NCBI GenBank assembly: GCA_042408215.1
Contig: JAYFMW010000003.1
Location: forward strand, 352,001-416,000
Reading direction: 5' to 3'
Length of the DNA: 64,000 bases
Source: Microcoleus sp.
GTDB taxonomy: Bacteria; Cyanobacteriota; Cyanobacteriia; Cyanobacteriales; Microcoleaceae
Part shown: positions 1-64,000 of the stretch, in pieces
Position numbering within the stretch: the stretch's first letter is position 1
How the letters are laid out: every line of letters starts with the position of its first letter
Position numbers and translations under genes: made by a program
The notes under the pieces: model-generated
The model's input: the letters and a program-made list of their open reading frames with translations, nothing else
The model's database searches: none
What the model was told of the DNA's origin: nothing

Positions 1-1152
1 GGTAGTGGCGTTTCATTTTATCCCTTTGCTCGTCCTTTGGAAACGACAAAAGTAGAAGGGATAGAAGCAAAACCACTGATTTGGACAAGTCAGGAAAGTT
101 GGGCCGAAAGCGATTTGACGACTAAAAAGTTGGAGTTCGATCCCAAGACCGATCGACCAGGCCCGCTATTATTAGGTGTAGCTTTAGTGCGATCGATCAC
201 TGGGAGTATCCCATCAACTCCTTCCCCCTCCCCAACAACTACACCATCCCCAACTCCTTCCCCCTCCCCAACAACTACACCATCCCCAACAACTACACCC
301 TCACCAACAACTACTCCGACTCCAATAACAACACCATCCCCAACAACTACTCCGACTCCAATAACAACACCATCCCCAACAACTACTCCGACTCCAATAA
401 CAACACCATCCCCAACAACTACTCCGACTCCAATAACAACACCATCCCCAACAACTACTCCGACTCCAACAACAACACCATCCCCAACAACTACTCCGAC
501 TCCAACAACAACACCATCCTCAACAACTACTCCGACTCCAACAACAACACCATCCTCAACAACAACACCATCCCCAATAACAACACCATCCTCAACAACA
601 ACACCATCCCCAACAACAACACCATCCTCAACAACAACACCATCCCCAATAACACCATCCCCAACAACAACTCCAACTCCATCGCCAACAACATCTCCCA
701 CAGCTTCCCCCATTAGCTATGAGGTGATTGTCTCCCAAGAAGCTACGCCTCCAATCCCCCCAGAAACTGCGCCAACACCGACAGATTCCCCGACAGTTTC
801 CCCAGAAACTGCGCCAACACCGACAACATCTCCGAAATTATCCCCCAGTCCAACTTCAACTCCTGCTATCCCTTCAGCGTCAGGGAAATCATCGCGATTG
901 GTAATAATTGGAACCTCTCAATTTGTTACTAATGGTTGGTTTGACCAACAACTAAATAGCGACGTTTTTCTTAACTCTGTCAGTTGGTTGAGTAAGCCAG
1001 ACCAGCAAAGCTTTTCTATCAGCCCCAAAAAAGTTACCAACCGCCGCATTAATATGACTGTTGTTCAAGTAGGATTGCTGGTTTTAGCTTGGCTAATTTG
1101 GCCTTTACTCGGACTGGGAATTGGCGGCGCTATCTGGTGGAAGAGAAGATAG
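1..1152 (+). CDS. GldG-like ABC-transporter auxiliary protein, 3' part (5' end outside window), with long Pro/Thr linker
   Basis: Frame is open from base 1; C-terminal [10 protein letters not shown]...[13 protein letters not shown] motif, TM helix and WWKRR tail; followed by a DUF4340-like gene. Confidence 0.75.
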
Positions 1153-1635
1153 TCATTAGTCATTAGTCATTAGTCATTGGTCATTAGTCATTGGTCATTG
1201 GTCATTAGTCATTGGTCATTAGTCATTGGTCATTGGTCATTAGTCATTGGTCATTAGTCATTGGTCATTGGTCATTAGTTATTTACTAACAATTAGCAAT
1301 TCCCAATTCCCAATTCCCCATTCCCAATTCCCAATTCCCAATTCCCCATTCCCCATTCCCAATTCCCCATTCCCAATTCCCAATTCCCCATTCCCCATTC
1401 CCAATTCCCAATTCCCAATTCCCAATTCCCCATTCCCAATTCCCAATTCCCAATTCCCCATTCCCCATTCCCAATTCCCCATTCCCCATTCCCAATTCCC
1501 AATTCCCAATTCCCAATTCCCCATTCCCCATTCCCCATTCCCAATTCCCAATTCCCCATTCCCAATTCCCAATTCCCCATTCCCCATTCCCAATTCCCCA
1601 TTCCCCATTCCCCATTCCCAATGCCCCATTCCCAG
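1151..1635. repeat. Composite STRR heptamer array: GTCATT(A/G) tract (1151-1277) then TTCCC(A/C)A tract (1298-1635)
   Basis: Directly visible 7-bp tandem repeats. Confidence 0.95.
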
Positions 1636-1640
1636 TTATT

Positions 1641-2279
1641 ATGAAATTGCAGAAGAATACATTAGTATTGATAGCGGTCGCACTGAGCTTAACTGGGTTG
1701 GTTTCTTTATTCGAGATACAAGTAGCTCCAAAGCAAGAGGCGGCTAAGGAAGAAAAACAGAGAATTTTTACTTTCAAGTCCGATCGCATACAATTCTTTA
1801 CAGTAAAAACTCCTGAAAAGATCTTGACTTTTGAGCGAGTTTATGCTATAAAAGGAGGCGAATCTAGCTGGAAAATGAAAGTGCCAGTACAAGCAGCAGC
1901 AAATCAGGCATCAGTAGATTTTTTGCTCGACAGGTTGGCGACGGGAAAGAGCGATCGCACAATTAATATCACCCCCGCTCAAATGGCGGAATTCGGTCTC
2001 GACAAACCCCAAGCTACCGTAACAGTAAAGCTGGACAATCAGGAAACTCATCGGCTAGTTTTAGGCAAAACAGACTTTAGCGGTCGCTTCTTGTACGCTC
2101 AAGCCAACCCAGCCGAATCGCCTGCTCAAAATTCGTCCCAAAATTTGCCCGTGATTCTGGTACCTTTCGACTTTAAAAATGCCGTCCAGCGACCTTTGTC
2201 CGAGTGGAAAAAAGCAGAAGAACCCAAAACAGACAAAAAGCCAAAACCCTCTCCCACCGCAAGTCCCAGTAACCCATAG
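1641..2279 (+). CDS. DUF4340 domain-containing protein
   Basis: N-terminal anchor, [17 protein letters not shown] motif, GldG neighbour. Confidence 0.75.
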
Positions 2280-2449
2280 ATTGACCCTAAATAAAATTGG
2301 GTATGGGACGCTGGGCTTTGGAGTTCGATCGGGCTGAGTTCTCAGGTAAAATGTAAAGAACAAAAACTTTAGCTTACACTTTGGAGTAAGTTTAAAGAAA
2401 TTTAAGTAAATTTTTGTGAACTGTAGCAAACCCCCAGGAACGGGCGAAT

Positions 2450-3580
2450 ATGTTTCAGACAGCACTCAACCAAGGTACTACAGCAACGGATACAGCGCTT
2501 GACGTTGAACTCCGCAAGGTCTTTAAGGTATTCAACGGCGAAACCGCAGTTCGCGGAGTTGACCTAGAAATCCATCAGGGAGAATTTTTTAGCATTCTGG
2601 GTCCCAGTGGCTGCGGCAAGACTACGACGCTGCGGTTAATCGCTGGCTTCGAGACTCCCTCGGCGGGCGAATTGATGATTCGTGGTCAGTCGATGACCAA
2701 TACTCCTGCTTACCGCCGTCCGGTAAATACCGTGTTTCAAAGCTATGCTTTGTTCGGGCACATGAATGTTTGGGACAATATCGCTTTTGGATTGCGGATT
2801 AAGAAGTTGGGGAACGCTGAGATTGAAGAACGAGTACGGGAAGTTTTACAACTGGTGAAAATGGAATCTTTCGCCAACAGATTTCCGGGCCAGATGTCGG
2901 GCGGCCAGCAGCAGCGGGTGGCTTTGGCCAGAGCTCTGGTGAATCGACCGGCGGTATTGCTGCTGGATGAACCGCTGGGGGCTCTGGATTTGAAGTTGCG
3001 GAAGCAGATGCAGTTGGAACTGTCGAATTTGCATCAAGAATTGGGGCTGACCTTTGTGATGGTGACTCACGATCAAGAAGAGGCGATGAGTCTTTCTGAC
3101 CGGATTGCGGTGATGAATGAGGGCAGAATTGAGCAAATTGGCTCTCCTGAAGAAATTTATGAGTGTCCGCAGACGGCTTTTGTGGCGGATTTTATTGGGG
3201 ATACGAATTTGTTTGCTGGTAATGTGGAGTCGATCGACCGATCGACCGTAACAGTTCGTACTCCCGCTGGCCTCAAAATAGTCGTGCAACAATCTGATAT
3301 GTGGAACGGGATAACGGGTGACTCTGTAGTGGTTAGTGTACGACCGGAAAAAGTATATTTGAATCTTTACCAGCCGGAAGTGTCGGTCAACTGTTTTGAA
3401 GGGCGGCTCAAAAATATCATGTACATGGGCACCCACGTTCATTACGTGGTTGAGTTGACCACAGGCGATCAAATGACGGTGCGGCAAGCGAATACCGGTG
3501 GCTCTTTCCCAGACCCGCACACGCCGATTTATGCTTACTGGGGAACTACTGATTGTCTCGTTTTGAGCGATCGGGGATAA
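2450..3580 (+). CDS. potA: Spermidine/putrescine ABC transporter ATPase
   Basis: GPSGCGKT Walker A, MSGGQQQR signature, LLLDEP, TOBE-like C-terminus. Confidence 0.92.
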
Positions 3581-3726
3581 TTGGGAAACGAAGGAAGTTC
3601 GGCAACGGATTTTGTAACGGATGCAACGGATGTAACGGATGTAATGGAAGACCGAAGTTGGAAGAAGCAAGAAGAAATAAAAATAATTCAACCTTTTTCA
3701 ATGCCCAATCCCTCCGCTTCGCTCCG

Positions 3727-3840
3727 CCCAATTCCCAATTCCCAATTCCCAATTCCCAATTCCCAATTCCCAATTCCCAACCCCCAATTCCCAATCCTCA
3801 ATCCCCCAATCTAAAATCTAAAATCTAAAATCTAAAATCG
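3727..3840. repeat. STRR heptamer array (CCCAATT then CTAAAAT)
   Basis: Visible tandem heptamers. Confidence 0.9.
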
Positions 3841-3844
3841 AACT

Positions 3845-4975
3845 GTGCCTCCGACTAATCTACCAATTTCCAGGATTTCCAGGGCTAATTCTACACGCCG
3901 TCAGTTCCTAAAAAATTCGGCGGCGACAATCTCCGGCTTAGCCCTTTCTAGTTGCGGCTGGCGGCTTGCAGACGTACAATCTGCCCCTCCCGTCAAAGGT
4001 AATGCCGACCAACTTTTCATCTATACTTGGGCTGGCTATACAGACAAAGCTTTGCTCGATCGCTTTGCCGAAAAAACTGGTATCCGCGTCATCGCAGACG
4101 TATTTGACTCCAATGAGGCGATGCTGGCTAGAGTTCAAGCCGGTGGCGGCCGGGCCTATAGCATCATTTACCCGTCTGACTACATGGTGATTCAGATGAA
4201 GGAACTGGGGCTTTTGAGCCAATTAGACCACTCCAGTTTGGGAGGTATCGATCGACTCAAAAAACAGTTCCAAGATCCTGTATACGACCCAGGAAACCGC
4301 TACAGCGTACCTTTGAGTTGGGGAACCACAGGCTTAATTTACAACAGCGAACAGCTCAAAGAAGCCCCGGAAGATTGGGACTATTTGTGGAAACACAAAA
4401 AGGAGCTAACCAGGAGAATGACTCTAGCAAATGATGTTCGAGAAGTGATGGGTGCTGCATTGCGGATGCAGGGCTATTCTCTCAATTCTACGAACCCAGA
4501 GCAAGTCAAAAAGGCTTATGAGAAGTTAGTGGAGTTAAAACCGTCGATCGCATCTTTTACCACAGACGCTTGGCGGCCTCAAATGCTGACGGGAGATTTG
4601 AAGTTAGCTATGTGTTACTCTTCTGATGCTAATGAGGTAATTCCAGATAACGACAAATTGCGCTATGTTGTGCCAAAAAGCGGTTCTTCTCTGTGGACTG
4701 ACACTTTAGTAATTCCTAAAGCTGCTCCCAATCCCGAAGCGGCTTATAAATGGATCAACTTTATGCTGCAAGCGGATGTCGCTGCTTCTTTAGTAGAACG
4801 GCTCAGTTTCTCAACTCCTTCGGAAGATGCTTTTAGTTTATTACCGCCGGAAGTGCGGGCCAACGAAATTCTTTTCCCTTCGGAGGCTACTTTGAAAAAT
4901 TGCGAAGGTGTTGCTCCCGTAGGAAAATTTATAGACGTGTACGATCGCTATTGGACTAAATTAACAAGTGGTTAA
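3845..4975 (+). CDS. potD: Polyamine ABC transporter substrate-binding protein (Tat/lipoprotein signal)
   Basis: TRRQFLK Tat motif, LSSC lipobox, FDSNE, PSDYMV, WGTTG motifs. Confidence 0.9.
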   Translation: MPPTNLPISRISRANSTRRQFLKNSAATISGLALSSCGWRLADVQSAPPVKGNADQLFIYTWAGYTDKALLDRFAEKTGIRVIADVFDSNEAMLARVQAGGGRAYSIIYPSDYMVIQMKELGLLSQLDHSSLGGIDRLKKQFQDPVYDPGNRYSVPLSWGTTGLIYNSEQLKEAPEDWDYLWKHKKELTRRMTLANDVREVMGAALRMQGYSLNSTNPEQVKKAYEKLVELKPSIASFTTDAWRPQMLTGDLKLAMCYSSDANEVIPDNDKLRYVVPKSGSSLWTDTLVIPKAAPNPEAAYKWINFMLQADVAASLVERLSFSTPSEDAFSLLPPEVRANEILFPSEATLKNCEGVAPVGKFIDVYDRYWTKLTSG

Positions 4976-5000
4976 TCTTAATTTTGTCATAAATTTCATG

Positions 5001-5508
5001 TACATTTCGATTTACCGTGGGTGAGGGCGGGTTTATGAGATTGTTCATTTTAGGCGATGATTGTTGGTGAACCCGCCCCTACATTACATTTCGATTTACC
5101 GTGGGGTGAGGGCGGGTTTATGAGATTGTTCATTTTAGGCGATGATTGTTGGTGAACCCGCCCCTACATTACATTTCGATTTACCGTGGGGTGAGGGCGG
5201 GTTTATGAGATTGTTTATTTTAGGCGATGATTGTTGGTGAACCCGTCCCTACATTACATTTCGATTTACCGTGGGGTGAGGGCGGGTTTATGAGATTGTT
5301 TATTTTAGGCGATGATTGTTGGTGAACCCGCCCCTACATTACATTTCGATTTACCGTGGGGTGAGGGCGGGTTTATGAGATTGTTTATTTTAGGCGATGA
5401 TTGTTGGTGAACCCGCCCCTACATTACATTTTGATTTATCGTGGGGTGAGGGCGGGTTTATGAGATTGTTTATTTTAGGCGATGATTGTTGGTGAACCCG
5501 CCCCTACA
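5001..5508. repeat. Six tandem 84-85 bp units, each with a REP-like inverted pair GGGCGGGTT...AACCCGCCC
   Basis: Units start at 5001, 5085, 5170, 5255, 5340, 5425; nearly identical. Confidence 0.92.
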
Positions 5509-5539
5509 GATCAAAACTCAAAACTCAAAACTATTATTT

Positions 5540-6451
5540 ATGACTGTTTCCACCAAAGCTCCCCCTCCGATTCCTCCCAATTCTCCCTCAAAGGCTGAAA
5601 CTGTTTCTCCTTGGTCATCGTGGGCTGGGCCTCTGGCATTGCTCGGCCCTTCTGGTTTATGGTTAGCCCTATTATTAGTCGTACCAACTATAGTCATTTT
5701 TCAACTGAGTTTGGTGCCGAATATTAAGCCTGGAGATTTGGTGATTCCTTCGGGAATTGCTAATTATCTGCGAGTGTTTGAGCCTCTGAATTTGCAGGTG
5801 ATTGGGCGATCGATCTTTTTCGCAACAGGGACTACCATACTGTGTTTGGTGCTAGGATTTCCCGTAGCTTACTGGATCGCCCTCAATGTCTCGAAAAAGT
5901 GGCGGAATTTAACTTTGTTGGGCTTTGTTTTGCCACTGTGGACTTCTTCGCTGTTGCGATCCTATGCTTGGATTACAATTCTTCGTCCTACGGGGGTTCT
6001 CAACTCTGTGCTGGCACTTGTAGGCATCCCCCCGGTGGAATTGCTCAATCAAAGTTCAGCGGTTTTAATTGGCATGGCTTACAGCTATTTGCCTTATATC
6101 GTGACAATTCTCTATGCTTCTTTGGAAAAATTAGACCGCAGGTTGCTAGAAGCGTCTCAGGATTTGGGGGCGAATTCGGTGGAAACTTTCTGGAAAGTGA
6201 CTGTACCCCAGACGATGCCGGGAATTGCGGCGGGTTCTTTGCTAGTATTTATTAGCTGTTTGGGCGATTTTGTCGATCCAGAGTTGCTGGGCGGCGCTTC
6301 CAGCATGACGGCTGCTCGTTTGATTTACAATCAATTTTTGGGGGCGACTCAGAATTGGGGGCTGGGCTCGGCTTTGAGTATGGTGTTGATTTTTGCAGTG
6401 AGTATTGGAATTGCACTTTTGCTCAAATATGGCGATCGTAATGCAATTTGA
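5540..6451 (+). CDS. potB: Polyamine ABC transporter permease (ATG 5540 preferred over 5486, which lies in the repeat)
   Basis: EAA-loop LLEASQDLGA, LPLWTSSLLR. Confidence 0.9.
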   Translation: MTVSTKAPPPIPPNSPSKAETVSPWSSWAGPLALLGPSGLWLALLLVVPTIVIFQLSLVPNIKPGDLVIPSGIANYLRVFEPLNLQVIGRSIFFATGTTILCLVLGFPVAYWIALNVSKKWRNLTLLGFVLPLWTSSLLRSYAWITILRPTGVLNSVLALVGIPPVELLNQSSAVLIGMAYSYLPYIVTILYASLEKLDRRLLEASQDLGANSVETFWKVTVPQTMPGIAAGSLLVFISCLGDFVDPELLGGASSMTAARLIYNQFLGATQNWGLGSALSMVLIFAVSIGIALLLKYGDRNAI

Positions 6452-6458
6452 AGAAGTC

Positions 6459-6680
6459 CGTAGTCAGTAGTCAGTAGTCAGTAGTCATTAGTCAGTAGTC
6501 ATTAGTCAGTAGTCATTAGTCAGTAGTCAGTAGTCAGTAGTCATTAGTCAGTAGTCATTAGTCAGTAGTCAGTAACAAACAACAAACAACCAATAACAAA
6601 TAACAAATAACAAATAACAAATAACAAATAACAATTCCCCATTCCCAATTCCCCATTCCCAATTCCCCATTCCCCATTAT
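6459..6680. repeat. Composite STRR array (TAGTCAG/TAGTCAT, AAATAAC, TTCCC(A/C)A)
   Basis: Visible tandem heptamers between potB and potC. Confidence 0.9.
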
Positions 6681-6686
6681 CAAGAT

Positions 6687-7535
6687 ATGGAAAATACTAC
6701 CGAGAATCCACAGGAGGAAATACCCGCCGATATGTTGTACTTAAAGCCTAAATTTAAGGTTTCTTGGCAGGTTGTCTTTGCCGTTTTGATGTTTTTCTAT
6801 ATGTACCTGCCCATTCTGGTACTGACATTTTACAGCTTTAATAAATCACGTTTTAGCGCTGGCTGGGAAGGATTTACTTTAGATTGGTACGTTAAATTAT
6901 TTAGCGATAGCCGGATTTTAATTGCGCTGAGAAATAGTTTGACAGTGGCTATCTGTGCAGTTGCAATCTCGGCTGTACTCGGCACTCTGATGGCCGTGGG
7001 TTTGTCCCGCTACCGCTTTCCGGGTAAAAGCTTATATCAGGGAGTTTCCTATTTGCCGATTATTATTCCAGATATTGCCAGTGCTGTTGCGACTCTGGTA
7101 TTTTTAGCAGCCCTGGCTATTCCGCTCAGTTTATGGACAATTGTAGCGGCTCACATTGTGTTTTGTTTGGCTTATATTGCCCTAGCTGTTTCTACTAGAT
7201 TAGCAGACCTAAATCCGTCTTTAGAAGAAGCTGCTTTAGATTTGGGAGCTACACCAGTAGAGGCTTTTATTCAGGTTTTATTACCTCAATTATTACCTGG
7301 CATTGTTTCGGGTTGTCTCCTGTCTTTTGTCCTCAGCATGGACGATTTTTTGATTGCCAGTTTTACCGCAGGTAGCGGAACTACAACTCTACCGATGGAA
7401 ATTTTTAGCCGCATTCGGACTGGGGTGAAACCTGATATTAATGCTCTGAGTGTGCTGTTAATGGTAGGTTCGGGAGGATTGGCGTTTGCAGCGGAATATT
7501 TGCGCGGCCGCAGCGACCAAAAAAGGGCTAATTAG
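6687..7535 (+). CDS. potC: Polyamine ABC transporter permease
   Basis: YSFN, GFTLDWY, LEEAALDLGA, SMDDF, TLPMEIF motifs. Confidence 0.9.
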   Translation: MENTTENPQEEIPADMLYLKPKFKVSWQVVFAVLMFFYMYLPILVLTFYSFNKSRFSAGWEGFTLDWYVKLFSDSRILIALRNSLTVAICAVAISAVLGTLMAVGLSRYRFPGKSLYQGVSYLPIIIPDIASAVATLVFLAALAIPLSLWTIVAAHIVFCLAYIALAVSTRLADLNPSLEEAALDLGATPVEAFIQVLLPQLLPGIVSGCLLSFVLSMDDFLIASFTAGSGTTTLPMEIFSRIRTGVKPDINALSVLLMVGSGGLAFAAEYLRGRSDQKRAN

Positions 7536-7666
7536 TCATTAGTCATTAGTCATTAGTCATTAGTCATTGGTTATTTGTTATTGGTGAGGGTATACCAAGA
7601 ACCGATAACAAGTAACCAGCAACCAATGCCCTAGGCCCCATGCCCTAGGCCCCATGCCCCATGTCG

Positions 7667-8482
7667 CTATTGTTCTACAAGTTTCACTTTGGTGGCCAAA
7701 CCGAGTGCTTGCAGCACTTGAATTGTTATCCAAGTTGTGTCAATTTCCCACCATGTCATACCGTGACGGGCAGAGTATTGATAAGCATGGTGGTTATTGT
7801 GCCAGCCTTCGCCATAAGTTAATACAGCAACCCACCAACAGTTAGTAGAAGAATCTTTTGTTTCGTAGGTGCGGTAGCCAAATTTGTGAGTGGCGCTGTT
7901 AACAAACCATGTGCAGTGGTATACCACAACTAAGCGTACAAAAATTACCCAAACTACAAAAGGCCAACCTGCTGCTAAGTAGAGCAAGACACCAAAGGCG
8001 ATTTGAATTGGCAGAAAGTAATTTTGCAAAAACTGATAAAATGGGTCGCTTGAAATGTCTTTTGTGCAGCGGGGAATTTCATCGTGGGCGGGGCCTTTAT
8101 AAAACATCCAGCCCATGTGACTCCACCAAAAACCCTGCTGGGCATTGTGAGGGTCGAGTGCGCTTTCGTCGGAGTGGCTGTGGTGTAAGCGGTGCAATCC
8201 AACCCAATGAATTACTCCTCCTTGACAAGCAAGAGCGCCGCAGAAAACTAGGAAATATTCTAGCCATTTGGGTGTCTCAAAGCTGCGGTGGGTGAGCAGG
8301 CGATGCCATCCCAGAGTTATTCCTAAACCGCCTGTTATCCAGTGCATGAATACTGTTAAACCAACGGCTGTCCAGTTGAAGTTAGCAGGAAGTAAGGCGA
8401 ACAAAGCGCCGATGTGAACTCCGGCTAAAGCAATAATGTGTGCCCAATTGTATTGGAGTTTGTCTTGCGTTGCTATTGTCAT
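7667..8482 (-). CDS. desC: Acyl-lipid delta-9 desaturase (copy 2)
   Basis: His boxes HRLLTH, HRLHH, HNNHH; GEGWHNNHH. Confidence 0.9.
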   Translation of the reverse strand: MTIATQDKLQYNWAHIIALAGVHIGALFALLPANFNWTAVGLTVFMHWITGGLGITLGWHRLLTHRSFETPKWLEYFLVFCGALACQGGVIHWVGLHRLHHSHSDESALDPHNAQQGFWWSHMGWMFYKGPAHDEIPRCTKDISSDPFYQFLQNYFLPIQIAFGVLLYLAAGWPFVVWVIFVRLVVVYHCTWFVNSATHKFGYRTYETKDSSTNCWWVAVLTYGEGWHNNHHAYQYSARHGMTWWEIDTTWITIQVLQALGLATKVKLVEQ

Positions 8483-8859
8483 GCGGTTTTAGATTTGAGG
8501 TTTTAAATTGAGTAAAATTCATATAAACTAGGTTAGATAGAGGTAAATAAACCCAAGCTAATCAAACATGAATTATGAAAGGCTATACCTGAAAAGCTAT
8601 AGATGAGGAATCCAGAGTATGTATTGTTGAAAGTTTTTGAAATTTACAAAATTCATCAGGTGAAAAACCTAATTGTTGGGATTCAATATCTATGCAATAT
8701 CTATGATAGTACATTCTGCTCCTGATTGGTGGGAGCGGGATGCGGATTTTTGCTGGATTTTATTCAGGCTAACCAATGTTGAAGAAATTAGATCGAAAAT
8801 AGGTTATTAGCCGTCAGTGTAAAACTAATGACTAATAACCTGTTACCTACGATCGCCAG

Positions 8860-9681
8860 TTACTTTTCTGCTATATCTGCTAATTTGACTTTGGTTGCCA
8901 AACCCAGTGTTTGCAGCAGTTGAATTGTCATCCAGGTGAAGTCGATTTCCCACCATTGGAGGCCGTGGCGAGCCGAGTATTGAAAGGCGTGGTGGTTATT
9001 GTGCCAGCCTTCGCCATAAGTCAGGACAGCAACCCACCAGCAGTTGGTGGAGCGATCGCCCGACTCATAGGTGCGATACCCGAATTTGTGGGTAGCGCTG
9101 TTCACCAGCCAAGTGCAGTGGAAAACCACTACAATCCGCATAAACACGCCCCAAACCACGAAGGACCAGCCGCCTAATAAATAGAGCAAGACACCGAAGA
9201 CTACTTGGATGGGGATAAAATATGCTTGGAGAAACTTGTATACTGGGTCGTCGCCAATGTCTTTTGTAAAGCGCGGGATTTCAACTCTGATCGGGAGATC
9301 CGAGAGCATCCAGCCCATGTGGCTCCACCAAAAGCCTTGATTGGAATCGTGGGGATCTGTTTCGGTGTCGGAATGTATGTGGTGTAACCGGTGCATTCCT
9401 ACCCAGTCTATCGGCCCACCTTCGCAGGAAAGAGTACCGCAAATAACTAGGAAATATTCTAGCCATTTGGGTGTTTGAAAACTGCGGTGGGTAACGAGAC
9501 GGTGATATCCGAGAGTAATTCCTAAACCGCCTGTTACCCAGTGGAGGAATACTGCTAGCCCGACCGCAGACCAGCTAAAATTAGCGGGGAGGAGAGCAAA
9601 TAAAGCGCCGATATGCAGAAAGGCCATAAAGCCTACGACAGGCCAATCAGGAGAAGTTTTTTTTGAAGTTGCGATCGTCAT
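8860..9681 (-). CDS. desC: Acyl-lipid delta-9 desaturase (copy 1; start at MTIAT)
   Basis: His boxes HRLVTH, HRLHH, HNNHH; same MTIAT N-terminus as paralog. Confidence 0.9.
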   Translation of the reverse strand: MTIATSKKTSPDWPVVGFMAFLHIGALFALLPANFSWSAVGLAVFLHWVTGGLGITLGYHRLVTHRSFQTPKWLEYFLVICGTLSCEGGPIDWVGMHRLHHIHSDTETDPHDSNQGFWWSHMGWMLSDLPIRVEIPRFTKDIGDDPVYKFLQAYFIPIQVVFGVLLYLLGGWSFVVWGVFMRIVVVFHCTWLVNSATHKFGYRTYESGDRSTNCWWVAVLTYGEGWHNNHHAFQYSARHGLQWWEIDFTWMTIQLLQTLGLATKVKLADIAEK

Positions 9682-9743
9682 GAAGATATTAGGTTTACAA
9701 ACTAAGCGCCGCATCTACGTCATAATAAACATCGCGCACGCAA

Positions 9744-10994
9744 ATGGTGACCGAGGTTTTGATGAATAGCATTTCACGGCTACAGGAAGCAGAACAGGGA
9801 CTCTTTCAGATTTTTTCTGGTATTGACGCGGCAGTCAAGCAAAATCTCCAACGAGTCCTCAAAGCTTTTCGCAGCCACCGGGTTGGAGTCCACCATTTTG
9901 CTGGGGTTTCGGGTTACGGCCACGATGATTTGGGTCGGGAGACTTTGGACGCGGTGTTTGCCGAAGTGGTTGGTGCAGAGGCGGCGGCTGTGCGGGTACA
10001 GTTTGTTTCGGGTACTCACGCGATCGCCTGTGCTCTTTTTGGCATCCTGCGTCCTGGTGACGAAATGTTGGCAGTGGCTGGTTCTCCCTACGATACTTTA
10101 GAAGAAGTGATCGGCTTGCGGGGGCAAGGTCAAGGTTCACTGATGGAATTTGGCATCCTTTACCGTGAGTTGGCTCTAACTCGCGAAGGGAGCGTGGATT
10201 GGCTGGCACTGAGCTCTACTATTTCTGCAAAAACTCGCCTGGTTTTGATCCAGCGCTCTTGCGGTTATTCTTGGCGGTCTAGTTTGTCTATTTCTGAGAT
10301 TAAAAAAATCGTCGCCATAGTCAAACATCAAAATCCTAACACAATTTGCTTTGTGGATAATTGTTACGGAGAATTTGTTGAGGATTGTGAACCTACTGCT
10401 GTGGGTGCGGATCTGATGGCTGGTTCTTTGATTAAAAATCCGGGGGGTACGATCGTCCCTGCTGGCGGTTACGTCGCCGGGAGGGCTGATTTGGTGGAAG
10501 CGGCAACTTGTCGCTTGACGGCCCCAGGAATAGGCAGCAGTGGCGGCGCGACTTTTGATTTGAATCGGTTGCTGTTTCAGGGTTTGTTTTTGGCGCCTGG
10601 GTTTGTGGGTGAGGCGATGAAGGGTAATCATTTGACTGCTTATGTTTTTTATAAGTTGGGTTATCGGGTGAATCCGACTCCTTTGGCGAAAAGACGAGAT
10701 GTGATTCAGGCGATCGAATTTGGTTGTCCTGATAAGTTGGTGGCTTTTTGTCGGGCTGTCCAGAAAAATTCGCCGGTGGGTTCCTATTTAGATCCGGTTC
10801 CTGGCCCGATGCACGGCTATGAAAGTCAGTTGGTGATGGCTGGGGGTACTTTTATTGATGGGAGTACGAGTGAGTTTTCGGCTGACGGGCCACTGCGGCC
10901 ACCCTATGTGGCTTTTTGTCAAGGGGGGACTCATTGGACTCATGTGTCGATCGCGCTTGAAGATGCGATCGATGCTGTGGGGCCGGCTAAGTAA
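9744..10994 (+). CDS. Methionine gamma-lyase family / YnbB-like PLP enzyme
   Basis: GYGHDDLGR, VSGTHAI, DNCYGEF, GSLIKNPGG. Confidence 0.88.
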   Translation: MVTEVLMNSISRLQEAEQGLFQIFSGIDAAVKQNLQRVLKAFRSHRVGVHHFAGVSGYGHDDLGRETLDAVFAEVVGAEAAAVRVQFVSGTHAIACALFGILRPGDEMLAVAGSPYDTLEEVIGLRGQGQGSLMEFGILYRELALTREGSVDWLALSSTISAKTRLVLIQRSCGYSWRSSLSISEIKKIVAIVKHQNPNTICFVDNCYGEFVEDCEPTAVGADLMAGSLIKNPGGTIVPAGGYVAGRADLVEAATCRLTAPGIGSSGGATFDLNRLLFQGLFLAPGFVGEAMKGNHLTAYVFYKLGYRVNPTPLAKRRDVIQAIEFGCPDKLVAFCRAVQKNSPVGSYLDPVPGPMHGYESQLVMAGGTFIDGSTSEFSADGPLRPPYVAFCQGGTHWTHVSIALEDAIDAVGPAK

Positions 10995-11147
10995 GTGGTA
11001 GGGGCCGTGCGGTACGGGGTTCCCTGGGTTTGCATGGTTCCAAATGGGGATTTTTTGACCGCAGATGTAGGCAGATTGACGCTGATGAACGCAGATTAGA
11101 AGATGTCTGCGTGGTCTGCTAAAATTAAGATCGCTGTATTTGCCAGT

Positions 11148-11789
11148 TTACTCGGCATTTTTGAGTGCTTCAATATCACTGTTCATAATCAAATTCACAT
11201 GGCGCGTAATCTTGTCAATTTCCCAATCCCACCACCGAATTTCTAATAATTGTGCAACTTCAGCATCGCTAAAACGCTGTTTGATTGAATGTGCGGGGTT
11301 TCCACCGACAATTGTGTAAGCGGGAATGTCTTTTACTACAACAGATTTGGCGGCAATAATCGCACCGTCTCCGATTTTGACTCCGGGCATAATCACGGAT
11401 TCATAGCCGAGCCAAACATCATTTCCAATGACGGTATCGCCTTTACTTGGCAGTTCTATTAATAAATTCATGGCTGTTTCCCAACCATTCCCAAAAACAG
11501 GAAAAGGATAAGTTGAAATCCCGTCTAGTTTGTGATTTGCACCGTTCATCATGAATTTGACGTTGGTGGCGATCGCACAAAACTTGCCAATTATTAATCG
11601 CTCGTTTCCGTAGTTATAAAGTACATTTTTCTCAAAGTTTTCTGGAGCTATTGGATCGTCGTAATATGAATAATCGCCGACGATAATCTTGGGGGATTTA
11701 ATCAAGTTTTTGATGAAGCAGACGCGCCGCTGGTCTGCCATCGGATAAGGTCGGTTTGGATCGGGCCCAATTTCTGTCATAATTTTCAA
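11148..11789 (-). CDS. Vat/CatB-family hexapeptide O-acetyltransferase
   Basis: VGDYSYY, IGKFCAIA, STYPF, IGNDVWLG, WWDW. Confidence 0.88.
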   Translation of the reverse strand: MKIMTEIGPDPNRPYPMADQRRVCFIKNLIKSPKIIVGDYSYYDDPIAPENFEKNVLYNYGNERLIIGKFCAIATNVKFMMNGANHKLDGISTYPFPVFGNGWETAMNLLIELPSKGDTVIGNDVWLGYESVIMPGVKIGDGAIIAAKSVVVKDIPAYTIVGGNPAHSIKQRFSDAEVAQLLEIRWWDWEIDKITRHVNLIMNSDIEALKNAE

Positions 11790-12127
11790 TCCTTAAAGGT
11801 TCGTAGTCAGGACTAAAGTCCTGAGAACGAGTATGAATTTTCAGAATTTTTCCGGCATTTGGTGTGCGAATGAAAGTTTGATTTAGTTCGGTTTGCGCGC
11901 GCTTTACTTGGGCGATCGCACTTTTAATTTACGCTTCTGCTTCCATAACACATACTGGTAGAGTTTGTCAAGGGGTGGGTGAGAAATTTTTGGTCGATCG
12001 CACCGTGAGGCATTGAGAGTGCGATCGAACTCACAAAATTTCCAATTCTATCGAAATTCTGAAATCTTTTCATAAGTAATAGCAAAGATTTTATAATCAG
12101 AGTTCCAACAAAAGTCTGACAACAATT

Positions 12128-13210
12128 ATGGGAAAACAAAAGTGCATCGGCATCCTCACCAGCGGCGGTGACTGTGCAGGTTTAAATGCTGTGATTCGAG
12201 CCGTCGTTTACCGCGCAGTCGGAACTTACAATTGGAAGGTTTTGGGAATTCGTCAAGCCACCAAGGGCTTGATGAGCCGTCCCCCTCAAGCAATTCCTTT
12301 GGATATTGAGAAAGTAGACCCCTGGCTGACCATTGGCGGCACAATGTTAGGCACGACAAATGAGGGAAATCCTTTTGCTTTTCCGATGTCTGACGGGACA
12401 TTGCGCGATCGTTCTGATGAAATTATTGAAGGCTACCATCAATTAGGTATTGATGCCTTAATTGGCGTTGGCGGTGACGGCAGTCTCGCCATTCTCAGGA
12501 AGCTTGCTAAACAAGGCAATTTAAACTTAGTTGCTATTCCTAAAACTATTGATAATGATGTTGGAATTACCGAGCGTTCCATCGGCTTTGACACTGCTGT
12601 CAATATTGCCACAGAAGCACTAGATCGCCTGCATTTTACCGCCGCAAGTCACAGCCGCGTCATGATTCTTGAAGTCATGGGGCGCGATGCCGGACATATT
12701 GCGATTAGTGCCGGAATTGCTGGGGGAGCTGATATAATTCTGATTCCAGAAATTCCTTACAAAATTTCCCAAATCTGCCAAAAAATCCGAGAACGTCAAG
12801 AACAGGGGAAAAACTACTGTTTAATTGTAGTAGCGGAGGCAGTTCGCACTGAAGAAGGCGAATTATTGATGCACACAAATCGATTAGGTCAAAGTCGGTT
12901 GGGTGGAATCGGTCAGTATTTAGCTGATACAATTTCTGACTGTAGCGGTGCAGAAACGCGGGTTACTGTTTTGGGACACGTTCAGCGTGGGGGTACACCT
13001 TCGCCGCTAGAAAGATTGATTGCTTCGGCTTTTGGCATAGCCGCTGTAGATTTAATTGCTGAGGAGAAATACGATCGCATGGTAACTTGGCAGCAGCGGG
13101 GAGTGATGAGCGTTCCTTTGGAAGATGCGATCGCCAAATACAGAGCTGTGGAACCCGATTCTACTCTGGTGAAAACAGCTCGCGGTTTGGGAATTTGCCT
13201 GGGAGACTAG
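12128..13210 (+). CDS. pfkA: 6-phosphofructokinase
   Basis: TSGGD, GGDGS, PKTIDND, EVMGR, LGHVQRGG. Confidence 0.95.
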   Translation: MGKQKCIGILTSGGDCAGLNAVIRAVVYRAVGTYNWKVLGIRQATKGLMSRPPQAIPLDIEKVDPWLTIGGTMLGTTNEGNPFAFPMSDGTLRDRSDEIIEGYHQLGIDALIGVGGDGSLAILRKLAKQGNLNLVAIPKTIDNDVGITERSIGFDTAVNIATEALDRLHFTAASHSRVMILEVMGRDAGHIAISAGIAGGADIILIPEIPYKISQICQKIRERQEQGKNYCLIVVAEAVRTEEGELLMHTNRLGQSRLGGIGQYLADTISDCSGAETRVTVLGHVQRGGTPSPLERLIASAFGIAAVDLIAEEKYDRMVTWQQRGVMSVPLEDAIAKYRAVEPDSTLVKTARGLGICLGD

Positions 13211-13331
13211 AAAATTTAGGACTTACACAAGGGAGCAATTTTTACTCTATCTGTAGGTGTGTACTGCACACCTTACTACTACAGATAGAGCCATCGCATT
13301 CAAGAATTCCTCTGAAAAATAGGGAGAATTT

Positions 13332-13793
13332 ATGAGAGTACGAATCTACGAAATCGGTGATCCCGAAGAAATTGTGCAACTGTTTTACGACACCGTACAC
13401 GAAGTAAATATTCGGGATTACACAAAAGCACAAGTAGATGCTTGGGCACCCAAAGATATTGATATCGCAAGTTGGACTAAAAGTTTAAGCAGTAAATTTA
13501 CTTTCGTAGCAGAAGAATCTGACAAAATTTTAGGTTTTGGGGAATTAGAAACAAGCGGCCATATCGATTGCTTTTACTGTCATAAAGATTTTCAAAGACA
13601 AGGAGTCGGCAGGCACATTTTAGCACAAATTGATGCAAAAGCCCGATATTTAGGAATTCAAAAGTTATTTACAGAAGCCAGTATTACAGCTAAAGCTTTT
13701 TTTGAAAGCCAGGGATTTATTGTAGTTAAACAGCAAGAAGTAGAACGGAGAGGACAAAAAATTATCAACTTTGCAATGGAAAAACTTATATAG
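13332..13793 (+). CDS. GNAT acetyltransferase (YafP-like)
   Basis: QRQGVG acetyl-CoA motif, EASITAKAFFE. Confidence 0.88.
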   Translation: MRVRIYEIGDPEEIVQLFYDTVHEVNIRDYTKAQVDAWAPKDIDIASWTKSLSSKFTFVAEESDKILGFGELETSGHIDCFYCHKDFQRQGVGRHILAQIDAKARYLGIQKLFTEASITAKAFFESQGFIVVKQQEVERRGQKIINFAMEKLI

Positions 13794-13899
13794 GACTTAC
13801 GCATAAATACCAAAGAAACCGGGTTTTTGGCCGTTTCTGCGGATGTAACGCGTCTTTTCAGAAAAAACCCGGTTTCTGACCACCCATGCGTAAGTCCTA
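13791..13899. mobile_element. MITE-like element with TAGGACTTACGCA terminal inverted repeats and internal AAACCGGGTTT inverted pair
   Basis: Perfect 13-bp TIRs; related copies near 23937, 54074, 61084, 63751. Confidence 0.8.
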
Positions 13900-13971
13900 T
13901 TATATAAAAAGCGTTGGCATGAAGCTAAGATGTAAAATTAAATCAAAGAGTTTTGCAGAGGAGTTGCGATC

Positions 13972-14340
13972 GTGACAGAGGCTACAAATGTTCTGGGCGG
14001 AAAATTAGAGACTTGCTGCACTTCGCCAATGACGGGCTATTATCGAGACGGCAAATGCAATACAGGTGGCGGTGACTTCGGGGCTCACACCGTTTGTGTT
14101 CAACTGACGGCAGAGTTTTTGCAATTCACCAAAAGGAGGGGAAATGATTTGAGCACTCCTGTTCCCGAATTTCAATTCCCCGGTTTGAAGCCTGGGGGTT
14201 GCTGGTGTTTGTGCGCTTCGAGGTGGAAAGAAGCTATGGATGCGGGAGTTGCGCCGCCTGTGGTTTTGGCCGCGACTCATGTCTTAACTTTGGAATACGT
14301 TTCTTTGGCTGAATTGAAGCAGCACGCTGCTGATTTGTAG
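13972..14340 (+). CDS. DUF2237 family protein
   Basis: TGYYRDGKC, GNDLSTP, WCLCASRW. Confidence 0.9.
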   Translation: MTEATNVLGGKLETCCTSPMTGYYRDGKCNTGGGDFGAHTVCVQLTAEFLQFTKRRGNDLSTPVPEFQFPGLKPGGCWCLCASRWKEAMDAGVAPPVVLAATHVLTLEYVSLAELKQHAADL

Positions 14341-14441
14341 GGAGGAATGTGCGATCGCTTTTAGTCAATAAGGGCGATCGGGTTTTAAAGGCGAGCTCGC
14401 GACTGAAATGTTTAAGTGCGATCGGGTGTCATTCTCAAGTT

Positions 14442-15923
14442 TTATGGTTGAGTTGGTGGTTCCCACTTACAGATAGACTTTGGCTGGAGAGGACAAGTTT
14501 TGGGGGCGATCGGATTTCCGCTGAGGCGGAGCTCTGTCAGGTTAGTCAAAGATTGCAAGGGTTTGATATCGCTGATTTGATTTTTTTCGAGCCAGAGCTC
14601 TGTCAGGTTAGTCAAAGATTGCAAGGGTTTGATATCGCTGATTTTATTGTTGCTGAGGCGGAGCTCTGTCAGGTTAGTCAAAGATTGCAAGGGTTTAATG
14701 TCGCTGATTTGATTGTTGTTGAGGTAGAGCTCTGTCAGTTTAGTCAAGGATTGCAAGGGTTTGATATCGCTGATCGGATTTCCGCTGAGGCTGAGCCAAG
14801 TCAGTTTAGTCAAAGATTGCAAGGGTTTGATATCGCTGATTTTATTGTTTCTGAGGCTGAGCCCAGTCAGGTTAGTCAAAGATTGCAAGGGTTTGATATC
14901 GCTGATTTGATTGTTGTCGAGGACGAGCTCTGTCAGGTTAGTCAAAGATTGCAAGGGTTTGATATCGCTGATTTGATTGTTGTCGAGGCGGAGCTCTGTC
15001 AGGTTAGTCAAAGATTGCAAGGGTTTGATGTCGCTGATTTTATTGTCGTGGAGGCTGAGCAAAGTCAGATTAGTCAAAGATTGCAAGGGTTTGATGTCCC
15101 TAATTTGATTGTTGTCGAGGCCGAGCCCAGTCAGTTTAGTCAAGGATTGCAAGGGTTTAATGTCGCTGATTTTATTGTCCCAGAGGAAGAGCACAGTCAG
15201 ATCAGTCAAGGATTGCAAGGGTTTGATGTCGCTGATTTGATTGTTGCTGAGGAAGAGCACAGTCAGATCAGTCAAGGATTGCAAGGGTTTGATATCGCTG
15301 ATTTTATTGTCCCAGAGGTCGATCACAGTCAGGTTGGTCAAAGATTGCAAGGGTTTGATGTCGCTGATGTTATTGTTGCGGAGGTCGAGCTCATACAGGT
15401 TAGTCAAGGATTGCAAGGGTTTGATGTCGCTGATTTTATTGTTGCTGAGGAAGAGCTGAATCAGGTTGGTCAAAGATTGCAAGGGTTTGATGTCGCTGAT
15501 GTTATTGTTGCTGAGGTCGAGCCAAGTCAGTTTAGTCAAAGATTGCAAGGGTTTGATGTCGCTGATTTTATTGTTGCTGAGGCGGAGCTCTGTCAGTTTA
15601 GTCAAGGATTGCAAGGGTTTGATGTCGCTGATTTTATCGTTGTAGAAGTTAAGTTCCCTGAGACTCGAAAGTTTCCGATTGGCTGCATCGCATTCAGTAG
15701 TCTCAGCTTTCTGCAACAGCACCTCAACAGTATGTTTAGCTTCAGGAGTCAAAGAATCCCTCATGCGACACCAATCAGCAAATGTTCGTCCACTGTTTCC
15801 CGATCGCTTCTCTGCGACTAACGGGGAAAATCCATTTCCACATGATGCTAGGACGATCGCACTAAAAGCAACTACTATCAACCTTTGTAAATTTATATGT
15901 TTGTCTGCAACTATAAGTGTCAT
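14442..15923 (-). CDS. Internalin-like leucine-rich-repeat lipoprotein (about 18 x 22-aa LRR)
   Basis: VLASC lipobox, Cys-containing caps, 17 copies of DIKPLQSLT. Confidence 0.9.
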   Translation of the reverse strand: MTLIVADKHINLQRLIVVAFSAIVLASCGNGFSPLVAEKRSGNSGRTFADWCRMRDSLTPEAKHTVEVLLQKAETTECDAANRKLSSLRELNFYNDKISDIKPLQSLTKLTELRLSNNKISDIKPLQSLTKLTWLDLSNNNISDIKPLQSLTNLIQLFLSNNKISDIKPLQSLTNLYELDLRNNNISDIKPLQSLTNLTVIDLWDNKISDIKPLQSLTDLTVLFLSNNQISDIKPLQSLTDLTVLFLWDNKISDIKPLQSLTKLTGLGLDNNQIRDIKPLQSLTNLTLLSLHDNKISDIKPLQSLTNLTELRLDNNQISDIKPLQSLTNLTELVLDNNQISDIKPLQSLTNLTGLSLRNNKISDIKPLQSLTKLTWLSLSGNPISDIKPLQSLTKLTELYLNNNQISDIKPLQSLTNLTELRLSNNKISDIKPLQSLTNLTELWLEKNQISDIKPLQSLTNLTELRLSGNPIAPKTCPLQPKSICKWEPPTQP

Positions 15924-16069
15924 AATCCTGTACCTCTAATTTTCTGATACATGAAAAGCGGAAAACTGCCCAACACATTTATATCTGATTATACTAATTC
16001 CTAGAGTGCTTCAGTTTGCGTTATCTGATCTGCGAAGCGAGGATATTTCTACTGACGCACCCTACTCAA

Positions 16070-17104
16070 CTAATTAATATCAACTCCCACCAAATCTGCC
16101 ACAACTTTCTCCAATCCAGCTATCACCTTCGCCGTCCGTTCCCAATCAACCTTATCCGGCGTATCCTCAGAAGTATGATAAAAAGGATAACGATAAGGAG
16201 CCGTATCAGTCACCATCAAACCCGGATAACCATGCTGCCAAAAAGCCCATTGATCTGACCAACCAACACCGGGAATCACACCAGGAATTGCTGCACCTTC
16301 CGAGGGAAATTGAGCATGGCCGCGGAAAGATGCGATCGCATCCCTCACCAGTTTACTTGAGCCAGTATTACCAATAAATCCGATAAAATTCCCAGAAGTA
16401 GGATAAAGTAGACTTAAGGGCGCTGGATATTTCTGACTATCCTTAACATCTGAATAATAACCAATTGTTTCTAAACTCAACATCCCCACAATCTTTTCAT
16501 TACGTTCTCTGCATCTTTTCGCATAAACCAAACTCCCCATATCCGCAGTCCAGAAAAAAGGCGGTTCTTCATTGACAAACTCAACAAAACGCAGTGTCCT
16601 GTTAGGCTTTTTATCCGCAAACATTCTCGCTAAAGCCAACACTCCCACCGCCCCAGTTCCATTATCATTGGCCCCTGGACTACCTACCACCGAGTCATAA
16701 TGTCCGCCAATTACCACAATTTCATCCGCATTTTTACCACCGGGAATTTCCACCTCAATGTTATAATAAAATCTATCATCAACTTTGTATCCTTGTCGTT
16801 CAACTTGATAGCCAGCAGCCTGAAATGAAGTTTCCAAAAAATCAGCAGTTGCGGCAAGTTTCTGATATTGAATAAAATTGCGTTCTCCAATTTCACCAGC
16901 TAACTTTTCCCCATCGCGGCGTAAAGCATCACGCATCACAATTTCCTGTGGCGTTAAAGGAGGAATTGTCCCGCTATAGCTTTTTCCAGGCATTGCAATC
17001 ATAGTCAAATATCCCACACAAAGCAGAATAATTAGGACAATACTCAGGATAGAAAGTCTAATTAATGCAGCGCGATCCCATAATTTCATTTTTATTTGTC
17101 GCAT
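16070..17104 (-). CDS. M28 family metallopeptidase
   Basis: GHYDS, PGANDNGTG, NEEPP, SDQ, YH. Confidence 0.88.
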   Translation of the reverse strand: MRQIKMKLWDRAALIRLSILSIVLIILLCVGYLTMIAMPGKSYSGTIPPLTPQEIVMRDALRRDGEKLAGEIGERNFIQYQKLAATADFLETSFQAAGYQVERQGYKVDDRFYYNIEVEIPGGKNADEIVVIGGHYDSVVGSPGANDNGTGAVGVLALARMFADKKPNRTLRFVEFVNEEPPFFWTADMGSLVYAKRCRERNEKIVGMLSLETIGYYSDVKDSQKYPAPLSLLYPTSGNFIGFIGNTGSSKLVRDAIASFRGHAQFPSEGAAIPGVIPGVGWSDQWAFWQHGYPGLMVTDTAPYRYPFYHTSEDTPDKVDWERTAKVIAGLEKVVADLVGVDIN

Positions 17105-17226
17105 CAGTTTTCTATTGTGAGTTATGCTTTAATTAGACAAGACTTACACACTCAATGGCCGTGTTGCAAGGGTTTGAGATTATTCGCAACACTTGCGAAT
17201 GACAGAATTACGTTAGCACCCTACAT

Positions 17227-17334
17227 TATACCAAATCCGGCTCTAGACCCCCTGATCTTTCTCCTCTTCTTTGTGTCCTTCGCGTCTTCGCGGTCGATCA
17301 AAAAAAGGGGGTTAGGTCAGCGGATTTGGTATTA
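17227..17334. mobile_element. MITE-like element with ATACCAAATCCG terminal inverted repeats
   Basis: ATACCAAATCCG ... CGGATTTGGTAT with TA-rich flanks. Confidence 0.7.
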
Positions 17335-17335
17335 C

Positions 17336-18538
17336 TTAAGATTCTGGCAACTTATACTGTCCCACAATCCGCTTAGCAAATTCCGGTACATGATCCTCCA
17401 ATTTCTCCGGGTAATTCCGCTTCACGTACAGATAATTGCGAGTGAAATGAGAATCAATCGAAAACCGAGCATATTCCAAACCCTTCGGCCCAATTCTCTC
17501 AATAAAAACTCCCATTAACTTCGCCGCCCACATCGGCAAAGTTACTCCCTTTTCATAAGCCGGAATACTCTGCTGAACCGCCGGCATCCTATTACCTTGA
17601 GACATCACCGGCTGAGTATTTAACTGCTCCATTACTAAGTCTAACATCTCTTGTCCCGTATCATTTCGCACCACAATCCACTGCCAGCCAAAAGGTGCGC
17701 CCATGTAGCCCACAACTAAATCTGCCAAGGAATTAACATAATCAAAACAACTCAAACAAGAAGGAGCAAAAACATCTTTCAATTCCTTAGTATTCAATCC
17801 AAAAAACGGCACTTTTTCCACCGAACCATCTTCATGTTTGAAGTGAACGTTAAAGTCTTGCATAAACTCGTAAGACAGAACTGTTTCGGGAGAACGGCTA
17901 GTGGTGTCTAGGAATTTCTGCAAGCCCGCGCGGCTGACATTATCGACGCAGGGAGTTCCCAAAACGTAGAGCTTTTCTAAACCGAGTTTTTTCTCGACTG
18001 TTCGCAAGGCTTGAATTTGACAGCCGACACCAATTACTAACAGCCGCTTCATCCCCGATTTTTCGATTTGTTCCAATACTGAAAGGTTGGGAGAGAGAGT
18101 TGGTTTGTTGACTTTTGCTGCGAGAATCTCTTCGCGAGTTGTCGCAATAATCGGCATCGGTTGAAAGCGGTCTTCTTTGGTAGTTTGGACGCAAACAACG
18201 CCTTCTACAATGCCTTTTTCGAGCATTTCAATGGCAATTGTGCTGACGATTCCCGTCCACTGAGCGCCCTCGATCGGCTCTTTTTTCCGGGCGGCCATCA
18301 TGTTTTGACTGACTCCGAAATACCAATCGTCGGGATTGTCGAGATTTCGCGATCGCCCGTGAATCTCTGCTTCCAGTTCCGCGATGTGCTGTGTTAAGAA
18401 AGCACAAGATTCCTTGACATAGTGGATGTAATATGTATCGCATAAACCGCACTCGCTACAAAGTTCTTTAGCGGGGCGGCGGCTACCCGGTTTGAGGGCT
18501 TTGGATTTTTGGTGCTTAGCAGAATCTGTTGCGGTCAT
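17336..18538 (-). CDS. bciB: FrhB-family 3,8-divinyl chlorophyllide 8-vinyl reductase (Slr1923-like)
   Basis: RPAKELCSECGLC, GAQWTGIV, GVGCQ, CLSCFDY. Confidence 0.85.
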   Translation of the reverse strand: MTATDSAKHQKSKALKPGSRRPAKELCSECGLCDTYYIHYVKESCAFLTQHIAELEAEIHGRSRNLDNPDDWYFGVSQNMMAARKKEPIEGAQWTGIVSTIAIEMLEKGIVEGVVCVQTTKEDRFQPMPIIATTREEILAAKVNKPTLSPNLSVLEQIEKSGMKRLLVIGVGCQIQALRTVEKKLGLEKLYVLGTPCVDNVSRAGLQKFLDTTSRSPETVLSYEFMQDFNVHFKHEDGSVEKVPFFGLNTKELKDVFAPSCLSCFDYVNSLADLVVGYMGAPFGWQWIVVRNDTGQEMLDLVMEQLNTQPVMSQGNRMPAVQQSIPAYEKGVTLPMWAAKLMGVFIERIGPKGLEYARFSIDSHFTRNYLYVKRNYPEKLEDHVPEFAKRIVGQYKLPES

Positions 18539-18766
18539 CTAAATTACTTATTTTTATGGAGATATGGCTTGTACGAGAATATCACACCAATTTGGGTTAA
18601 TTTATTTCTTTATTCTTTTTTTCAGTCCGCTTGGAGTGGACTTCGTTTGTATAGCAGCGAATTCCATTCGCCCGGAATTCGTGGATCAAACATGAGGATT
18701 TATCCTGAAATAGGGGGCGATCGCAGGAATTATTCGACAAATAAAGCTCTGGGATAAATCGTAAAA

Positions 18767-19318
18767 ATGTTTGTAAAAACAGCCCTCGCGGGCATCATTT
18801 GCAATCTCGCAATTTCCGGCTTAGGATTTGCTGTTTTAATTCGTCCTATTCCTGTTATGAATCCAACTCTTGCTACTCTAGAAACAATGCTGACAGCTAC
18901 ACAAAACCCGATCGCCCTTAACTATTCGCGGATGGGAATTGGTGGCGTTCGGTTAGGGATGTCTGTAGAAGCAGCAAAACGCCAATTGGGAAAACCGCAA
19001 CGCGACGAAACTAAACCGGCTGGGCCTGCAATTGGCGGCAAGATTCGCACGCTAACTTACCAAGGTTTGACAGTGGCAGCATGGGAGGGAAAAGTTTATT
19101 CGATTTCCACTGACAATCCCAAGTTTACTACAATTGATGGTGTCAAGGTAGGAGATAGTAAGCAAAAAGTCATTAAAACTTACGGTTCTGGGTCGCCATC
19201 TGTTGAGGGTAACGTGACTCGGTTGATTTACAGCAATGACCAAAAGGCTTCTAATTTGATTTTTGAACTCCGGGGCGATCGCTTGCAAAAAATCATTTGC
19301 GGTACGCAGCTAAACTGA
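18767..19318 (+). CDS. Hypothetical exported protein
   Basis: Hydrophobic N-terminus; repeated G(V/I)xxG motif (IGGVRLG, DGVKVG). Confidence 0.65.
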   Translation: MFVKTALAGIICNLAISGLGFAVLIRPIPVMNPTLATLETMLTATQNPIALNYSRMGIGGVRLGMSVEAAKRQLGKPQRDETKPAGPAIGGKIRTLTYQGLTVAAWEGKVYSISTDNPKFTTIDGVKVGDSKQKVIKTYGSGSPSVEGNVTRLIYSNDQKASNLIFELRGDRLQKIICGTQLN

Positions 19319-19358
19319 AATGTGTTACACCAGATTGCAAACATCCAGTTTGCAGGCT

Positions 19359-19940
19359 TCATTCCTCTTCGTCATCAACAGCCAACTTTTCCATTTCCTC
19401 AGCAATTAGCGTCTGAAATTCCTCTCCGCAGTGAACGTTCAGTTGAATTGCAGCAATGATGAACTCTGCTAGAATTTCAGCTTTTTGTCGATCGCTCAAA
19501 TCAGGTAACTGAAGCTGATGGGTTAAAGTAATCACATTTTGAGACTCAGTACCCAATTCATCAATTAATGCGATCGGCGTAGAATTAGTTACATAAATTG
19601 TCCGATCGCTAACTTGCTTCTTTACTTGTGTTTTTTTGGAATAATTTAACCGCAGAGAGCGCAGAGGACACAGAGGAAGAGAAGAGAGAGATGAATAATT
19701 CCGATACCATCAGTACCCAATTCATCAATTAATGTTCTCAGCGTAGAATTAGTTACAGAATCGCTAATACCAATTTAATGGGTCGTTGCATATATCTCGC
19801 TCCCCCTAAATCCCCCTTAATCAGGGAGTAGGGTGTGAGTAGGGGTTGACTTTGAGCAGAATCTTGTTCCCCCCTTATTAAGGGGGGTTAGGGGGGATCA
19901 GATTCTATGCAGCCTCATAAAAAACTGGTATAACTTGCAT
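19359..19940 (-). pseudogene. Small hypothetical gene with partial 5' duplication; one copy lost its ATG, the other is split by an insertion
   Basis: 19545-19690 resembles 19710-19767 plus 19931-20010; ATGCAAGTT versus AAGCAAGTT. Confidence 0.55.
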
Positions 19941-20101
19941 CTTTACTTGTGTTTTTTTGGAGTAATTTAACCGCAGAGAGCGCAGAGGGCACAGAGGAAG
20001 AGAAGAGAGGGATCAATAAAAAAAGTAGAGGTGCGATATCGCATCTCTACAAAAAATCAAAGTAAGGTGCGACCGGGCGCACCCTACAAATTACCTACAA
20101 A

Positions 20102-21586
20102 TTAGTAGTTCTGTGAAACCGGAGAATTTGAGGCTCCTGAAAAAGTCGGTGACACACTATTACTCGGTCCCGTACCATTCTTAGGCCGCTTCTTGATCAA
20201 GATCGGCTTGACACCGTTTTCGGCGATCGGCGCATCTTCCTGTTGAGCATAATCAGCGCCCATCCAAGCCGGACGGCTTTGATCGAAAGCCATTTGCAAT
20301 GCCGCAGCCGCGATCGCGTGGGAGTCGTACTCCTCGGATAGCTGAGACACCAGAGGTAAGAAAGATGCCATCCGTTCGCCAGCCAAAGCTTCGCGAACTT
20401 TACCCTGCATCTTTTCCAACTGACGCGCTTCGATTTGTGCCCGTGTCGGAATGTTTCGCACTGTTAAGCTCGATCGAACGTGGCGTTCAATTAAGCGCAG
20501 TTTCCGGCGATCGACTGGTTGAATCAGCGTAATCGCTGTCCCTTCCCGGCCAGCCCGGCCCGTGCGTCCGATCCGGTGAACGTAGCTTTCTACGCTGTCT
20601 GGTAAATCGTAGTTAATCACGTGACTCAAGTGATCCACGTCCAAACCACGGGCAGCGATATCAGTCGCTACTACCCAGCGCACCTGACATTGGCGGAACC
20701 GGTGCAGCAAACGTTCCCGCTGTGCTTGGTTCAAATTACCGTGATACTCATCAACGCTGTGGCCTGCTGCTTGCAGTTGGCTGGTGAGTTCTGCCGCCGA
20801 CTGCCGAGTCCGCACAAAAATCAGCGCCGATTCCGGGTCTTCCATTTCTAGAATTGGCTGTAAAGCTCTTGCTTTCGACCAGCCCCGCGGAATCATGTAC
20901 ACGCCTTGGCTGATCCGCTTCGGCGTTGCTTTCGGCTGTTCTACGGTGACGTTGACTGGGTTACGCAAATGTCTCGCCACCAATTTGCGAATCGTAGCTT
21001 CCATCGTCGCCGAGAAAAACGCTGTTTGCCGCTCTTGTGGTGCTGCATCCAGAATTTTTTCGACATCTTGGATAAAGCCCATGCTGAGCATTTCGTCAGC
21101 TTCATCCAAAACCAGCCACTTCAGCTTGTCTAGTTTCAGGCTGCCCCGACTTAACATATCTAATATGCGTCCGGGTGTACCGACAACGATGTGAACGCCG
21201 CGCTTCAAACGCTGCATTTGGCGATCGATCGACTGACCACCGTACACTGTCAGAACTTGCAGAGAGCGGCCGATTTTCACCGGGCCATCGCTACTGATAC
21301 CGCTCAAATCACGGATGGCTTCAGTCACTTGCATCGCCAATTCGCGAGTTGGTGTCAGCACCAGTGCTTGCACCGCAGTTAAGTCAATATCTATCCGCTC
21401 CAAGATGGGCAATGAGAATGCTGCTGTTTTGCCTGTTCCTGTTTGGGCTTGACCCACAACGTCGCGGCCTGCTAGCAAGTGAGGAATTGCTTGTACTTGA
21501 ATGGGAGTAGGTTCTGTAAAGCCTAGTGTTTCCAGATGGAGAACGAGTTCTTCCGAAAGACCTAAGCCTTCAAACAATAAATTCAT
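20102..21586 (-). CDS. crhR: DEAD-box RNA helicase, CrhR type
   Basis: AQTGTGKT, PTRELA, DEAD, SAT, HRIGRTGR; downstream of rimO. Confidence 0.9.
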   Translation of the reverse strand: MNLLFEGLGLSEELVLHLETLGFTEPTPIQVQAIPHLLAGRDVVGQAQTGTGKTAAFSLPILERIDIDLTAVQALVLTPTRELAMQVTEAIRDLSGISSDGPVKIGRSLQVLTVYGGQSIDRQMQRLKRGVHIVVGTPGRILDMLSRGSLKLDKLKWLVLDEADEMLSMGFIQDVEKILDAAPQERQTAFFSATMEATIRKLVARHLRNPVNVTVEQPKATPKRISQGVYMIPRGWSKARALQPILEMEDPESALIFVRTRQSAAELTSQLQAAGHSVDEYHGNLNQAQRERLLHRFRQCQVRWVVATDIAARGLDVDHLSHVINYDLPDSVESYVHRIGRTGRAGREGTAITLIQPVDRRKLRLIERHVRSSLTVRNIPTRAQIEARQLEKMQGKVREALAGERMASFLPLVSQLSEEYDSHAIAAAALQMAFDQSRPAWMGADYAQQEDAPIAENGVKPILIKKRPKNGTGPSNSVSPTFSGASNSPVSQNY

Positions 21587-21779
21587 TAATGCTCCTAGTA
21601 ACGAGTTTTAGCCTTCTAAGTTGCCCAACTCGGATGCGGATTTCTGCTTTAGGGCAGGAACTCATAAGAGTTCTGTATGGTGCTGCGCCGGGACGCCCAC
21701 TTTCTTAAATAGCAATCGAGTATAGGGCATATCTGTCGAGGGTGACTAATTTACCCACTCGACAGCAGTCTTTGATTTT

Positions 21780-21925
21780 GTGATCTAGCCTACATTCACC
21801 GCAAGCGGTTTCTGTCGAGGCTTCCAACAATCCTGAACAGGATTTATTGGACTTCCTTTGAGGTATTCGCCAGTTGTCCCTCTCGGGCTTTTTATAGTGA
21901 GGATCATCCGCAGCCCCACTTTACT
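21780..21925 (-). ncRNA. Orphan TnpB reRNA-like structured RNA ending in TCAC (paralog of 33487-33635)
   Basis: Shares blocks AGTGGGGCTG, CCTCACTATAAA, TACCTC.AAGGAAG, GAAGCC, GCTTGCGGT, TCAC with the psbZ-upstream element. Confidence 0.55.
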
Positions 21926-22155
21926 ACCAGCGTAGTAACAGCTTTGTTGGTTTAATGGCGATCGGGCAATGCTTTGCCTGCAATGTTGAGCTGGGAATGG
22001 GCCGATGGTCAGCGCCTATCCATCTCAACACTTCTTCGGGATACCGTTGTGGTGTGGGTCGGACGGCTCGCACTTCGACTACGATCGGTGACCCGTGGTG
22101 GAAGCTGGTTTCTGGCTTTATATTAGCATAACTCTTTACATTCAGAAACAAAACA

Positions 22156-22507
22156 GTGAACTACCTGACGCTGACATAAAGGTACAGCACGGGCTTCCCA
22201 ATTCATTGGCAACAGCCACCAGAACTCCGTAATTCTATTGGTCTTACATTGCCTCCAAGGGCAGGAGTCCTGGTTCCCAAGACCCATACTTTTTCTGGCA
22301 ACACGTACCTATGAGCTTGGTTTTCGCTTACGGCATTGGTGGTCAAGATGTACCAATTTTATCATAAGAATTGCTCGTTTCCTCATCCACCCCGTCGCTG
22401 TTTCCCGCTGCGCTTGGAATTCGACTCGCGGGAGTGGAATCGTCAACTCACTGGCATTCATCCCGACGCGAGGCTACGCTCCTAGCGCGGGGCTGATGCT
22501 GCTTTAG
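22156..22507 (-). mobile_element. Non-autonomous IS200/IS605-type mini-element retaining tnpB right end
   Basis: TTAG|CTAAAGCAG left end with hairpin; GGAGGCAATGTAAGACC...GGGAAGCCC...GGTAGTTCAC right end; no transposase or nuclease ORF. Confidence 0.65.
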
Positions 22508-23842
22508 CTAACGAGACAGTTCCAGCGATACTTTTACTTGACCGTGAAGGTCGTAGAAATCTGCGTCAGTAATTTTCACAGATACGATCGAACCCAACCT
22601 CGCCTCTCCTTCCACATAGACCAATCCATCTACTTCTGGGGAGAACCGGGCGGATCTACCAATCAACTCACCTGTCTCTGGGCGTTCTTGTTCTATCAGG
22701 ACATCAACTACCTGACCGACAGACTCTTGATTCTTTTTCAATGATATAGGTTGTTGTGCCGCCATTACTGCATTTCGCCGCATTTCCATTATTTCTGCTG
22801 GTAATTGCTGAGGCAAACTGTAGGCTGGGGTGCCTTCTTCGGCGGAAAATGTGAATACTCCGACGTGATCGAATTCGTGGCGCTTGACAAATTCCAGCAA
22901 GTGTGCTGCGTGTTCGTCTGTTTCGCCGGGGAAGCCGACAATAAAAGTTGTCCGCATCACGGCACCAGGAATTGATGCTTTCAGTCGATCGACTATAGCA
23001 TCATTAATCCCAGCTTGACTAGGCCGATTCATCGCCCGCAGAATTTCGGGATGGGAATGTTGCAGGGGTAAATCCAAGTATGGCAAAACGTTGGGCGTTT
23101 CTCGGATGGCTGCGACAACTTGCGGAGTCAAACCCGTGGGATAGGCGTAGTGCATCCGAATCCAAGGTACATCTACTTTACCCAAAGCCCGAAGCAGTTC
23201 TGCCAGTTTTGGTTCGCCGTAGATATCTTTGCCGTAGTTGGTGGTAATTTGAGAAATTAGGATAATTTCTTTTACCCCTTCCGAGGCCAATTGCTTAGCT
23301 TCGGCGACAATAGATTCGATCGTCCGCGATCGCTGATTTCCGCGCAAGTGCGGGATAATGCAAAATGCACAGCGGTAATCGCAGCCTTCTGCTATTCGCA
23401 GATAAGCGACACCTTCCGATGTCGTGCGGTAGCGGGGAGTAGTTTCATCAGCGATGTAAGTTGGTTCTTTCGAGACGAGAGAAACTCGATCGCCCTTTTC
23501 AACTCTTTGAATGACATCGACTATTTTATGATAATCGCCAGTGCCGACAATTGCGACTGCTTCCGGCAATTCGTCCAGCAATTCCTGTTGAAAATGCTGT
23601 GCCATGCAGCCGGTGATGACTACTTTTTTATTAGCTTCGGCTAATTCTACCAGGGTGCGGACTGATTCTTCTCGCGCAGCTTGGATAAAACTGCAAGTAT
23701 TGACGACGACGTAATCGGCTAATTCTTCATTAGAATCGACTTGATAGCCTGCTTGAGCCAGCAAGCCAATCATGTGTTCGGTGTCTATGCGATTTTTTTC
23801 GCAGCCGAGGTGGGTAAATGCGATCGTTGGCTTCGTTGCCAT
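22508..23842 (-). CDS. rimO: Ribosomal protein S12 methylthiotransferase
   Basis: [20 protein letters not shown] radical-SAM motif, TRAM domain. Confidence 0.95.
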
Positions 23843-24209
23843 GCAGTAATTAGTTGCTGTTGCGATATTTCTAAGAACGTTTTATGATATCACACAATTT
23901 GAGAAGTTGCAATGTGTAGGTGGATGCGATCGGGGAATTACGCACCAAAACCCAAGAAACCGGGTTTTTAGGAGAATACTTGGTTACGATCGCACAAACG
24001 CGAAAAAACCAGGTTTCTGACCACCCGTGCGTAGATGATTCGGCGGTTGAAACCGCTACTATACAAACAAAGTCCGCCTCCGCGGACTAAGAAATAAAGG
24101 CTTTTTGGTTTATTGCTGTCAAATTTAAGTTTTTTTAGTTGATGAAATAGTAGCCAACCCATCGTAATATCATCGAATCCTCGATCGCCCTTTGCATAAT
24201 TTGTACTCG

Positions 24210-24833
24210 CTAGTTTGGCAAGCCAGCAAGAAAAATCTTTTCTGCCGTTAATTTCAATTCTGGAAAAGCCAGCGACTCAACTATGTCATTTTCCCGAAAC
24301 TGACTGATTTGATATTCCCCGTCAACCAACTGGTAAACCGAGATAGTAGGTTGTTTCGGATTGCCAATGAAGCGTCTGCCGCCCAAAGCAGCATAATCCA
24401 CAACCCAATATTCCGAGATACCCAATCTTTCATAATCAGCTACTTTTACCAGGTAATCATCTTGCCAGTTCGTGCTGACTACTTCTACAGCCAGTCGCAC
24501 CGAAGACCCCATCGTGATGACGGATTCTTTTTTATAGCGCGATTCGTTTGCAAGTGCGGTTCTGTCTAGGATTATTACGTCTGGTTGATAACCTGCTTCG
24601 TCACGGGAAAGTTTGAGTAAGCAGTGACCAGGGATTGAGTAGGATAATTGCAGTCGTCTGATTTCAAAATTGATTTCACTGGAAAGAAAACCTATAACGT
24701 CGGCATGGTCGCCAGTTCCTAAAGACATTTCAACAATTACTCCATTGTGTAGTTCGTACTTGTGGACAGAGTTCTCTGGATACCAAGCAACGAACTCATC
24801 AAACGTGATTGTTTTGGATATGGTTTGGATCAT
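24210..24833 (-). CDS. Uma2 family (PD-D/EXK) endonuclease
   Basis: YELHNG, PDV, LAVEVVS, GISEYWVVD. Confidence 0.88.
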   Translation of the reverse strand: MIQTISKTITFDEFVAWYPENSVHKYELHNGVIVEMSLGTGDHADVIGFLSSEINFEIRRLQLSYSIPGHCLLKLSRDEAGYQPDVIILDRTALANESRYKKESVITMGSSVRLAVEVVSTNWQDDYLVKVADYERLGISEYWVVDYAALGGRRFIGNPKQPTISVYQLVDGEYQISQFRENDIVESLAFPELKLTAEKIFLAGLPN

Positions 24834-24985
24834 GTTGTGGTTTCCTCTGTCTCGTGATTAGTATGCGGAAAGCTCAAATATTACACAAGGGTTTACGACA
24901 ACGTTGTTCGTAATCCTTGACATAGGAAGTGAAGTTTGGTATAGTCTCGCGTCCATAATATCAAAATACCGATCGCGCCGATCGA

Positions 24986-25160
24986 CTAAATCTGAAAGTT
25001 GATCCGTAGGGTGCGTCGCTGCGAGATCTTTGATATAACTGGCAGATTATAGATGGCGACGCACCCTACTTGCTAAATTTGAAAGTTGATCCGTAGGGTG
25101 CGTCGCTGCGAAATCTTTGATATAACTGGCAGATTATAGATGGCGACGCACCCTACTTGC
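24986..25160. repeat. Two tandem 88-bp REP-doublet units (GTAGGGTGCGTCGC...GCGACGCACCCTAC); third copy at 32147-32210
   Basis: Perfect 14-bp GTAG-starting inverted repeats around near-identical spacers. Confidence 0.85.
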
Positions 25161-25208
25161 TACCCAAAATAATATTGTAGGGAAACGGCACTGCCGTGTC
25201 CTAATTTA

Positions 25209-26252
25209 TTAGTTATTTGGGATTTCACATAAGGCATTTTGCAACATACTCTCAAAAAAAGTATCCAGAGAAGTCCCTGATGCTTTGGCCATAGTAGAAA
25301 GCACACTTTTCTGAGCAAAAGAACAGTACAGCCCCGCTTCCAAGAACCAAGGTTGTCCCTGGGGATCGATGCGAAAATCAAATAGACTATAATCGCGACA
25401 GCCCAAAGCGATGTGGCATTTTCTGGCCATCGCCCAAACTCTCTCAGTTACCGGATCGCTGATGTCAACTATCCACGATTTGGTACTATCTTTAGCGGCA
25501 TAACCCAAGCTTCCATCATCATTTTGTTTGAGCTTATCAGCATAACTCCGAATCGGTTTGGTATCAGCATCTAGAGCATACTCTTCTAGCGGTAAACAGA
25601 CTAACTCGCCTGCTTTGACGATAATTCCACAGCGAACTTCTCTACCCAATTCAATGAATTTTTCTACTAGCACTTCATCTGAATGAGTCAATGCTATCTG
25701 CAAAGCTGCATCATAGTCAGCAGCATTTTTCACGAAAGCCACTCCAATGGAATTATCACTATTCACTGGCTTAAGTACGGCTGGGAAATCAATCGAAGGT
25801 CGATCGCCCCCACGGACAACTTCTCCTAATGGTACACTTACCCCAGCGGCTGCTACCACTGCTTTAGCCTTCGCTTTATCAGCCACCAGCGCCATCAACT
25901 CTGCGGGATTACCCACATAAGGAATACTCAGCAAATCGAACAAACTGCGGTATTGAGTCATGCCGGGGATGCAAAACATCTGGGGGACCATTACGTCAAT
26001 TTGGAGGTCGGTCAGCACCTGCACAGCGCCCGCTAAAGACATGGGATTAGCGGCCGCGATCGCACTCGGCTCCAGAGATGTCGGAAAACGCCATTGGCGA
26101 TCGGGAGAAATATAGGCAATATGAAATTCATACAGTGCTGAATTAGCCGTATTCTCCAAACAATCTTGGGCATAAAGCCGCGACAAATTACAGTAAAAAT
26201 CACTGACAGCCGATCCAACTAAATGCAAAACCCGTAATACTGACATACTCAA
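25209..26252 (-). CDS. mysD: D-Ala-D-Ala ligase-like mycosporine-glycine:amine ligase
   Basis: VLHLVGS, VPQMFC, DNS.GV, FDFRID, LEAGLYCSF; cluster context. Confidence 0.9.
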   Translation of the reverse strand: MSMSVLRVLHLVGSAVSDFYCNLSRLYAQDCLENTANSALYEFHIAYISPDRQWRFPTSLEPSAIAAANPMSLAGAVQVLTDLQIDVMVPQMFCIPGMTQYRSLFDLLSIPYVGNPAELMALVADKAKAKAVVAAAGVSVPLGEVVRGGDRPSIDFPAVLKPVNSDNSIGVAFVKNAADYDAALQIALTHSDEVLVEKFIELGREVRCGIIVKAGELVCLPLEEYALDADTKPIRSYADKLKQNDDGSLGYAAKDSTKSWIVDISDPVTERVWAMARKCHIALGCRDYSLFDFRIDPQGQPWFLEAGLYCSFAQKSVLSTMAKASGTSLDTFFESMLQNALCEIPNN

Positions 26253-27640
26253 TCTCCCCCTATTTCCACAAGTTTGCCAATATTAAAATCAATCCGAATC
26301 CACTCTTTCGGCTTCTGCAAATTTCCCCATAACAACAATGGAATTTGCCAATGATGCACCATCAAAAATGGTAATGGATCGTCCCAATCGAAGATAGCAT
26401 CTTTGCCTTTGGTGATAATTTGTAACCGCTCAAAAACTAGCTTTGGCGATCGCAAATGAGTCACCAAGCGCCAAATTTCATGGTAAATCCAGTAAGTCGG
26501 GCGACTAGATGCCAAGGGCTGCACAGTCTCAGGTAGAGCATCGTGTTCTAAATAAGCCTTCGCTACATCGGGATGGTTGTAAAACATCGTGATGGCTGAA
26601 TGGGTGCGGGGATTACATTCGATCGCATAAATCTCTCCATCATCCGCCGCCTGAATGAAATCAAAGGAAACTTGTCCAGTCAAATTGAGACTTTTGGCAA
26701 ACTGACGAATCCAATTTTCGATATCCGGGCGATCGACATTTTCATAGTTTACCTGAAATGCCGATGATTCACAACAACAGTGCAACTGAACATGACCATC
26801 ACGGATGGTACTGTGAGTGCAGAACTCTTGCCCCGGAATATACTCTTGCATAATCCAAGGTTTACCCTCAGAAATTGGTAAAGACTTGACAAAAGCGGCA
26901 GTTTCGGCTGGGGTTTCGCAGGGTAATTTAGTTAAGTCTAATCTGCGGATAGAATCGTAGGGAATACTTTTGATAATGTATTGGCGCTGTGCATCACTAA
27001 AATCAAAATCGATTACTTGCTGGGGATTGGTAATCCGGTAGGACTTCGGGACTCGCAGCCCCAATGCGATCGCAGTGGCAGCAAATGTATACTTATCATC
27101 CAATCGTTGCAGCATTTCCACATCGACGTGCATTACCGTACAGTGGGGAGAAAGCACGCTTTGGACTTCGGCATCGTAGTAACTGGCGACGGGACTACAC
27201 ACGGGAACATAAACATTCACTCCCTCTTTTTGGACAATTTTTAAGAGAGCTTGGGGGTATTCCTCTGTCTGGGGATTTGGTACTGTGTAAAAGCGATCGA
27301 TCGCCCAAGAGTAACGATGACCTGTCAGCCAGTATTTCTCGGTTTCAACCAAAATTACCCGATGACCGGCCCTATGGAACGATCGGGCTAGCTGTAATGC
27401 CTTAGTCATCTTGCCGCCACCGATCAAAATCGTTTGCGGAGTGGTTGTAGTCGATCGCGACTGGAACGGTTTAGTAAGTATAGCTCTGAGTAAGGCTATT
27501 ATCGTCAAAGCGAGATTCAGGGGCATTACTAAAAGCAGCAAAGTCAGAGTTGCTATTGTTTTAAGTGCTGTTTGGAAGCGCCGATTCCCCGCATTTGTCT
27601 CCTGTTCAGATGGCATCGCTGCAACTGAAATTGTTTTCAT
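26249..27640 (-). CDS. mysC: ATP-grasp ligase (mycosporine-glycine synthase); start may extend to 27688
   Basis: GGKMTKALQLARSF, IECNPRTHSAIT, IDFNIGKLVE. Confidence 0.9.
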   Translation of the reverse strand: MKTISVAAMPSEQETNAGNRRFQTALKTIATLTLLLLVMPLNLALTIIALLRAILTKPFQSRSTTTTPQTILIGGGKMTKALQLARSFHRAGHRVILVETEKYWLTGHRYSWAIDRFYTVPNPQTEEYPQALLKIVQKEGVNVYVPVCSPVASYYDAEVQSVLSPHCTVMHVDVEMLQRLDDKYTFAATAIALGLRVPKSYRITNPQQVIDFDFSDAQRQYIIKSIPYDSIRRLDLTKLPCETPAETAAFVKSLPISEGKPWIMQEYIPGQEFCTHSTIRDGHVQLHCCCESSAFQVNYENVDRPDIENWIRQFAKSLNLTGQVSFDFIQAADDGEIYAIECNPRTHSAITMFYNHPDVAKAYLEHDALPETVQPLASSRPTYWIYHEIWRLVTHLRSPKLVFERLQIITKGKDAIFDWDDPLPFLMVHHWQIPLLLWGNLQKPKEWIRIDFNIGKLVEIGGD

Positions 27641-27753
27641 AATAATTTTCTGGTATGACATACTAACGGGAGCGTCCCGATTTTGCAAATATACTCGTAG
27701 GGGCGAAGCCTTCCGGCAGTAAATCTCTGGTTATGACGAATTAATTCTCTATG

Positions 27754-28089
27754 TTAATCGACATCTAAATGCAGTTTTAGAGCAATATTTACAAACTGCA
27801 TAATTTCCTCATTTAAACTCCCGACTGCATCGCTGGTAATTCGCTGTTAAATTGTCCGTATTTGCTGTACTTGCACTTTAGAAGATTTGGATAAACCGCT
27901 ATCCTCTGGATTTAGCAATACCTCGAAAGGGTAGACACGGGTTATATTCGAGGTAATTGGTAGAATTGTAACTGTATTGGCGGCACGGTTATTAGCATCA
28001 TTGCTTACCACCAATACGGGACGGCTTTTGTCTATCTCAGAACCGACTGTAGGACTGAGATTCGCATAGTAAATTTCACCACGTTTCAT
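27754..28089 (-). pseudogene. mazF: PemK/MazF toxin with premature in-frame stop at codon 81
   Basis: MKRGEIY..L.P..GSE..K.RP.LVVS; frame continues after TAA for 30 codons ending ALKLHLDVD. Confidence 0.8.
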
Positions 28090-28300
28090 CTGTTAATCCA
28101 TCGGCAACTGTTAAATCCCAAACGGAGTCTACTTCGCTAGATGCTTGTCGGTAAGCAGATTCTAGTTCTTGATTCCGCAACAATTCCAAAGCTAATTCAA
28201 TTACTTTGGATGGCGATTTGCATCCTTTAGCAATTTTGTAGCTTTCAATGAACTGTAGTAGTGATTGTGATAGGGAAATTGATATTTCTTTAGCTTGCAT
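28076..28300 (-). CDS. Ribbon-helix-helix antitoxin (CopG-like)
   Basis: ISISL...SKVIELAL, WDLTVADGL tail; overlaps toxin start. Confidence 0.75.
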   Translation of the reverse strand: MQAKEISISLSQSLLQFIESYKIAKGCKSPSKVIELALELLRNQELESAYRQASSEVDSVWDLTVADGLTDETW

Positions 28301-28371
28301 TATCTTAGCAATTGGTAATTACAAAGATTTCTACTTAACTATAGCACAAGTAGTAAATCAGGAGACGGCAG

Positions 28372-28577
28372 TGCCCATTAGTGTCAACTTAAGCCCGAAA
28401 GCCATGATAAATCTGGTTTTTACCATAGTCCAGATCCCCCTAAATCCCCCTTAATAAGGGGGACGAGAGAAAAGACTCCTGTCCCCCCCTTCTTAAGGGG
28501 GGTTAGGGGGGATCTGGATTTAATAGTCAAACAGCAATCTCTGACTGGATTTGAGCTTAAGTTGACAGCTATGGGCA
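28372..28577. mobile_element. MITE-like element with TGTCAACTTAAGC TIRs enclosing a CCCCCTAAATCCCCCTT/AAGGGGGGTTAGGGGG palindromic repeat
   Basis: TIRs at 28382-28394 and 28555-28567; similar inner palindrome at 19801-19898. Confidence 0.75.
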
Positions 28578-28600
28578 TTCCCGTGTCCTTATTAACATTG

Positions 28601-29404
28601 CTAAACGCGCCGAATCAAGGTAATCCCATCTCTGAGCGGCACTAACACTTGCTCTACGCGGGGATCGTCAACTAGAGCCTGATTGAATTTAGCGATCGCA
28701 ACTCCGTTAGCAGTAGCAGTACCGGACAAATAGGGCTGTCCCTGCATCAGAGTATTGTCGGCACAAATCAAGCCATTGGGAGCCAACAGCCCAGTGGTGA
28801 GCAGTAAATCGAGATAATCTGTGTATCCAGCTTTATCAGCATCGATAAACACCAAATCGAACACTTCTCCAGCAGCAGCCAATTGTTTCATGGTTTCTAG
28901 GGCTGGTGCGACTCGCACTGAGATTTTGTGACCAACCGTCGATTCCTGAAAACACTTTTGGGCAAATTGTGCGACGTAAGTATCTACTTCGCAGGCTACT
29001 ACTTCTCCATCAACAGGAAGGGCTTCAGCCATCGCTAGTGCTGAGTAGCCAGTGAACATCCCGATTTCCAGCACGCGCTGTGCTTTGGTGAGATGGACGA
29101 GAAATTTCAGCATTTGCCCCTCCACATGGCCGGAGAGCATCTCTTGTTCCAAGTGGCGCACTGTCTCGCCGTCGGAGAATCGCTGACTCCAATCTTCTGA
29201 TTGGGTGCGTTTTACTAAGGTGGCTAAATCCGCAGATTCCGCTGTGGTGCAAAGGTTCAGGTAGGGATCGAGACCATTTGCTAATTCGTAGGCTTGTTGC
29301 AATTCTGCCTTGAAAGCTCGATCGATCCCATCTTGAGACTCTACCTGCTGGACAAGACTTTCCAGTAAAGAGGCTAAAATCCCGACTGGGGTAACAGGTC
29401 TCAT
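28601..29404 (-). CDS. mysB: O-methyltransferase (4-deoxygadusol forming)
   Basis: RPVTP.GI, MLSGHVEGQ, LEIGMFTGYS, FIDADK. Confidence 0.9.
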   Translation of the reverse strand: MRPVTPVGILASLLESLVQQVESQDGIDRAFKAELQQAYELANGLDPYLNLCTTAESADLATLVKRTQSEDWSQRFSDGETVRHLEQEMLSGHVEGQMLKFLVHLTKAQRVLEIGMFTGYSALAMAEALPVDGEVVACEVDTYVAQFAQKCFQESTVGHKISVRVAPALETMKQLAAAGEVFDLVFIDADKAGYTDYLDLLLTTGLLAPNGLICADNTLMQGQPYLSGTATANGVAIAKFNQALVDDPRVEQVLVPLRDGITLIRRV

Positions 29405-29406
29405 CT

Positions 29407-30645
29407 TTATACCCCGGCTGTGGAAAGAGTCCCAACTTTGTCCAATACCACGTACATATTCTCGCCATCACCATTGCGCGGATAGCCATGACAGATTTTT
29501 TGATGCACCGCTAGGGCTTCATCCAACTCAGTTCGAGTCAAATCGTTCATGAAAAAGCAGTCACCAATGGGGCATGGAGCCGCCGCGCGTTGAAGGCCAT
29601 CGCGGGTACGGGCGATGGATGTTGTGGCTTTCCAGAGCAGTTCTGATGTGAGATAGGGGCTATCAATTGCTAGTCCGAGCCGACTCATTAATCCTAGGAT
29701 GCGATCGCGATCGGCGATCGAAATGTAGCCCCGTTGTTGAGCAATCGTCGCCGAAAAAGCCATGTCGATAGCGACACTGTGGCCGTGGAACATCGGAATT
29801 TCCGGTGTTAGTTCCAGCGTCGGACTCCAAGTGTGACCATAAGCAATCACTCGATCCAAGTCTAGCTCGTGTAGGTTTGGTACTTCTAATGCCAGCATTG
29901 ACTCAATGGCGTTGTAGGTTAAGCGATGTGCTACTTCGCGCAGTTCAGATGTGCCGTCTAGATACCCAAAATGGCTATGCAGCAATGCTTCACCGTAGTT
30001 TTCCAGCAACTCAAAGATTTCTTTGTTCCCAACAACCGCGATCTTAATTAACTCTGCCATGCCGTTGCGTATTTGGTCGATCGGCAGAGTTTTTAGGAAG
30101 GAGAAATCTAAAATTACTTTCTTTGAAGCGTGGTAAGCACCGAGGCGGTTTTTCAGTTTACCGTGGTTCACGGCTACCTTGATTGCCACACTGGCATCAA
30201 TCAGCCCAATTAGGGTTGTCGGTACGCGAATGTAGTTGGTCCGACGGCGATAGGAGGAGCAGGCGAAACCAGTTACGTCAGTAGTCAATCCACCACCAAC
30301 CACCAACACAGGTTCTTTCCGCACGAGTCCGAAATCAACGAAGGCATCTATGATGCTTTCAAAAGTTGTTAAGGTCTTATCCGGTTCCTTGATATTCACT
30401 GGAAAGACTGTTAAATCTATCTCGTGATATTTGAAATAAGCCTGCATCTGCTTGCCATACAGACCATACACTGTTTCGTCTACAACCATTAAACAGCGAC
30501 CAAATTGGCGGTAACTATCGGCAATTTCTGGATTTTCAAGCTTGAAAGCACCATCTACATAGAGCAAGCTGAAATCAATTTTTTCGTACCCTTCAATATG
30601 AAAAGCGCGATCGGTAGATGTAAACGTAGCTTGAATGTCACCCAT
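29407..30645 (-). CDS. mysA: Sedoheptulose-7-phosphate cyclase (demethyl-4-deoxygadusol synthase)
   Basis: [39 protein letters not shown]. Confidence 0.92.
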
Positions 30646-31141
30646 AAAATTTTTGCACTTTCGTGTTGATAAGTAACTGTAAGTATCCGGGCGATCGTCA
30701 AAACTATCCATCCTTTTGCTGGCCAACTTCCTAGGCATTAACTTGACAAATTTGTCATTTAATATGATCTTAACAATCCACCTAAAAATTTACTTTCAGA
30801 GCTGTTTGTTAAGAATAGGTTAAATACTGCTTTTCGAGTATTTATACTTAAAGTCCTGCTAGGAGCAAGTTTAGATCGCCTCAATACTTGCACAAAACTT
30901 AACATAACGGATTTCTCATATTTATGCAACCTGATGCCACAAAATCCGATAAAACTGTTGAGAAATATTAGAGAATCGGCGACGATCAGTTCAAAACTTT
31001 ACAATCAATCAGTATTTGACAAAGTTAATGTGTTCTAGAATACTCAGTAAATCCAAGGGCGATCGCTAGCAGAAATAAATGTATAAACTTATACAGAAAG
31101 TTCTATGAGTGTTTGAAATTGACTTAGATCGTCAATTCAGC

Positions 31142-32137
31142 TTAGGCTGGAAACACCAAGGATAAATCTAGGGACTCGGGAAACCCCGGAATTACGACAG
31201 TCTCATCAGGGAGAAGAACTCGTTGCGATCGATAATTGAAATCACCTTGTCTTTTTCGATCGGGTTCGCTGTGCATTTCCAGTTGATTGTCAACCAAATT
31301 AAATATCCAAGAATTAGCAATTCCAGCTTCAGCATAGAGAGATAACTTAGTTCTTCGATCGTACTTTAAAGTAGAATCAGAAACCTCAATTACTAACAAG
31401 ATATCCGCAGGTTCTGGGTGAGAAGATAAATAATTATCAGAGCGATTGCGGGCGATAACCACATCAGGTTCTGGTTCGCTATTTGTAGTAGATAAAATTC
31501 TCGGCTCTTGTACGCGCAAATGAGCAAGTCTTGCGAGTATAATGACTAATTACCGAAGTAAAAGACTGTTACAAACAGAGTGAAACCTACCTTTAGCAGC
31601 CATTTTGATAATTTCTCCGCGAATCAATTCAACTCGGTCAATCGATTTGAGATTTGAGATTTGAGATTTGAGATTTACCCCACGTATAAATGCGGGGGCT
31701 TGAGGATTTTAGATTTGGGATTTTGGATTGATTCCACGGATCAATCCGGGGGCTTGTACCACCTTTGAAATTATTGGTCAATCGATTTGAGATTTGAGAT
31801 TTGAGATTTGAGATTTACCCCACGTATAAATGCGGGGGCTTGAGGATTTTAGATTTGGGATTTTGGATTGATTCCACGGATCAATCCGGGGGCTTGTACC
31901 ACCTTTGAAATTATTGGTCAATCGATTTGAGATTTGAGATTTGAGATTTGAGATTTACCCCACGTATAAATGCGGGGGCTTGAGGATTTTAGATTTGGGA
32001 TTTTGGATTGATTCCACGGATCAATCCGGGGGCTTGTACCACCTTTGAAATTATTGGTCATCGGGAGCGAAAAATCCGAGTTCTCCCAAACGGTGATATT
32101 CTGCGATCGAGAATCGTTTTGTAGTTACAGTAGTCAT
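31142..32137 (-). pseudogene. Uma2 family endonuclease split by a 420-bp tandem insertion, plus a nonsense codon
   Basis: MTTVTTKRFSIAEYHRLGELGFFAPDD (from 32137) joins RVELIRGEII...LLR*LV...RVQEP after removing the insert. Confidence 0.85.
31641..32060 (-). mobile_element. Three tandem identical 140-bp copies of a TGAC-bounded small element
   Basis: Units 31641-31780, 31781-31920, 31921-32060; homologous to 57292-57625. Confidence 0.85.
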
Positions 32138-32255
32138 AATTAATCCGTAGGGTGCGTCGCTGCGAGATCTTTAATATAACTTGCAGATTATAGATGGCGA
32201 CGCACCCTACTTGCCATCAGATTAGATGTACCACATACACAGGTCATATACTGTA

Positions 32256-32804
32256 TTAGGGTCGATCGCCCGACAGCACTTGAACAGCAGTCGCCGCAGG
32301 TAATTTATCGTAAGAATTTGCGGTCAACCCGTTAACTTGGCGCATCAAAGTGCCCATTTCTAAAGCACTCATCGCATAATTCCAGCCCAAATTGCTCTTA
32401 ATCCCTGCCCTTTCCAAAGCTTGCTGCATCGTGTCAGTCGTCACAACTCCAAAAATCACCGGCACCCCTGTTTGAAAAGCAGCCGCTGCAATTCCCTTAG
32501 AAACTTCACCCGCTACAAAATCGAAATGAGGAGTTTGACCTCGAATCACCGCACCCAGACAAATCACTGCATCATAGCGGTGAGAAAGAGCAGCTTGACG
32601 AGCAATCAAAGGAATCTCAAAACATCCCGGAACCCAATAAAAATCAACCTGACTACCATGAGGATCAATATCAACCCCGTGGCGTTTCAAACAATCTTGA
32701 CATCCCTCCAAAAGTTTGTTGACCACCATGTCGTTAAAACGACCGATGACAATCGCAAACCGCAAAGATTCTGTCTGAGTAAAAGTTCCCTCGAAAACTG
32801 CCAT
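32256..32804 (-). CDS. ribH: 6,7-dimethyl-8-ribityllumazine synthase
   Basis: [31 protein letters not shown]. Confidence 0.95.
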
Positions 32805-33199
32805 AATGTTCTACTTTAGATTTTTAGATTTTAGACTGACGGATCGACTTCTTCCTTCTTTCTTCTTTCTTTTTCCTTCTTCCTTCTTCCTGAAGCGGCG
32901 GTTGGTGCCCTTCGACTACGCTCAGGAACCGCGGAGCGTCGCACGCTCGCGTAGTCGAACCATTCCTGCCCTTCGACTACGCTCAGGAACCGCGTAGTCG
33001 AAGGCTCTTCTTCCTTCATCCTTCTTCCTGACTTCGGATCTATGAGTTGTGAGCTTTGAATTTTGGCAATGAATTTATCTCTTGAAAAAATGACTTCAAT
33101 TAATAATTCACTCGCCACTTAAGACTACTAATTATAGCATAAATTTTAGTCAAAATTCAAAACTCACAACTATTTTGGATGTTTTAGTGCTAGGGTAAT

Positions 33200-33391
33200 T
33201 TAAACTACCAAAAAGTTTAAAACAGCCACGGCAATAACTAGCAGAAACCAGAGACCAGAACCTGCGAAAATCAGTGTTTTAGACTGATTCCAGTTTTGGG
33301 GAGAAGCATAAGCAACTGGAACGCCGACCACCATAACAAAGGACAGCAGTACCAGACCCAGTAAAACCACTTGAAACAGAATTGATAACAT
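33200..33391 (-). CDS. psbZ: Photosystem II protein Z (start at MLSILFQ)
   Basis: [23 protein letters not shown] ribosome-binding site upstream. Confidence 0.93.
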
Positions 33392-33486
33392 CTTTTCTCC
33401 TTTCGATATAACCGTGCGATAAAATTCGACTTGCCCGTGCAAATTCTCAATTGCGCGAACAGATGTCAGCGACACTTGAGATTTGT

Positions 33487-33705
33487 GTGACGTACTCCCA
33501 ACAGCAACCGCAAGCAGTATGCAGTGGGCTTCTTAAGAGTCCTGTTAAGGATATCAAAAGCTTCCTTCGAGGTACTACAAGTTATTTCCCTCTACAGCGT
33601 TTTATAGTGAGGAACACGTCCAGCCCCACTTGTTGAATACAAATCGCGCGTCTTTCATCCCAGACCAAATCAAAGATTATGGTCTGGGGATTCCCGTCTG
33701 CTTAG
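33487..33705 (-). mobile_element. Non-autonomous IS200/IS605-type mini-element with reRNA-like right end
   Basis: TTAG|CTAAGCAG left end with CCCAGACC/GGTCTGGG hairpin; GAAGCCCAC...GGGAGTACGTCAC right end. Confidence 0.65.
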
Positions 33706-33858
33706 CTAAATTTTACCATTGTTGGCCGCTGTGGCTGAAACTCGGATCAATACTAGACCAAGCTTGGGTTAAAGTGTGATTAGCTCGCCCGCTGTCAGTA
33801 GGCGAGAAATTGTACCTATCTCGGTGAGAGATGCGGGCTCTTTGGATATATATCGGCT

Positions 33859-36843
33859 ATGGATTTAGTTTTGTGTCACACAACAGCAGATTTTGACGCC
33901 TTGGGAGCGGCGGTGGGGCTTTGCGTGCTGCGCCCCGGTAGCAGGATCGTGCTGACTGGCGGATGTCACCCGACGGTGCGGGATTTTCTGGCGCTACATC
34001 GGGATGAGTATCCGCTAATTGAACGTCGATCGATCGATCCGCAACAAATTCGATCGCTCTGTATAGTTGATGCTGCTAGTCGCGATCGTTTGGGAAAAGT
34101 CGCCGCATGGCTAGACTTACCGCACCTGAAGGAAATTACTGTTTTCGATCACCACCTACAGGTGGTTTCAGATATCCGGGCGACTGTCACTCAAATCGAA
34201 GCTGTCGGAGCCACCACTACTTTAATCGTCGAAAAGCTCAGGGAAAAGATCGAAAATCAAGCCCCTCATAGCTCCCAAGAATTTCGCCTTCAGCCCTCAG
34301 AAGCAACAGTCATGGCTCTTGGTATCCACGTCGATACAGGTTCCCTTACCTTTGAGGGTTCAACCTCGCGAGATGCGATCGCATTGGCGTGGTTGATGGA
34401 ACAAGGAGCCAGTTTGCGTGTCATCGCTGAATATGTAGAACCCGGTTTGTCTGCTCAATTGCAGGATTTGCTCAAAGATGCTCTCCATAATTTGCGATCG
34501 TCCACTTTACACGGCTACACCATAGCCTCGGTGCTACTCACAACAGACTCCTACGTTCCAGGTTTATCTAGCCTCGCTGCTCGCTTAGTCGATTTCACAG
34601 AATCCGATGCTCTGCTATTAGGTAATGTTTATAAATTTAGCGACAAGGAAAACAGCCACAACATCGCTCCCGACTCCTCGCCATCCACATTTTCCAACCG
34701 CTTAACTATTATCGGTCGATCGCGCATTGAAGGAACCAACCTCAACGAACTGTTCAAACCCCTCGGCGGAGGAGGGCACAACCGCGCCGCCTCCCTCGCT
34801 GTGCGAGATGTTGACCCCCTGTTGACGTTAAATCAGTTAACTGAGGAGCTGACAGCTCAAATTCCCCATCCACCCACAGCCCGCGAGTTAATGTCATCCC
34901 CAGTGCGGAGTATTCGCCCGGAAACCTCCGTGGGAGAGGCTCACCGTATACTCCTACGTTATGGGCATTCGGGGCTGTCTGTGGTGGATGTGGGCGATCG
35001 GCTGGCAGGCATTATCTCGCGCCGCGACATAGACATTGCTCTGCACCACGGTTTCAGTCACGCCCCCGTCAAGGGTTACATGACTTGGCAACTTAAAACC
35101 ATTAGCCCGGATACTTTGCTGCCAGAAATTGAATCTTTAATGGTGACATACGATATCGGGCGCTTGCCGGTTTTGGAAAATGGGCAACTGGTGGGAATTG
35201 TGACTCGCACCGACGTATTACGGGAATTGCACCAGCAAAAAGCTAGGGAGAAAAATTCTGATAGGGACAGGCAAAATCAAGGAGAATTATCCTATTGTCA
35301 TCAGCCTGAATCGGTTGAGCAGTTGTTGCGATCGCGCATTAGCCCGGAAATTTGGCAGTTATTGTCTCAAGCAGCCAATATTGCACAGCAGCACGGCTGG
35401 CAATTATATATTGTCGGTGGAGCAGTGCGCGATTTATTGTTAACTCCCAATGATCCGCTGGAGCTAATGGATATCGATCTGGTAGTGGATGGCGATGGTC
35501 GATCGTCCGATCGGGGCGCAGGCGTCAACTTAGCCTCCGAGCTACAAAAACTATACCCCACATCGCGTTTAGACATTCACGGCCAATTCCAAACAGCCGC
35601 CCTTTTGTGGCACAAAGACTCCGTTTTCGGCTCCCTCTGGGTGGATATTGCGACGGCTCGCACCGAATTTTACCCCTATCCGGCCGCCAACCCCGAAGTT
35701 GAAGCCAGTTCGATTCGTCAAGATTTGTACCGCAGAGATTTTACAATTAATGCCCTCGCTGTGCGTTTAAGTGTGCCACGCAGTGGCGAATTATTAGATT
35801 TTTTTGGTGGTTTGGTGGATTTGGAAGCTCGGCAAATTCGAGTTTTGCACCCCAATAGTTTTATCGAAGATCCGACGCGAATTTATCGAGCTGTGCGGTT
35901 TGCTGTGCGGCTAGGATTTGCAATTGAGCCGCAGACGGAAGGATATATTCGCCACGCTTTATCCAGCGGGATTTATTACCGAATTCAGGGAGAAAACGGC
36001 CGCGCTCCCGCTTTGGAAACGCGCCTCAAAAGCGAATTGAAACACATTCTGCAAGCTCCTTACTGGAAAGTTGCTTTGCAAATGTTAGGAGATTTGCAGG
36101 CGTTGCGCTGCATTCATCCTAATTTGGATTTAAATCGAGAATTGTGGCTGCAACTGCGCTTGCTAGAGCATTTTTTGCAAGTCAGGAAGAAGCAGTCAGA
36201 AGTCAGAGGGAAGCAGTCAGAAGTCAGAGGGAAGAAGTCAGAGGAAAGAAGTCGGAGGGAAGCAGTCAAAGGGAAGCAGTCAGAAAAAGAAACTATGCCC
36301 AATGCCCCATGCCCCATTCCCAATTCCCAATTCCCAATTCCCAATTCCCAATTCCCAATTCCCCATGCCCAATTCCCCATGATTAATATTCCTGATTGGC
36401 AAATGCGAGTGGAAGTTCTAATCGCTTATTTAGCACCGGAATATCGGGGGAAAGTGGCTGCAAATCTGCAATTGCCGGCTGACAGCATTAAGCGGCTGCA
36501 AGAGTTGTCAGCCAGAAATAACGAGCTGTTAGAGCGTTTGCCCAAGTGCGAGTTACCGAGTCAATTGGTGCTATTGTTGAGGAATTACGAGTTGCCGATG
36601 TTAATTGCGATCGCCCTACAAAGTCCCCGAAGCGCCCGCCGGCAAATTTGGGAATTTTTCACCAAGTGGGTGAATGTTGAGCCGCCTTTAAATGGCAATG
36701 ATTTGAAGGCATTGGGCTACAAACCGGGGCCTGGGTTTAAACTCATGCTCGACGATTTGTTGGCGGCGACCTTGGATGGGCATTTGGGCGATCGTACTGA
36801 TGCCATCTCTTTCTTAGCAAAACATTATCCTCAAGGAAAATAG
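33859..36843 (+). CDS. DHH/CBS-domain tRNA nucleotidyltransferase (A-adding type)
   Basis: DFDALG, FDHH, GGGH, CBS pair, [30 protein letters not shown]. Confidence 0.88.
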
Positions 36844-36888
36844 CTGTAAATCTTGCTGAATTCTTGCTCTTGTGAAATGTCGGTGATT

Positions 36889-37392
36889 CAAAGCCCGCAA
36901 AGCCGATCGCCAGTTATATATATTCCGAGAATTAAGGTGAAGAAAAAGCGCGCCCCTGGTTTAATCGCAATTGTCCTTTACAAAAGTTTTGTGGCTGCTC
37001 TTTTGGCTGTTACTTCCCTCGCTTTGCTGTTAGCCATGAAAAATCATCAATTGTTGGCAGATTTTTCTGAGTCTTATTTCTTAGAAACTAAACTCAAATT
37101 GATTTAAATTATCTTGGATAAAGTTCTCAAACTCAATCCAAAAACATTGATATTTAGCGGATTAGCTGCTGGACTTTATGGACTTTTAAATGCCATTGAA
37201 GCTGTTGGTTTGTGGTATGAAAAAGCCTCGGCAACCATCTTAGTTTTATGGCTGGTTGGCATCAGTATCCCGCCGGAAATCTTTGAATTAGTTGAGGGTG
37301 TAACTGTACTTAAGTTAGTGGTATTTATCGCCAATATAGCTGTATTCTGGTACTTGCTGCACCATTTGCCGAAGCACGGTAAGGGAGATTAA
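36889..37392 (+). pseudogene. DUF2127 membrane protein with in-frame TAA at 37105-37107 (start approximate)
   Basis: ORFs 36853-37107 and 37114-37392 are in the same frame; GL.AI..YK and E..GLW motifs. Confidence 0.65.
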
Positions 37393-37431
37393 AGTTCAGT
37401 ATTATTTTAGTTGACTTTTTGTGTGTACGAT

Positions 37432-38740
37432 CCGCTCTGAAAAACTTACCCAAAACCAGACAAACCCCGACAAACCGGAGATTAAATAGTTTTAGTGTTT
37501 TCTTCCTGCTTCTCACGGTCAGTAATCCGATCCCATCCACAGGCCGATCGCCCGTAAGCTACGGGCTGTACAAGGAAAGTTTTAAAACTCTTAAACCTTC
37601 GTGTTTTAAATTAACGGCGGCATTTTCATCTCTATCTTGGACATGACCACAGTTTTCACACTTATATACTCTATCAGCAAGAGTCAAATCTTGTTTATGT
37701 CCACAATTAGAACATGATTTAGAAGACGGATACCAGCGGTCAACTATTACTAAATGTGAACCATACAACTGGCATTTATATTCCAACTGTCTTCGGAATT
37801 CAAACAAACCTAAATCGGCTATAGCGCGAAGCTCATTTAGGGTTTTTCAGCATCCCTTTGACGTTTAAATCTTCAATACAGATCGCATCAAAAGTTTTGG
37901 CCAGCCATGTAGTCAATTTGTGCAAATAGTCTTTTCTGATATTCGCAACGTGCGAATGAAACCGTCCTAATTTAATCTTTGCTTCCTGATAAGATGCGGT
38001 TCCTTTTTGCTGGCGACTAAGTGACCGAGATAATTGTCTAAGTCTTCCTAGAGCCGCTTTCAGAGGTTTTATATTGGGGATAACTTGACCATTGCTCAAC
38101 GTAGCCAGTGATTTAATTCCCAGATCAACACCTACAACTTCGATTGGTTCTCTCATTGGCTGTGACGGTGTTTCTCTCTTGAAACTTACAAACCACTTAT
38201 CTGCTTTTTTACTAATGGTGAAACTTTTAACTTTTCCCAAAGCTGGTAATTTCTCAAAAGTTCTGACCTTACCAATATTAGGAATCTGTACCCAAGTAGA
38301 ACCCACAATTGTGGAACCATCACAAGTAAAAATATCGTGAAATCCTTTCTTTTTGAAGTTGGGAAATCCCTTTTCTGGTTGTTTAAAGAAATTGTTCAAA
38401 GCATCTCTAACATGGCGGGTCGCATAATTATGACATCCTTTCGACACTTCATAAGTCCAAGGTTTTTCTGATTTTACCTCAGCCGTAAATCGCTTATTCA
38501 GATCTATGGCCGTTGGTAATTTAATTTTGTTTTCTGGTTGAGTTTTATGATGTTCTAAGCTGGTAATTAAAATTTGAAGACCCCAATTGTAAGCATATCT
38601 AGCTACCCCTGCTGATTTAGCCAGCAAAGTACGTTGTTTATTGTTGGGGTTAAGTTCGGTTTTAAAACCTAGCAGCATTTTACGAACTGTCAAAGCGAAT
38701 GCTAATTTCAGTTTAATGATTATATCATGCTTTGTCAATC
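37432..38740 (-). mobile_element. IS607-type tnpB-only element; left boundary uncertain
   Basis: tnpB remnant plus right end ...GTAAGTTTTTCAGAGCGG; no serine recombinase ORF. Confidence 0.7.
37559..38678 (-). pseudogene. tnpB: TnpB RNA-guided nuclease disrupted by TGA plus frameshift near 37830
   Basis: MLLGFKTELNPN, GVDLGIK, IEDLNVKGM, then AIADLGLFEFRRQLEYK, SSKSCSNC, DRDENAAVNL in another frame. Confidence 0.88.
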
Positions 38741-39254
38741 AACTATAAATGTGTTCTCGTAGCTGGGTCGGAAAAAGTCCAGAATGTCTGGGTAATTTAC
38801 GTCCTGGACAATACCCTCTCGATCGACTCCAAGCTCAAGCTCGCCCTTCGGTCATCTCTATTACCACAACATACTCCACAAGTCAAGCTAAAACCTAAAT
38901 ATTTACAAAAACACTAGGCAATTGTAAAGATTTGCAAAATAAAAGAGGGGTGACACCCCCCATGCCCTATAGTGGTACACATAGATGCACCCTGATGACT
39001 TTCCCGCTCCACAAAAGCGGGATTTTTGTTGGAAAGCCACGGCGTTAAGTTCTCAAACACCCGCTACAGACAAAATTTCGTGTAACAGCTAAATAAACAT
39101 CACGAGAGATGCAAAGATATAGCAGAGCAAAAGCCAAAAGTAGGGCAAGGGAGCGATTCCCTTCGGGATAGCTTCGCAGATCGGGTACTTAGCCCTAACT
39201 CTGGGAAATAGCCCAAAGGCGGTAGCATAGTTTGGGATACGGCATCAAGAAAAG

Positions 39255-40826
39255 ATGAACTTAGCGCCAGCAACAGTCCTGCAACAGGGCAAATACACAA
39301 TTAACGGGACTTTAGGCATAGGAGGGTTCGGTATCACTTACCGAGCTATCCACACCCATTTAAACCAAACCGTCGTACTCAAAACCCTTAACGAAAGTCT
39401 GCGCCAACACCCAGAATCTGCGGAATTTCAGCGGCAATTTATAGCCGAAGCCCAACGCCTGTCTCGCTGTCAGCATTCCAACATCGTCAGAGCGATCGAC
39501 TTTTTTGCAGAAGCTGGACAGTCTTTTATCGCGATGGACTATATTCCCGGCCAAACTCTGGCGAGCATAGTCGAAGCTAGCGGGCCACTACCAGAAGCCC
39601 AAGCCCTACACTACATTCGGCAAATAGCCTCAGCGGTAAGTACAGTTCACCAGAGCGGGTTGCTGCACCGAGACATCCAGCCAGAAAATATGATCCGGCG
39701 AGCCGACACTCATATAGTAATGCTGATAGATTTTGGCATTGCTCGCGACTTTACGGCCCGCACGCAACAAACCCACAGGAACTTGCTTTCCCCGGGCTAC
39801 GCGCCGCTCGAACAATACCTCTCGGAGGCAAAATGTACTCCGGCGACAGATGTCTACGCGATCGCCGCAGTGCTGTACTACTTACTCTCTGGCGACCCAC
39901 CAATCGCAGCACCCCTGCGCGATCGCATTCCTCTGGTAAACTTGCGAAAATTTCAACCCAACCTCAGCCCCTCTGTTGAACGAGCAATTCTGTGGGGACT
40001 CGAAATCGACCCCAACAAACGGCCCCAGACCATCGAAAATTGGCTTACCATGCTGCAAGAAACAGAGCGAGTATCAGCAGATCGAAAAAGCAAGCAAAAT
40101 ATGCGATTACCCGCACCTCCGCCGCCAAAGTTGACTCTGCTGGCTTTTCTGGTAACGGCTGCAATTGCAGGCTGGATGGGTTTTGATTTGGCATGGCACT
40201 ACAACAGTACCAGCGCCAAGAGCGGCTCGCCAGAGACTGAATCCTTCCCATCTCTGGAAGATTTGCTCAAATCTCGCGAGTCGGGGCCGATGTTTGGGCA
40301 GCCCTCAGTCGAGAGCAGCCCTCTGGTGCCGATCGAACTTAACAAGCGCCCTAAACCCCAATTCGATAGCAGCAATACTCTACCGCCGATCGCACCCGCA
40401 GCAGCTAGCTCCGAACCTGAGCCATCCCCAAGCCCGGAAACTCCCACCCCAGAACCAGAACCCCAGCCTTCCTCATCCCCTACTTCAGAGCCTGAACCGC
40501 AGTCTTCGGCCTCTGACAACCCAGAGCCTCAAGCCGAAATCACGATCGCACCGGAAACAGCGCCGACATCAGTACCAGAAGTTGCACCACTGCCGGCAGA
40601 ACCGCCCCGCACCTCGCCCCCCGCACCCGCCCCACCTCTGGCAGAAGCGGCCCAAACCTCGTCGCCCCCTGAGCCCGAAGCCCAGACACCAGCTCTACCA
40701 GCCGAGGGATCGACTCAACCCCCGTTCCCGAGTCAGGGCGACAGCAATTCAGATAGTTCGATCGCCCCAGGGCCGTCGGCTGTTGCAGAACCAACAGTAC
40801 CTTTCCCAGAACCTGCTACCAATTAG
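39255..40826 (+). CDS. Membrane Ser/Thr protein kinase with Pro-rich C-terminus
   Basis: GIGGFG, VVLK, HRDIQPEN, DFG, GYAPLEQ, TM helix. Confidence 0.88.
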   Translation: MNLAPATVLQQGKYTINGTLGIGGFGITYRAIHTHLNQTVVLKTLNESLRQHPESAEFQRQFIAEAQRLSRCQHSNIVRAIDFFAEAGQSFIAMDYIPGQTLASIVEASGPLPEAQALHYIRQIASAVSTVHQSGLLHRDIQPENMIRRADTHIVMLIDFGIARDFTARTQQTHRNLLSPGYAPLEQYLSEAKCTPATDVYAIAAVLYYLLSGDPPIAAPLRDRIPLVNLRKFQPNLSPSVERAILWGLEIDPNKRPQTIENWLTMLQETERVSADRKSKQNMRLPAPPPPKLTLLAFLVTAAIAGWMGFDLAWHYNSTSAKSGSPETESFPSLEDLLKSRESGPMFGQPSVESSPLVPIELNKRPKPQFDSSNTLPPIAPAAASSEPEPSPSPETPTPEPEPQPSSSPTSEPEPQSSASDNPEPQAEITIAPETAPTSVPEVAPLPAEPPRTSPPAPAPPLAEAAQTSSPPEPEAQTPALPAEGSTQPPFPSQGDSNSDSSIAPGPSAVAEPTVPFPEPATN

Positions 40827-40853
40827 ACAAACAGACCTTCTACCGGAACGTCT

Positions 40854-41534
40854 CTACTCAGTCGCCGCCAGCAAATCCGGCCGGCGCGATCGAGTCCTTT
40901 CAATTTGCTGTGCTCTGCGCCAGCGAGCAATTTCCGCGTGATTACCAGACAACAACACATCAGGCACCTTCAAGCCCCGAAAATCCGCCGGTCGAGTATA
41001 CTGCGGATAATCCAGAAGTCCGTCCTCAAAACTTTCAAACTTCAGCGAATCTTCCTTCCCCACAGTTCCCCGCAGCAGCCGCAAAACCCCATTAATCAAA
41101 GCCAAAGCCGGAATTTCGCCCCCCGTGAGCACAAAATCGCCCAAAGACACCTCACGAGTCACTAAATGCAAGACTCGATCGTCCACACCCTCATAATGAC
41201 CGCAAATCAAAACCAACTGGTCGCACTCAGCAGCAAACCCCCGAAACATCGCCTGCTGCATCGGTTCTCCCTGGGGAGTCAGCAAAATCACCTCCCGGCG
41301 GGGCAGAACCGGTAGCGACTCCACCGCCGCAAAAATCGGTTCCGGTTTCATCAGCATCCCCACCCCGCCTCCATAGGGCTCGTCATCAACTCGGTGGTGC
41401 TTGTCTGTGGTAAAATCACGAGGATTGACAAAATTCACCTCAGCAATATTTTTAGCTAAGGCTTTGCCCATCAGTCCCGACCCCAGGGGAGCCAAGAAAA
41501 AGTCTGGAAATAGAGTAACAACGTCAAATCGCAC
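40854..41534 (-). CDS. trmD: tRNA (guanine37-N1)-methyltransferase
   Basis: VDDEPYGGG, CGHYEGVD, SLGDFVLTGGE, PQYTRP. Confidence 0.96.
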   Translation of the reverse strand: MRFDVVTLFPDFFLAPLGSGLMGKALAKNIAEVNFVNPRDFTTDKHHRVDDEPYGGGVGMLMKPEPIFAAVESLPVLPRREVILLTPQGEPMQQAMFRGFAAECDQLVLICGHYEGVDDRVLHLVTREVSLGDFVLTGGEIPALALINGVLRLLRGTVGKEDSLKFESFEDGLLDYPQYTRPADFRGLKVPDVLLSGNHAEIARWRRAQQIERTRSRRPDLLAATE

Positions 41535-41851
41535 AATACTTTGAATTTATTGATACATTGCCTCTAGTTTGACCTTGAGAGGGCGATCGGTTTTCGGTAA
41601 TTGCATTATTCTTGATTATTTCTTAAAATCTTTGCAACTCAAGTTTTCTTCCTTAGTCTGCGGGTCGGTTTTGTACAAAAATTATCTGTTGTCAGGAGAG
41701 TGGCTCTACTAAACTCGCCCCCAAATGACTGGGGCGATCGCGATCGTCACTCAAACCTCACTCGCACCAAAAAATATTCACCGGGAAAATCCCGATTGTA
41801 TCCACAGCCACGGCAAAATTGAATTTCACATCCAACAGAGGAAGACACACC

Positions 41852-42745
41852 ATGCAGCAGTTGACATCTCAAGCCCTTGAACAGAATATCCCCCAGCGTA
41901 CACAAACCTCGATTATGGTCATCGGGGGAGCCGAAGACAAAGTTCATGGACGGGAGATTCTGAACACCTTTTTTTGCCGTGCTGGGGGTACAGAATCTCG
42001 GCTGGCGATTATTCCCTGCGCTTCGCGAGATCCAGAAGGGATCAGCAGCCGCTACCGCACCATCTTTGAGGAAATGGGCGTCAGCGTTGTCAAAGTAGTT
42101 GACATCCGCGAACGCGAACAGGGCGAAAACCCCGTGTGGAAAGATTATTTAGAAGACTGTACAGGCGTATTCATCACAGGCGGCGACCAACTGCGGCTCT
42201 GCGGGTTGCTGGCGGATACCCCGCTGATGGAGAAAATTCGCAAATCAGCCCTCGAAGGCAAAATTACCCTCGCAGGCACCAGCGCCGGCGCTGCGGTGAT
42301 GGGATATCACATGATTGCAGGCGGCGGCAGTGGCGCGTCCCCGAACCGCTCTTTAGTAGATTTGGCAGACGGACTTAACATTATCCCTGAGATTATCGTA
42401 GACCAGCATTTTCACAACCGCAATCGCATGGCTCGCTTGCTCTCGGCTGTTGCATCACACCCGGATCTTCTGGCTCTTGGTATTGACGAAGACACCTGCG
42501 CCCTATTTGAAGGAGACGACACGATTAAAGTCCTCGGTAAAGGCTCAGTGACTATTGTCGATTCTAGGGAAATGCTTTATACCAACGAGCCTAGTGTAGG
42601 AGCGACAGAACCCTTGAGTCTGTTCAATCTGCGCCTGCACGTCCTGTGTCACGGAGATTGCTACAATATGCCCCTAGGTAAAGCCATGCCGTCTGCTGCC
42701 TGTTCCGAGTCTGGGTGGCCTCCTGAATGCCGCACGTCTAACTAA
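41852..42745 (+). CDS. cphB: Cyanophycinase
   Basis: IGGAEDK, TGGDQLRL, GTSAGA, DQHF; adjacent to cphA. Confidence 0.93.
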   Translation: MQQLTSQALEQNIPQRTQTSIMVIGGAEDKVHGREILNTFFCRAGGTESRLAIIPCASRDPEGISSRYRTIFEEMGVSVVKVVDIREREQGENPVWKDYLEDCTGVFITGGDQLRLCGLLADTPLMEKIRKSALEGKITLAGTSAGAAVMGYHMIAGGGSGASPNRSLVDLADGLNIIPEIIVDQHFHNRNRMARLLSAVASHPDLLALGIDEDTCALFEGDDTIKVLGKGSVTIVDSREMLYTNEPSVGATEPLSLFNLRLHVLCHGDCYNMPLGKAMPSAACSESGWPPECRTSN

Positions 42746-43142
42746 CACAGAACATCATCGTCATTAATCACCAGCCATCAGTCATTAGTTGCTAGCAAAC
42801 GATTGACAGCCAAGCTATTTGAGCAGCCCGAGGAGAGATTTTTAGTTGTGGCGATCGAAATTTTAGATCGTAGAAAAGCCGATATGAGATCTTGAGGTAC
42901 AAGCTGCCTGGTCGATCGCCGAATTAATCTAAAATCTAACATCTAAAATTGATTGACCCGCAGTTGCTCCTAGTTTATAACTGTGGCATCGACCCTAAAA
43001 TCTCAAATTGGGTGGCCCATAACTGGAAATTCAGGACAAAAATGTTCTCAGCGAACAGTTTGTTGGGTACTCAGGCTTGAAATTGAATGAATGCTCCAAT
43101 TACCAATAAGATTTCCGCGACCCATACCCATCTGTGAGTGCC

Positions 43143-45863
43143 ATGAAAATACTTAAAATCCAGACTTTACGAGGCCCCAACTACTGGAGCATCCGACGCC
43201 ACAAACTTGTCCTCATGCGTCTGGATTTAGAGGAGTTGGCAGACAAAAAAACATCTCAAATTCCCGGCTTCTACGAGGGGTTGACCGCCTTGCTGCCCAG
43301 TTTGAACGAGCATTTTTGTTCCCCTGGCCGTCAGGGAGGCTTTCTGCAACGTCTTAGAGAAGGCACGATGATGGGACACGTAATCGAACACGTAGCCCTA
43401 GAACTTCAGCAAATGGCAGGAATGCCGGTCGGGTTCGGTCGCACCAGGGAGACTGCTACTCCTGGCATTTACCAAGTAGTAATTGAGTATCAAAACGAAC
43501 AAGCAGGTCGCTACGCTGCGAGGGCGGGCGTGCGACTGTGCCAGAGCATTGTCAATACTGGCACTTACTCATCTACAGAGTTAGCCCAAGATTTAAGAGA
43601 CCTCACAGAGTTTGCTGCGACGGCGGCCCTGGGGCCGAGTACGGAAACACTGATCAAGGAAGCAGAAGCTCGTGGCATTCCCTGGATGCAGTTGAGTGCT
43701 AGGTTTATGATTCAGCTAGGCTACGGGATTCATCAAAAACGGATTCAAGCAACTTTGAGCAACCGCACGGGAGTTTTGGGCGTAGAACTGGCCTGCGACA
43801 AGGAAGGTACTAAAAATATCCTGGCTAGTGCCGGTGTGCCGGTACCGAGAGGAACGGTAATTCACTATTTAGACGAATTACGAGGTGCGATCGAAGAAGT
43901 TGGTGGCTATCCCATTGTCATTAAACCCCTAGACGGCAATCACGGACGCGGCATTACGATCGACATCAATTCCTGGGAAGTAGCAGAGGAAGCCTATGAC
44001 CTCGCTAGCGCCGCATCGAAAACTAAGAGCATAATTATTGAGCGCTATTACACCGGTCGCGACCACAGAGTTTTGGTGGTCAACGGTCAAGTCGTCGCAG
44101 TTGCAGAACGAGTCCCCGCTAACGTTGTGGGTAACGGCCGACTGACAGTGGAACAGCTAATTGAAGAGGTCAACAGAGATCCGCAACGGGGAGACGGACA
44201 TGATAATGTGCTCACCCGGATCGTTGTCGATAAATTGTCTTTGGATTTGCTGCAAAAACAAGGATACTCGATGGACTCCGTAGTACCTGCGGGCGAAAGA
44301 GTATTTTTGCGGGCGACGGCCAACTTGAGCACAGGGGGAATTGCAGTCGATCGCACTGACGAAATTCACCCGGAAAATGCCTGGCTATTTTCCAGAGTTG
44401 CCAAAATTATCGGTTTGGACATCGCCGGCATTGATGTGGTAACACCCGATATCTCGAAACCACTGCGCGATGTCAACGGCGTCATCGTCGAAGTCAACGC
44501 AGCACCGGGTTTCAGAATGCACGTCGCGCCTAGTCAGGGTTTACCCCGCAACGTCGCCGGCGCTGTCTTTGATATGCTGTTTCCCTCGCCTGGCCAGAGT
44601 CGGGTGCCGATTTTAGCGGTAACGGGGACCAACGGCAAAACCACTACCACTCGCCTGCTGGCCCACATTGTCAAGCAGACCGGTCAGGTTACGGGCTACA
44701 CAACTACCGATGGCACTTACATCGGCGAATATTTGGTGGAAAGCGGAGACAATACTGGGCCACAGAGTGCTCAATTGATTTTGTCCGATCCGACGGTAGA
44801 AGTCGCGGTGCTGGAAACGGCCAGGGGTGGGATTTTGCGATCGGGCTTGGGATTCGACCAGTGCGATGTCGGCGTCGTCTTGAACGTCGCGGCCGACCAC
44901 TTGGGAATTGGCGACATCGACACGGTGGAACAACTGGCTACCCTCAAGAGCGTGCTCGTCGAGTCGGTGATGCCCAAAGGCTATGCAGTCTTGAACGCCG
45001 ACGACCCGCTGGTAGCACAAATGGCGCAGCGTGTCAAGGCTCAAATTGCATATTTTTCGATGAACCCGGACAACGAACTGGTTGCCAAACATACCGCTGC
45101 GGGCGGGCTGGCTGCGATTTACGAGAATGGCTACTTGTCGATCTTAAAAGGCGATTGGACGCTGAGAATTGAGCAGGCGGTCAACGTGCCCTTGACGATG
45201 GGCGGACGCGCACCGTTTATGATTGCTAATGCTTTGGCTGCTTGTTTGGCTGCTTTTGCCCAAGGATTGAAGATAGAGGACATTCGGGCTGCTTTGTCAA
45301 GCTTTCAGGCATCGGTTGGTCAAACTCCCGGACGGATGAACCTGTTTAATTTGGGCAGCTATCACGCTTTGCTCGACTACGCCCACAATCCCCACAGCTA
45401 CAAGGCTTTGGGCTCTTTTGTGCAGAATTGGGATGGCATGCGGATTGGGGTAGTTGGCGGGCCTGGAGACAGGCGAGATGAGGATTTTGTAACCTTGGGT
45501 AAACTTTCAGCGGATATTTTCGATCGCATTATTGTCAAGGAAGATCTCGATCGACGCGGGCGAGCTCCCGGTAGCGCGGCCAAGTTGATTTGTCAGGGGA
45601 TTGCAGAGGCGATTTCGCTCAGAACCGCAGATCAACCTAAAGTTGAATACGAGTTGATTCTCGATGAAACAACAGCCGTTAACAAGGCTTTAGATGAGGC
45701 ACCGGCTGGCAGTTTGGTGGTAATTTTACCTGAAGGTGTCAACAAAGCTCTGAGTTTAATTGAGGCGCGGAAACCGATTCAGGAATCTGTGGAAGTTCAA
45801 AATGGTTTAGTTAAATCAAAGTCGCAGGAAAGTTTAAAACCGACTGTTGTGAATCAAGGCTAA
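43143..45863 (+). CDS. cphA: Cyanophycin synthetase
   Basis: LRGPNYWS, LGPST, KPLDGNHGRG, EVNAAPGFRMH, GTNGKTTT, DYAHN. Confidence 0.96.
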   Translation: MKILKIQTLRGPNYWSIRRHKLVLMRLDLEELADKKTSQIPGFYEGLTALLPSLNEHFCSPGRQGGFLQRLREGTMMGHVIEHVALELQQMAGMPVGFGRTRETATPGIYQVVIEYQNEQAGRYAARAGVRLCQSIVNTGTYSSTELAQDLRDLTEFAATAALGPSTETLIKEAEARGIPWMQLSARFMIQLGYGIHQKRIQATLSNRTGVLGVELACDKEGTKNILASAGVPVPRGTVIHYLDELRGAIEEVGGYPIVIKPLDGNHGRGITIDINSWEVAEEAYDLASAASKTKSIIIERYYTGRDHRVLVVNGQVVAVAERVPANVVGNGRLTVEQLIEEVNRDPQRGDGHDNVLTRIVVDKLSLDLLQKQGYSMDSVVPAGERVFLRATANLSTGGIAVDRTDEIHPENAWLFSRVAKIIGLDIAGIDVVTPDISKPLRDVNGVIVEVNAAPGFRMHVAPSQGLPRNVAGAVFDMLFPSPGQSRVPILAVTGTNGKTTTTRLLAHIVKQTGQVTGYTTTDGTYIGEYLVESGDNTGPQSAQLILSDPTVEVAVLETARGGILRSGLGFDQCDVGVVLNVAADHLGIGDIDTVEQLATLKSVLVESVMPKGYAVLNADDPLVAQMAQRVKAQIAYFSMNPDNELVAKHTAAGGLAAIYENGYLSILKGDWTLRIEQAVNVPLTMGGRAPFMIANALAACLAAFAQGLKIEDIRAALSSFQASVGQTPGRMNLFNLGSYHALLDYAHNPHSYKALGSFVQNWDGMRIGVVGGPGDRRDEDFVTLGKLSADIFDRIIVKEDLDRRGRAPGSAAKLICQGIAEAISLRTADQPKVEYELILDETTAVNKALDEAPAGSLVVILPEGVNKALSLIEARKPIQESVEVQNGLVKSKSQESLKPTVVNQG

Positions 45864-45884
45864 ATTCTTAAGTCTCATTTAATT

Positions 45885-45926
45885 AATAGGTTGGGTTTAC
45901 TTGTGTTAAACCCAACCTATTTTTTT
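45885..45926 (+). terminator. Intrinsic terminator after cphA
   Basis: AATAGGTTGGGTTTA/TAAACCCAACCTATT hairpin plus T-run. Confidence 0.75.
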
Positions 45927-46006
45927 AGGACTTTCGCTTTAATTGCCGATCGATCCTATAGGGGCCTAGGGCCTAGGGCCTAGGGCCTGGTCAAACAAAA
46001 GTATGA

Positions 46007-46124
46007 TATAGCAGTCGCCAAGGCGCTTTAGTCATTGCTCCCTGAGCGGAGTCGAAGGGTCGAAATGTCCACTTCGACTACGCTCAGTGACCGAAATATC
46101 CTAATCGCCTTGGCGGTTGCTATA
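46007..46124. mobile_element. MITE-like element with TATAGCA.TCGCCAAGGCG TIRs
   Basis: About 19-bp imperfect TIRs; inner CTTCGACTACGCTCAG repeat also at 32909-33005 and near 22072. Confidence 0.7.
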
Positions 46125-46165
46125 ACTATTCAAAAGGAATAGAAACAATTATTTAAAATTAATTC

Positions 46166-46206
46166 TGCCAAAATGGCAACACCAGCCAAATTTATTGATT
46201 TACGAT
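46166..46206 (+). promoter_or_regulatory. TGCCA-N3-TGGCA operator + N22 + TACGAT putative -10
   Basis: Same architecture as sites at 50641, 51281, 51360, 51449. Confidence 0.7.
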
Positions 46207-46220
46207 CGTAAAAACTGCAT

Positions 46221-47570
46221 TTGTGGGAATCAAAAACACATAATATCATGGCGAATACTCTATTTTTACAACCAAGTTCTCCCCTGGATAATTCCAATCC
46301 TAACTATGCTCGTGCTACAGGAGGGGCTGTTTTTTCCCACTATAGTCAAACGGCTTCAGGAACTTTGACTGCCACCGAGGCTGATACGTTAGTCAAAGGT
46401 GGGGTATCTGCTGCTATTGCTGATGCCAAAGCTCTAGCTGATTTTAGCAACGATCCAAATTTTTCTGCCCTCTTTACTAACAGTGCTGTAATTGGTATTG
46501 GTGGAGCATCTCAGGGAAGTTCTAGCAGTGAAGCTAAAGTGATTGCTAATTTTTCTGTCGCCAAAAATCAAACTTTCTCTTTCGATTTTGCAACTGGGTT
46601 ACAACTACAAGCCAAAGAAATTGAAAATCCTCAAGCTGAATATAACCAGGCTCAGGGAAAAACCTCTTTCGTTGTGTTAGAAACATCCGATGCCAAAAAG
46701 CCGAAAGTATTAGATTATTTTGGCATGAACGGGAAGTTAATTTCTTCTGAGCGAATCGGCGATCTGAAGTTGGGATCTAGCCGCAACGTTACCATTGCTA
46801 ATCAGCAGAAAAATACTGATATTGATGGCAACAATGGCATAGATTTTGTGACAGGCGCGGCTGGAGGTACATATCAGAGACAGTTTAACAGCGATACAAA
46901 CATAACCATAGTGGAACTCAATACCAGTGACACTAAATTTAAGCAGGATACTGCTATTGGTAAACTAGGTTCAGATGTCACCTATGGCACTATCTGGAAT
47001 GATAAAATAGACGGCACTAAAGACGCAGACGGGAAGACAACCAAAGGCGAAGATGGCGATCGTCAACTAAAGGGAACCAACAGCGCAGACAAAATATATG
47101 GCAGCCTGGGAGACGATCAAATCAATGGAGAAGGAGGCGATGATATCCTTGAAGGTGGTTCAGGCAAGGATAAGTTGGACGGTGGTGACGGAAACGATAA
47201 ACTTTATGGCAGTGATGATAATGATACCCTGACTGGTGGTTCAGGTAATGATACCCTGGTTGGTGGTGTTGGCAATGATGTGATGCGGGGCAATCAGGGT
47301 AAGGATCTCTTTCTTTTCCAGAATGGTGATAGCTTGCTCACAGGGGAGTTAGATGTTATCAAGGATTTCAAAGCTGATAAAGATCAGATGGGATTGCAGG
47401 GATGGGGTACGATTAATGCCTCAGATTTGTTGCGGGGAATTGCGACATCACCATTCCAGATCAGCGATACCAAAGATGGTACTATTTTAAGTTCTAGTTC
47501 GGGTGGAAAAGTTCTTTTGGAAGGTGTGAAATTAACTCAACTCAGTGCCAATAATTTCATGTTTTCTTAA
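46221..47570 (+). CDS. Hemolysin-type calcium-binding (RTX repeat) secreted protein; ATG at 46248 likely
   Basis: GGxGxDxLx nonapeptides and type I secretion-like C-terminus. Confidence 0.85.
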   Translation: MWESKTHNIMANTLFLQPSSPLDNSNPNYARATGGAVFSHYSQTASGTLTATEADTLVKGGVSAAIADAKALADFSNDPNFSALFTNSAVIGIGGASQGSSSSEAKVIANFSVAKNQTFSFDFATGLQLQAKEIENPQAEYNQAQGKTSFVVLETSDAKKPKVLDYFGMNGKLISSERIGDLKLGSSRNVTIANQQKNTDIDGNNGIDFVTGAAGGTYQRQFNSDTNITIVELNTSDTKFKQDTAIGKLGSDVTYGTIWNDKIDGTKDADGKTTKGEDGDRQLKGTNSADKIYGSLGDDQINGEGGDDILEGGSGKDKLDGGDGNDKLYGSDDNDTLTGGSGNDTLVGGVGNDVMRGNQGKDLFLFQNGDSLLTGELDVIKDFKADKDQMGLQGWGTINASDLLRGIATSPFQISDTKDGTILSSSSGGKVLLEGVKLTQLSANNFMFS

Positions 47571-47636
47571 ATAGGCATCCAAATGAGGGGCTTTTCCCAA
47601 CAGAGTTGTTCTGTCATAGCATGAAATTAACAGCCA

Positions 47637-47673
47637 AAATAGAGGGCATCCTCAGCTAGGATGCCCTCTATTT
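47637..47673. terminator. Bidirectional hairpin between convergent genes
   Basis: AAATAGAGGGCATCCT/AGGATGCCCTCTATTT. Confidence 0.7.
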
Positions 47674-47855
47674 CGATCGCTGTCAATCCCAGTGACTAAC
47701 TTAATTTGGTGCGACGGTTCCGCGATTAAGCTAACTGCTAGAAGGTGAAACTATCCTGTGGCTGAAAATTTTAGAGCGCTCTTATGATGGAGCGCTCCTT
47801 GATTATCGGCAATTCGACAAAATTAATGTCAAACCACCGTCCAAATTTCGACCAT

Positions 47856-50018
47856 TTAGCCAAAAATGATAGTATCTCCCTTGGCAGCACTAAAGCCCGT
47901 ACTGCCAGCAGCCTTGTAGAGCGTATTGAAGCCCTCGCTGGTGTAGTTACCCCAAGCATCAGGGCCGACCCCACTAGAGGATGTGAGTCGGTTGGAGATC
48001 ATAGTGCTGCCTCCAACCTTAGCAGTAGCTCCAGTAGCGTTGTAGATACCACCACCAGTTGCGGCGCGGTTCCCAGAAACCAAGCTGTTGTTTCTCAGGG
48101 TTAAGGTTCCTGGTGTTGTGCCATTACCATTATAGATACCGCCACCTTGTCCGGCTGTGGAATTGCTCTTGATGGTGGTGTTCGTTATATTGGCGGTTCC
48201 AACATTAAAGACACCACCGCCAGCACCGGTACTACTCGTTGTCTTGTTGCCTTGAATCAGGGTGTTGTCCATAGAAACTATTGTGCCGAAGTTGGCAATG
48301 CCGCCACCGGCTTTGACCGCCGTGCCATTGTTAATTAGACTGGTAGTGACAGTCACAGAGGCTCCAGAACGGTTATAGATGCCGCCGCCGAAGCCTCCCG
48401 CCTGATTATTGTTGGAGAAGGTATCGTTATCTAACGTCAGGGCAGCACCAGTCGAATTGTAAATTCCACCTCCATCTGTAGAGATGGCTTGGTTGGTGTT
48501 AAATGTACTATTTCTTGCCTCCAGAACACCAGAGTTTAAGGCAGCACCGGACTTAGTGTTGTAAATTCCACCACCACTAATGCTGGCTTTGTTGCTGTCA
48601 AAAGTACCGCCGTTCACCACCATATTGCCAGCGTTATATATCCCAGCGCCATATTGCTGGGCAATGTTACTGTTAAATTTACTGTTGACCACGTTGACTA
48701 AAGGCAGGGAAGAATTGGCCACGGAGCTACTGGCATTGTAAAGCCCACCGCCCTGTACCGCAGAATTATTACTAAATGTGCCACCGCTTACCAGCATACT
48801 GCCAGCATTGAATATTGCACCGCCAATTTGTGATGAACTATTAGCATCAAATGTACTGTTGCCCACGGTGAGGGCGGCACCAGTGGGGTTGTAAATCGCA
48901 CCGCCCTGTAATGCGGAATTCTTGCTAAATGTGTTGCCGCCATTCAATAGCAAACTACCAACATTTAATATTGCACCGCCAACTTGTGATGCCTTATTAT
49001 TTGTAAGTGTACTGTTGGAGAGTGTTAGAGCACTTCCATTGTTGTAAATTCCAGCACCAGCACCAGCACCAGCAAAACCTTTGTCAATAGTGACTCCGGT
49101 AATATTTACGGTTGCACTGACTAAAGCGCTATTCACAACCTTCTGAATCACAAATACGCGACTAGCATTATTACCACTAATGGTGAGCAAATTTGCTCCC
49201 GGGCCAGTAATTGTAAGGTCATCGCCGATTACCAGTTGTCCAGTCGTCAGGGTAATGGTATCTGGAGTAGTATCAGCCATCGTTCCTGTAAAGTTGATCG
49301 TATCAGCACCCGCCGCCGCATTGGCATCTAAAATTGCCTGACGCAATGAGCCCGCGCCACTGTCACTGTTATTGGTGACAGAAAACGTTGCCAGTGTGTG
49401 ATTGTAGCCTTCCTGTACCGAGGATGGCAAAATGTTAGGGTTTTCGATCGCCCCAGTCGAAAACTCCAAGTTCCAGTTACCTCCCACAGACGCGCTACCT
49501 GTCAGGTCTTTAGACGCTCCTACATCGGCTCCAGTTAGCTCGTCAATTTGTTGCACAAAGTCTTGCCCCGCTTTACTAGCTGCCACATTGCAGCCATAAA
49601 GCAGAATGTCCGCATCTTCGGTTAGTGATCCTCTCCAATTAGTCAGCTTATCGGCATAGTTACCCAAGTTATTGAGATTGAGATCTGTCGCTCCAAGTTG
49701 TAAATGTCCATCGCTACCATGGGAGAAGATAGACAAACTCTTAATGTCACTCAGACCTGATAGAACTTGAGTAATCTGAGTTAATTCATCTTGTGATGGA
49801 TCGAGTACCCATATATCTGTGTTCGGCGGCAAACCCTTAACTAAGTCTTGATAGTCTTGAACATTGGAGTCAATGAAAGCAATATTAGAAGACTTAGAAG
49901 TTTGTCCAAGGGTGCGGAAATGCTCCTGTCCTGTCCCCCCTAAATAAGCCATCGCACTGGATGGGGCGGCGGGAATACCAGAAAGTGCTGAATTGTCAGG
50001 CGAGTACCATGTTTGCAT
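47856..50018 (-). CDS. DUF4347 domain protein with polymorphic-membrane-protein-like GG(A/G)I(Y/F)N beta-helix repeats
   Basis: IAFIDSNV, SHG, LLYGCNVA, GGNWNLE, DSGAGSLRQAI, many GGAI/GGGIYN repeats. Confidence 0.85.
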   Translation of the reverse strand: MQTWYSPDNSALSGIPAAPSSAMAYLGGTGQEHFRTLGQTSKSSNIAFIDSNVQDYQDLVKGLPPNTDIWVLDPSQDELTQITQVLSGLSDIKSLSIFSHGSDGHLQLGATDLNLNNLGNYADKLTNWRGSLTEDADILLYGCNVAASKAGQDFVQQIDELTGADVGASKDLTGSASVGGNWNLEFSTGAIENPNILPSSVQEGYNHTLATFSVTNNSDSGAGSLRQAILDANAAAGADTINFTGTMADTTPDTITLTTGQLVIGDDLTITGPGANLLTISGNNASRVFVIQKVVNSALVSATVNITGVTIDKGFAGAGAGAGIYNNGSALTLSNSTLTNNKASQVGGAILNVGSLLLNGGNTFSKNSALQGGAIYNPTGAALTVGNSTFDANSSSQIGGAIFNAGSMLVSGGTFSNNSAVQGGGLYNASSSVANSSLPLVNVVNSKFNSNIAQQYGAGIYNAGNMVVNGGTFDSNKASISGGGIYNTKSGAALNSGVLEARNSTFNTNQAISTDGGGIYNSTGAALTLDNDTFSNNNQAGGFGGGIYNRSGASVTVTTSLINNGTAVKAGGGIANFGTIVSMDNTLIQGNKTTSSTGAGGGVFNVGTANITNTTIKSNSTAGQGGGIYNGNGTTPGTLTLRNNSLVSGNRAATGGGIYNATGATAKVGGSTMISNRLTSSSGVGPDAWGNYTSEGFNTLYKAAGSTGFSAAKGDTIIFG

Positions 50019-50260
50019 ATCTAATTCTTCCTTTTTTATCAGGGGTGACTAATTGTTTATTTAGCTTGATTAAAGCCATAAATTTCCACAGAGTTCACGA
50101 AAAAAAAATCAATGGTAGACAGGATTTAATTGGCTCTAAAAACGTGGCTAATTCTAAACAGATTTTTTTTTGTTTTTGTTATTTGTTTAGAGTGAAATTG
50201 AATGCTTGAATGGTCATAGGTAATATTCACCTCAATGCCATTACATGACCAGTATCCTTC

Positions 50261-50551
50261 TTACTGACTGATAGCCGCCACGGAGGTGCTGGAAGAGAAA
50301 GAACCAGTGCCATAAGTTACCACAGCCAAGGTATTAGCCATTGTGAAGCTGTCAAGAGTTCCGTCGTAGGTTCCAGGATCAGCAACGGCTTTAGCACCCG
50401 CAGAAGCGTAGTTGCCGGAAGACAAGGATGGGGAGTTGATATTAAGAGTAAACGAATTTTTAGTGCCGAAGCTGACGGTATTTTTCAAACCACCTTGAAC
50501 CGCCGCAGCTTCAGAAACAACTTCCAAGTAATTCAGATCAGAAATATTCAT
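50261..50551 (-). CDS. Small secreted-type protein with double-glycine leader (paralog 1)
   Basis: MNISDLNYLEVVSEAAAVQGG leader; AAGGA RBS; clear paralog at 50906. Confidence 0.8.
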   Translation of the reverse strand: MNISDLNYLEVVSEAAAVQGGLKNTVSFGTKNSFTLNINSPSLSSGNYASAGAKAVADPGTYDGTLDSFTMANTLAVVTYGTGSFSSSTSVAAISQ

Positions 50552-50612
50552 TGTTTTGTCCTTTTTGTTTGTGATTTGTTTGTCAGAAGCAACTTTTTGT
50601 GGTTCTGTATTT

Positions 50613-50653
50613 AAGATAGGGAGAATAATCAGACCTGTGTTGCCATTTTGGCA
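50613..50653 (-). promoter_or_regulatory. TGCCA-N3-TGGCA operator + N22 + TATCTT putative -10
   Basis: Palindrome at 50641-50653. Confidence 0.7.
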
Positions 50654-50905
50654 GATTAATTTTGACTGGGGTGAAAATTACAAAAATCACCTCCTCTAAT
50701 ATTAATTATGTCAAAAATTTCAAGAAAATACATTTTTTTGACAGTCATATTAATAACTTAATTGCCATTCTATTTGACTAACTAAGCTAATGATAAACAG
50801 ATAACAAAAATGGAGTTTCTGTTATCTGTTTATAGTGAAATTGAATGATTACGGGGTCATAGGTAACATTCACCTAAATGCCATTACCTATGACCAGTAT
50901 GCTTC

Positions 50906-51205
50906 TTAGTTATTGATAGCCGCAACGGAGGTGCTGCCAGAGAAAGAAGCGCCGCCATAAGTTACTACAGCTAAGGTGTCAGCTTTGGTGAAGCTGTTCA
51001 AAGTACCGCAGTAGTCGCCATCAGCAGAGGCTTTAGCACCAGCAGAAGCGAAGTTGCCGTCAGGCAAGCATGGGGCGTCGATCGTCAGAGTAAAGGAATT
51101 TGTGGTGTTGAAGGTGATATCAACGGTATCGGTTTCAGACCAACCACCTTGAACTGCGGCAGATTCCGAAACAACTTCCAAGTAATTCAGGTCAGAAATA
51201 ATCAT
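50906..51205 (-). CDS. Small secreted-type protein with double-glycine leader (paralog 2)
   Basis: MIISDLNYLEVVSESAAVQGG leader; AAGGA RBS. Confidence 0.8.
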   Translation of the reverse strand: MIISDLNYLEVVSESAAVQGGWSETDTVDITFNTTNSFTLTIDAPCLPDGNFASAGAKASADGDYCGTLNSFTKADTLAVVTYGGASFSGSTSVAAINN

Positions 51206-51252
51206 GGCTTTTGTCCTTTTTAAAGTGAGGTTTTTTTGTTTTCCTGTTACCT

Positions 51253-51848
51253 AATTTAGCTTGCCTTGTGGTGTCTGTGTTGCCATTTTGGCAGAAGCTT
51301 TTTTCGGTAACAACTTTGTTTGTCTGTAATCAATCTATCAAAGGTTAACAAGGATATGTTGCCATTTTGGCAGAAGCTTTTTCTGTTTGGCTGAACAACT
51401 TTGTTTCCTTCGATGTCCTTAATATAACTAGGCTTTTTCCACCTGTGTTGCCAATTTGGCAGATTTATGATTTTTTTTTGAGATGAATTGGGTGCCGGGC
51501 TAAAACCCTTTGTTTAAGCAGGTTTTACTCATAAATAAGACTCTGAAAATTTCCCAAACTTTCAGAGCCGATAGTTTCACTAGATTTTTTAGCACCCATT
51601 TATAAGATGAGATGGTCACTGAGTGCCTTGGACAAAAGTTGCCAAAATGGCAGTTTTCAGAAGAGACGAGTCAATTCTCAAAACCTTGCCATTTTGGCAG
51701 ATTTTTGGGAAGGGAAATATGAATTAGGCGCGCCAAAATCTTGAAATCTTCACAGATTCTTTACATACAATTTATTTAGTTCAGATTCTGGAATGCCCAT
51801 AATCTATATCTAAATATAGAAAACAGGGGGTGTGTTGCCATTTTGGCA
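51253..51848 (-). promoter_or_regulatory. Cluster of six TGCCA-N3-TGGCA operators
   Basis: Palindromes at 51281, 51360, 51449, 51640, 51687, 51836. Confidence 0.75.
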
Positions 51849-51928
51849 GGTTTTTAATTGAGAGATGGAATTTGAATAACGATCGCGATCGCGAGCAATC
51901 AATAATAACTCTTGCACATCAGTCAGCT

Positions 51929-53140
51929 TTACCTTTTAACTACCGCCCACTGAGTCACCGGTGCAAGCGGTTTCCAACCCTGAAAAGAGCCGATCGCCCC
52001 AACCCGCTGAATCCCAATTCTAATTAATTCCCCGCCATGTAAAGAATGCCATTGCAAAACTTTAAATTCGCTCTCAACAGTCACAGCATTAACAACTAAT
52101 CGGCCCCCCTCACCCAAAGCATTCCAACAAGTTTCCAGCACAGCTTCTGCGGTGACACCACCACCGATGAAAATAGCATCCGGTTGAGGCAAATTTGCCA
52201 AAGCAGTCGGCGCTTCACCCGCGATAATTTGAAGTGAGGGAACACCCAAATTAGAGGCATTTTCGGCGATGTATTGTAGTCGAGTTGGATGGCGTTCGAT
52301 CGCGATCGCCCGACACCCCCGATGACTCCGCATCCATTCGATGGCGATCGAACCACAGCCCGCACCCACATCCCAAAGCAACTCTCCCGGAACCGGTGCT
52401 AACGTTGACAGAGTAACGGCTCGAACCTCCCGCTTGGTAAGTTGTCCGTCGTGGAGATAAGCAGCATCGAGCAAACCCGCAGTGCGGGGGAAAATCATAG
52501 TTTGGCGATCGCCTGCAACTGCGATGGCGATCGTATTCAAATCAGCCAAATCCGGCACATTCCAGGCTGCTGCAACCCCCTCAATCCGCCGTTCCGAGTC
52601 CCCAGACATCCGCTCGAACACAGTCATTAAACTGCCACCAAACCCCCGCTGTGTCAACATTTGCGCCACAAGAGCTGGCGTGTGTCGATCGGCACTCAAC
52701 ACCAGCAAAAGCGCCCCCGGATACAAACCAAGGGCGATCGAGGCGATCGGGCGATTTGTCAAGCTGAAAGTCTCAACATCCGCCAGAGCCCAACCCAGAC
52801 GGGCGCAAACCAGGCTAAAAGCCGATGCTGCGGGAATTATCGTCATTTCGGCGATCGGAATCCGGCGCGACAGGGTGACACCAATCCCGTGACACATTGG
52901 ATCGCCACTGGCTAACACACAAATCGACTCTCCTCGGCGGCGGATGATTTCATCGACGGTGGCTTGTAGCGGCGATGTCCAGAGCAATTTTTCGCGGGAG
53001 TCGTCGGTTGGTAACATGGCTAGGTGACGGGCACCGCCGACTACGACTTGAGCGCGATCGACTAGAAAACGGGCGATCGAACTTAATCCCGATAATCCAT
53101 CTTCGCCAATCCCCACCACCGAAAGCCATTTGTCTACCAT
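51929..53140 (-). CDS. cobL: Precorrin-6Y C5,15-methyltransferase (CbiE/CbiT fusion)
   Basis: VVGIGEDG, LASGDP, LTKREVRA, WDVGAGCGS. Confidence 0.92.
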   Translation of the reverse strand: MVDKWLSVVGIGEDGLSGLSSIARFLVDRAQVVVGGARHLAMLPTDDSREKLLWTSPLQATVDEIIRRRGESICVLASGDPMCHGIGVTLSRRIPIAEMTIIPAASAFSLVCARLGWALADVETFSLTNRPIASIALGLYPGALLLVLSADRHTPALVAQMLTQRGFGGSLMTVFERMSGDSERRIEGVAAAWNVPDLADLNTIAIAVAGDRQTMIFPRTAGLLDAAYLHDGQLTKREVRAVTLSTLAPVPGELLWDVGAGCGSIAIEWMRSHRGCRAIAIERHPTRLQYIAENASNLGVPSLQIIAGEAPTALANLPQPDAIFIGGGVTAEAVLETCWNALGEGGRLVVNAVTVESEFKVLQWHSLHGGELIRIGIQRVGAIGSFQGWKPLAPVTQWAVVKR

Positions 53141-53204
53141 CGCCGCTACTCCTGAAATTTTTTCTACTCTTCAGCATGAATGTATTTCCAGCATATTTGT
53201 TAAG

Positions 53205-53315
53205 AGGTTTGGTTTTTGTGGGACAAATTGTGATATCTTTCTAAAACCTGAAAGCGGGAAAGTCCGGTGCAATTCCGGCGCTGTGCCGCAACTGTGAAAG
53301 TCAGAATGCCGATTT
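53205..53315 (+). promoter_or_regulatory. Cobalamin riboswitch (compact form)
   Basis: GGGAA..CCGGTGCAATTCCGG..CTGTGCCGCAACTGT..AGTCAG core upstream of cobG. Confidence 0.85.
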
Positions 53316-53361
53316 CGGGTTGACTTGTTTATTTCCCTGCGTCGCACGGGGAGGAGTTTCT

Positions 53362-54933
53362 TTGTTAGTTTTGAATGAATTACCGACTTGTCCAGGTTTA
53401 TTTTACGGTTCTCGCGCCCGCGACGGAATATTATCGAGGATGCGGATTCCGGGGGGAATTTTAAAGGCGCAGCAGTGTGGGGCGATCGCCGATTTAGTCG
53501 ATCGATACGGTAGCGGCTGTTTGCAAGTCACGAATCGGGCGAATTTGCAAATCCGAGAATTGCACTCGGAAATTCCCCCAGAGGTTTGGAAGCATTTGCA
53601 GGAATTGGGGATAGCGTCTGGCCACGTTGAAGTTGACCCGATTCGTAATATGATGGCAAGTCCGACAGCAGGGATCGATCGCCAACAGTTACTCGATACT
53701 CGCCCCCTAGTTGCGGATTGGGATAATTACCTGCAAACCCATCCTGAATTATCCGAACTTTCGGCTAAATTCAGTATTGGCTTTGACGGCGGAGAATTAG
53801 TTTCGATTCGCGATCGCCCCAATGATATTTTATTAGCAGCAGAAAGGCGATCGGCAGATTCAGAAATCGTTTTTCGGCTGCATTTAAACGGCGATACAGG
53901 AATTATAATTGAACAATCGCAATGTATTGCAGTTTTAGCAGCCCTCGCTAATGTGTATCTTGAATACAGCAAAAATCAGCCTCGAATTGAAGGTAAAAAA
54001 CCGCGTTTACGTCACCTGCTGACAGATTGGGGTGTTGAAAATTATCTAAAACTTGTAGAGAAGAATTTACACAACTTACGCACGGGGGGCAAAAACCCGG
54101 TTTCTGCGTCAAGATTTATCGAAAAAGTGACGATTTTTGGAAGAAACCGGGTTTTTTGCGTAAGCCCTAATTTACCATCTTTATTAAAACAAAGCCCGAT
54201 CGCTTCATCTGAAAAATCCATCCCCAATCACCAACATCTCGGCATTCATCCTCAGCGACAGCCCGGTTTCTCCTACATCGGAATAGCTCTGCCATTAGGT
54301 AGGCTAGAATCAAAGCAATTGCGGAATTTGGGAAAATTAGCCCAAAACTTCGCCGGAGGCACTCTGAGGCTCACGCCTTGGCAAAATCTGTTGATTTCTG
54401 ATATCCCGAACTCCCAGTTGTTTGAGGTCAAACAAAAAATCGCAGATTGGGGATTCCATTGGTCAACAACTCATTTAGACTCATGCTTAGTTGCTTGTGC
54501 CGGCAGCAGTGGCTGTGCGTCGGCGATGACAGATACTCAAAGTCACGCCCTAGCAATGGTGCAAGATTTAGCCCAAAAATTGCAGATCGATCGCCCAATC
54601 AACATTCATTTCAGCGGGTGCAAAAAGTCCTGTGCTCAGCATCACCCAATAGATATTACCCTAGTGGGAATTCAGATGAGACAGGGAAACGAGACGATCG
54701 CAGGTTATGACATTTACGCAGGTAAAACAGACTCACCTTTTGGGCGGCAAATTTTCCAGGGCGTGAGTGTTGTAGAGATGCCAAGTGCGATCGCACAAAT
54801 GCTGCGAATATATCAACGATCGCGATCGCCCGACGAATCCTTTGGCGAATTTGTAGATCGAAGTGCGATCGACAAATTGCAACAGAAGTTCGGCAACGGA
54901 TTTTGTAACGGATTTAAGGGATTTAACGGATAG
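53362..54933 (+). CDS. cobG: Precorrin-3B synthase (TTG start after GGAG, approximate)
   Basis: [39 protein letters not shown]. Confidence 0.88.
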
Positions 54934-54956
54934 AAGACGGATTTTGTTAGTGCTAC

Positions 54957-55058
54957 CCATGCCCAATTCCCAATTCCAATTCCCAATTCCCAATTCCCAA
55001 TTCCCAATTCCCAATTCCCAATTCCCAATTCCCAATTCCCAATTCCCAATTCCCAATT
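54957..55058. repeat. STRR TTCCCAA array
   Basis: Visible tandem heptamers. Confidence 0.9.
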
Positions 55059-55064
55059 ATCCTA

Positions 55065-55290
55065 GTCAGGAACTCAGGTCTAAAGACACGCTCGCTTGTA
55101 AGAAATTACAAGCTATTCTGACCAGACCCCTTTCACGAGGAGACGTTATTTAGGTCACGATACCGGAGAATGCGACGCTAGTTTTCCGCTCTATCATCTG
55201 CAATTAAACAGTTTTAAAGTCACTGAAACAGTGTTGCAGGTCAAAAAAGCCTTTATAACCAGGTCGAAGCGAACATTACAAGCAATTGGA
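55065..55290 (+). ncRNA. IscB omegaRNA (HEARO-like) scaffold
   Basis: GTCAG...CTGACCAGA, ACGTTA, GAATGC..GCTAG..CGCTCT, TTAAACAG..AACAGTG, GTCGAAGCGAACATTAC directly upstream of iscB. Confidence 0.8.
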
Positions 55291-55301
55291 GGGACACAAC
55301 A

Positions 55302-56573
55302 ATGTCTAATCTCGTTTTCGTACTTGATACCAAGAAAAAACCGCTCACACCCTGTAAGCCGTCAATAGCTCACAAGTTGTTAACGGCAGGAAAAGCTGCG
55401 GTTTTTAGAAGGTATCCATTTACCATCATTCTCAAAAAGGCGGTGACAGCAACTCCTAAATTAATTACTCTCAAATTAGATCCGGGTTCTCAAACTACGG
55501 GGATTGCTTTGGTTCAAGACGATCAAGTTATTTTTGGTGCTGAACTAACCCATCGAGGTCAAACAATTAAAGCGTCTTTGGAGTCCCGAAGCGAGTTACG
55601 TCAAGGAAGACGAAGCCGTCATACTCGTTATCGTCAGGCAAGATTTTTAAATCGCACCCGCTCGAAGGGTTGGTTAGCACCCTCCTTACAGCATCGAGTC
55701 GAAACTACTTTGACTTGGGTGACTAAGTTGATCAAACTTGCGCCCATCGGTTCAATTGTTCAAGAACTGGTCAGATTTGACCTGCAACAATTAGAAAATC
55801 CTGAAATTTCAGGCATTGAATATCAGCAAGGAGAATTAGCTGGCTACGAAGTTCGGGAATATCTCTTGAACAAATGGGACAGAAAATGCGCTTATTGCGG
55901 CGTAGAAAATGTACCATTGCAAGTAGAACATATTCACCCTAAAGCCAAAGGTGGCGGTAATCGCATTTCTAACCTTTGCCTTGCTTGTGAGAAGTGCAAC
56001 CTCAAGAAAGGCACTCAAGATATCAGGCAATTCTTAGTCAAGAAGCCCGACGTTTTGAAGCGCATTCTTGCACAAGCTAAACGTCCTCTCAAGGATGCAG
56101 CAGCCGTCAACTCTACCAGATGGGCATTGTTCAATCGCCTTAAAGAAACGGGATTGTCTGTTTTAAGTGGTTCGGGTGGATTAACTAAGTTCAACCGGAC
56201 TCGATTGAAACTACCTAAAACCCATTGGCTGGATGCAGCTTGTGTTGGTCAAGTTGAATCATTATCTGTGCTGACAAACAAGCCGTTGTTGATTAAGGCG
56301 ACGGGACACGGCACTCGTCAAATGTGTCGCACGGACAAATTTGGCTTCCCATCTCGGTATGTTCCTCGGAACAAGTTTGTCAAAGGTTTTCAGACAGGCG
56401 ACATCGTAAAAGCAGTTGTCACAAGTGGCAAGAAAATCGGTGAATATGTTGGTCGGGTTGCAGTTAGAACGACGGGTTCGTTCAATATCTCAGCCTCAGA
56501 ATTGGTGCAAGGCGTTGGTCATAAATACTGCAAAATAGTTCACCATAAAGATGGTTACAGTTACTTATTTTGA
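55302..56573 (+). CDS. iscB: RNA-guided endonuclease IscB
   Basis: VFVLD..KKPLTPC, RuvC-I LDPGS, Arg-rich helix, RuvC-II ELVRFD, HNH CAYC..EHIHP..CEKCN, RuvC-III HWLDAAC. Confidence 0.95.
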   Translation: MSNLVFVLDTKKKPLTPCKPSIAHKLLTAGKAAVFRRYPFTIILKKAVTATPKLITLKLDPGSQTTGIALVQDDQVIFGAELTHRGQTIKASLESRSELRQGRRSRHTRYRQARFLNRTRSKGWLAPSLQHRVETTLTWVTKLIKLAPIGSIVQELVRFDLQQLENPEISGIEYQQGELAGYEVREYLLNKWDRKCAYCGVENVPLQVEHIHPKAKGGGNRISNLCLACEKCNLKKGTQDIRQFLVKKPDVLKRILAQAKRPLKDAAAVNSTRWALFNRLKETGLSVLSGSGGLTKFNRTRLKLPKTHWLDAACVGQVESLSVLTNKPLLIKATGHGTRQMCRTDKFGFPSRYVPRNKFVKGFQTGDIVKAVVTSGKKIGEYVGRVAVRTTGSFNISASELVQGVGHKYCKIVHHKDGYSYLF

Positions 56574-56660
56574 TTTTGAAGATTCAAGGCGGTTGAAACC
56601 GCCTGGTCGTTTCCCTCTCAGGACTAAAGTCGCTGAGTTTCCCACTTACCGAGTGTTTTT

Positions 56661-57290
56661 ATGATTGACTACATTCGAGACGGAACCGAAATATACACCA
56701 AATCCTTCGCCACAATTCGAGCCGAAGCCAATTTGTCAACCTTACCAGAAGACTTAGAATCCGTCGCAGTGCGCCTAATTCACAGTTGCGGCATGACAGA
56801 TATTGTCGCAGACTTAGCAGCTTCCCCCGGTGCAGCCACCGCTGGGCGCAACGCCCTCGCAGCCGGCGCGCCCATCCTGTGCGATTCCCGCATGGTAGCC
56901 GAAGGCATCACTCGCAAACGCCTCCGGGCCGACAATGCCGTGATTTGCACCCTTTGGCATCCCGAAGTCCCGGAATTGGCGCTACAAATGGGAAATACTC
57001 GATCGGCCGCAGCCCTTGATTTGTGGCTAAATGACTTAGAGGGGGCGGTAGTGGCGATCGGCAATGCCCCGACTGCTTTGTTCCGACTGCTGGAAATGTT
57101 GGATGATGGAGCCCCGAAACCAGCCTTAATTCTGGGTTTCCCGGTAGGATTTGTCGGCGCCGCCGAATCCAAAGCGGAACTGGCTGCGAACAGTCGGGGA
57201 GTGCCATTTATTACAGTGCACGGACGGCGCGGTGGCAGTGCAATGGCAACGGCGGCAGTGAATGCGTTAGCGAAAAAGGACGAACTATGA
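56661..57290 (+). CDS. cobH: Precorrin-8X methylmutase
   Basis: IY..SFATIR, GNTRSAAA, IGNAPTAL, PVGFVGAAESK, GRRGGS. Confidence 0.95.
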   Translation: MIDYIRDGTEIYTKSFATIRAEANLSTLPEDLESVAVRLIHSCGMTDIVADLAASPGAATAGRNALAAGAPILCDSRMVAEGITRKRLRADNAVICTLWHPEVPELALQMGNTRSAAALDLWLNDLEGAVVAIGNAPTALFRLLEMLDDGAPKPALILGFPVGFVGAAESKAELAANSRGVPFITVHGRRGGSAMATAAVNALAKKDEL

Positions 57291-57291
57291 C

Positions 57292-57625
57292 CCATAATTT
57301 ATTGATGGTACAAGCCCCCGGATTTATCCGTGGAATCAATCCCAAATCCAAAATCCCAAATCTAAAATCCCAAATCTAAAATCCTCAAGCCCCCGAATTT
57401 ATCCGTGGGATCAATCCCAAATCCAAAATCTAAAATCTAAAATCTAAAATCGAATGACCCATAATTTATTGATGGTACAAGCCCCCGGATTTATCCGTGG
57501 AATCAATCCCAAATCCAAAATCCCAAATCTAAAATCCCAAATCTAAAATCCTCAAGCCCCCGAATTTATCCGTGGGATCAATCCCAAATCCAAAATCTAA
57601 AATCTAAAATCTAAAATCGAATGAC
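57292..57625 (+). mobile_element. Two tandem 167-bp copies of the TGAC-bounded small element
   Basis: GGTACAAGCCCCCGGATTTATCCGTGG core plus heptamers, each unit ending GAATGAC. Confidence 0.85.
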
Positions 57626-58331
57626 TGAGACTACTGGTAAATTGTACGGTTTGGGTATTGGCCCTGGCGATCCTGAGTTGATTACTTTGAAAGCTTATCG
57701 GATTTTGCAATCGGTGCCTGTGATTGCCTATCCGGCGATGGAAAATGGTAAGGTGCTGGCGCGGGCGATCGTCGCAGATTATCTGCGCCCGGAGCAAATT
57801 GAGATTCCGATGCCGCTGCCTTTTAGTCCCACGCGATCGTCTCAACCTTATTATGATATTGCTGCCGAGAAGATTGCAGCCCATCTGGGCGAAGGACGGG
57901 ATGTGGCGGTGCTGTGTGAGGGCGAACCTTTTCTCTACGGCACGTTTATGTATCTATTCAACCGTTTGTCGGCAACATTTACTACGGTCGTTGTACCGGG
58001 AATTTCTTCGACAATGGCGAGTGCGGCTGCTTTGGGAGTGCCGCTGACTTATCGTAATGATGTGTTAAGTATTATGCCTGCGACGCTGGATGCTGAGGTT
58101 TTGCGCGATCGACTGGCGCTTGTTGATGCTGCTGTGATTATTAAGCTGGGCCGACATTTTGCTAAGGTTCGGGATGTGTTGATTGAGTTGGAACTATTCG
58201 ATCGAGCTTTGTATATCGAACGCGCAACTATGCCAAATCAGCGAATTCGGGCGATCGCAGATGTCGATCCCGCTGAAGTTCCCTATTGGGCTCTGATTAT
58301 GATCCCCAGCCAGCAAAAGTCTGTATCCTAG
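57621..58331 (+). CDS. cobI: Precorrin-2 C20-methyltransferase
   Basis: LYGLGIGPGDPELITLKA, CEGEPFLYG, VVPGISS. Confidence 0.93.
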   Translation: MTETTGKLYGLGIGPGDPELITLKAYRILQSVPVIAYPAMENGKVLARAIVADYLRPEQIEIPMPLPFSPTRSSQPYYDIAAEKIAAHLGEGRDVAVLCEGEPFLYGTFMYLFNRLSATFTTVVVPGISSTMASAAALGVPLTYRNDVLSIMPATLDAEVLRDRLALVDAAVIIKLGRHFAKVRDVLIELELFDRALYIERATMPNQRIRAIADVDPAEVPYWALIMIPSQQKSVS

Positions 58332-58572
58332 CTGTAGGCTAAACACTTTCCATGCCTGAAGGCGACGCGCTTCCAGGCTTTACCTACTTTTTTGTGCATT
58401 CTTGCCCATTTATCCACCATTCCTGATATTGATAACTCCAGCTTATGACTTTCATCAGTTAATCTGTTGTTAAAATACTTTACAAACCTTAGAATATGCT
58501 TTATGTTTATTTACATGGCGGAACAAACAACCGCCACGAACATTGAAAACCAAATAAAGCAATCATAAACAA

Positions 58573-59655
58573 ATGACAACAACCTTACAGCAACGCGAAA
58601 GCGCCAATGTCTGGGAACGCTTCTGCGAATGGGTCACAAGCACAGACAACCGGATTTATATCGGTTGGTTCGGCGTCTTGATGATTCCTACCCTCTTAAG
58701 CGCCACCATCTGCTACATCGTCGCCTTCATTGGTGCACCTCCTGTAGACATCGACGGCATCCGCGAACCAGTTGCTGGTTCCTTGATGTTCGGTAACAAC
58801 ATCATCACAGGTGCTGTTGTTCCTTCTTCTAACGCGATCGGCTTACACTTCTACCCAATCTGGGAAGCTGCTTCCCTCGATGAGTGGTTGTACAACGGCG
58901 GCCCTTACCAATTGGTAATTTTCCACTTCCTGATCGGTGTATTTTGCTACATGGGTCGTGAATGGGAACTGTCCTACCGCTTAGGAATGCGCCCTTGGAT
59001 TTGCGTAGCCTACTCTGCACCAGTTGCAGCAGCTACCGCAGTATTCTTGATCTACCCGATCGGACAAGGCTCATTCTCAGACGGTATGCCTTTGGGTATC
59101 TCCGGTACATTCAACTTCATGATCGTGTTCCAAGCTGAGCACAACATCCTGATGCACCCCTTCCACATGTTGGGAGTTGCTGGTGTATTCGGTGGTTCTT
59201 TGTTCTCCGCCATGCACGGTTCTTTGGTAACATCTTCCTTGGTTCGTGAAACAACCGAAACCGAATCGCAAAACTACGGTTACAAATTCGGTCAAGAAGA
59301 AGAAACCTACAACATCGTTGCAGCCCACGGCTACTTCGGTCGTTTGATTTTCCAATATGCGAGCTTTAACAACAGCCGTTCTTTGCACTTCTTCTTGGGT
59401 GCATGGCCAGTTGTCGGTATCTGGTTCACAGCACTGGGTATCTCCACAATGGCTTTCAACTTGAACGGTTTCAACTTCAACCAATCGATTATCGACTCTC
59501 AAGGTCGTGTCATCAACACTTGGGCTGATGTCATCAACCGCGCTAACTTGGGTATGGAAGTAATGCACGAGCGCAATGCTCACAACTTCCCTCTCGACTT
59601 GGCCGCTGGTGAAACAACTCCTGTGGCTTTGGTTGCTCCTTCTATCAACGGCTAA
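58573..59655 (+). CDS. psbA: Photosystem II D1 protein (Glu130 form)
   Basis: Canonical 360-aa D1 sequence. Confidence 0.99.
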
Positions 59656-59671
59656 GTTTTAGCTTTTGATT

Positions 59672-59709
59672 AACAAAAAGCGCTCCTAGAAATAGGGGCG
59701 CTTTTTGTT
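59672..59709 (+). terminator. Intrinsic terminator after psbA copy 1
   Basis: AACAAAAAGCGC...GCGCTTTTTGTT. Confidence 0.85.
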
Positions 59710-59927
59710 TGGGAAAAAAGATTTTTCTAACGTTCTTTGTGGCTGAGTTTCTTATTTATTTAAACTACGTTTCTTCAGACACAGCAAGCAATCCAACGTC
59801 CGATAACCAAAACTTATCACCGTCATCAGTTTAACTGTCGCCAAACCCCTTTACAAACCAGAGTGATTACCGTAATAATAGAGACATCATCCGAACATTG
59901 ACAACCAAATACAGCAATCATAAACAA

Positions 59928-61010
59928 ATGACAACAACCTTACAACAACGCGAAAGCGCCAATGTCTGGGAACGCTTCTGCGAGTGGGTCACAAGCACAG
60001 ACAACCGGATTTATATCGGTTGGTTCGGCGTCTTGATGATTCCTACCCTCTTAAGCGCCACCATCTGCTACATCGTCGCCTTCATTGGTGCACCTCCTGT
60101 AGACATCGACGGCATCCGCGAACCAGTGGCTGGTTCCTTGATGTTCGGTAACAACATCATCACAGGTGCTGTTGTTCCTTCGTCTAACGCCATCGGTCTT
60201 CACTTCTACCCAATCTGGGAAGCTGCTTCCCTCGATGAGTGGTTGTACAACGGCGGCCCTTACCAATTGGTAATTTTCCACTTCCTGATCGGTGTATTTT
60301 GCTACATGGGTCGTGAATGGGAACTGTCCTACCGCTTAGGAATGCGCCCTTGGATTTGCGTAGCCTACTCTGCACCAGTTGCAGCAGCTACCGCAGTATT
60401 CTTGATCTACCCGATCGGACAAGGCTCCTTCTCAGACGGTATGCCTTTGGGTATCTCCGGTACATTCAACTTCATGATCGTGTTCCAAGCCGAGCACAAC
60501 ATCCTGATGCACCCCTTCCATATGTTGGGAGTTGCTGGTGTCTTCGGTGGTTCTTTGTTCTCCGCCATGCACGGTTCTTTGGTAACATCTTCCTTGGTTC
60601 GTGAAACAACCGAAACCGAATCGCAAAACTACGGTTACAAATTCGGTCAAGAAGAAGAAACCTACAACATCGTTGCAGCCCACGGCTACTTCGGTCGTTT
60701 GATTTTCCAATATGCGAGCTTTAACAACAGCCGTTCTTTGCACTTCTTCTTGGGTGCATGGCCAGTTGTCGGTATCTGGTTCACAGCACTGGGTATCTCC
60801 ACAATGGCTTTCAACTTGAACGGTTTCAACTTCAACCAATCGATTATCGACTCTCAAGGTCGTGTCATCAACACTTGGGCTGATGTCATCAACCGCGCTA
60901 ACTTGGGTATGGAAGTAATGCACGAGCGCAATGCTCACAACTTCCCTCTCGACTTGGCCGCTGGTGAAACAACTCCTGTGGCTTTGGTTGCTCCTTCTAT
61001 CAACGGCTAA
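59928..61010 (+). CDS. psbA: Photosystem II D1 protein, second copy (same protein)
   Basis: Translation from ATG 59928 matches copy 1. Confidence 0.99.
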
Positions 61011-61026
61011 GTTTTAGCTTTTGATT

Positions 61027-61064
61027 AACAAAAAGCGCTCCTAGAAATAGGGGCGCTTTTTGTT
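61027..61064 (+). terminator. Intrinsic terminator after psbA copy 2
   Basis: Identical to 59672-59709. Confidence 0.85.
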
Positions 61065-61347
61065 TGGGCTTTTCCCCAAATCCAAGAAACCGGGTTTCTG
61101 CGATAATTGGAATCTTCACCGAGATTTTACGAAGAAACCCGGTTTCTGACTCCCACGCGATCGCCCATCTCTACGGGGGGCCAAAAACCCGGTTTCTGCC
61201 TGAATATTTGTCGAAAAAACCGACGATTTTTGGAAGAAACCGGGTTTTTTGCGTAAGTCCTAAAACAAAGTCTGCCTCCGCAGACTAAAGAATAGAATAT
61301 TAGGATAGGCTTATATTATGGAAGAGCGATCGTAAAAGGTAAGTCAA

Positions 61348-61554
61348 ATGGTTGTCGCAATTTCTAAAGCAGGATTGGGTACAGGTGTGGCTTTCCTGTC
61401 AAACGTGACATGGGAGACTTTGGAAAAGTTGGATGCAAATTTGGCTGAAACTGGGGCACATTTAACTTATTTGGATGGGTGTTTAGAAATTATGAGTCCT
61501 TTATCTGAGGCTCATGAAGAACCTATATTAGTAGGGTGCGTCACATTTAGATAA
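61348..61554 (+). pseudogene. Uma2 family N-terminal fragment truncated at a GTAG REP doublet
   Basis: LSNVTWE, LTYLDGCLEIMSP..HE, then GTAGGGTGCGTCAC...GTGACACACTCTAC at 61531-61598. Confidence 0.75.
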
Positions 61555-61607
61555 ATTTTCGATCGAACAGATCGATTATAGCAGGTGACACACTCTACTA
61601 AGTAAAG

Positions 61608-62501
61608 CTAACGTCGATAGAGAGTGCCATCAGGCATTTTTGCACCGTTGAGATTTGCTTGTCTCAAGTCTGCACCACTCAGGTTAGCTTGCTGTAAGTT
61701 GCTACCAGTAAAGTTTGCTTTTTGTAAGTCAACCCCACTTAAGTCTACTGCACTCAACTTGTTTGCTAGTAAATTTAGTAAGTCTTGACTATTTAGGGTG
61801 GAACTTCGCCAGAAAGCGCTGTTATTTAGATGTAGCTGAATTAACCCTAGTAATTCGTCCTTACTAAGATTTACCTGATTAGGATCGCTTTTGATTAAGT
61901 TAATTAAATCATGCTGATTTAGCTTAGAGTTGACTAGCTTCTGTACATCTTGCTGGCTTAAGTTAACTTTATTCCAGTCTAACCCGCTGAAATCCAAGTT
62001 ACTAGGGTCAGCTTTGATAAAATTGACTAACTCTTGCTTGCTCAAGTTAGCTTTAACTATCTTGATTGAATCTTCCTTACTCAACTTAATTTTACTCCAG
62101 TCAAATCCCTGGAAATCTAAGTTGCCAGGGTTTTTAACTTTGCTGATTTTGACTTCACTCAAGTCAGCACCTGTCAAGTCTACGCCAGTCAAATTTGCAC
62201 CACTCAAATCTGATCTTCTCAAATCAGCATTATGCAGGTTAACACCTTGTAGATTCTTACCACTGAGGTTAGCACCTGGTTTGATTTCGATTTCAGCGGC
62301 TACTGCATTGCTTGTAGAGTCTTTACTGCCACAAGTTCCTTGTCCGAAAACTAAAAAGCAATCAGTTTTTTTAGTGACATTAGGTGGACTTCCTTCTGCT
62401 CTGACTTGAGCCGGGTGCATTAGGAGGATTCCAAAACATAAAAATGCGACAATTAAAAACTTGCTAATCAACTTGTTAGCGATTGTAATTTGAGGTAGCA
62501 T
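61608..62501 (-). CDS. Exported pentapeptide-repeat protein
   Basis: Signal peptide; A(D/N)LxG repeats; GAKMPDG terminus. Confidence 0.8.
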   Translation of the reverse strand: MLPQITIANKLISKFLIVAFLCFGILLMHPAQVRAEGSPPNVTKKTDCFLVFGQGTCGSKDSTSNAVAAEIEIKPGANLSGKNLQGVNLHNADLRRSDLSGANLTGVDLTGADLSEVKISKVKNPGNLDFQGFDWSKIKLSKEDSIKIVKANLSKQELVNFIKADPSNLDFSGLDWNKVNLSQQDVQKLVNSKLNQHDLINLIKSDPNQVNLSKDELLGLIQLHLNNSAFWRSSTLNSQDLLNLLANKLSAVDLSGVDLQKANFTGSNLQQANLSGADLRQANLNGAKMPDGTLYRR

Positions 62502-62645
62502 CGTAAACTTTATCCTACAGTGAGTTTGACAGAGATTGAGACAGATATAATATTTGCTAGTCTAACAGCAAAATAGGGAAACGGCGCGATCGATCGCGCT
62601 ACTTTTTTAAAGTATAGTTTCCCTAACTGTTGTTCCCACATTTAG

Positions 62646-63629
62646 CTAGCGAGGCCCAGCTTCAATAGCAGAATTGGCTATGTTAACGAGCATTTTCTCT
62701 TCCCCATTCTTCATCGTTACTCGATACAAAACGCCTTGATACTGCCATTCAACTAAGGCCGTGCAGTAAGCACCACAACCATTGTAAAAAACTCCTTGTG
62801 TTCGGCCTGCTAATTGAATAGTTTTGAATTCACTCCTAAATCCTCTAGGCGGTGATTGGGCTGGTTCTCCACCTCTTTCTGCTGAGATACTCCCGATATA
62901 GCAAGGCGTACTGTTGCAATTAGGTATGTGGCCCATTTCAACACTATAGCCATTTGTTTCTACTTGGCTTTTAAAGTAAATTTTTTGTGAGAATGGAAGC
63001 TGACTGGGTAAAAAAATTGGTACTCTCGTCTTACCTTGAATTTCCGAGAGAATTTCCCGCACCGGAAAAACACTACTCGATCGCGAATTACCACCTTCAG
63101 AATTAGCAGACTGAGGGCGAAACCCTTGCACAAAATTCGTCCACCGCTGAATTTTATTACCAGTAATATCTAAAATGGGAATAGAACGAGTCCTTGATAT
63201 TGGGCGCCCAGCCTCCTCCTGAGAATATTCGATCGCAGTACGCTCTGGTTTCCCTAAACCATAAGTATTAGCAATCTCGCTAGCCAACTGACAGTTGATT
63301 TTGAATTTACCCATGTCAATTTTACCATTTCCAGCGAAGTAATACCAAGTCCTACCGCCAGCGTTGGGTATCTCCTGACAATCAGAATATGTCACCTCAA
63401 ACATCTTGGCAATATGCACGTCATAGAGGCGCAATTGACCCCCATAAGCAGATTTTGTGGTATTCGTTTCTGACACCGTAAGGGTATAGGTTCCTTCCGC
63501 GTGTTGCAGTCTCATGGGAACTTGTGTTTGAGCGATCGCCCCTGGTATCCCCTGTATTGGTGTGACTGCTTCCCAACTCAAAGTAACAGCACTCAAAGTT
63601 ACAAGAAATAGCCTTTTTTTAATAGTCAT
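62646..63629 (-). CDS. Hypothetical secreted two-domain protein
   Basis: Signal-like N-terminus (MTIKKRLF), Cys pairs, CGAYC motif. Confidence 0.7.
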   Translation of the reverse strand: MTIKKRLFLVTLSAVTLSWEAVTPIQGIPGAIAQTQVPMRLQHAEGTYTLTVSETNTTKSAYGGQLRLYDVHIAKMFEVTYSDCQEIPNAGGRTWYYFAGNGKIDMGKFKINCQLASEIANTYGLGKPERTAIEYSQEEAGRPISRTRSIPILDITGNKIQRWTNFVQGFRPQSANSEGGNSRSSSVFPVREILSEIQGKTRVPIFLPSQLPFSQKIYFKSQVETNGYSVEMGHIPNCNSTPCYIGSISAERGGEPAQSPPRGFRSEFKTIQLAGRTQGVFYNGCGAYCTALVEWQYQGVLYRVTMKNGEEKMLVNIANSAIEAGPR

Positions 63630-64000
63630 CTGCCCCTCAAAACCCAAAGTGCATTCTCCATTAGCTTGTAAAAATTGATCTCAAAATTAATATTAATACT
63701 GTTTTAAGAGTACCGCAACCGTAATTTAACGGTGCTGCCTCTAACAAATCTATGGCTTACGCAAAAAACCCGGTTTCTAGGAAAAATCGTGGATAGATTC
63801 GATAAATATTGACGCAGAAACCGGGTTTTTGACCCCATGCGTAAGTCCTGACTCTCCCCTCAGTCCTCTGCGTCAAAAGCAATTATAGGGTGCGTCAGTG
63901 AAAATAAATCTCGAATTTGAGAACAGGACTTCCCCTGACGCACCTTACTCACTACTAACTGAGTCTAAGCTCTAAATTCGATGTGAAGAATTTATTACAG

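Follow-up and report, generated by a model that had tools for sequence, protein, structure and literature searches.

We find that two minus-strand RNAs upstream of crhR and psbZ in a Microcoleus sp. genome, both within a 64,000-nt stretch of one contig (the window), are reRNA/right ends of non-autonomous IS605 mini-elements, PATE-like and carrying a standalone omega-RNA. The explanation that we prefer, with a probability of roughly 0.7, is that both belong to one cyanobacterial PATE-like IS605 family, the psbZ copy being recent and competent and the crhR copy ancient and immobilised, and that neither RNA regulates distant genes.

Two homologous scaffolds without a tnpB gene

All of the sequence blocks named in the first-pass annotation were found in order on the minus strand at both sites (Table 1), with a 4-nt spacer within ATCCT..AGGA in either copy, and the 16-nt flanks of both matched the sequences quoted there. 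The two copies are homologous: they agree in 101 of 152 columns of a global alignment, and their local score of 137 compares with a maximum of 72 among 1000 shuffles. A profile built from these two copies reached copies overlapping tnpB genes with E values of 1e-13 to 4e-10, bearing out the suggested resemblance to the right ends of IS605 tnpB elements. At the same time, ORF and profile searches agreed with the earlier observation that no tnpB is attached to either window copy. Rfam gave no match in the window at the gathering threshold at either site, and nothing meaningful at E up to 1 for four related loci.

Table 1. Features of the two loci, in window coordinates
Feature	Position	Strand	Remarks
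crhR-type DEAD-box helicase	20102..21586	-	PF00270, PF00271, PF25399
Putative guide, crhR copy	21764..21779	-	native crhR leader past the insertion point
reRNA scaffold/right end, crhR copy	21780..21920	-	ends in TCAC; old genus-wide insertion
Conserved hairpin adjoining the scaffold, with TAnnnT hexamer	21921..21938	-	comparison of 42 orthologs
Probable decayed left end, crhR-copy element	22013..22072	-	at the junction set by empty sites
rimO-type radical SAM methylthiotransferase, upstream	22508..23842	-	PF00919, PF04055, PF18693
psbZ (Ycf9)	33200..33391	-	PF01737, E 7.7e-27
Putative guide, psbZ copy	33471..33486	-	native psbZ leader directly past the insertion point
reRNA scaffold/right end, psbZ copy	33487..33630	-	ends in TCAC; one frame reads as a tnpB C-terminal remnant
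Complete non-autonomous IS605 mini-element, 219 bp, in psbZ leader	33487..33705	-	left-end model, empty sites
IS605 left end with subterminal hairpin	33648..33705	-	BLAST and left-end model
Target motif/TAM TTTAG	33706..33710	-	directly 5' of the psbZ element
Probable psbZ -10 box (host)	33710..33715	-	overlaps the target motif; conserved in empty alleles; function presumed

A family of mobile elements with defined ends

The genome (G000) holds 17 copies, 15 of which lie beyond the two in the window and had been overlooked in the first reading. Of the 17, five form the 3' end of an intact tnpB gene, and in three of these five a divergent tnpA is also present; autonomous tnpA-tnpB and tnpB-only members coexist in this genome; a Y1 transposase (PF01797, E 1e-42) adjoins a cognate tnpB and is available in trans. 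Members of the family share one left end, a TTAG target, a TCAC end and scarless insertion. TTAG, which had been proposed as the target motif, does precede 44 of 45 left-end matches, a count in which some rows represent one insertion in sister strains, and gap-free empty sites exist for both window copies. Every genome of the genus carries the family (61/61), with 2–53 copies and differing flanks, while its distribution across the phylum is patchy (17/121). Sequence common to the regions downstream of two G000 copies proved to be an unrelated element with 39 BLAST matches.

By analogy with IS605 biology, TnpA supplied in trans would move the mini-element, a host promoter would transcribe its RNA, and the RNA would load TnpB, likewise supplied in trans. 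Since the guide is the host flank, the complex would then cut the empty allele, and repair would restore the element. We saw no excision (skip) joint in the assembled RNA contigs, which drop rare variants.

In the parts of the preprint available, the PATE-like IS200/IS605 mini-elements of Meers et al. (bioRxiv 10.1101/2023.03.14.532601) likewise lack a protein gene and have both ends, an omega-RNA, a scarless donor joint and a TAM that immediately precedes the left end; their omega-RNA requires TnpA and TnpB in trans. As far as those parts describe them, the elements found here differ in being cyanobacterial, in their TTAG target, in a compact scaffold of 133–141 nt found in orphans only and, for the crhR copy, in lacking the left-end start and target motif. 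The standalone omega-RNAs of OMEGA systems (Altae-Tran et al., PMC10691335), in the text accessible to us, are also mobilised without an effector or transposase, with effector loci in the genome, and are reported to work in trans; unlike those, one of our copies is fixed genus-wide and persists where an effector was not found. A literature search returned no description of this reRNA/PATE family, although bioRxiv supplements may list such elements. As a PATE family, it contributes a cyanobacterial reRNA that had no annotation, is supported by covariation and has a defined motif, TTAG; it also illustrates that such RNAs, sitting before core genes, can wrongly pass for host regulators.

All 51 sampled scaffolds of 133–141 nt were orphans, some 22 nt shorter than the coding form, and no tnpB with exactly this compact scaffold was seen. 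Loading of the compact form by a long-class TnpB is putative, which counts against our explanation; at the same time, the natural shortening makes this scaffold a candidate compact TnpB guide.

The psbZ copy is a complete mini-element

Between its ends, the psbZ element consists of a left end, the last tnpB codons and a right end, with no tnpA or tnpB gene inside. The intact left end, overlooked in the first reading, gave BLAST matches (E 7e-10 to 2e-5) to the C5, C13, C6 and C20 left ends and is shared with autonomous tnpA-tnpB elements of the same genome, and the left-end model matched from 33705 onwards with an E value of 1.9e-17, the psbZ copy itself being among the training sequences. Insertion took place after TTTAG without target duplication: in the empty allele L054, TTTAG is joined to the guide sequence of the psbZ copy with 1 difference in 16. 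All 29 fetched psbZ loci of relatives keep an empty site, and the putative guide is therefore native psbZ leader.

The same element is present at psbZ in G121, G122 and G127. Restricted as it is to a few close genomes, it does not fit the alternative of a domesticated leader, and the positional conservation looked for at both sites holds for the crhR copy (below) and fails for this one. From its ends and target motif we predict that the psbZ copy is a recent and still competent insertion. Transcription would probably begin at the first bases of the element, from the -10 box; one RNA contig terminates at 33694 with an adapter. A reading of the element as a self-splicing intron (IStron) was considered and dropped at a length of only 219 bp.

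A TnpB reRNA fold in protein-free copies

Folding each window copy alone gave z-scores of -1.38 and 0.15, not above shuffles, and the structure becomes apparent from the family alignment only. The family fold consists of a 5' stem, a pseudoknot to bases -6..-3 and a right-end hairpin. RNAalifold alone gave 12 pairs; the fuller structure was hand-drawn from the alignment, so that the pairing statistics, taken on the same alignment, lean towards it. With that in mind, 88.4% of cells pair across 50 orphan scaffolds, two-sided changes are seen at 18 of 39 pairs, and the pseudoknot pair is AU in 24 and GC in 22. This covariation, which bears out the conserved structure claimed at the outset, supports a TnpB reRNA fold including the pseudoknot in orphan scaffolds. 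In the accessible text on the ISDra2 TnpB omega-RNA/reRNA (PMC10097598), a 5' stem loop likewise pairs with bases before the guide, with internal stems and a right-end hairpin, and in coding members the RNA overlaps the 3' end of tnpB; the likeness is one of topology as described there, and the target differs (TTGAT in ISDra2, TTAG here).

The ordinary single-copy z-scores would also be expected if both copies were inert fossils, decaying debris that neither loads TnpB nor affects the host and whose apparent conservation reflects descent and general leader constraint. Consistent with this, other fixed copies in the genus range through all stages of decay, and G127 has lost part of the psbZ guide. 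We nevertheless consider this reading very improbable, as the ends and target motif of the psbZ copy are intact, protein-free copies covary, and the crhR copy shows zero changes in stem 1 (invariant across 39 distinct orthologs) and the A-rich linker against up to 9 in loops.

Guides match insertion flanks rather than distant targets

The first-pass annotation had raised the possibility that trans-acting guides make up a dispersed guide or regulatory system not described before. Under such a scheme, fixed RNAs would load a domesticated, TldR-like TnpB that is nuclease-dead, and would thereby switch distant promoters of the host off or on. Several copies are indeed fixed at different loci of the genus (crhR, fur-adjacent and others), the guide of the crhR copy hardly varies (0.12 changes per site), and at the fur-adjacent locus the guide seeds can be sorted into about four types. 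On the other hand, the guides equal the native flanks of their insertions, and a search for guide matches beside TTAG found none above chance: all 16 G000 guides compared with 63,818 TTAG sites gave seeds of 6–10 nt, inside the null, and the two window guides reached at best 8 and 9 nt, where the null median is 8. The 10-nt guide seed next to TTAG occurred in 16 of 61 genomes (8 matches for controls), at unrelated places; in ten of these 16 genomes, when inspected, the matches comprised six unrelated sites and one site common to four genomes. Across five genomes, no shared non-coding target was found at up to 3 mismatches, and the combination of TTAG and the crhR guide had no match in viral contigs. 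Seven viral pattern matches lacked both scaffold and tnpB, and a site common to G054, G099 and G104 was rejected as a target for a seed mismatch, reading as coding sequence.

The cognate TnpB that had been sought was found, is patchily distributed and is predicted to be catalytically intact, with D-E-D kept in 5/5 cognate proteins; a G000 cognate TnpB lies at C13:40007-41386. A cognate TldR was not: no RuvC-dead homolog appeared among 16 G000 ORFs (one ends before RuvC-III), which are part of at least 150 TnpB-domain matches in that genome, or among 19 ORFs of cognate-free genomes. TldR repressors, in the portions of the reports available (bioRxiv 10.1101/2023.11.30.569447; 10.64898/2026.09.22.753285), resemble the present case in placing a TnpB-type guide RNA near host genes, but here we found neither a RuvC-dead protein nor an adjacent effector nor a TAM-flanked target in a promoter, and the guides come from the flanks of the insertions. 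Regulation of distant promoters is thus highly unlikely, and the proposal of an undescribed system is not supported, standalone omega-RNAs in PATE-like elements having already been described.

An old insertion fixed in the crhR leader

The crhR copy sits in an insertion of about 300 bp that is older than the psbZ copy, with crhR beginning 193 nt downstream of the scaffold; the gene name rests on synteny with rimO, as given in the part of the source accessible to us. By BLAST cover, 54 of the 55 other genomes of the genus have the copy, as do 42 of the 43 genus loci that were fetched; it is absent from outgroup genera, where 7/7 crhR loci are empty sites; the guide aligns gap-free to two of them (L034 and L050). 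Its right end is shared with autonomous IS605 elements, while the left end is a weak candidate, with 7 of 500 shuffles scoring as well and no match by the left-end HMM. The target motif and left-end start are missing and the junction reads TTGAG in 36/42, so homing by this copy should be void; on our preferred explanation, it would have become immobilised and fixed within the 5' leader of crhR. RNA contigs from three studies run through the copy into crhR. As suggested in the first-pass annotation, both copies sit in leaders of core genes, and these leaders are transcribed; being assembled, the RNA contigs do not allow starts, ends or strand to be read, and uncovered bins carry no weight.

Pure decay does not account for the crhR copy, given an invariant stem 1, a slowly changing 5' half and frequent lack of a close TnpB. 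The 5' scaffold half changes at 0.74 per site compared with 2.13 at fourfold sites, giving a ratio of 0.35. The ratio is 0.31 in the left-end remnant, whereas a control intergenic region has 0.59, its 69-nt windows spanning 0.43–0.88; this control is one region with a partly different genome set. No close TnpB match was seen in 24 of 60 genus genomes, and in the single-contig genomes G054 and G099 the copy is intact while the best TnpB matches are at most 37% identical.

It is therefore plausible, though we hold it only tentatively, that the fold of a TnpB guide RNA, but not the protein, has been domesticated: a mini-element would have landed in the crhR leader of the Microcoleus ancestor and lost mobility and homing, leaving the reRNA core (stem 1, A-rich linker, pseudoknot) as a cis structure controlling the mRNA of a cold-induced helicase, and a few other leaders of the genus would have captured elements in a similar way. 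Rather unlikely, in our estimate, is the related proposal that the whole insertion of about 300 nt, made up of the decayed left end, hairpins and the reRNA core, is selected as a structured leader. It would tune how stable the crhR mRNA is, or how it is processed or translated, perhaps by acting as a helicase- or cold-sensitive fold in CrhR autoregulation; post-transcriptional autoregulation of crhR is described for Synechocystis in the part of the literature available. Five pairs with two-sided changes among crhR orthologs, the near-universal retention, the presumably void homing, the low rate ratios, the intact copies in G054 and G099 and the spanning contigs speak for selection on the leader. 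Against it, G096 has its scaffold interrupted by another IS end, the 3' half (1.54 changes per site) is not significantly below fourfold sites (p 0.08), the orthologs are closely related (91% column identity), the rate control is a single region, the pseudoknot is degraded in the window's copy (4/5 pairs in most orthologs), and other fixed copies are found at every stage of decay. Should the crhR copy prove functional, a TnpB guide RNA would have been exapted as an mRNA leader without its protein, and our literature search found no case of this.

Adjoining the scaffold is a hairpin that folds at -3 kcal/mol or better in 38/42 crhR orthologs. A TAnnnT hexamer lies at 5–12 nt in 37/42 and was considered as a promoter of the RNA's own; this was downgraded because the spacing varies, over 7–12 nt, while the hairpin stays constant.

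The two copies and their family

The minus-strand stretches upstream of crhR and psbZ both contain all the sequence blocks named in the first-pass annotation, in the order given there. The two copies are identical in 101 of 152 aligned columns, with a local alignment score of 137 against a maximum of 72 in 1000 shuffles. The crhR copy has a rimO-type gene and the DEAD-box helicase gene (crhR) as neighbours, and the psbZ copy has psbZ. An Rfam search returned no match at either scaffold site, and neither copy, folded singly, did better than its own shuffles. In one frame, each copy still resembles the tnpB C-terminus.

Features of the window
Feature	Position	Strand	Basis or remark
reRNA scaffold, crhR copy	21920..21780	-	sequence blocks, alignment
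left-end remnant of crhR copy, weakly supported	22013-22072	-	7/500 shuffles score as well; HMM missed it
native crhR leader, 3' of insertion	21590-21763	-	several hairpins
IS605-type right-end fragment, unrelated	22155-22240	-	between rimO and crhR promoter; in few relatives
reRNA scaffold, psbZ copy	33630..33487	-	sequence blocks, alignment
complete psbZ-copy unit, left end to right end	33705..33487 (219 bp)	-	left end + scaffold; TTTAG precedes
split tnpB, other family	37559-38738	-	its 95-aa C-terminal part is found again at several sites in the genome
dehydroquinate-synthase-like, O-methyltransferase, ATP-grasp and D-Ala-D-Ala-ligase-like genes	25209-30738	-	presumably a mycosporine cluster
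short PemK/MazF-family ORF	27847-28089		inside the preceding gene group
Cobalamin riboswitch AdoCbl-II	53240-53319	+	
HEARO RNA (RF02033), then RRXRR-HNH protein	55065-56573	+	IscB-type locus

An iterated profile built from both copies (matches counted at E < 1e-3) found 17 family members in the genome (G000), and a covariance model likewise found 17. The expectation that the family maps to tnpB 3' ends was borne out, because five of the 17 overlap the 3' ends of tnpB genes of 460-480 aa; a divergent Y1 tnpA accompanies three of these, and all five cognate TnpBs retain the RuvC D-E-D residues. The remaining copies comprise two broken tnpB versions, two partial copies and eight of a shorter class without tnpB, to which both window copies belong. 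In the cognate TnpB clade (G000:C13:40007-41386) the zinc ribbon is degenerate, with two cysteines left in that region and the D-E-D triad intact.

The IS605 origin was read from shared ends, target motif, scarless insertion and conserved fold: both elements are real, and their origin is explained. Intact TnpA and TnpB occur in the same genome as the mini-elements. Earlier reports (bioRxiv 10.1101/2023.03.14.532601; PMC10691335) have already described gene-less mini-elements of this kind (PATEs), as well as standalone omega-RNAs that work in trans. Our literature search, preprint supplements excluded, found no published description of this family.

A recent insertion at psbZ and an older one at crhR

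Directly upstream of the psbZ-copy scaffold lies the left end that the autonomous elements of this genome also have. A scan for this left end gave 68 rows, 23 of which cross-matched the opposite strand or the right-end hairpin and were left out; TTAG precedes it in 44 of the 45 retained, some of them a single insertion shared by sister strains. The psbZ element was not spanned by an alignment in any of 55 genus genomes, and it was absent from all 29 psbZ loci fetched; three other genomes do have this element at psbZ. In an empty allele (L054), TTTAG runs directly into the "guide" sequence, which differs at one of its 16 positions, and nothing is duplicated. The psbZ copy is a recent scarless insertion, and its guide is host leader sequence.

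Of 55 other genus genomes, 54 have the scaffold covered by BLAST at crhR, and in one genome (G096) it is interrupted by another IS end. The seven outgroup crhR loci, all of other genera, lack the insertion; in two of them TTTAG runs gap-free into the homologue of the crhR-copy guide. The junction motif has decayed, reading TTGAG in 36 of 42 loci.

The covariance model matched all 61 genus genomes (2-53 copies each) and 17 of 121 genomes phylum-wide, a patchy spread as expected of a mobile family. The genome with 53 matches (G134) shows an apparent burst of the compact element.

Orphan scaffolds as a structured class

A hand-drawn structure was evaluated on 50 orphan scaffolds, in which 88.4% of cells pair, as against 81.1% in shuffles and 39-46% in slid controls; two-sided changes occur at 18 of 39 pairs, a count inflated by relatedness among the sequences. 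Bases just 5' of the terminal AC pair with the stem 1 loop; one of these pairs is AU in 24 scaffolds and GC in 22. The topology agrees with the published description of the ISDra2 omega-RNA (PMC10097598). Since orphan copies encode no protein, the constraint on them acts on the RNA or on the DNA end.

Among sampled matching loci, six rows with short upstream DNA excluded, all 51 full-length scaffolds of 133-141 nt with sufficient upstream DNA are orphans, and the tnpB-attached scaffolds have other lengths. TAnnnT stands exactly 8 nt upstream in 6 of 22 orphans at other loci (L160, L166, L178, L181, L190, L197), which suggests a promoter of their own in some lineages; these six mini-elements look as if they were dedicated guide-expression cassettes.

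Targets, partner protein and expression

The search for guide matches next to TTAG was negative: the G000 guides had no TTAG-flanked match above chance in that genome, no such target was conserved across genus genomes, and none was found in the viral contigs searched. No nuclease-dead TnpB homolog occurred among the ORFs examined, which in G000 were a minority of the at least 150 TnpB-domain matches. Without targets above chance or a nuclease-dead homolog among those ORFs, a TldR-like system is not supported.

The crhR stretch is contained in 14 RNA runs. Expression was viewed in four runs through assembled contigs, which indicate that a sequence is present but not its strand, its ends or whether it forms one transcript. 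In three studies one contig reaches from scaffold to crhR (X1, 21075-22319; X2, 21000-22329; X7, 21174-22209), two overlapping contigs cover the scaffold in X12, and the inserted element is bridged to psbZ by contigs 33255-33694 (X7) and 33336-33661 (X12).

Conservation at crhR

Rates of change were estimated on a tree of 42 orthologous crhR loci, with fourfold crhR sites (2.13 changes per site) as reference. The corresponding values were 0.74 for the 5' half of the scaffold, 0.66 for the left-end remnant and 1.54 for the 3' half (p 0.08 against fourfold sites); stem 1 and the A-rich linker had zero. The ratio to fourfold sites was 0.35 at the 5' half versus 0.59 in a control intergenic region, where the lowest 69-nt window was not below 0.43, the comparison being with one control and a partly different genome set.

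Of 60 genus genomes, 36 yielded a close TnpB (best E < 1e-180), although drafts may miss IS copies; two single-contig genomes (G054, G099) have no TnpB match above 37% identity, yet keep the crhR copy. With the target motif lost and TnpB missing from many genomes, homing cannot readily explain the conservation. This and the low rates of the 5' half and remnant would fit exaptation of the crhR copy without its protein, which is plausible but less likely than not. Against it, one species tolerates an interruption of the scaffold, the pseudoknot is degraded in the window's own copy, and decay is ongoing in other fixed copies. A role in cis is our best guess for the crhR copy, because Synechocystis crhR autoregulates through RNA structure and RNase E (bioRxiv 2021.03.26.437152).

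The native crhR leader shows strong conservation, with 0.45 changes per site, and is recognisable in outgroup genera too; it has no Rfam match and is a candidate for a separate cis-regulatory RNA.

Other fixed copies and elements

A second fixed orphan copy, absent from G000, lies downstream of a Fur-family gene in many Microcoleus genomes (L109, L225-L228 and about ten similar loci), with a well-kept scaffold and about four different 8-9-nt seeds followed by constant flank. More lineage-fixed copies stand in sense orientation before genes, at various stages of decay (L235-L237, L263-L266, L268, L271; L239, L244; G000:C5:448326-448464); the genes 3' of them we take to be ftn2/zipN, ppa and hoxE, these names and pdhA being assigned at other loci from translations.

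A distant, catalytically intact TnpB with no obvious right end occurs at G000:C6:1059166-1060488 and L283, the locus being the same in G000 and G099 (94% over 3 kb). Another multi-copy element (G000:C30:582878-582980 and 38 other BLAST matches) is always preceded by ATAG, and two of its copies follow compact reRNAs at a distance of about 20 nt.

Follow-up and report, generated by a model that had tools for sequence, protein, structure and literature searches.

A palindromic promoter apparently shared by export genes for small matrix-like proteins in cyanobacteria

Which function should be assigned to the palindrome TGCCA-N3-TGGCA, which recurs around an RTX gene and two GG-leader genes of a Microcoleus sp., and which protein might read it? 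We addressed this question in a stretch of 64,000 nucleotides (the window) and in a wider set of genomes, designated by G numbers, in which G000 is the genome of the window. An earlier note on this DNA had counted eight palindromes (starting at 46166, 50641, 51281, 51360, 51449, 51640, 51687, and 51836), and all eight were found (Table 1), against 0.11 expected by chance and a maximum of 2 among 100 shuffles. Its remark that there were none elsewhere in the window has to be corrected, since a ninth palindrome lies at 30184; we judged this one to be a chance match outside the system.

Table 1. Features of the island and related sites in the window (window coordinates; starts are predicted).
Feature	Position	Strand	Remarks
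Box TGCCAAAATGGCA of the RTX-gene promoter	46166..46178	+	predicted -47..-35
-10-like TACGAT	46201..46206	+	22 nt past the box; start ~46213
RTX calcium-binding repeat protein, 440 aa	46248..47570	+	PF00353, E 9e-35
Hairpin, 19 pairs, between convergent RTX and DUF4347 genes	47634..47676	.	probable common terminator of both genes
DUF4347 and beta-helix protein, 720 aa	47856..50018	-	own box absent
GG-leader precursor 1, 96 aa	50261..50551	-	MNISDLNYLE...GG leader; Ala/Ser/Gly/Thr-rich core
Promoter of precursor 1	50613..50653	-	box 50641-50653; TATCTT 50618-50613; start ~50606
GG-leader precursor 2, 99 aa	50906..51205	-	72% identity to precursor 1
Proximal promoter of precursor 2	51253..51293	-	box 51281-51293; TAAATT 51258-51253; start ~51246
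Middle promoter of precursor 2	51332..51372	-	box 51360-51372; TAGATT 51337-51332; start ~51325
Distal promoter of precursor 2	51421..51461	-	box 51449-51461 (TGCCAAATTGGCA, minus strand); TATATT 51426-51421; start ~51414
Hairpin, 14 pairs, T-rich tail, upstream of the triplet	51539..51569	-	could end a short transcript begun at the 51836 site
Inverted box pair (51640, 51687)	51634..51705	.	19-nt arms, 34 nt apart; no -10 hexamer
Sixth site, box 51836-51848 reading CTGCCAAAATGGCAACA	51813..51848	-	TATATT 17 nt (not 22) downstream
Ninth palindrome TGCCACACTGGCA	30184..30196	.	G/C spacer; no hexamer at 22; in dehydroquinate-synthase-like gene

Geometry of the promoters

At five of the eight window sites the box falls at -47 to -35 and a TANNNT hexamer at -12 to -7, exactly 22 nt past the box as the earlier note had reported, and the coordinates bear out its view that the genes faced by these promoters are that of the RTX protein and those of the two GG-leader proteins. 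Each of the five has its sole downstream TANNNT within spacings of 15-29 nt at 22, and none at these spacings on the opposite side of the box; the remaining three sites lack TANNNT at 22 nt. The window copies are not independent, since precursors 1 and 2 arose, together with their promoters, by duplication (78-86% alike), and precursor 2 is preceded by a tandem array of three promoter units of 79-89 nt. This triplet is conserved in G002, in G226 (with a decayed middle unit) and in G256, a member of another genus, and the box before the RTX gene is kept before its orthologue in G226, G005, G020, and G008.

The same geometry was found in sites chosen by the box only, where TANNNT occurs at 22 nt in 28 of 53 cases, at any other downstream spacing from 14 to 31 in three at most, and at 22 on the other side in none. 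The consensus box reads aAa(t/c)C-TGCCA-AA(A/T)-TGGCA-AC. As in class II promoters, the palindromic site is centred near -41 and abuts the -35 position, and no consensus -35 hexamer is present 16-18 nt upstream of the -10 element; there is no TTGACA-like conservation at -35 to -30 in the box-picked sites, and a sigma-70 scan lists none of the five window promoters. Judging from box sequence, spacing, orientation, gene association and conservation, all directly observed, we consider these sites to be class II activator-dependent promoters of an extracellular-matrix and export regulon, with a probability of about 0.85.

According to this reading, the box would be bound by a dimeric activator of transcription, placed with its centre near -41; the activator would stand in for the absent -35 element and recruit RNA polymerase with a primary-type sigma factor, which would open the TANNNT hexamer and start transcription 6-8 nt past it; the A-rich upstream flank would suit the alpha-subunit tail of the polymerase. 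A single regulator would thereby co-induce the group II exporter cluster (C39-peptidase ABC, HlyD, hetP-like, PPIase), the GG-leader precursors and the RTX substrates, and would also drive unlinked graspetide precursors, PEP-CTERM-type proteins, some polysaccharide genes and an RNA of Nostocales.

Two other functions of the box were weighed against its geometry. It might be an operator whose occupation represses, or an alternative sigma factor might read TGGCA as its upstream element. This would agree with the 51836 site, where the right half of the box, ATGGCA, occupies the -35 hexamer position 17 nt before TATATT (a homologous site exists in G226), with a hexamer at 17 in 7 of 141 extended boxes, and with the asymmetric flanks, A-rich upstream and AC downstream. 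However, 114 of these 141 boxes, a set partly selected for the 22-nt spacing (the unselected counts are 28 of 53 and, in clusters picked by HetP, 20 of 37), have the hexamer at 22 nt, a distance too great for the -35/-10 pair of a sigma factor; moreover, the two half-sites are conserved to an equal degree, and the HetZ sigma factor reads TCCGGA (PMC13342950), which is a different motif and does not occur at -35 in the five promoters. We regard an operator or sigma element as improbable. That the palindromes are small hairpin terminators of antisense transcription is hardly credible: a terminator scan does flag seven of the eight boxes, each on the strand that is not read as promoter and each with a T-rich run after it, but the stems have 5-6 pairs with three G-C pairs and a 3-nt loop, and the hexamer fixed at 22 nt on the other strand would be left unexplained.

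The RTX protein is a probable type I secretion substrate. The DUF4347 gene is possibly transcribed by read-through from precursor 1: the terminator scan detected no terminator-like site on the minus strand from 50261 to 50018, and the order of these two genes is the same in G005. The inverted pair at 51640 and 51687, missing from the homologous stretch of G226, looks like a local insertion or inverted duplication.

Expression was consulted as assembled RNA-library contigs, which are not mapped 5' ends. One contig ends at 46223, 10 nt past the predicted RTX start, which is a weak hint, and another (X4, record 12; 50248-50677) covers the promoter of precursor 1, box and predicted start alike. 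Contig depth reaches thousands near the precursor 2 leader (X1) against 23 on a cphA contig, values that sum paralogues and other organisms. The stretch 51423-51723 is without RNA contig cover, which proves nothing.

Recurrence of the promoter and its targets

The earlier note had described the promoters across the island. They do not form a regulon local to it: the same promoter, with its fixed, one-sided and intergenic 22-nt coupling, recurs genome-wide and across many cyanobacterial families, before group II C39-peptidase exporter clusters and before unlinked genes of exported proteins. The suggested NtcA-like class II spacing with another box holds well beyond the window. In G000, 14 exact TGCCAAAWTGGCAA sites stand against one for the reversed control, and a bipartite matrix score above 22 is reached by 15 sites against 0 in the control. 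TANNNT is missing from the 22-nt position in seven of the 14; TTTAAT or TTAATG stands there in five homologous sites, of which four have exact boxes. The exact promoter was found in 51 of 251 cyanobacterial genomes, with one match overall for the reversed control, although genomes and loci are related by kinship and such counts overstate independence. Among the 80 loci listed by the collection scan, 56 are cyanobacterial; 55 of these 56 lie outside long ORFs, compared with 10 of the 24 listed others, and an extra C that the search pattern did not ask for is present in 42 of the 56 against 3 of the 24.

The genome-wide motif scan proposed earlier found box promoters limited to secretion and matrix genes, with C39-ABC, HlyD, GG-precursor and RTX genes among the targets. 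Across 86 loci the neighbours were hetP-like genes (29), HlyD (21), C39-ABC (20), PPIase (17) and GG precursors (16). When clusters were chosen by HetP instead of by the motif, a box (score at least 16) was present in 17 of 20 and in none of the reversed sequences, with TANNNT at 22 for 20 of the 37 boxes, the box matrix having been trained partly on sites of two of these 20 clusters. Targets comprise the group II clusters (C39-ABC, HlyD, HetP-like, PPIase) together with the GG-leader precursors that belong to them, RTX proteins, proteins of the PEP-CTERM type, graspetide precursors accompanied by an ATP-grasp ligase, some polysaccharide genes, glycosyltransferase genes, and a structured RNA in Nostocales. 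G226 joins many of these elements in a single cluster of exporter, HlyD, hetP-like gene, box, RTX orthologue (immediately 3' of the hetP-like gene), box, second RTX gene and GG promoter set. In G000 the long-type C39 ABC transporter, HlyD, SurA-type PPIase and HetP-like protein lie together on another contig (C22), in trans to the window, whereas their counterparts in G226 are joined to the window orthologues. The island in the window represents a fragment displaced from a group II C39-exporter cluster. A plasmid search for hetP-like clusters gave no match.

This breadth of targets bears on the possibility that the box is a functionless dispersed repeat or a duplicated leader carried along with duplicated genes. 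The window copies do stem from tandem and gene duplication, an approximately 85-nt cassette is common to five G000 sites, and the 51640/51687 pair resembles a local inverted insertion. Against this, only box and hexamer are conserved across families while the 22-nt spacer diverges, the targets (GG and graspetide precursors, RTX, PEP-CTERM-type, HlyD, small RNA) are unrelated, and the promoter triplet is kept across genera, which makes a functionless repeat very improbable.

The structured, covarying RNA of Nostocales is carried by 24 of 27 searched genomes of one family. Among loci picked by the RNA model, the box stands upstream in all 30 fetched copies, with TANNNT at 22 in 29 of them, and past the hexamer the sequence becomes conserved again after 6-7 nt. 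At the gathering score, Rfam gave no match in six loci, two of them bearing this RNA, and 12 short strings of the RNA were not found in the supplements of PMC4734099, where two 9-letter matches and one 8-letter match fell in unrelated rows; supplements on Nodularia start sites hold no promoter sequences. The box-driven RNA is undescribed. Literature searches did not find the TGCCA-N3-TGGCA promoter motif either, and the box promoter is apparently an undescribed shared on-switch for cyanobacterial export genes of small matrix-like proteins.

The earlier note had envisaged a co-activated module for the extracellular matrix or for antagonism. Its shared promoters stand, activation is inferred, and of the two roles the matrix is the more probable one. 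Neither window precursor has a Pfam match, an NCBIfam family at E 0.01 or a match to the CTB family bacteriocin model of NCBIfam, and precursor 2 has no PDB sequence match; both align with 12 precursors from other clusters and present the I-x-DL-x-YL-E...GG leader. As they matched no family, a matrix role draws on composition and analogy: the processed precursors are most likely abundant matrix or sheath subunits, by analogy with Synechococcus elongatus, in which a C39 transporter exports matrix proteins that have a GG motif and form amyloid (PMC12267927). A regulon for antagonism, with bacteriocins and protease-inhibiting graspetides as products, would fit the placing of these loci among the bacteriocin clusters of group II by Wang et al. 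(2011; PMC3140520) and the box before graspetide precursors with an ATP-grasp ligase. It seems unlikely, given that genes for RTX, PEP-CTERM-type and PPIase proteins and for glycosyltransferases lie downstream of this box as well, that the precursor cores are uncharged, rich in small residues and present in tandem copies, and that the presence of a GG motif is no predictor of bacteriocin activity (PMC12267927).

Candidates for the activator

The earlier statement that no regulator is encoded here holds for the island; in the remainder of the window the Pfam scan covered 15 proteins. A HetP-family gene was found in 32 of 32 promoter-bearing genomes, and the promoter in 0 of 23 genomes lacking HetP. 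G018 and G012 depart from this pattern where the contig ends at HlyD, and G019 is a true exception that has kept an intact-looking promoter, neither HetP nor an exporter orthologue having been found. On account of this co-occurrence, the HetP-like protein of the cluster (NF037966, E 8e-30) is the lead named candidate, and we tentatively suggest that it may be the binder. Its conserved basic helix reads P-x-R-T-Y-x-R-L-x-K. A palindromic site would call for a dimer; natural tandem HetP-HetP proteins exist (P0001, P0008, P0012), and HetP homologues have been reported to interact (PMC9045159). In G025 an altered helix residue accompanies variant boxes, but this single case is balanced by proteins of the Microcoleus type, which carry a different change and go with canonical boxes.

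There is about an even chance that the binder of the same promoters is instead an unlinked helix-turn-helix regulator (XRE, LexA-like or another 5-N3-5 dimer), an alternative which contests the identity of the activator only. Dimers of the XRE type typically read 5-N3-5 sites whose spacer consists of A/T. The model of HetP (three helices, mean pLDDT 57) is of low confidence and matched no known DNA-binding fold (best Z 3.3), with no PDB sequence match and no Atlas match outside the family; G019 has the promoter without HetP, and the co-occurrence may merely mirror that of the target clusters. HetP has moreover been termed a nonspecific DNA-binding protein (PMC13342950). On the other hand, the absence of the exact promoter from all 23 HetP-lacking genomes would be unexpected for a core regulator with other targets, and the clusters examined show no recognisable regulator except an IS630-like HTH gene, which adjoins a second exporter in some Nostocales. 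In a search for a lost regulator that covered the LuxR and CRP types and 30 of 69 XRE matches, 10 of 14 LuxR-type proteins of G000 had orthologues of 84-98% in the motif-lacking G016, two more were present there at 73% and at 93% over a short stretch, and most CRP-type proteins were also kept in motif-lacking genomes.

Several named candidates were rejected. The IS630-like HTH gene has no match in G000. DevH as an autoregulated binder was discarded, the box before devH being private to G000 (score 18.7, against 11.9 or less in 25 others scored, with three more not orientable), a result which does not speak against DevH as a binder elsewhere. The HetZ sigma factor falls with its differing motif. 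Membership in the NtcA regulon was dismissed on finding TGCCA-N3-TGGCA, and not GTA-N8-TAC, at the activator position.

Returning to HetP, its family might consist of small dimeric sequence-specific class II activators reading TGCCA-N3-TGGCA, whose tail, with its GG-leader motif, would be bound or cleaved by the C39 exporter of the cluster and would couple export capacity to matrix-gene transcription; we hold this extended scheme to be doubtful. If true, HetP/HetC of heterocysts would represent the re-use of an ancient secretion-control module, and the box-driven RNA would be the most conserved target of the HetP module in Nostocales. The present work provides an operator and a target list for an exported-protein regulon in mat- and crust-forming cyanobacteria, about whose control little is known, together with a strong candidate for a promoter part. 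It also opens two questions to simple tests, namely the biochemical role of HetP-family proteins and the reason why hetP-like genes adjoin C39 exporters such as HetC.

Comparison with known systems

Class II promoters of NtcA have the form GTA-N8-TAC-N22-TAN3T, with a palindrome that ends at -35 and no -35 consensus. The box promoters resemble them in the end of the palindrome at -35, the 22 nt to TANNNT and the missing -35 consensus, and differ in the half-sites, the odd 13-bp length centred on a base pair, the 3-nt A/T spacer, the targets (exported proteins, not nitrogen assimilation) and the presence only with group II clusters and the Nostocales RNA. The NtcA site is likewise centred at about -41 (PMC3610870).

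DIF1 (TCCGGA) promoters of sigma-HetZ share with the box a cyanobacterial motif near -35 and a functional tie to HetP, loss of hetP removing sigma-HetZ ChIP peaks; they differ from it in sequence and consist of two motifs, separated by 16-17 bp, that an ECF-type sigma factor recognises (PMC13342950). HetP and its homologues Asl1930, Alr2902, and Alr3234 of Nostoc PCC 7120 belong to the same family as the HetP-like protein of the clusters (NF037966), but have been described as factors of commitment that bind DNA nonspecifically in heterocyst-forming species, whereas in the non-Nostocales genome studied here a single HetP-like copy tracks a specific box. hetP adjoins the gene of the C39 exporter HetC, whose substrate is given as unknown (PMC10986499).

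The group II "bacteriocin" clusters share the long-type C39 ABC with a cNMP domain, HlyD, the SurA-type PPIase, HetP-like proteins with a KIXDLXYLEX10GG motif and precursor arrays (Wang et al., 2011; PMC3140520). The word "promoter" does not occur in the main text of that study, which considers HetP a potential precursor; neither the box nor the unlinked targets nor the RNA were found in the text consulted. The EbfG1-4/PteB biofilm system of Synechococcus elongatus PCC 7942 differs in its known control by SigF1 and a secreted inhibitor, with no operator given in the available text, and is alike in its GG-leader small proteins, C39 export, matrix role and co-regulated block (PMC12267927, PMC11420160, PMC11345509).

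Box and hexamer in the window and in the genome

The palindrome TGCCA-N3-TGGCA (TGCCANNNTGGCA, the box) was found at nine positions in the window, where 0.11 would be expected by chance, and permitting one mismatch in TGCCANNNTGGCA gave no extra sites there. The eight palindromes of the earlier note were recovered, together with one that it had not noticed: this ninth, with a G/C spacer, lies at 30184 inside a dehydroquinate-synthase-like gene that, with an O-methyltransferase gene, we take to form the usual start of a mycosporine pathway. Five boxes, read with the A-rich spacer forward, carry TANNNT at exactly 22 nt, the single spacing in the range 15-29 at which it occurs; as the earlier note proposed, they face the RTX gene (one), GG-leader precursor 1 (one) and precursor 2 (three, in tandem). 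This triple promoter is kept in G002 and in G256, a genome of another genus. Box 51836 has TATATT 17 nt downstream, and boxes 51640 and 51687 form an inverted pair without a hexamer. Since the window copies are related by duplication, the window alone cannot tell function from descent.

On the minus strand, 51470-51850 holds box 51836, the inverted pair and a terminator-like hairpin (51539-51569), and may delimit a structured RNA some 270 nt long; its folding z of -4.9 is in part owed to the inverted pair.

The Microcoleus genome (G000; 7.36 Mb, 45% GC) is that of a filamentous cyanobacterium whose hetP-like gene and promoters resemble those in named Microcoleus/Microcoleaceae records. It contains 20 plain palindromes, 15 of them with an A/T spacer. 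Exact TGCCAAAWTGGCAA was found at 14 sites (reversed control, 1), and a matrix of box plus hexamer scored above 22 at 15 sites (reversed genome, 0). Outside the window, two sites have TANNNT at 22 (Table); in relatives of the graspetide-type precursor behind one of them an ATP-grasp ligase comes next. Five homologous cassettes precede unrelated genes (glycosyltransferase, polysaccharide-cluster gene and others, names read from the sequence). A box upstream of devH was seen in this genome only, not in the other devH regions compared. Behind the exporter-cluster box (C22:34375-35345, L157) an RTX-repeat gene exists only as fragments, followed by a PPIase gene; the precursors that are intact are those of the window.

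Coordinates of features in the window, the Microcoleus contigs (C) and collected loci (L), with HetP-family proteins (P)
Feature	Location	Strand	Remarks
Dehydroquinate-synthase-like gene and O-methyltransferase	window 28601-30738	-	contains ninth palindrome
AdoCbl-II riboswitch	window 53240-53319	+	between cobalamin genes; Rfam
HEARO RNA	window 55065-55279	+	Rfam
Box, TANNNT at 22	C22:34375		directly after C39-ABC/HlyD/hetP-like cluster; domain matches
Box, TANNNT at 22	C30:668200		before GG-leader graspetide-type precursor
~85-nt cassette	C6:103451, C6:457718, C6:898772, C20:450710, C30:135803		box with TTTAAT or TTAATG at 22
Nostocales structured RNA	L079:4195-4385	+	long covarying stem, AGCCCC(C) loop, terminator
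Nostocales structured RNA	L105:4185-4380	+	long covarying stem, AGCCCC(C) loop, terminator
Nostocales structured RNA	L249-L278		always behind box
Box + TATTAT	L178:4639; L179:6341	+; -	before GCAA-loop stretch
Tandem HetP-HetP; one HetP + EAL-like fusion	P0001, P0008, P0012 (tandem); P0070 (fusion)		EAL-like read from sequence
199-aa conserved protein	L090:777-1376	-	DNA-binding part of IS630 transposase

Spacing, spread and targets

The 22-nt spacing is real. Among 53 sites picked by the box only (G000 and loci L001-L030, chance matches included), TANNNT stands at 22 nt in 28, in at most 3 at any other downstream spacing from 14 to 31, and in none at 22 on the opposite side. In clusters picked by a HetP-family gene, a box scoring at least 16 was present in 17/20 (reversed, 0), the matrix having been trained in part on sites from two of these 20; TANNNT followed at 22 for 20 of their 37 boxes, the hexamer being unscored. 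Related genomes and loci do not count as independent, but between families box and hexamer alone are conserved and the spacer has diverged.

The exact promoter was detected in 51 of 251 genomes sampled from the phylum, kin included (control, 1 match in all): in 10/12 of its own family, in 26/32 of a family (f7) inferred to be Nostocales-type because records assigned to Nostoc, Calothrix and Nodularia share the locus, and in 3/107 of a small-genome family, where the single matches look like chance. Among the 80 of 122 collection loci listed, 56 are cyanobacterial; 55 of these lie outside long ORFs (others, 10/24), and 42 carry a C behind the box that the search pattern had not specified (others, 3/24).

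The commonest neighbours at 86 loci are genes for hetP-like proteins (29), HlyD (21), C39-peptidase ABC exporters (20), PPIase (17) and GG precursors (16). The earlier note's reading of co-activated secreted-protein promoters is supported by fixed spacing and targets that recur phylum-wide. Such gene clusters are the group II 'bacteriocin' type of Wang et al. (2011; PMC3140520), where the motif KIXDLXYLEX10GG in HetP-like proteins was already noted and whose main text lacks the word 'promoter'. Boxes lie ahead of GG arrays, between exporter and HlyD genes, and before RTX, PPIase and PEP-CTERM-type genes; graspetide and Nif11-type precursors are likewise preceded by one.

In G226 a single cluster runs exporter, HlyD, hetP-like gene, box, orthologue of the window RTX gene (76% over the first 251 aa), box, second RTX gene and GG promoter set. 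Because exporter, hetP-like gene, RTX orthologue and GG promoters are joined there, the window island is a displaced cluster piece. Its position after cphA is repeated in G008, and a DUF4347 gene accompanies it in G005. The window RTX gene was detected in 5/29 relatives, and two distant RTX homologues of G184 had no box.

In five Nostocales loci (L033, L043, L046, L090, L098) the box after the hetP-like gene faces what resembles a degraded GG precursor, interrupted by stops and still retaining a conserved core, GTTGC.AATGGTGGTTCTTTTT; it may be a pseudogene or an RNA. Twice (L001:1916, L182:9916) a box lies within the hetP-like coding sequence itself, where it encodes residues ENCQIG immediately behind the conserved helix; the L001 copy has TAGTAT at 22 nt.

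Parts of the window region were present in 19 RNA-library runs, four of which were examined, as contigs. Run X1 has a cphA contig that reaches 45878, short of the cphA terminator, a separate contig that starts at 46223, 10 nt past the predicted RTX start, and another that stops at about 50575, some 30 nt downstream of where precursor 1 transcription is predicted to begin. On the opposing side, in X4 a contig (50248-50677) crosses the precursor 1 promoter. Leader fragments of precursor 2 occurred in all four runs. All of these contig observations are weak hints.

A box-driven RNA and the candidate binder

Among box targets in Nostocales the most constant one is non-coding and carries a long stem plus a terminator. 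Both-side changes affect 16/46 of its pairs, a number reached in 0/500 shuffles (10 sequences, the structure being derived from the same ones); a search for a conserved ORF found none, and six loci scanned, two holding the RNA, gave no Rfam match to it. A model of the RNA part found it in 24/27 f7 genomes, at 1-4 copies per genome, and in 0/17 others including G000. At all 30 loci examined of 37 matches a box lies 145-320 nt upstream of the loop, with TANNNT at 22 in 29, second copies in other gene contexts included; reversed controls scored at most 4.7. Conservation restarts 6-7 nt past the hexamer, at the predicted start. Two genomes belonging to one genus carry, behind box and TATTAT, another conserved non-coding element whose G/C stem is capped by a GCAA loop.

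In the box-bearing clusters read, no recognisable regulator gene recurs. Sixty-four genomes, picked with promoter status known, were scored for both promoter and HetP: a HetP-family gene was present in 32/32 with the exact promoter, the exact promoter in 0/23 lacking HetP, and a looser box at cluster or RNA in all 9 that have HetP but not the exact pattern. HetP, together with close orthologues of the PPIase and the ATP-grasp ligase, is likewise missing from five same-genus genomes that have no box. G018 and G012 are only apparent exceptions, because their contigs stop at HlyD; G019 keeps one promoter, and neither HetP nor an exporter orthologue, nor a precursor behind that promoter, was found in it.

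The C-terminal part of the HetP domain is a nearly invariant basic helix (P-x-R-T-Y-x-R-L-x-K), and a leader-like tail occurs in 54/142 relatives against 0.19 in shuffles. The tandem and fusion proteins hint at a dimer and a c-di-GMP link. A low-confidence structural model of HetP resembled no known DNA-binding fold. In the accessible parts of two reports, HetP is described as a nonspecific DNA binder whose loss abolishes sigma-HetZ peaks (PMC13342950), and HetP homologues are thought to interact (PMC9045159). We tentatively consider a HetP-like protein as binder of the box, at odds nearer one in three than one in two; the co-occurrence cannot tell 'activator' and 'fellow target' apart. An unlinked regulator other than HetP has about even chances. 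Sites of 5-N3-5 form with an A/T spacer are typical of XRE-type dimers, and our comparison of regulators between positive and negative genomes covered the LuxR, CRP and part of the XRE families. The 199-aa protein, also present in L064, L075, L193, L194, L196 and L199, directly before a second C39 exporter in Nostocales, has a leader-like I-x-DL motif in its tail and looks like a domesticated regulator; it was not found in G000.

Relation to known promoters

A full-text search turned up no cyanobacterial paper with the motif strings; logo-only motifs and subscription papers would escape it and may bear on novelty. The box is not given in the accessible parts of PMC10068817, PMC12267927, PMC11420160, PMC11345509, PMC10986499, PMC9045159, PMC3610870, PMC9846622 and PMC3140520, a scope that does not extend to the supplementary start-site tables of Mitschke 2011, Videau 2016 and Zhang 2018.

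We read box and hexamer as an apparently undescribed promoter of class II type, spread phylum-wide and serving a probable export/matrix regulon. Its interest lies in the promoter's reach, the new RNA and a direct test of HetP function. The kind of finding is ordinary, a new box with a known activation mode, NtcA promoters having the geometry GTA-N8-TAC-N22-TAN3T.
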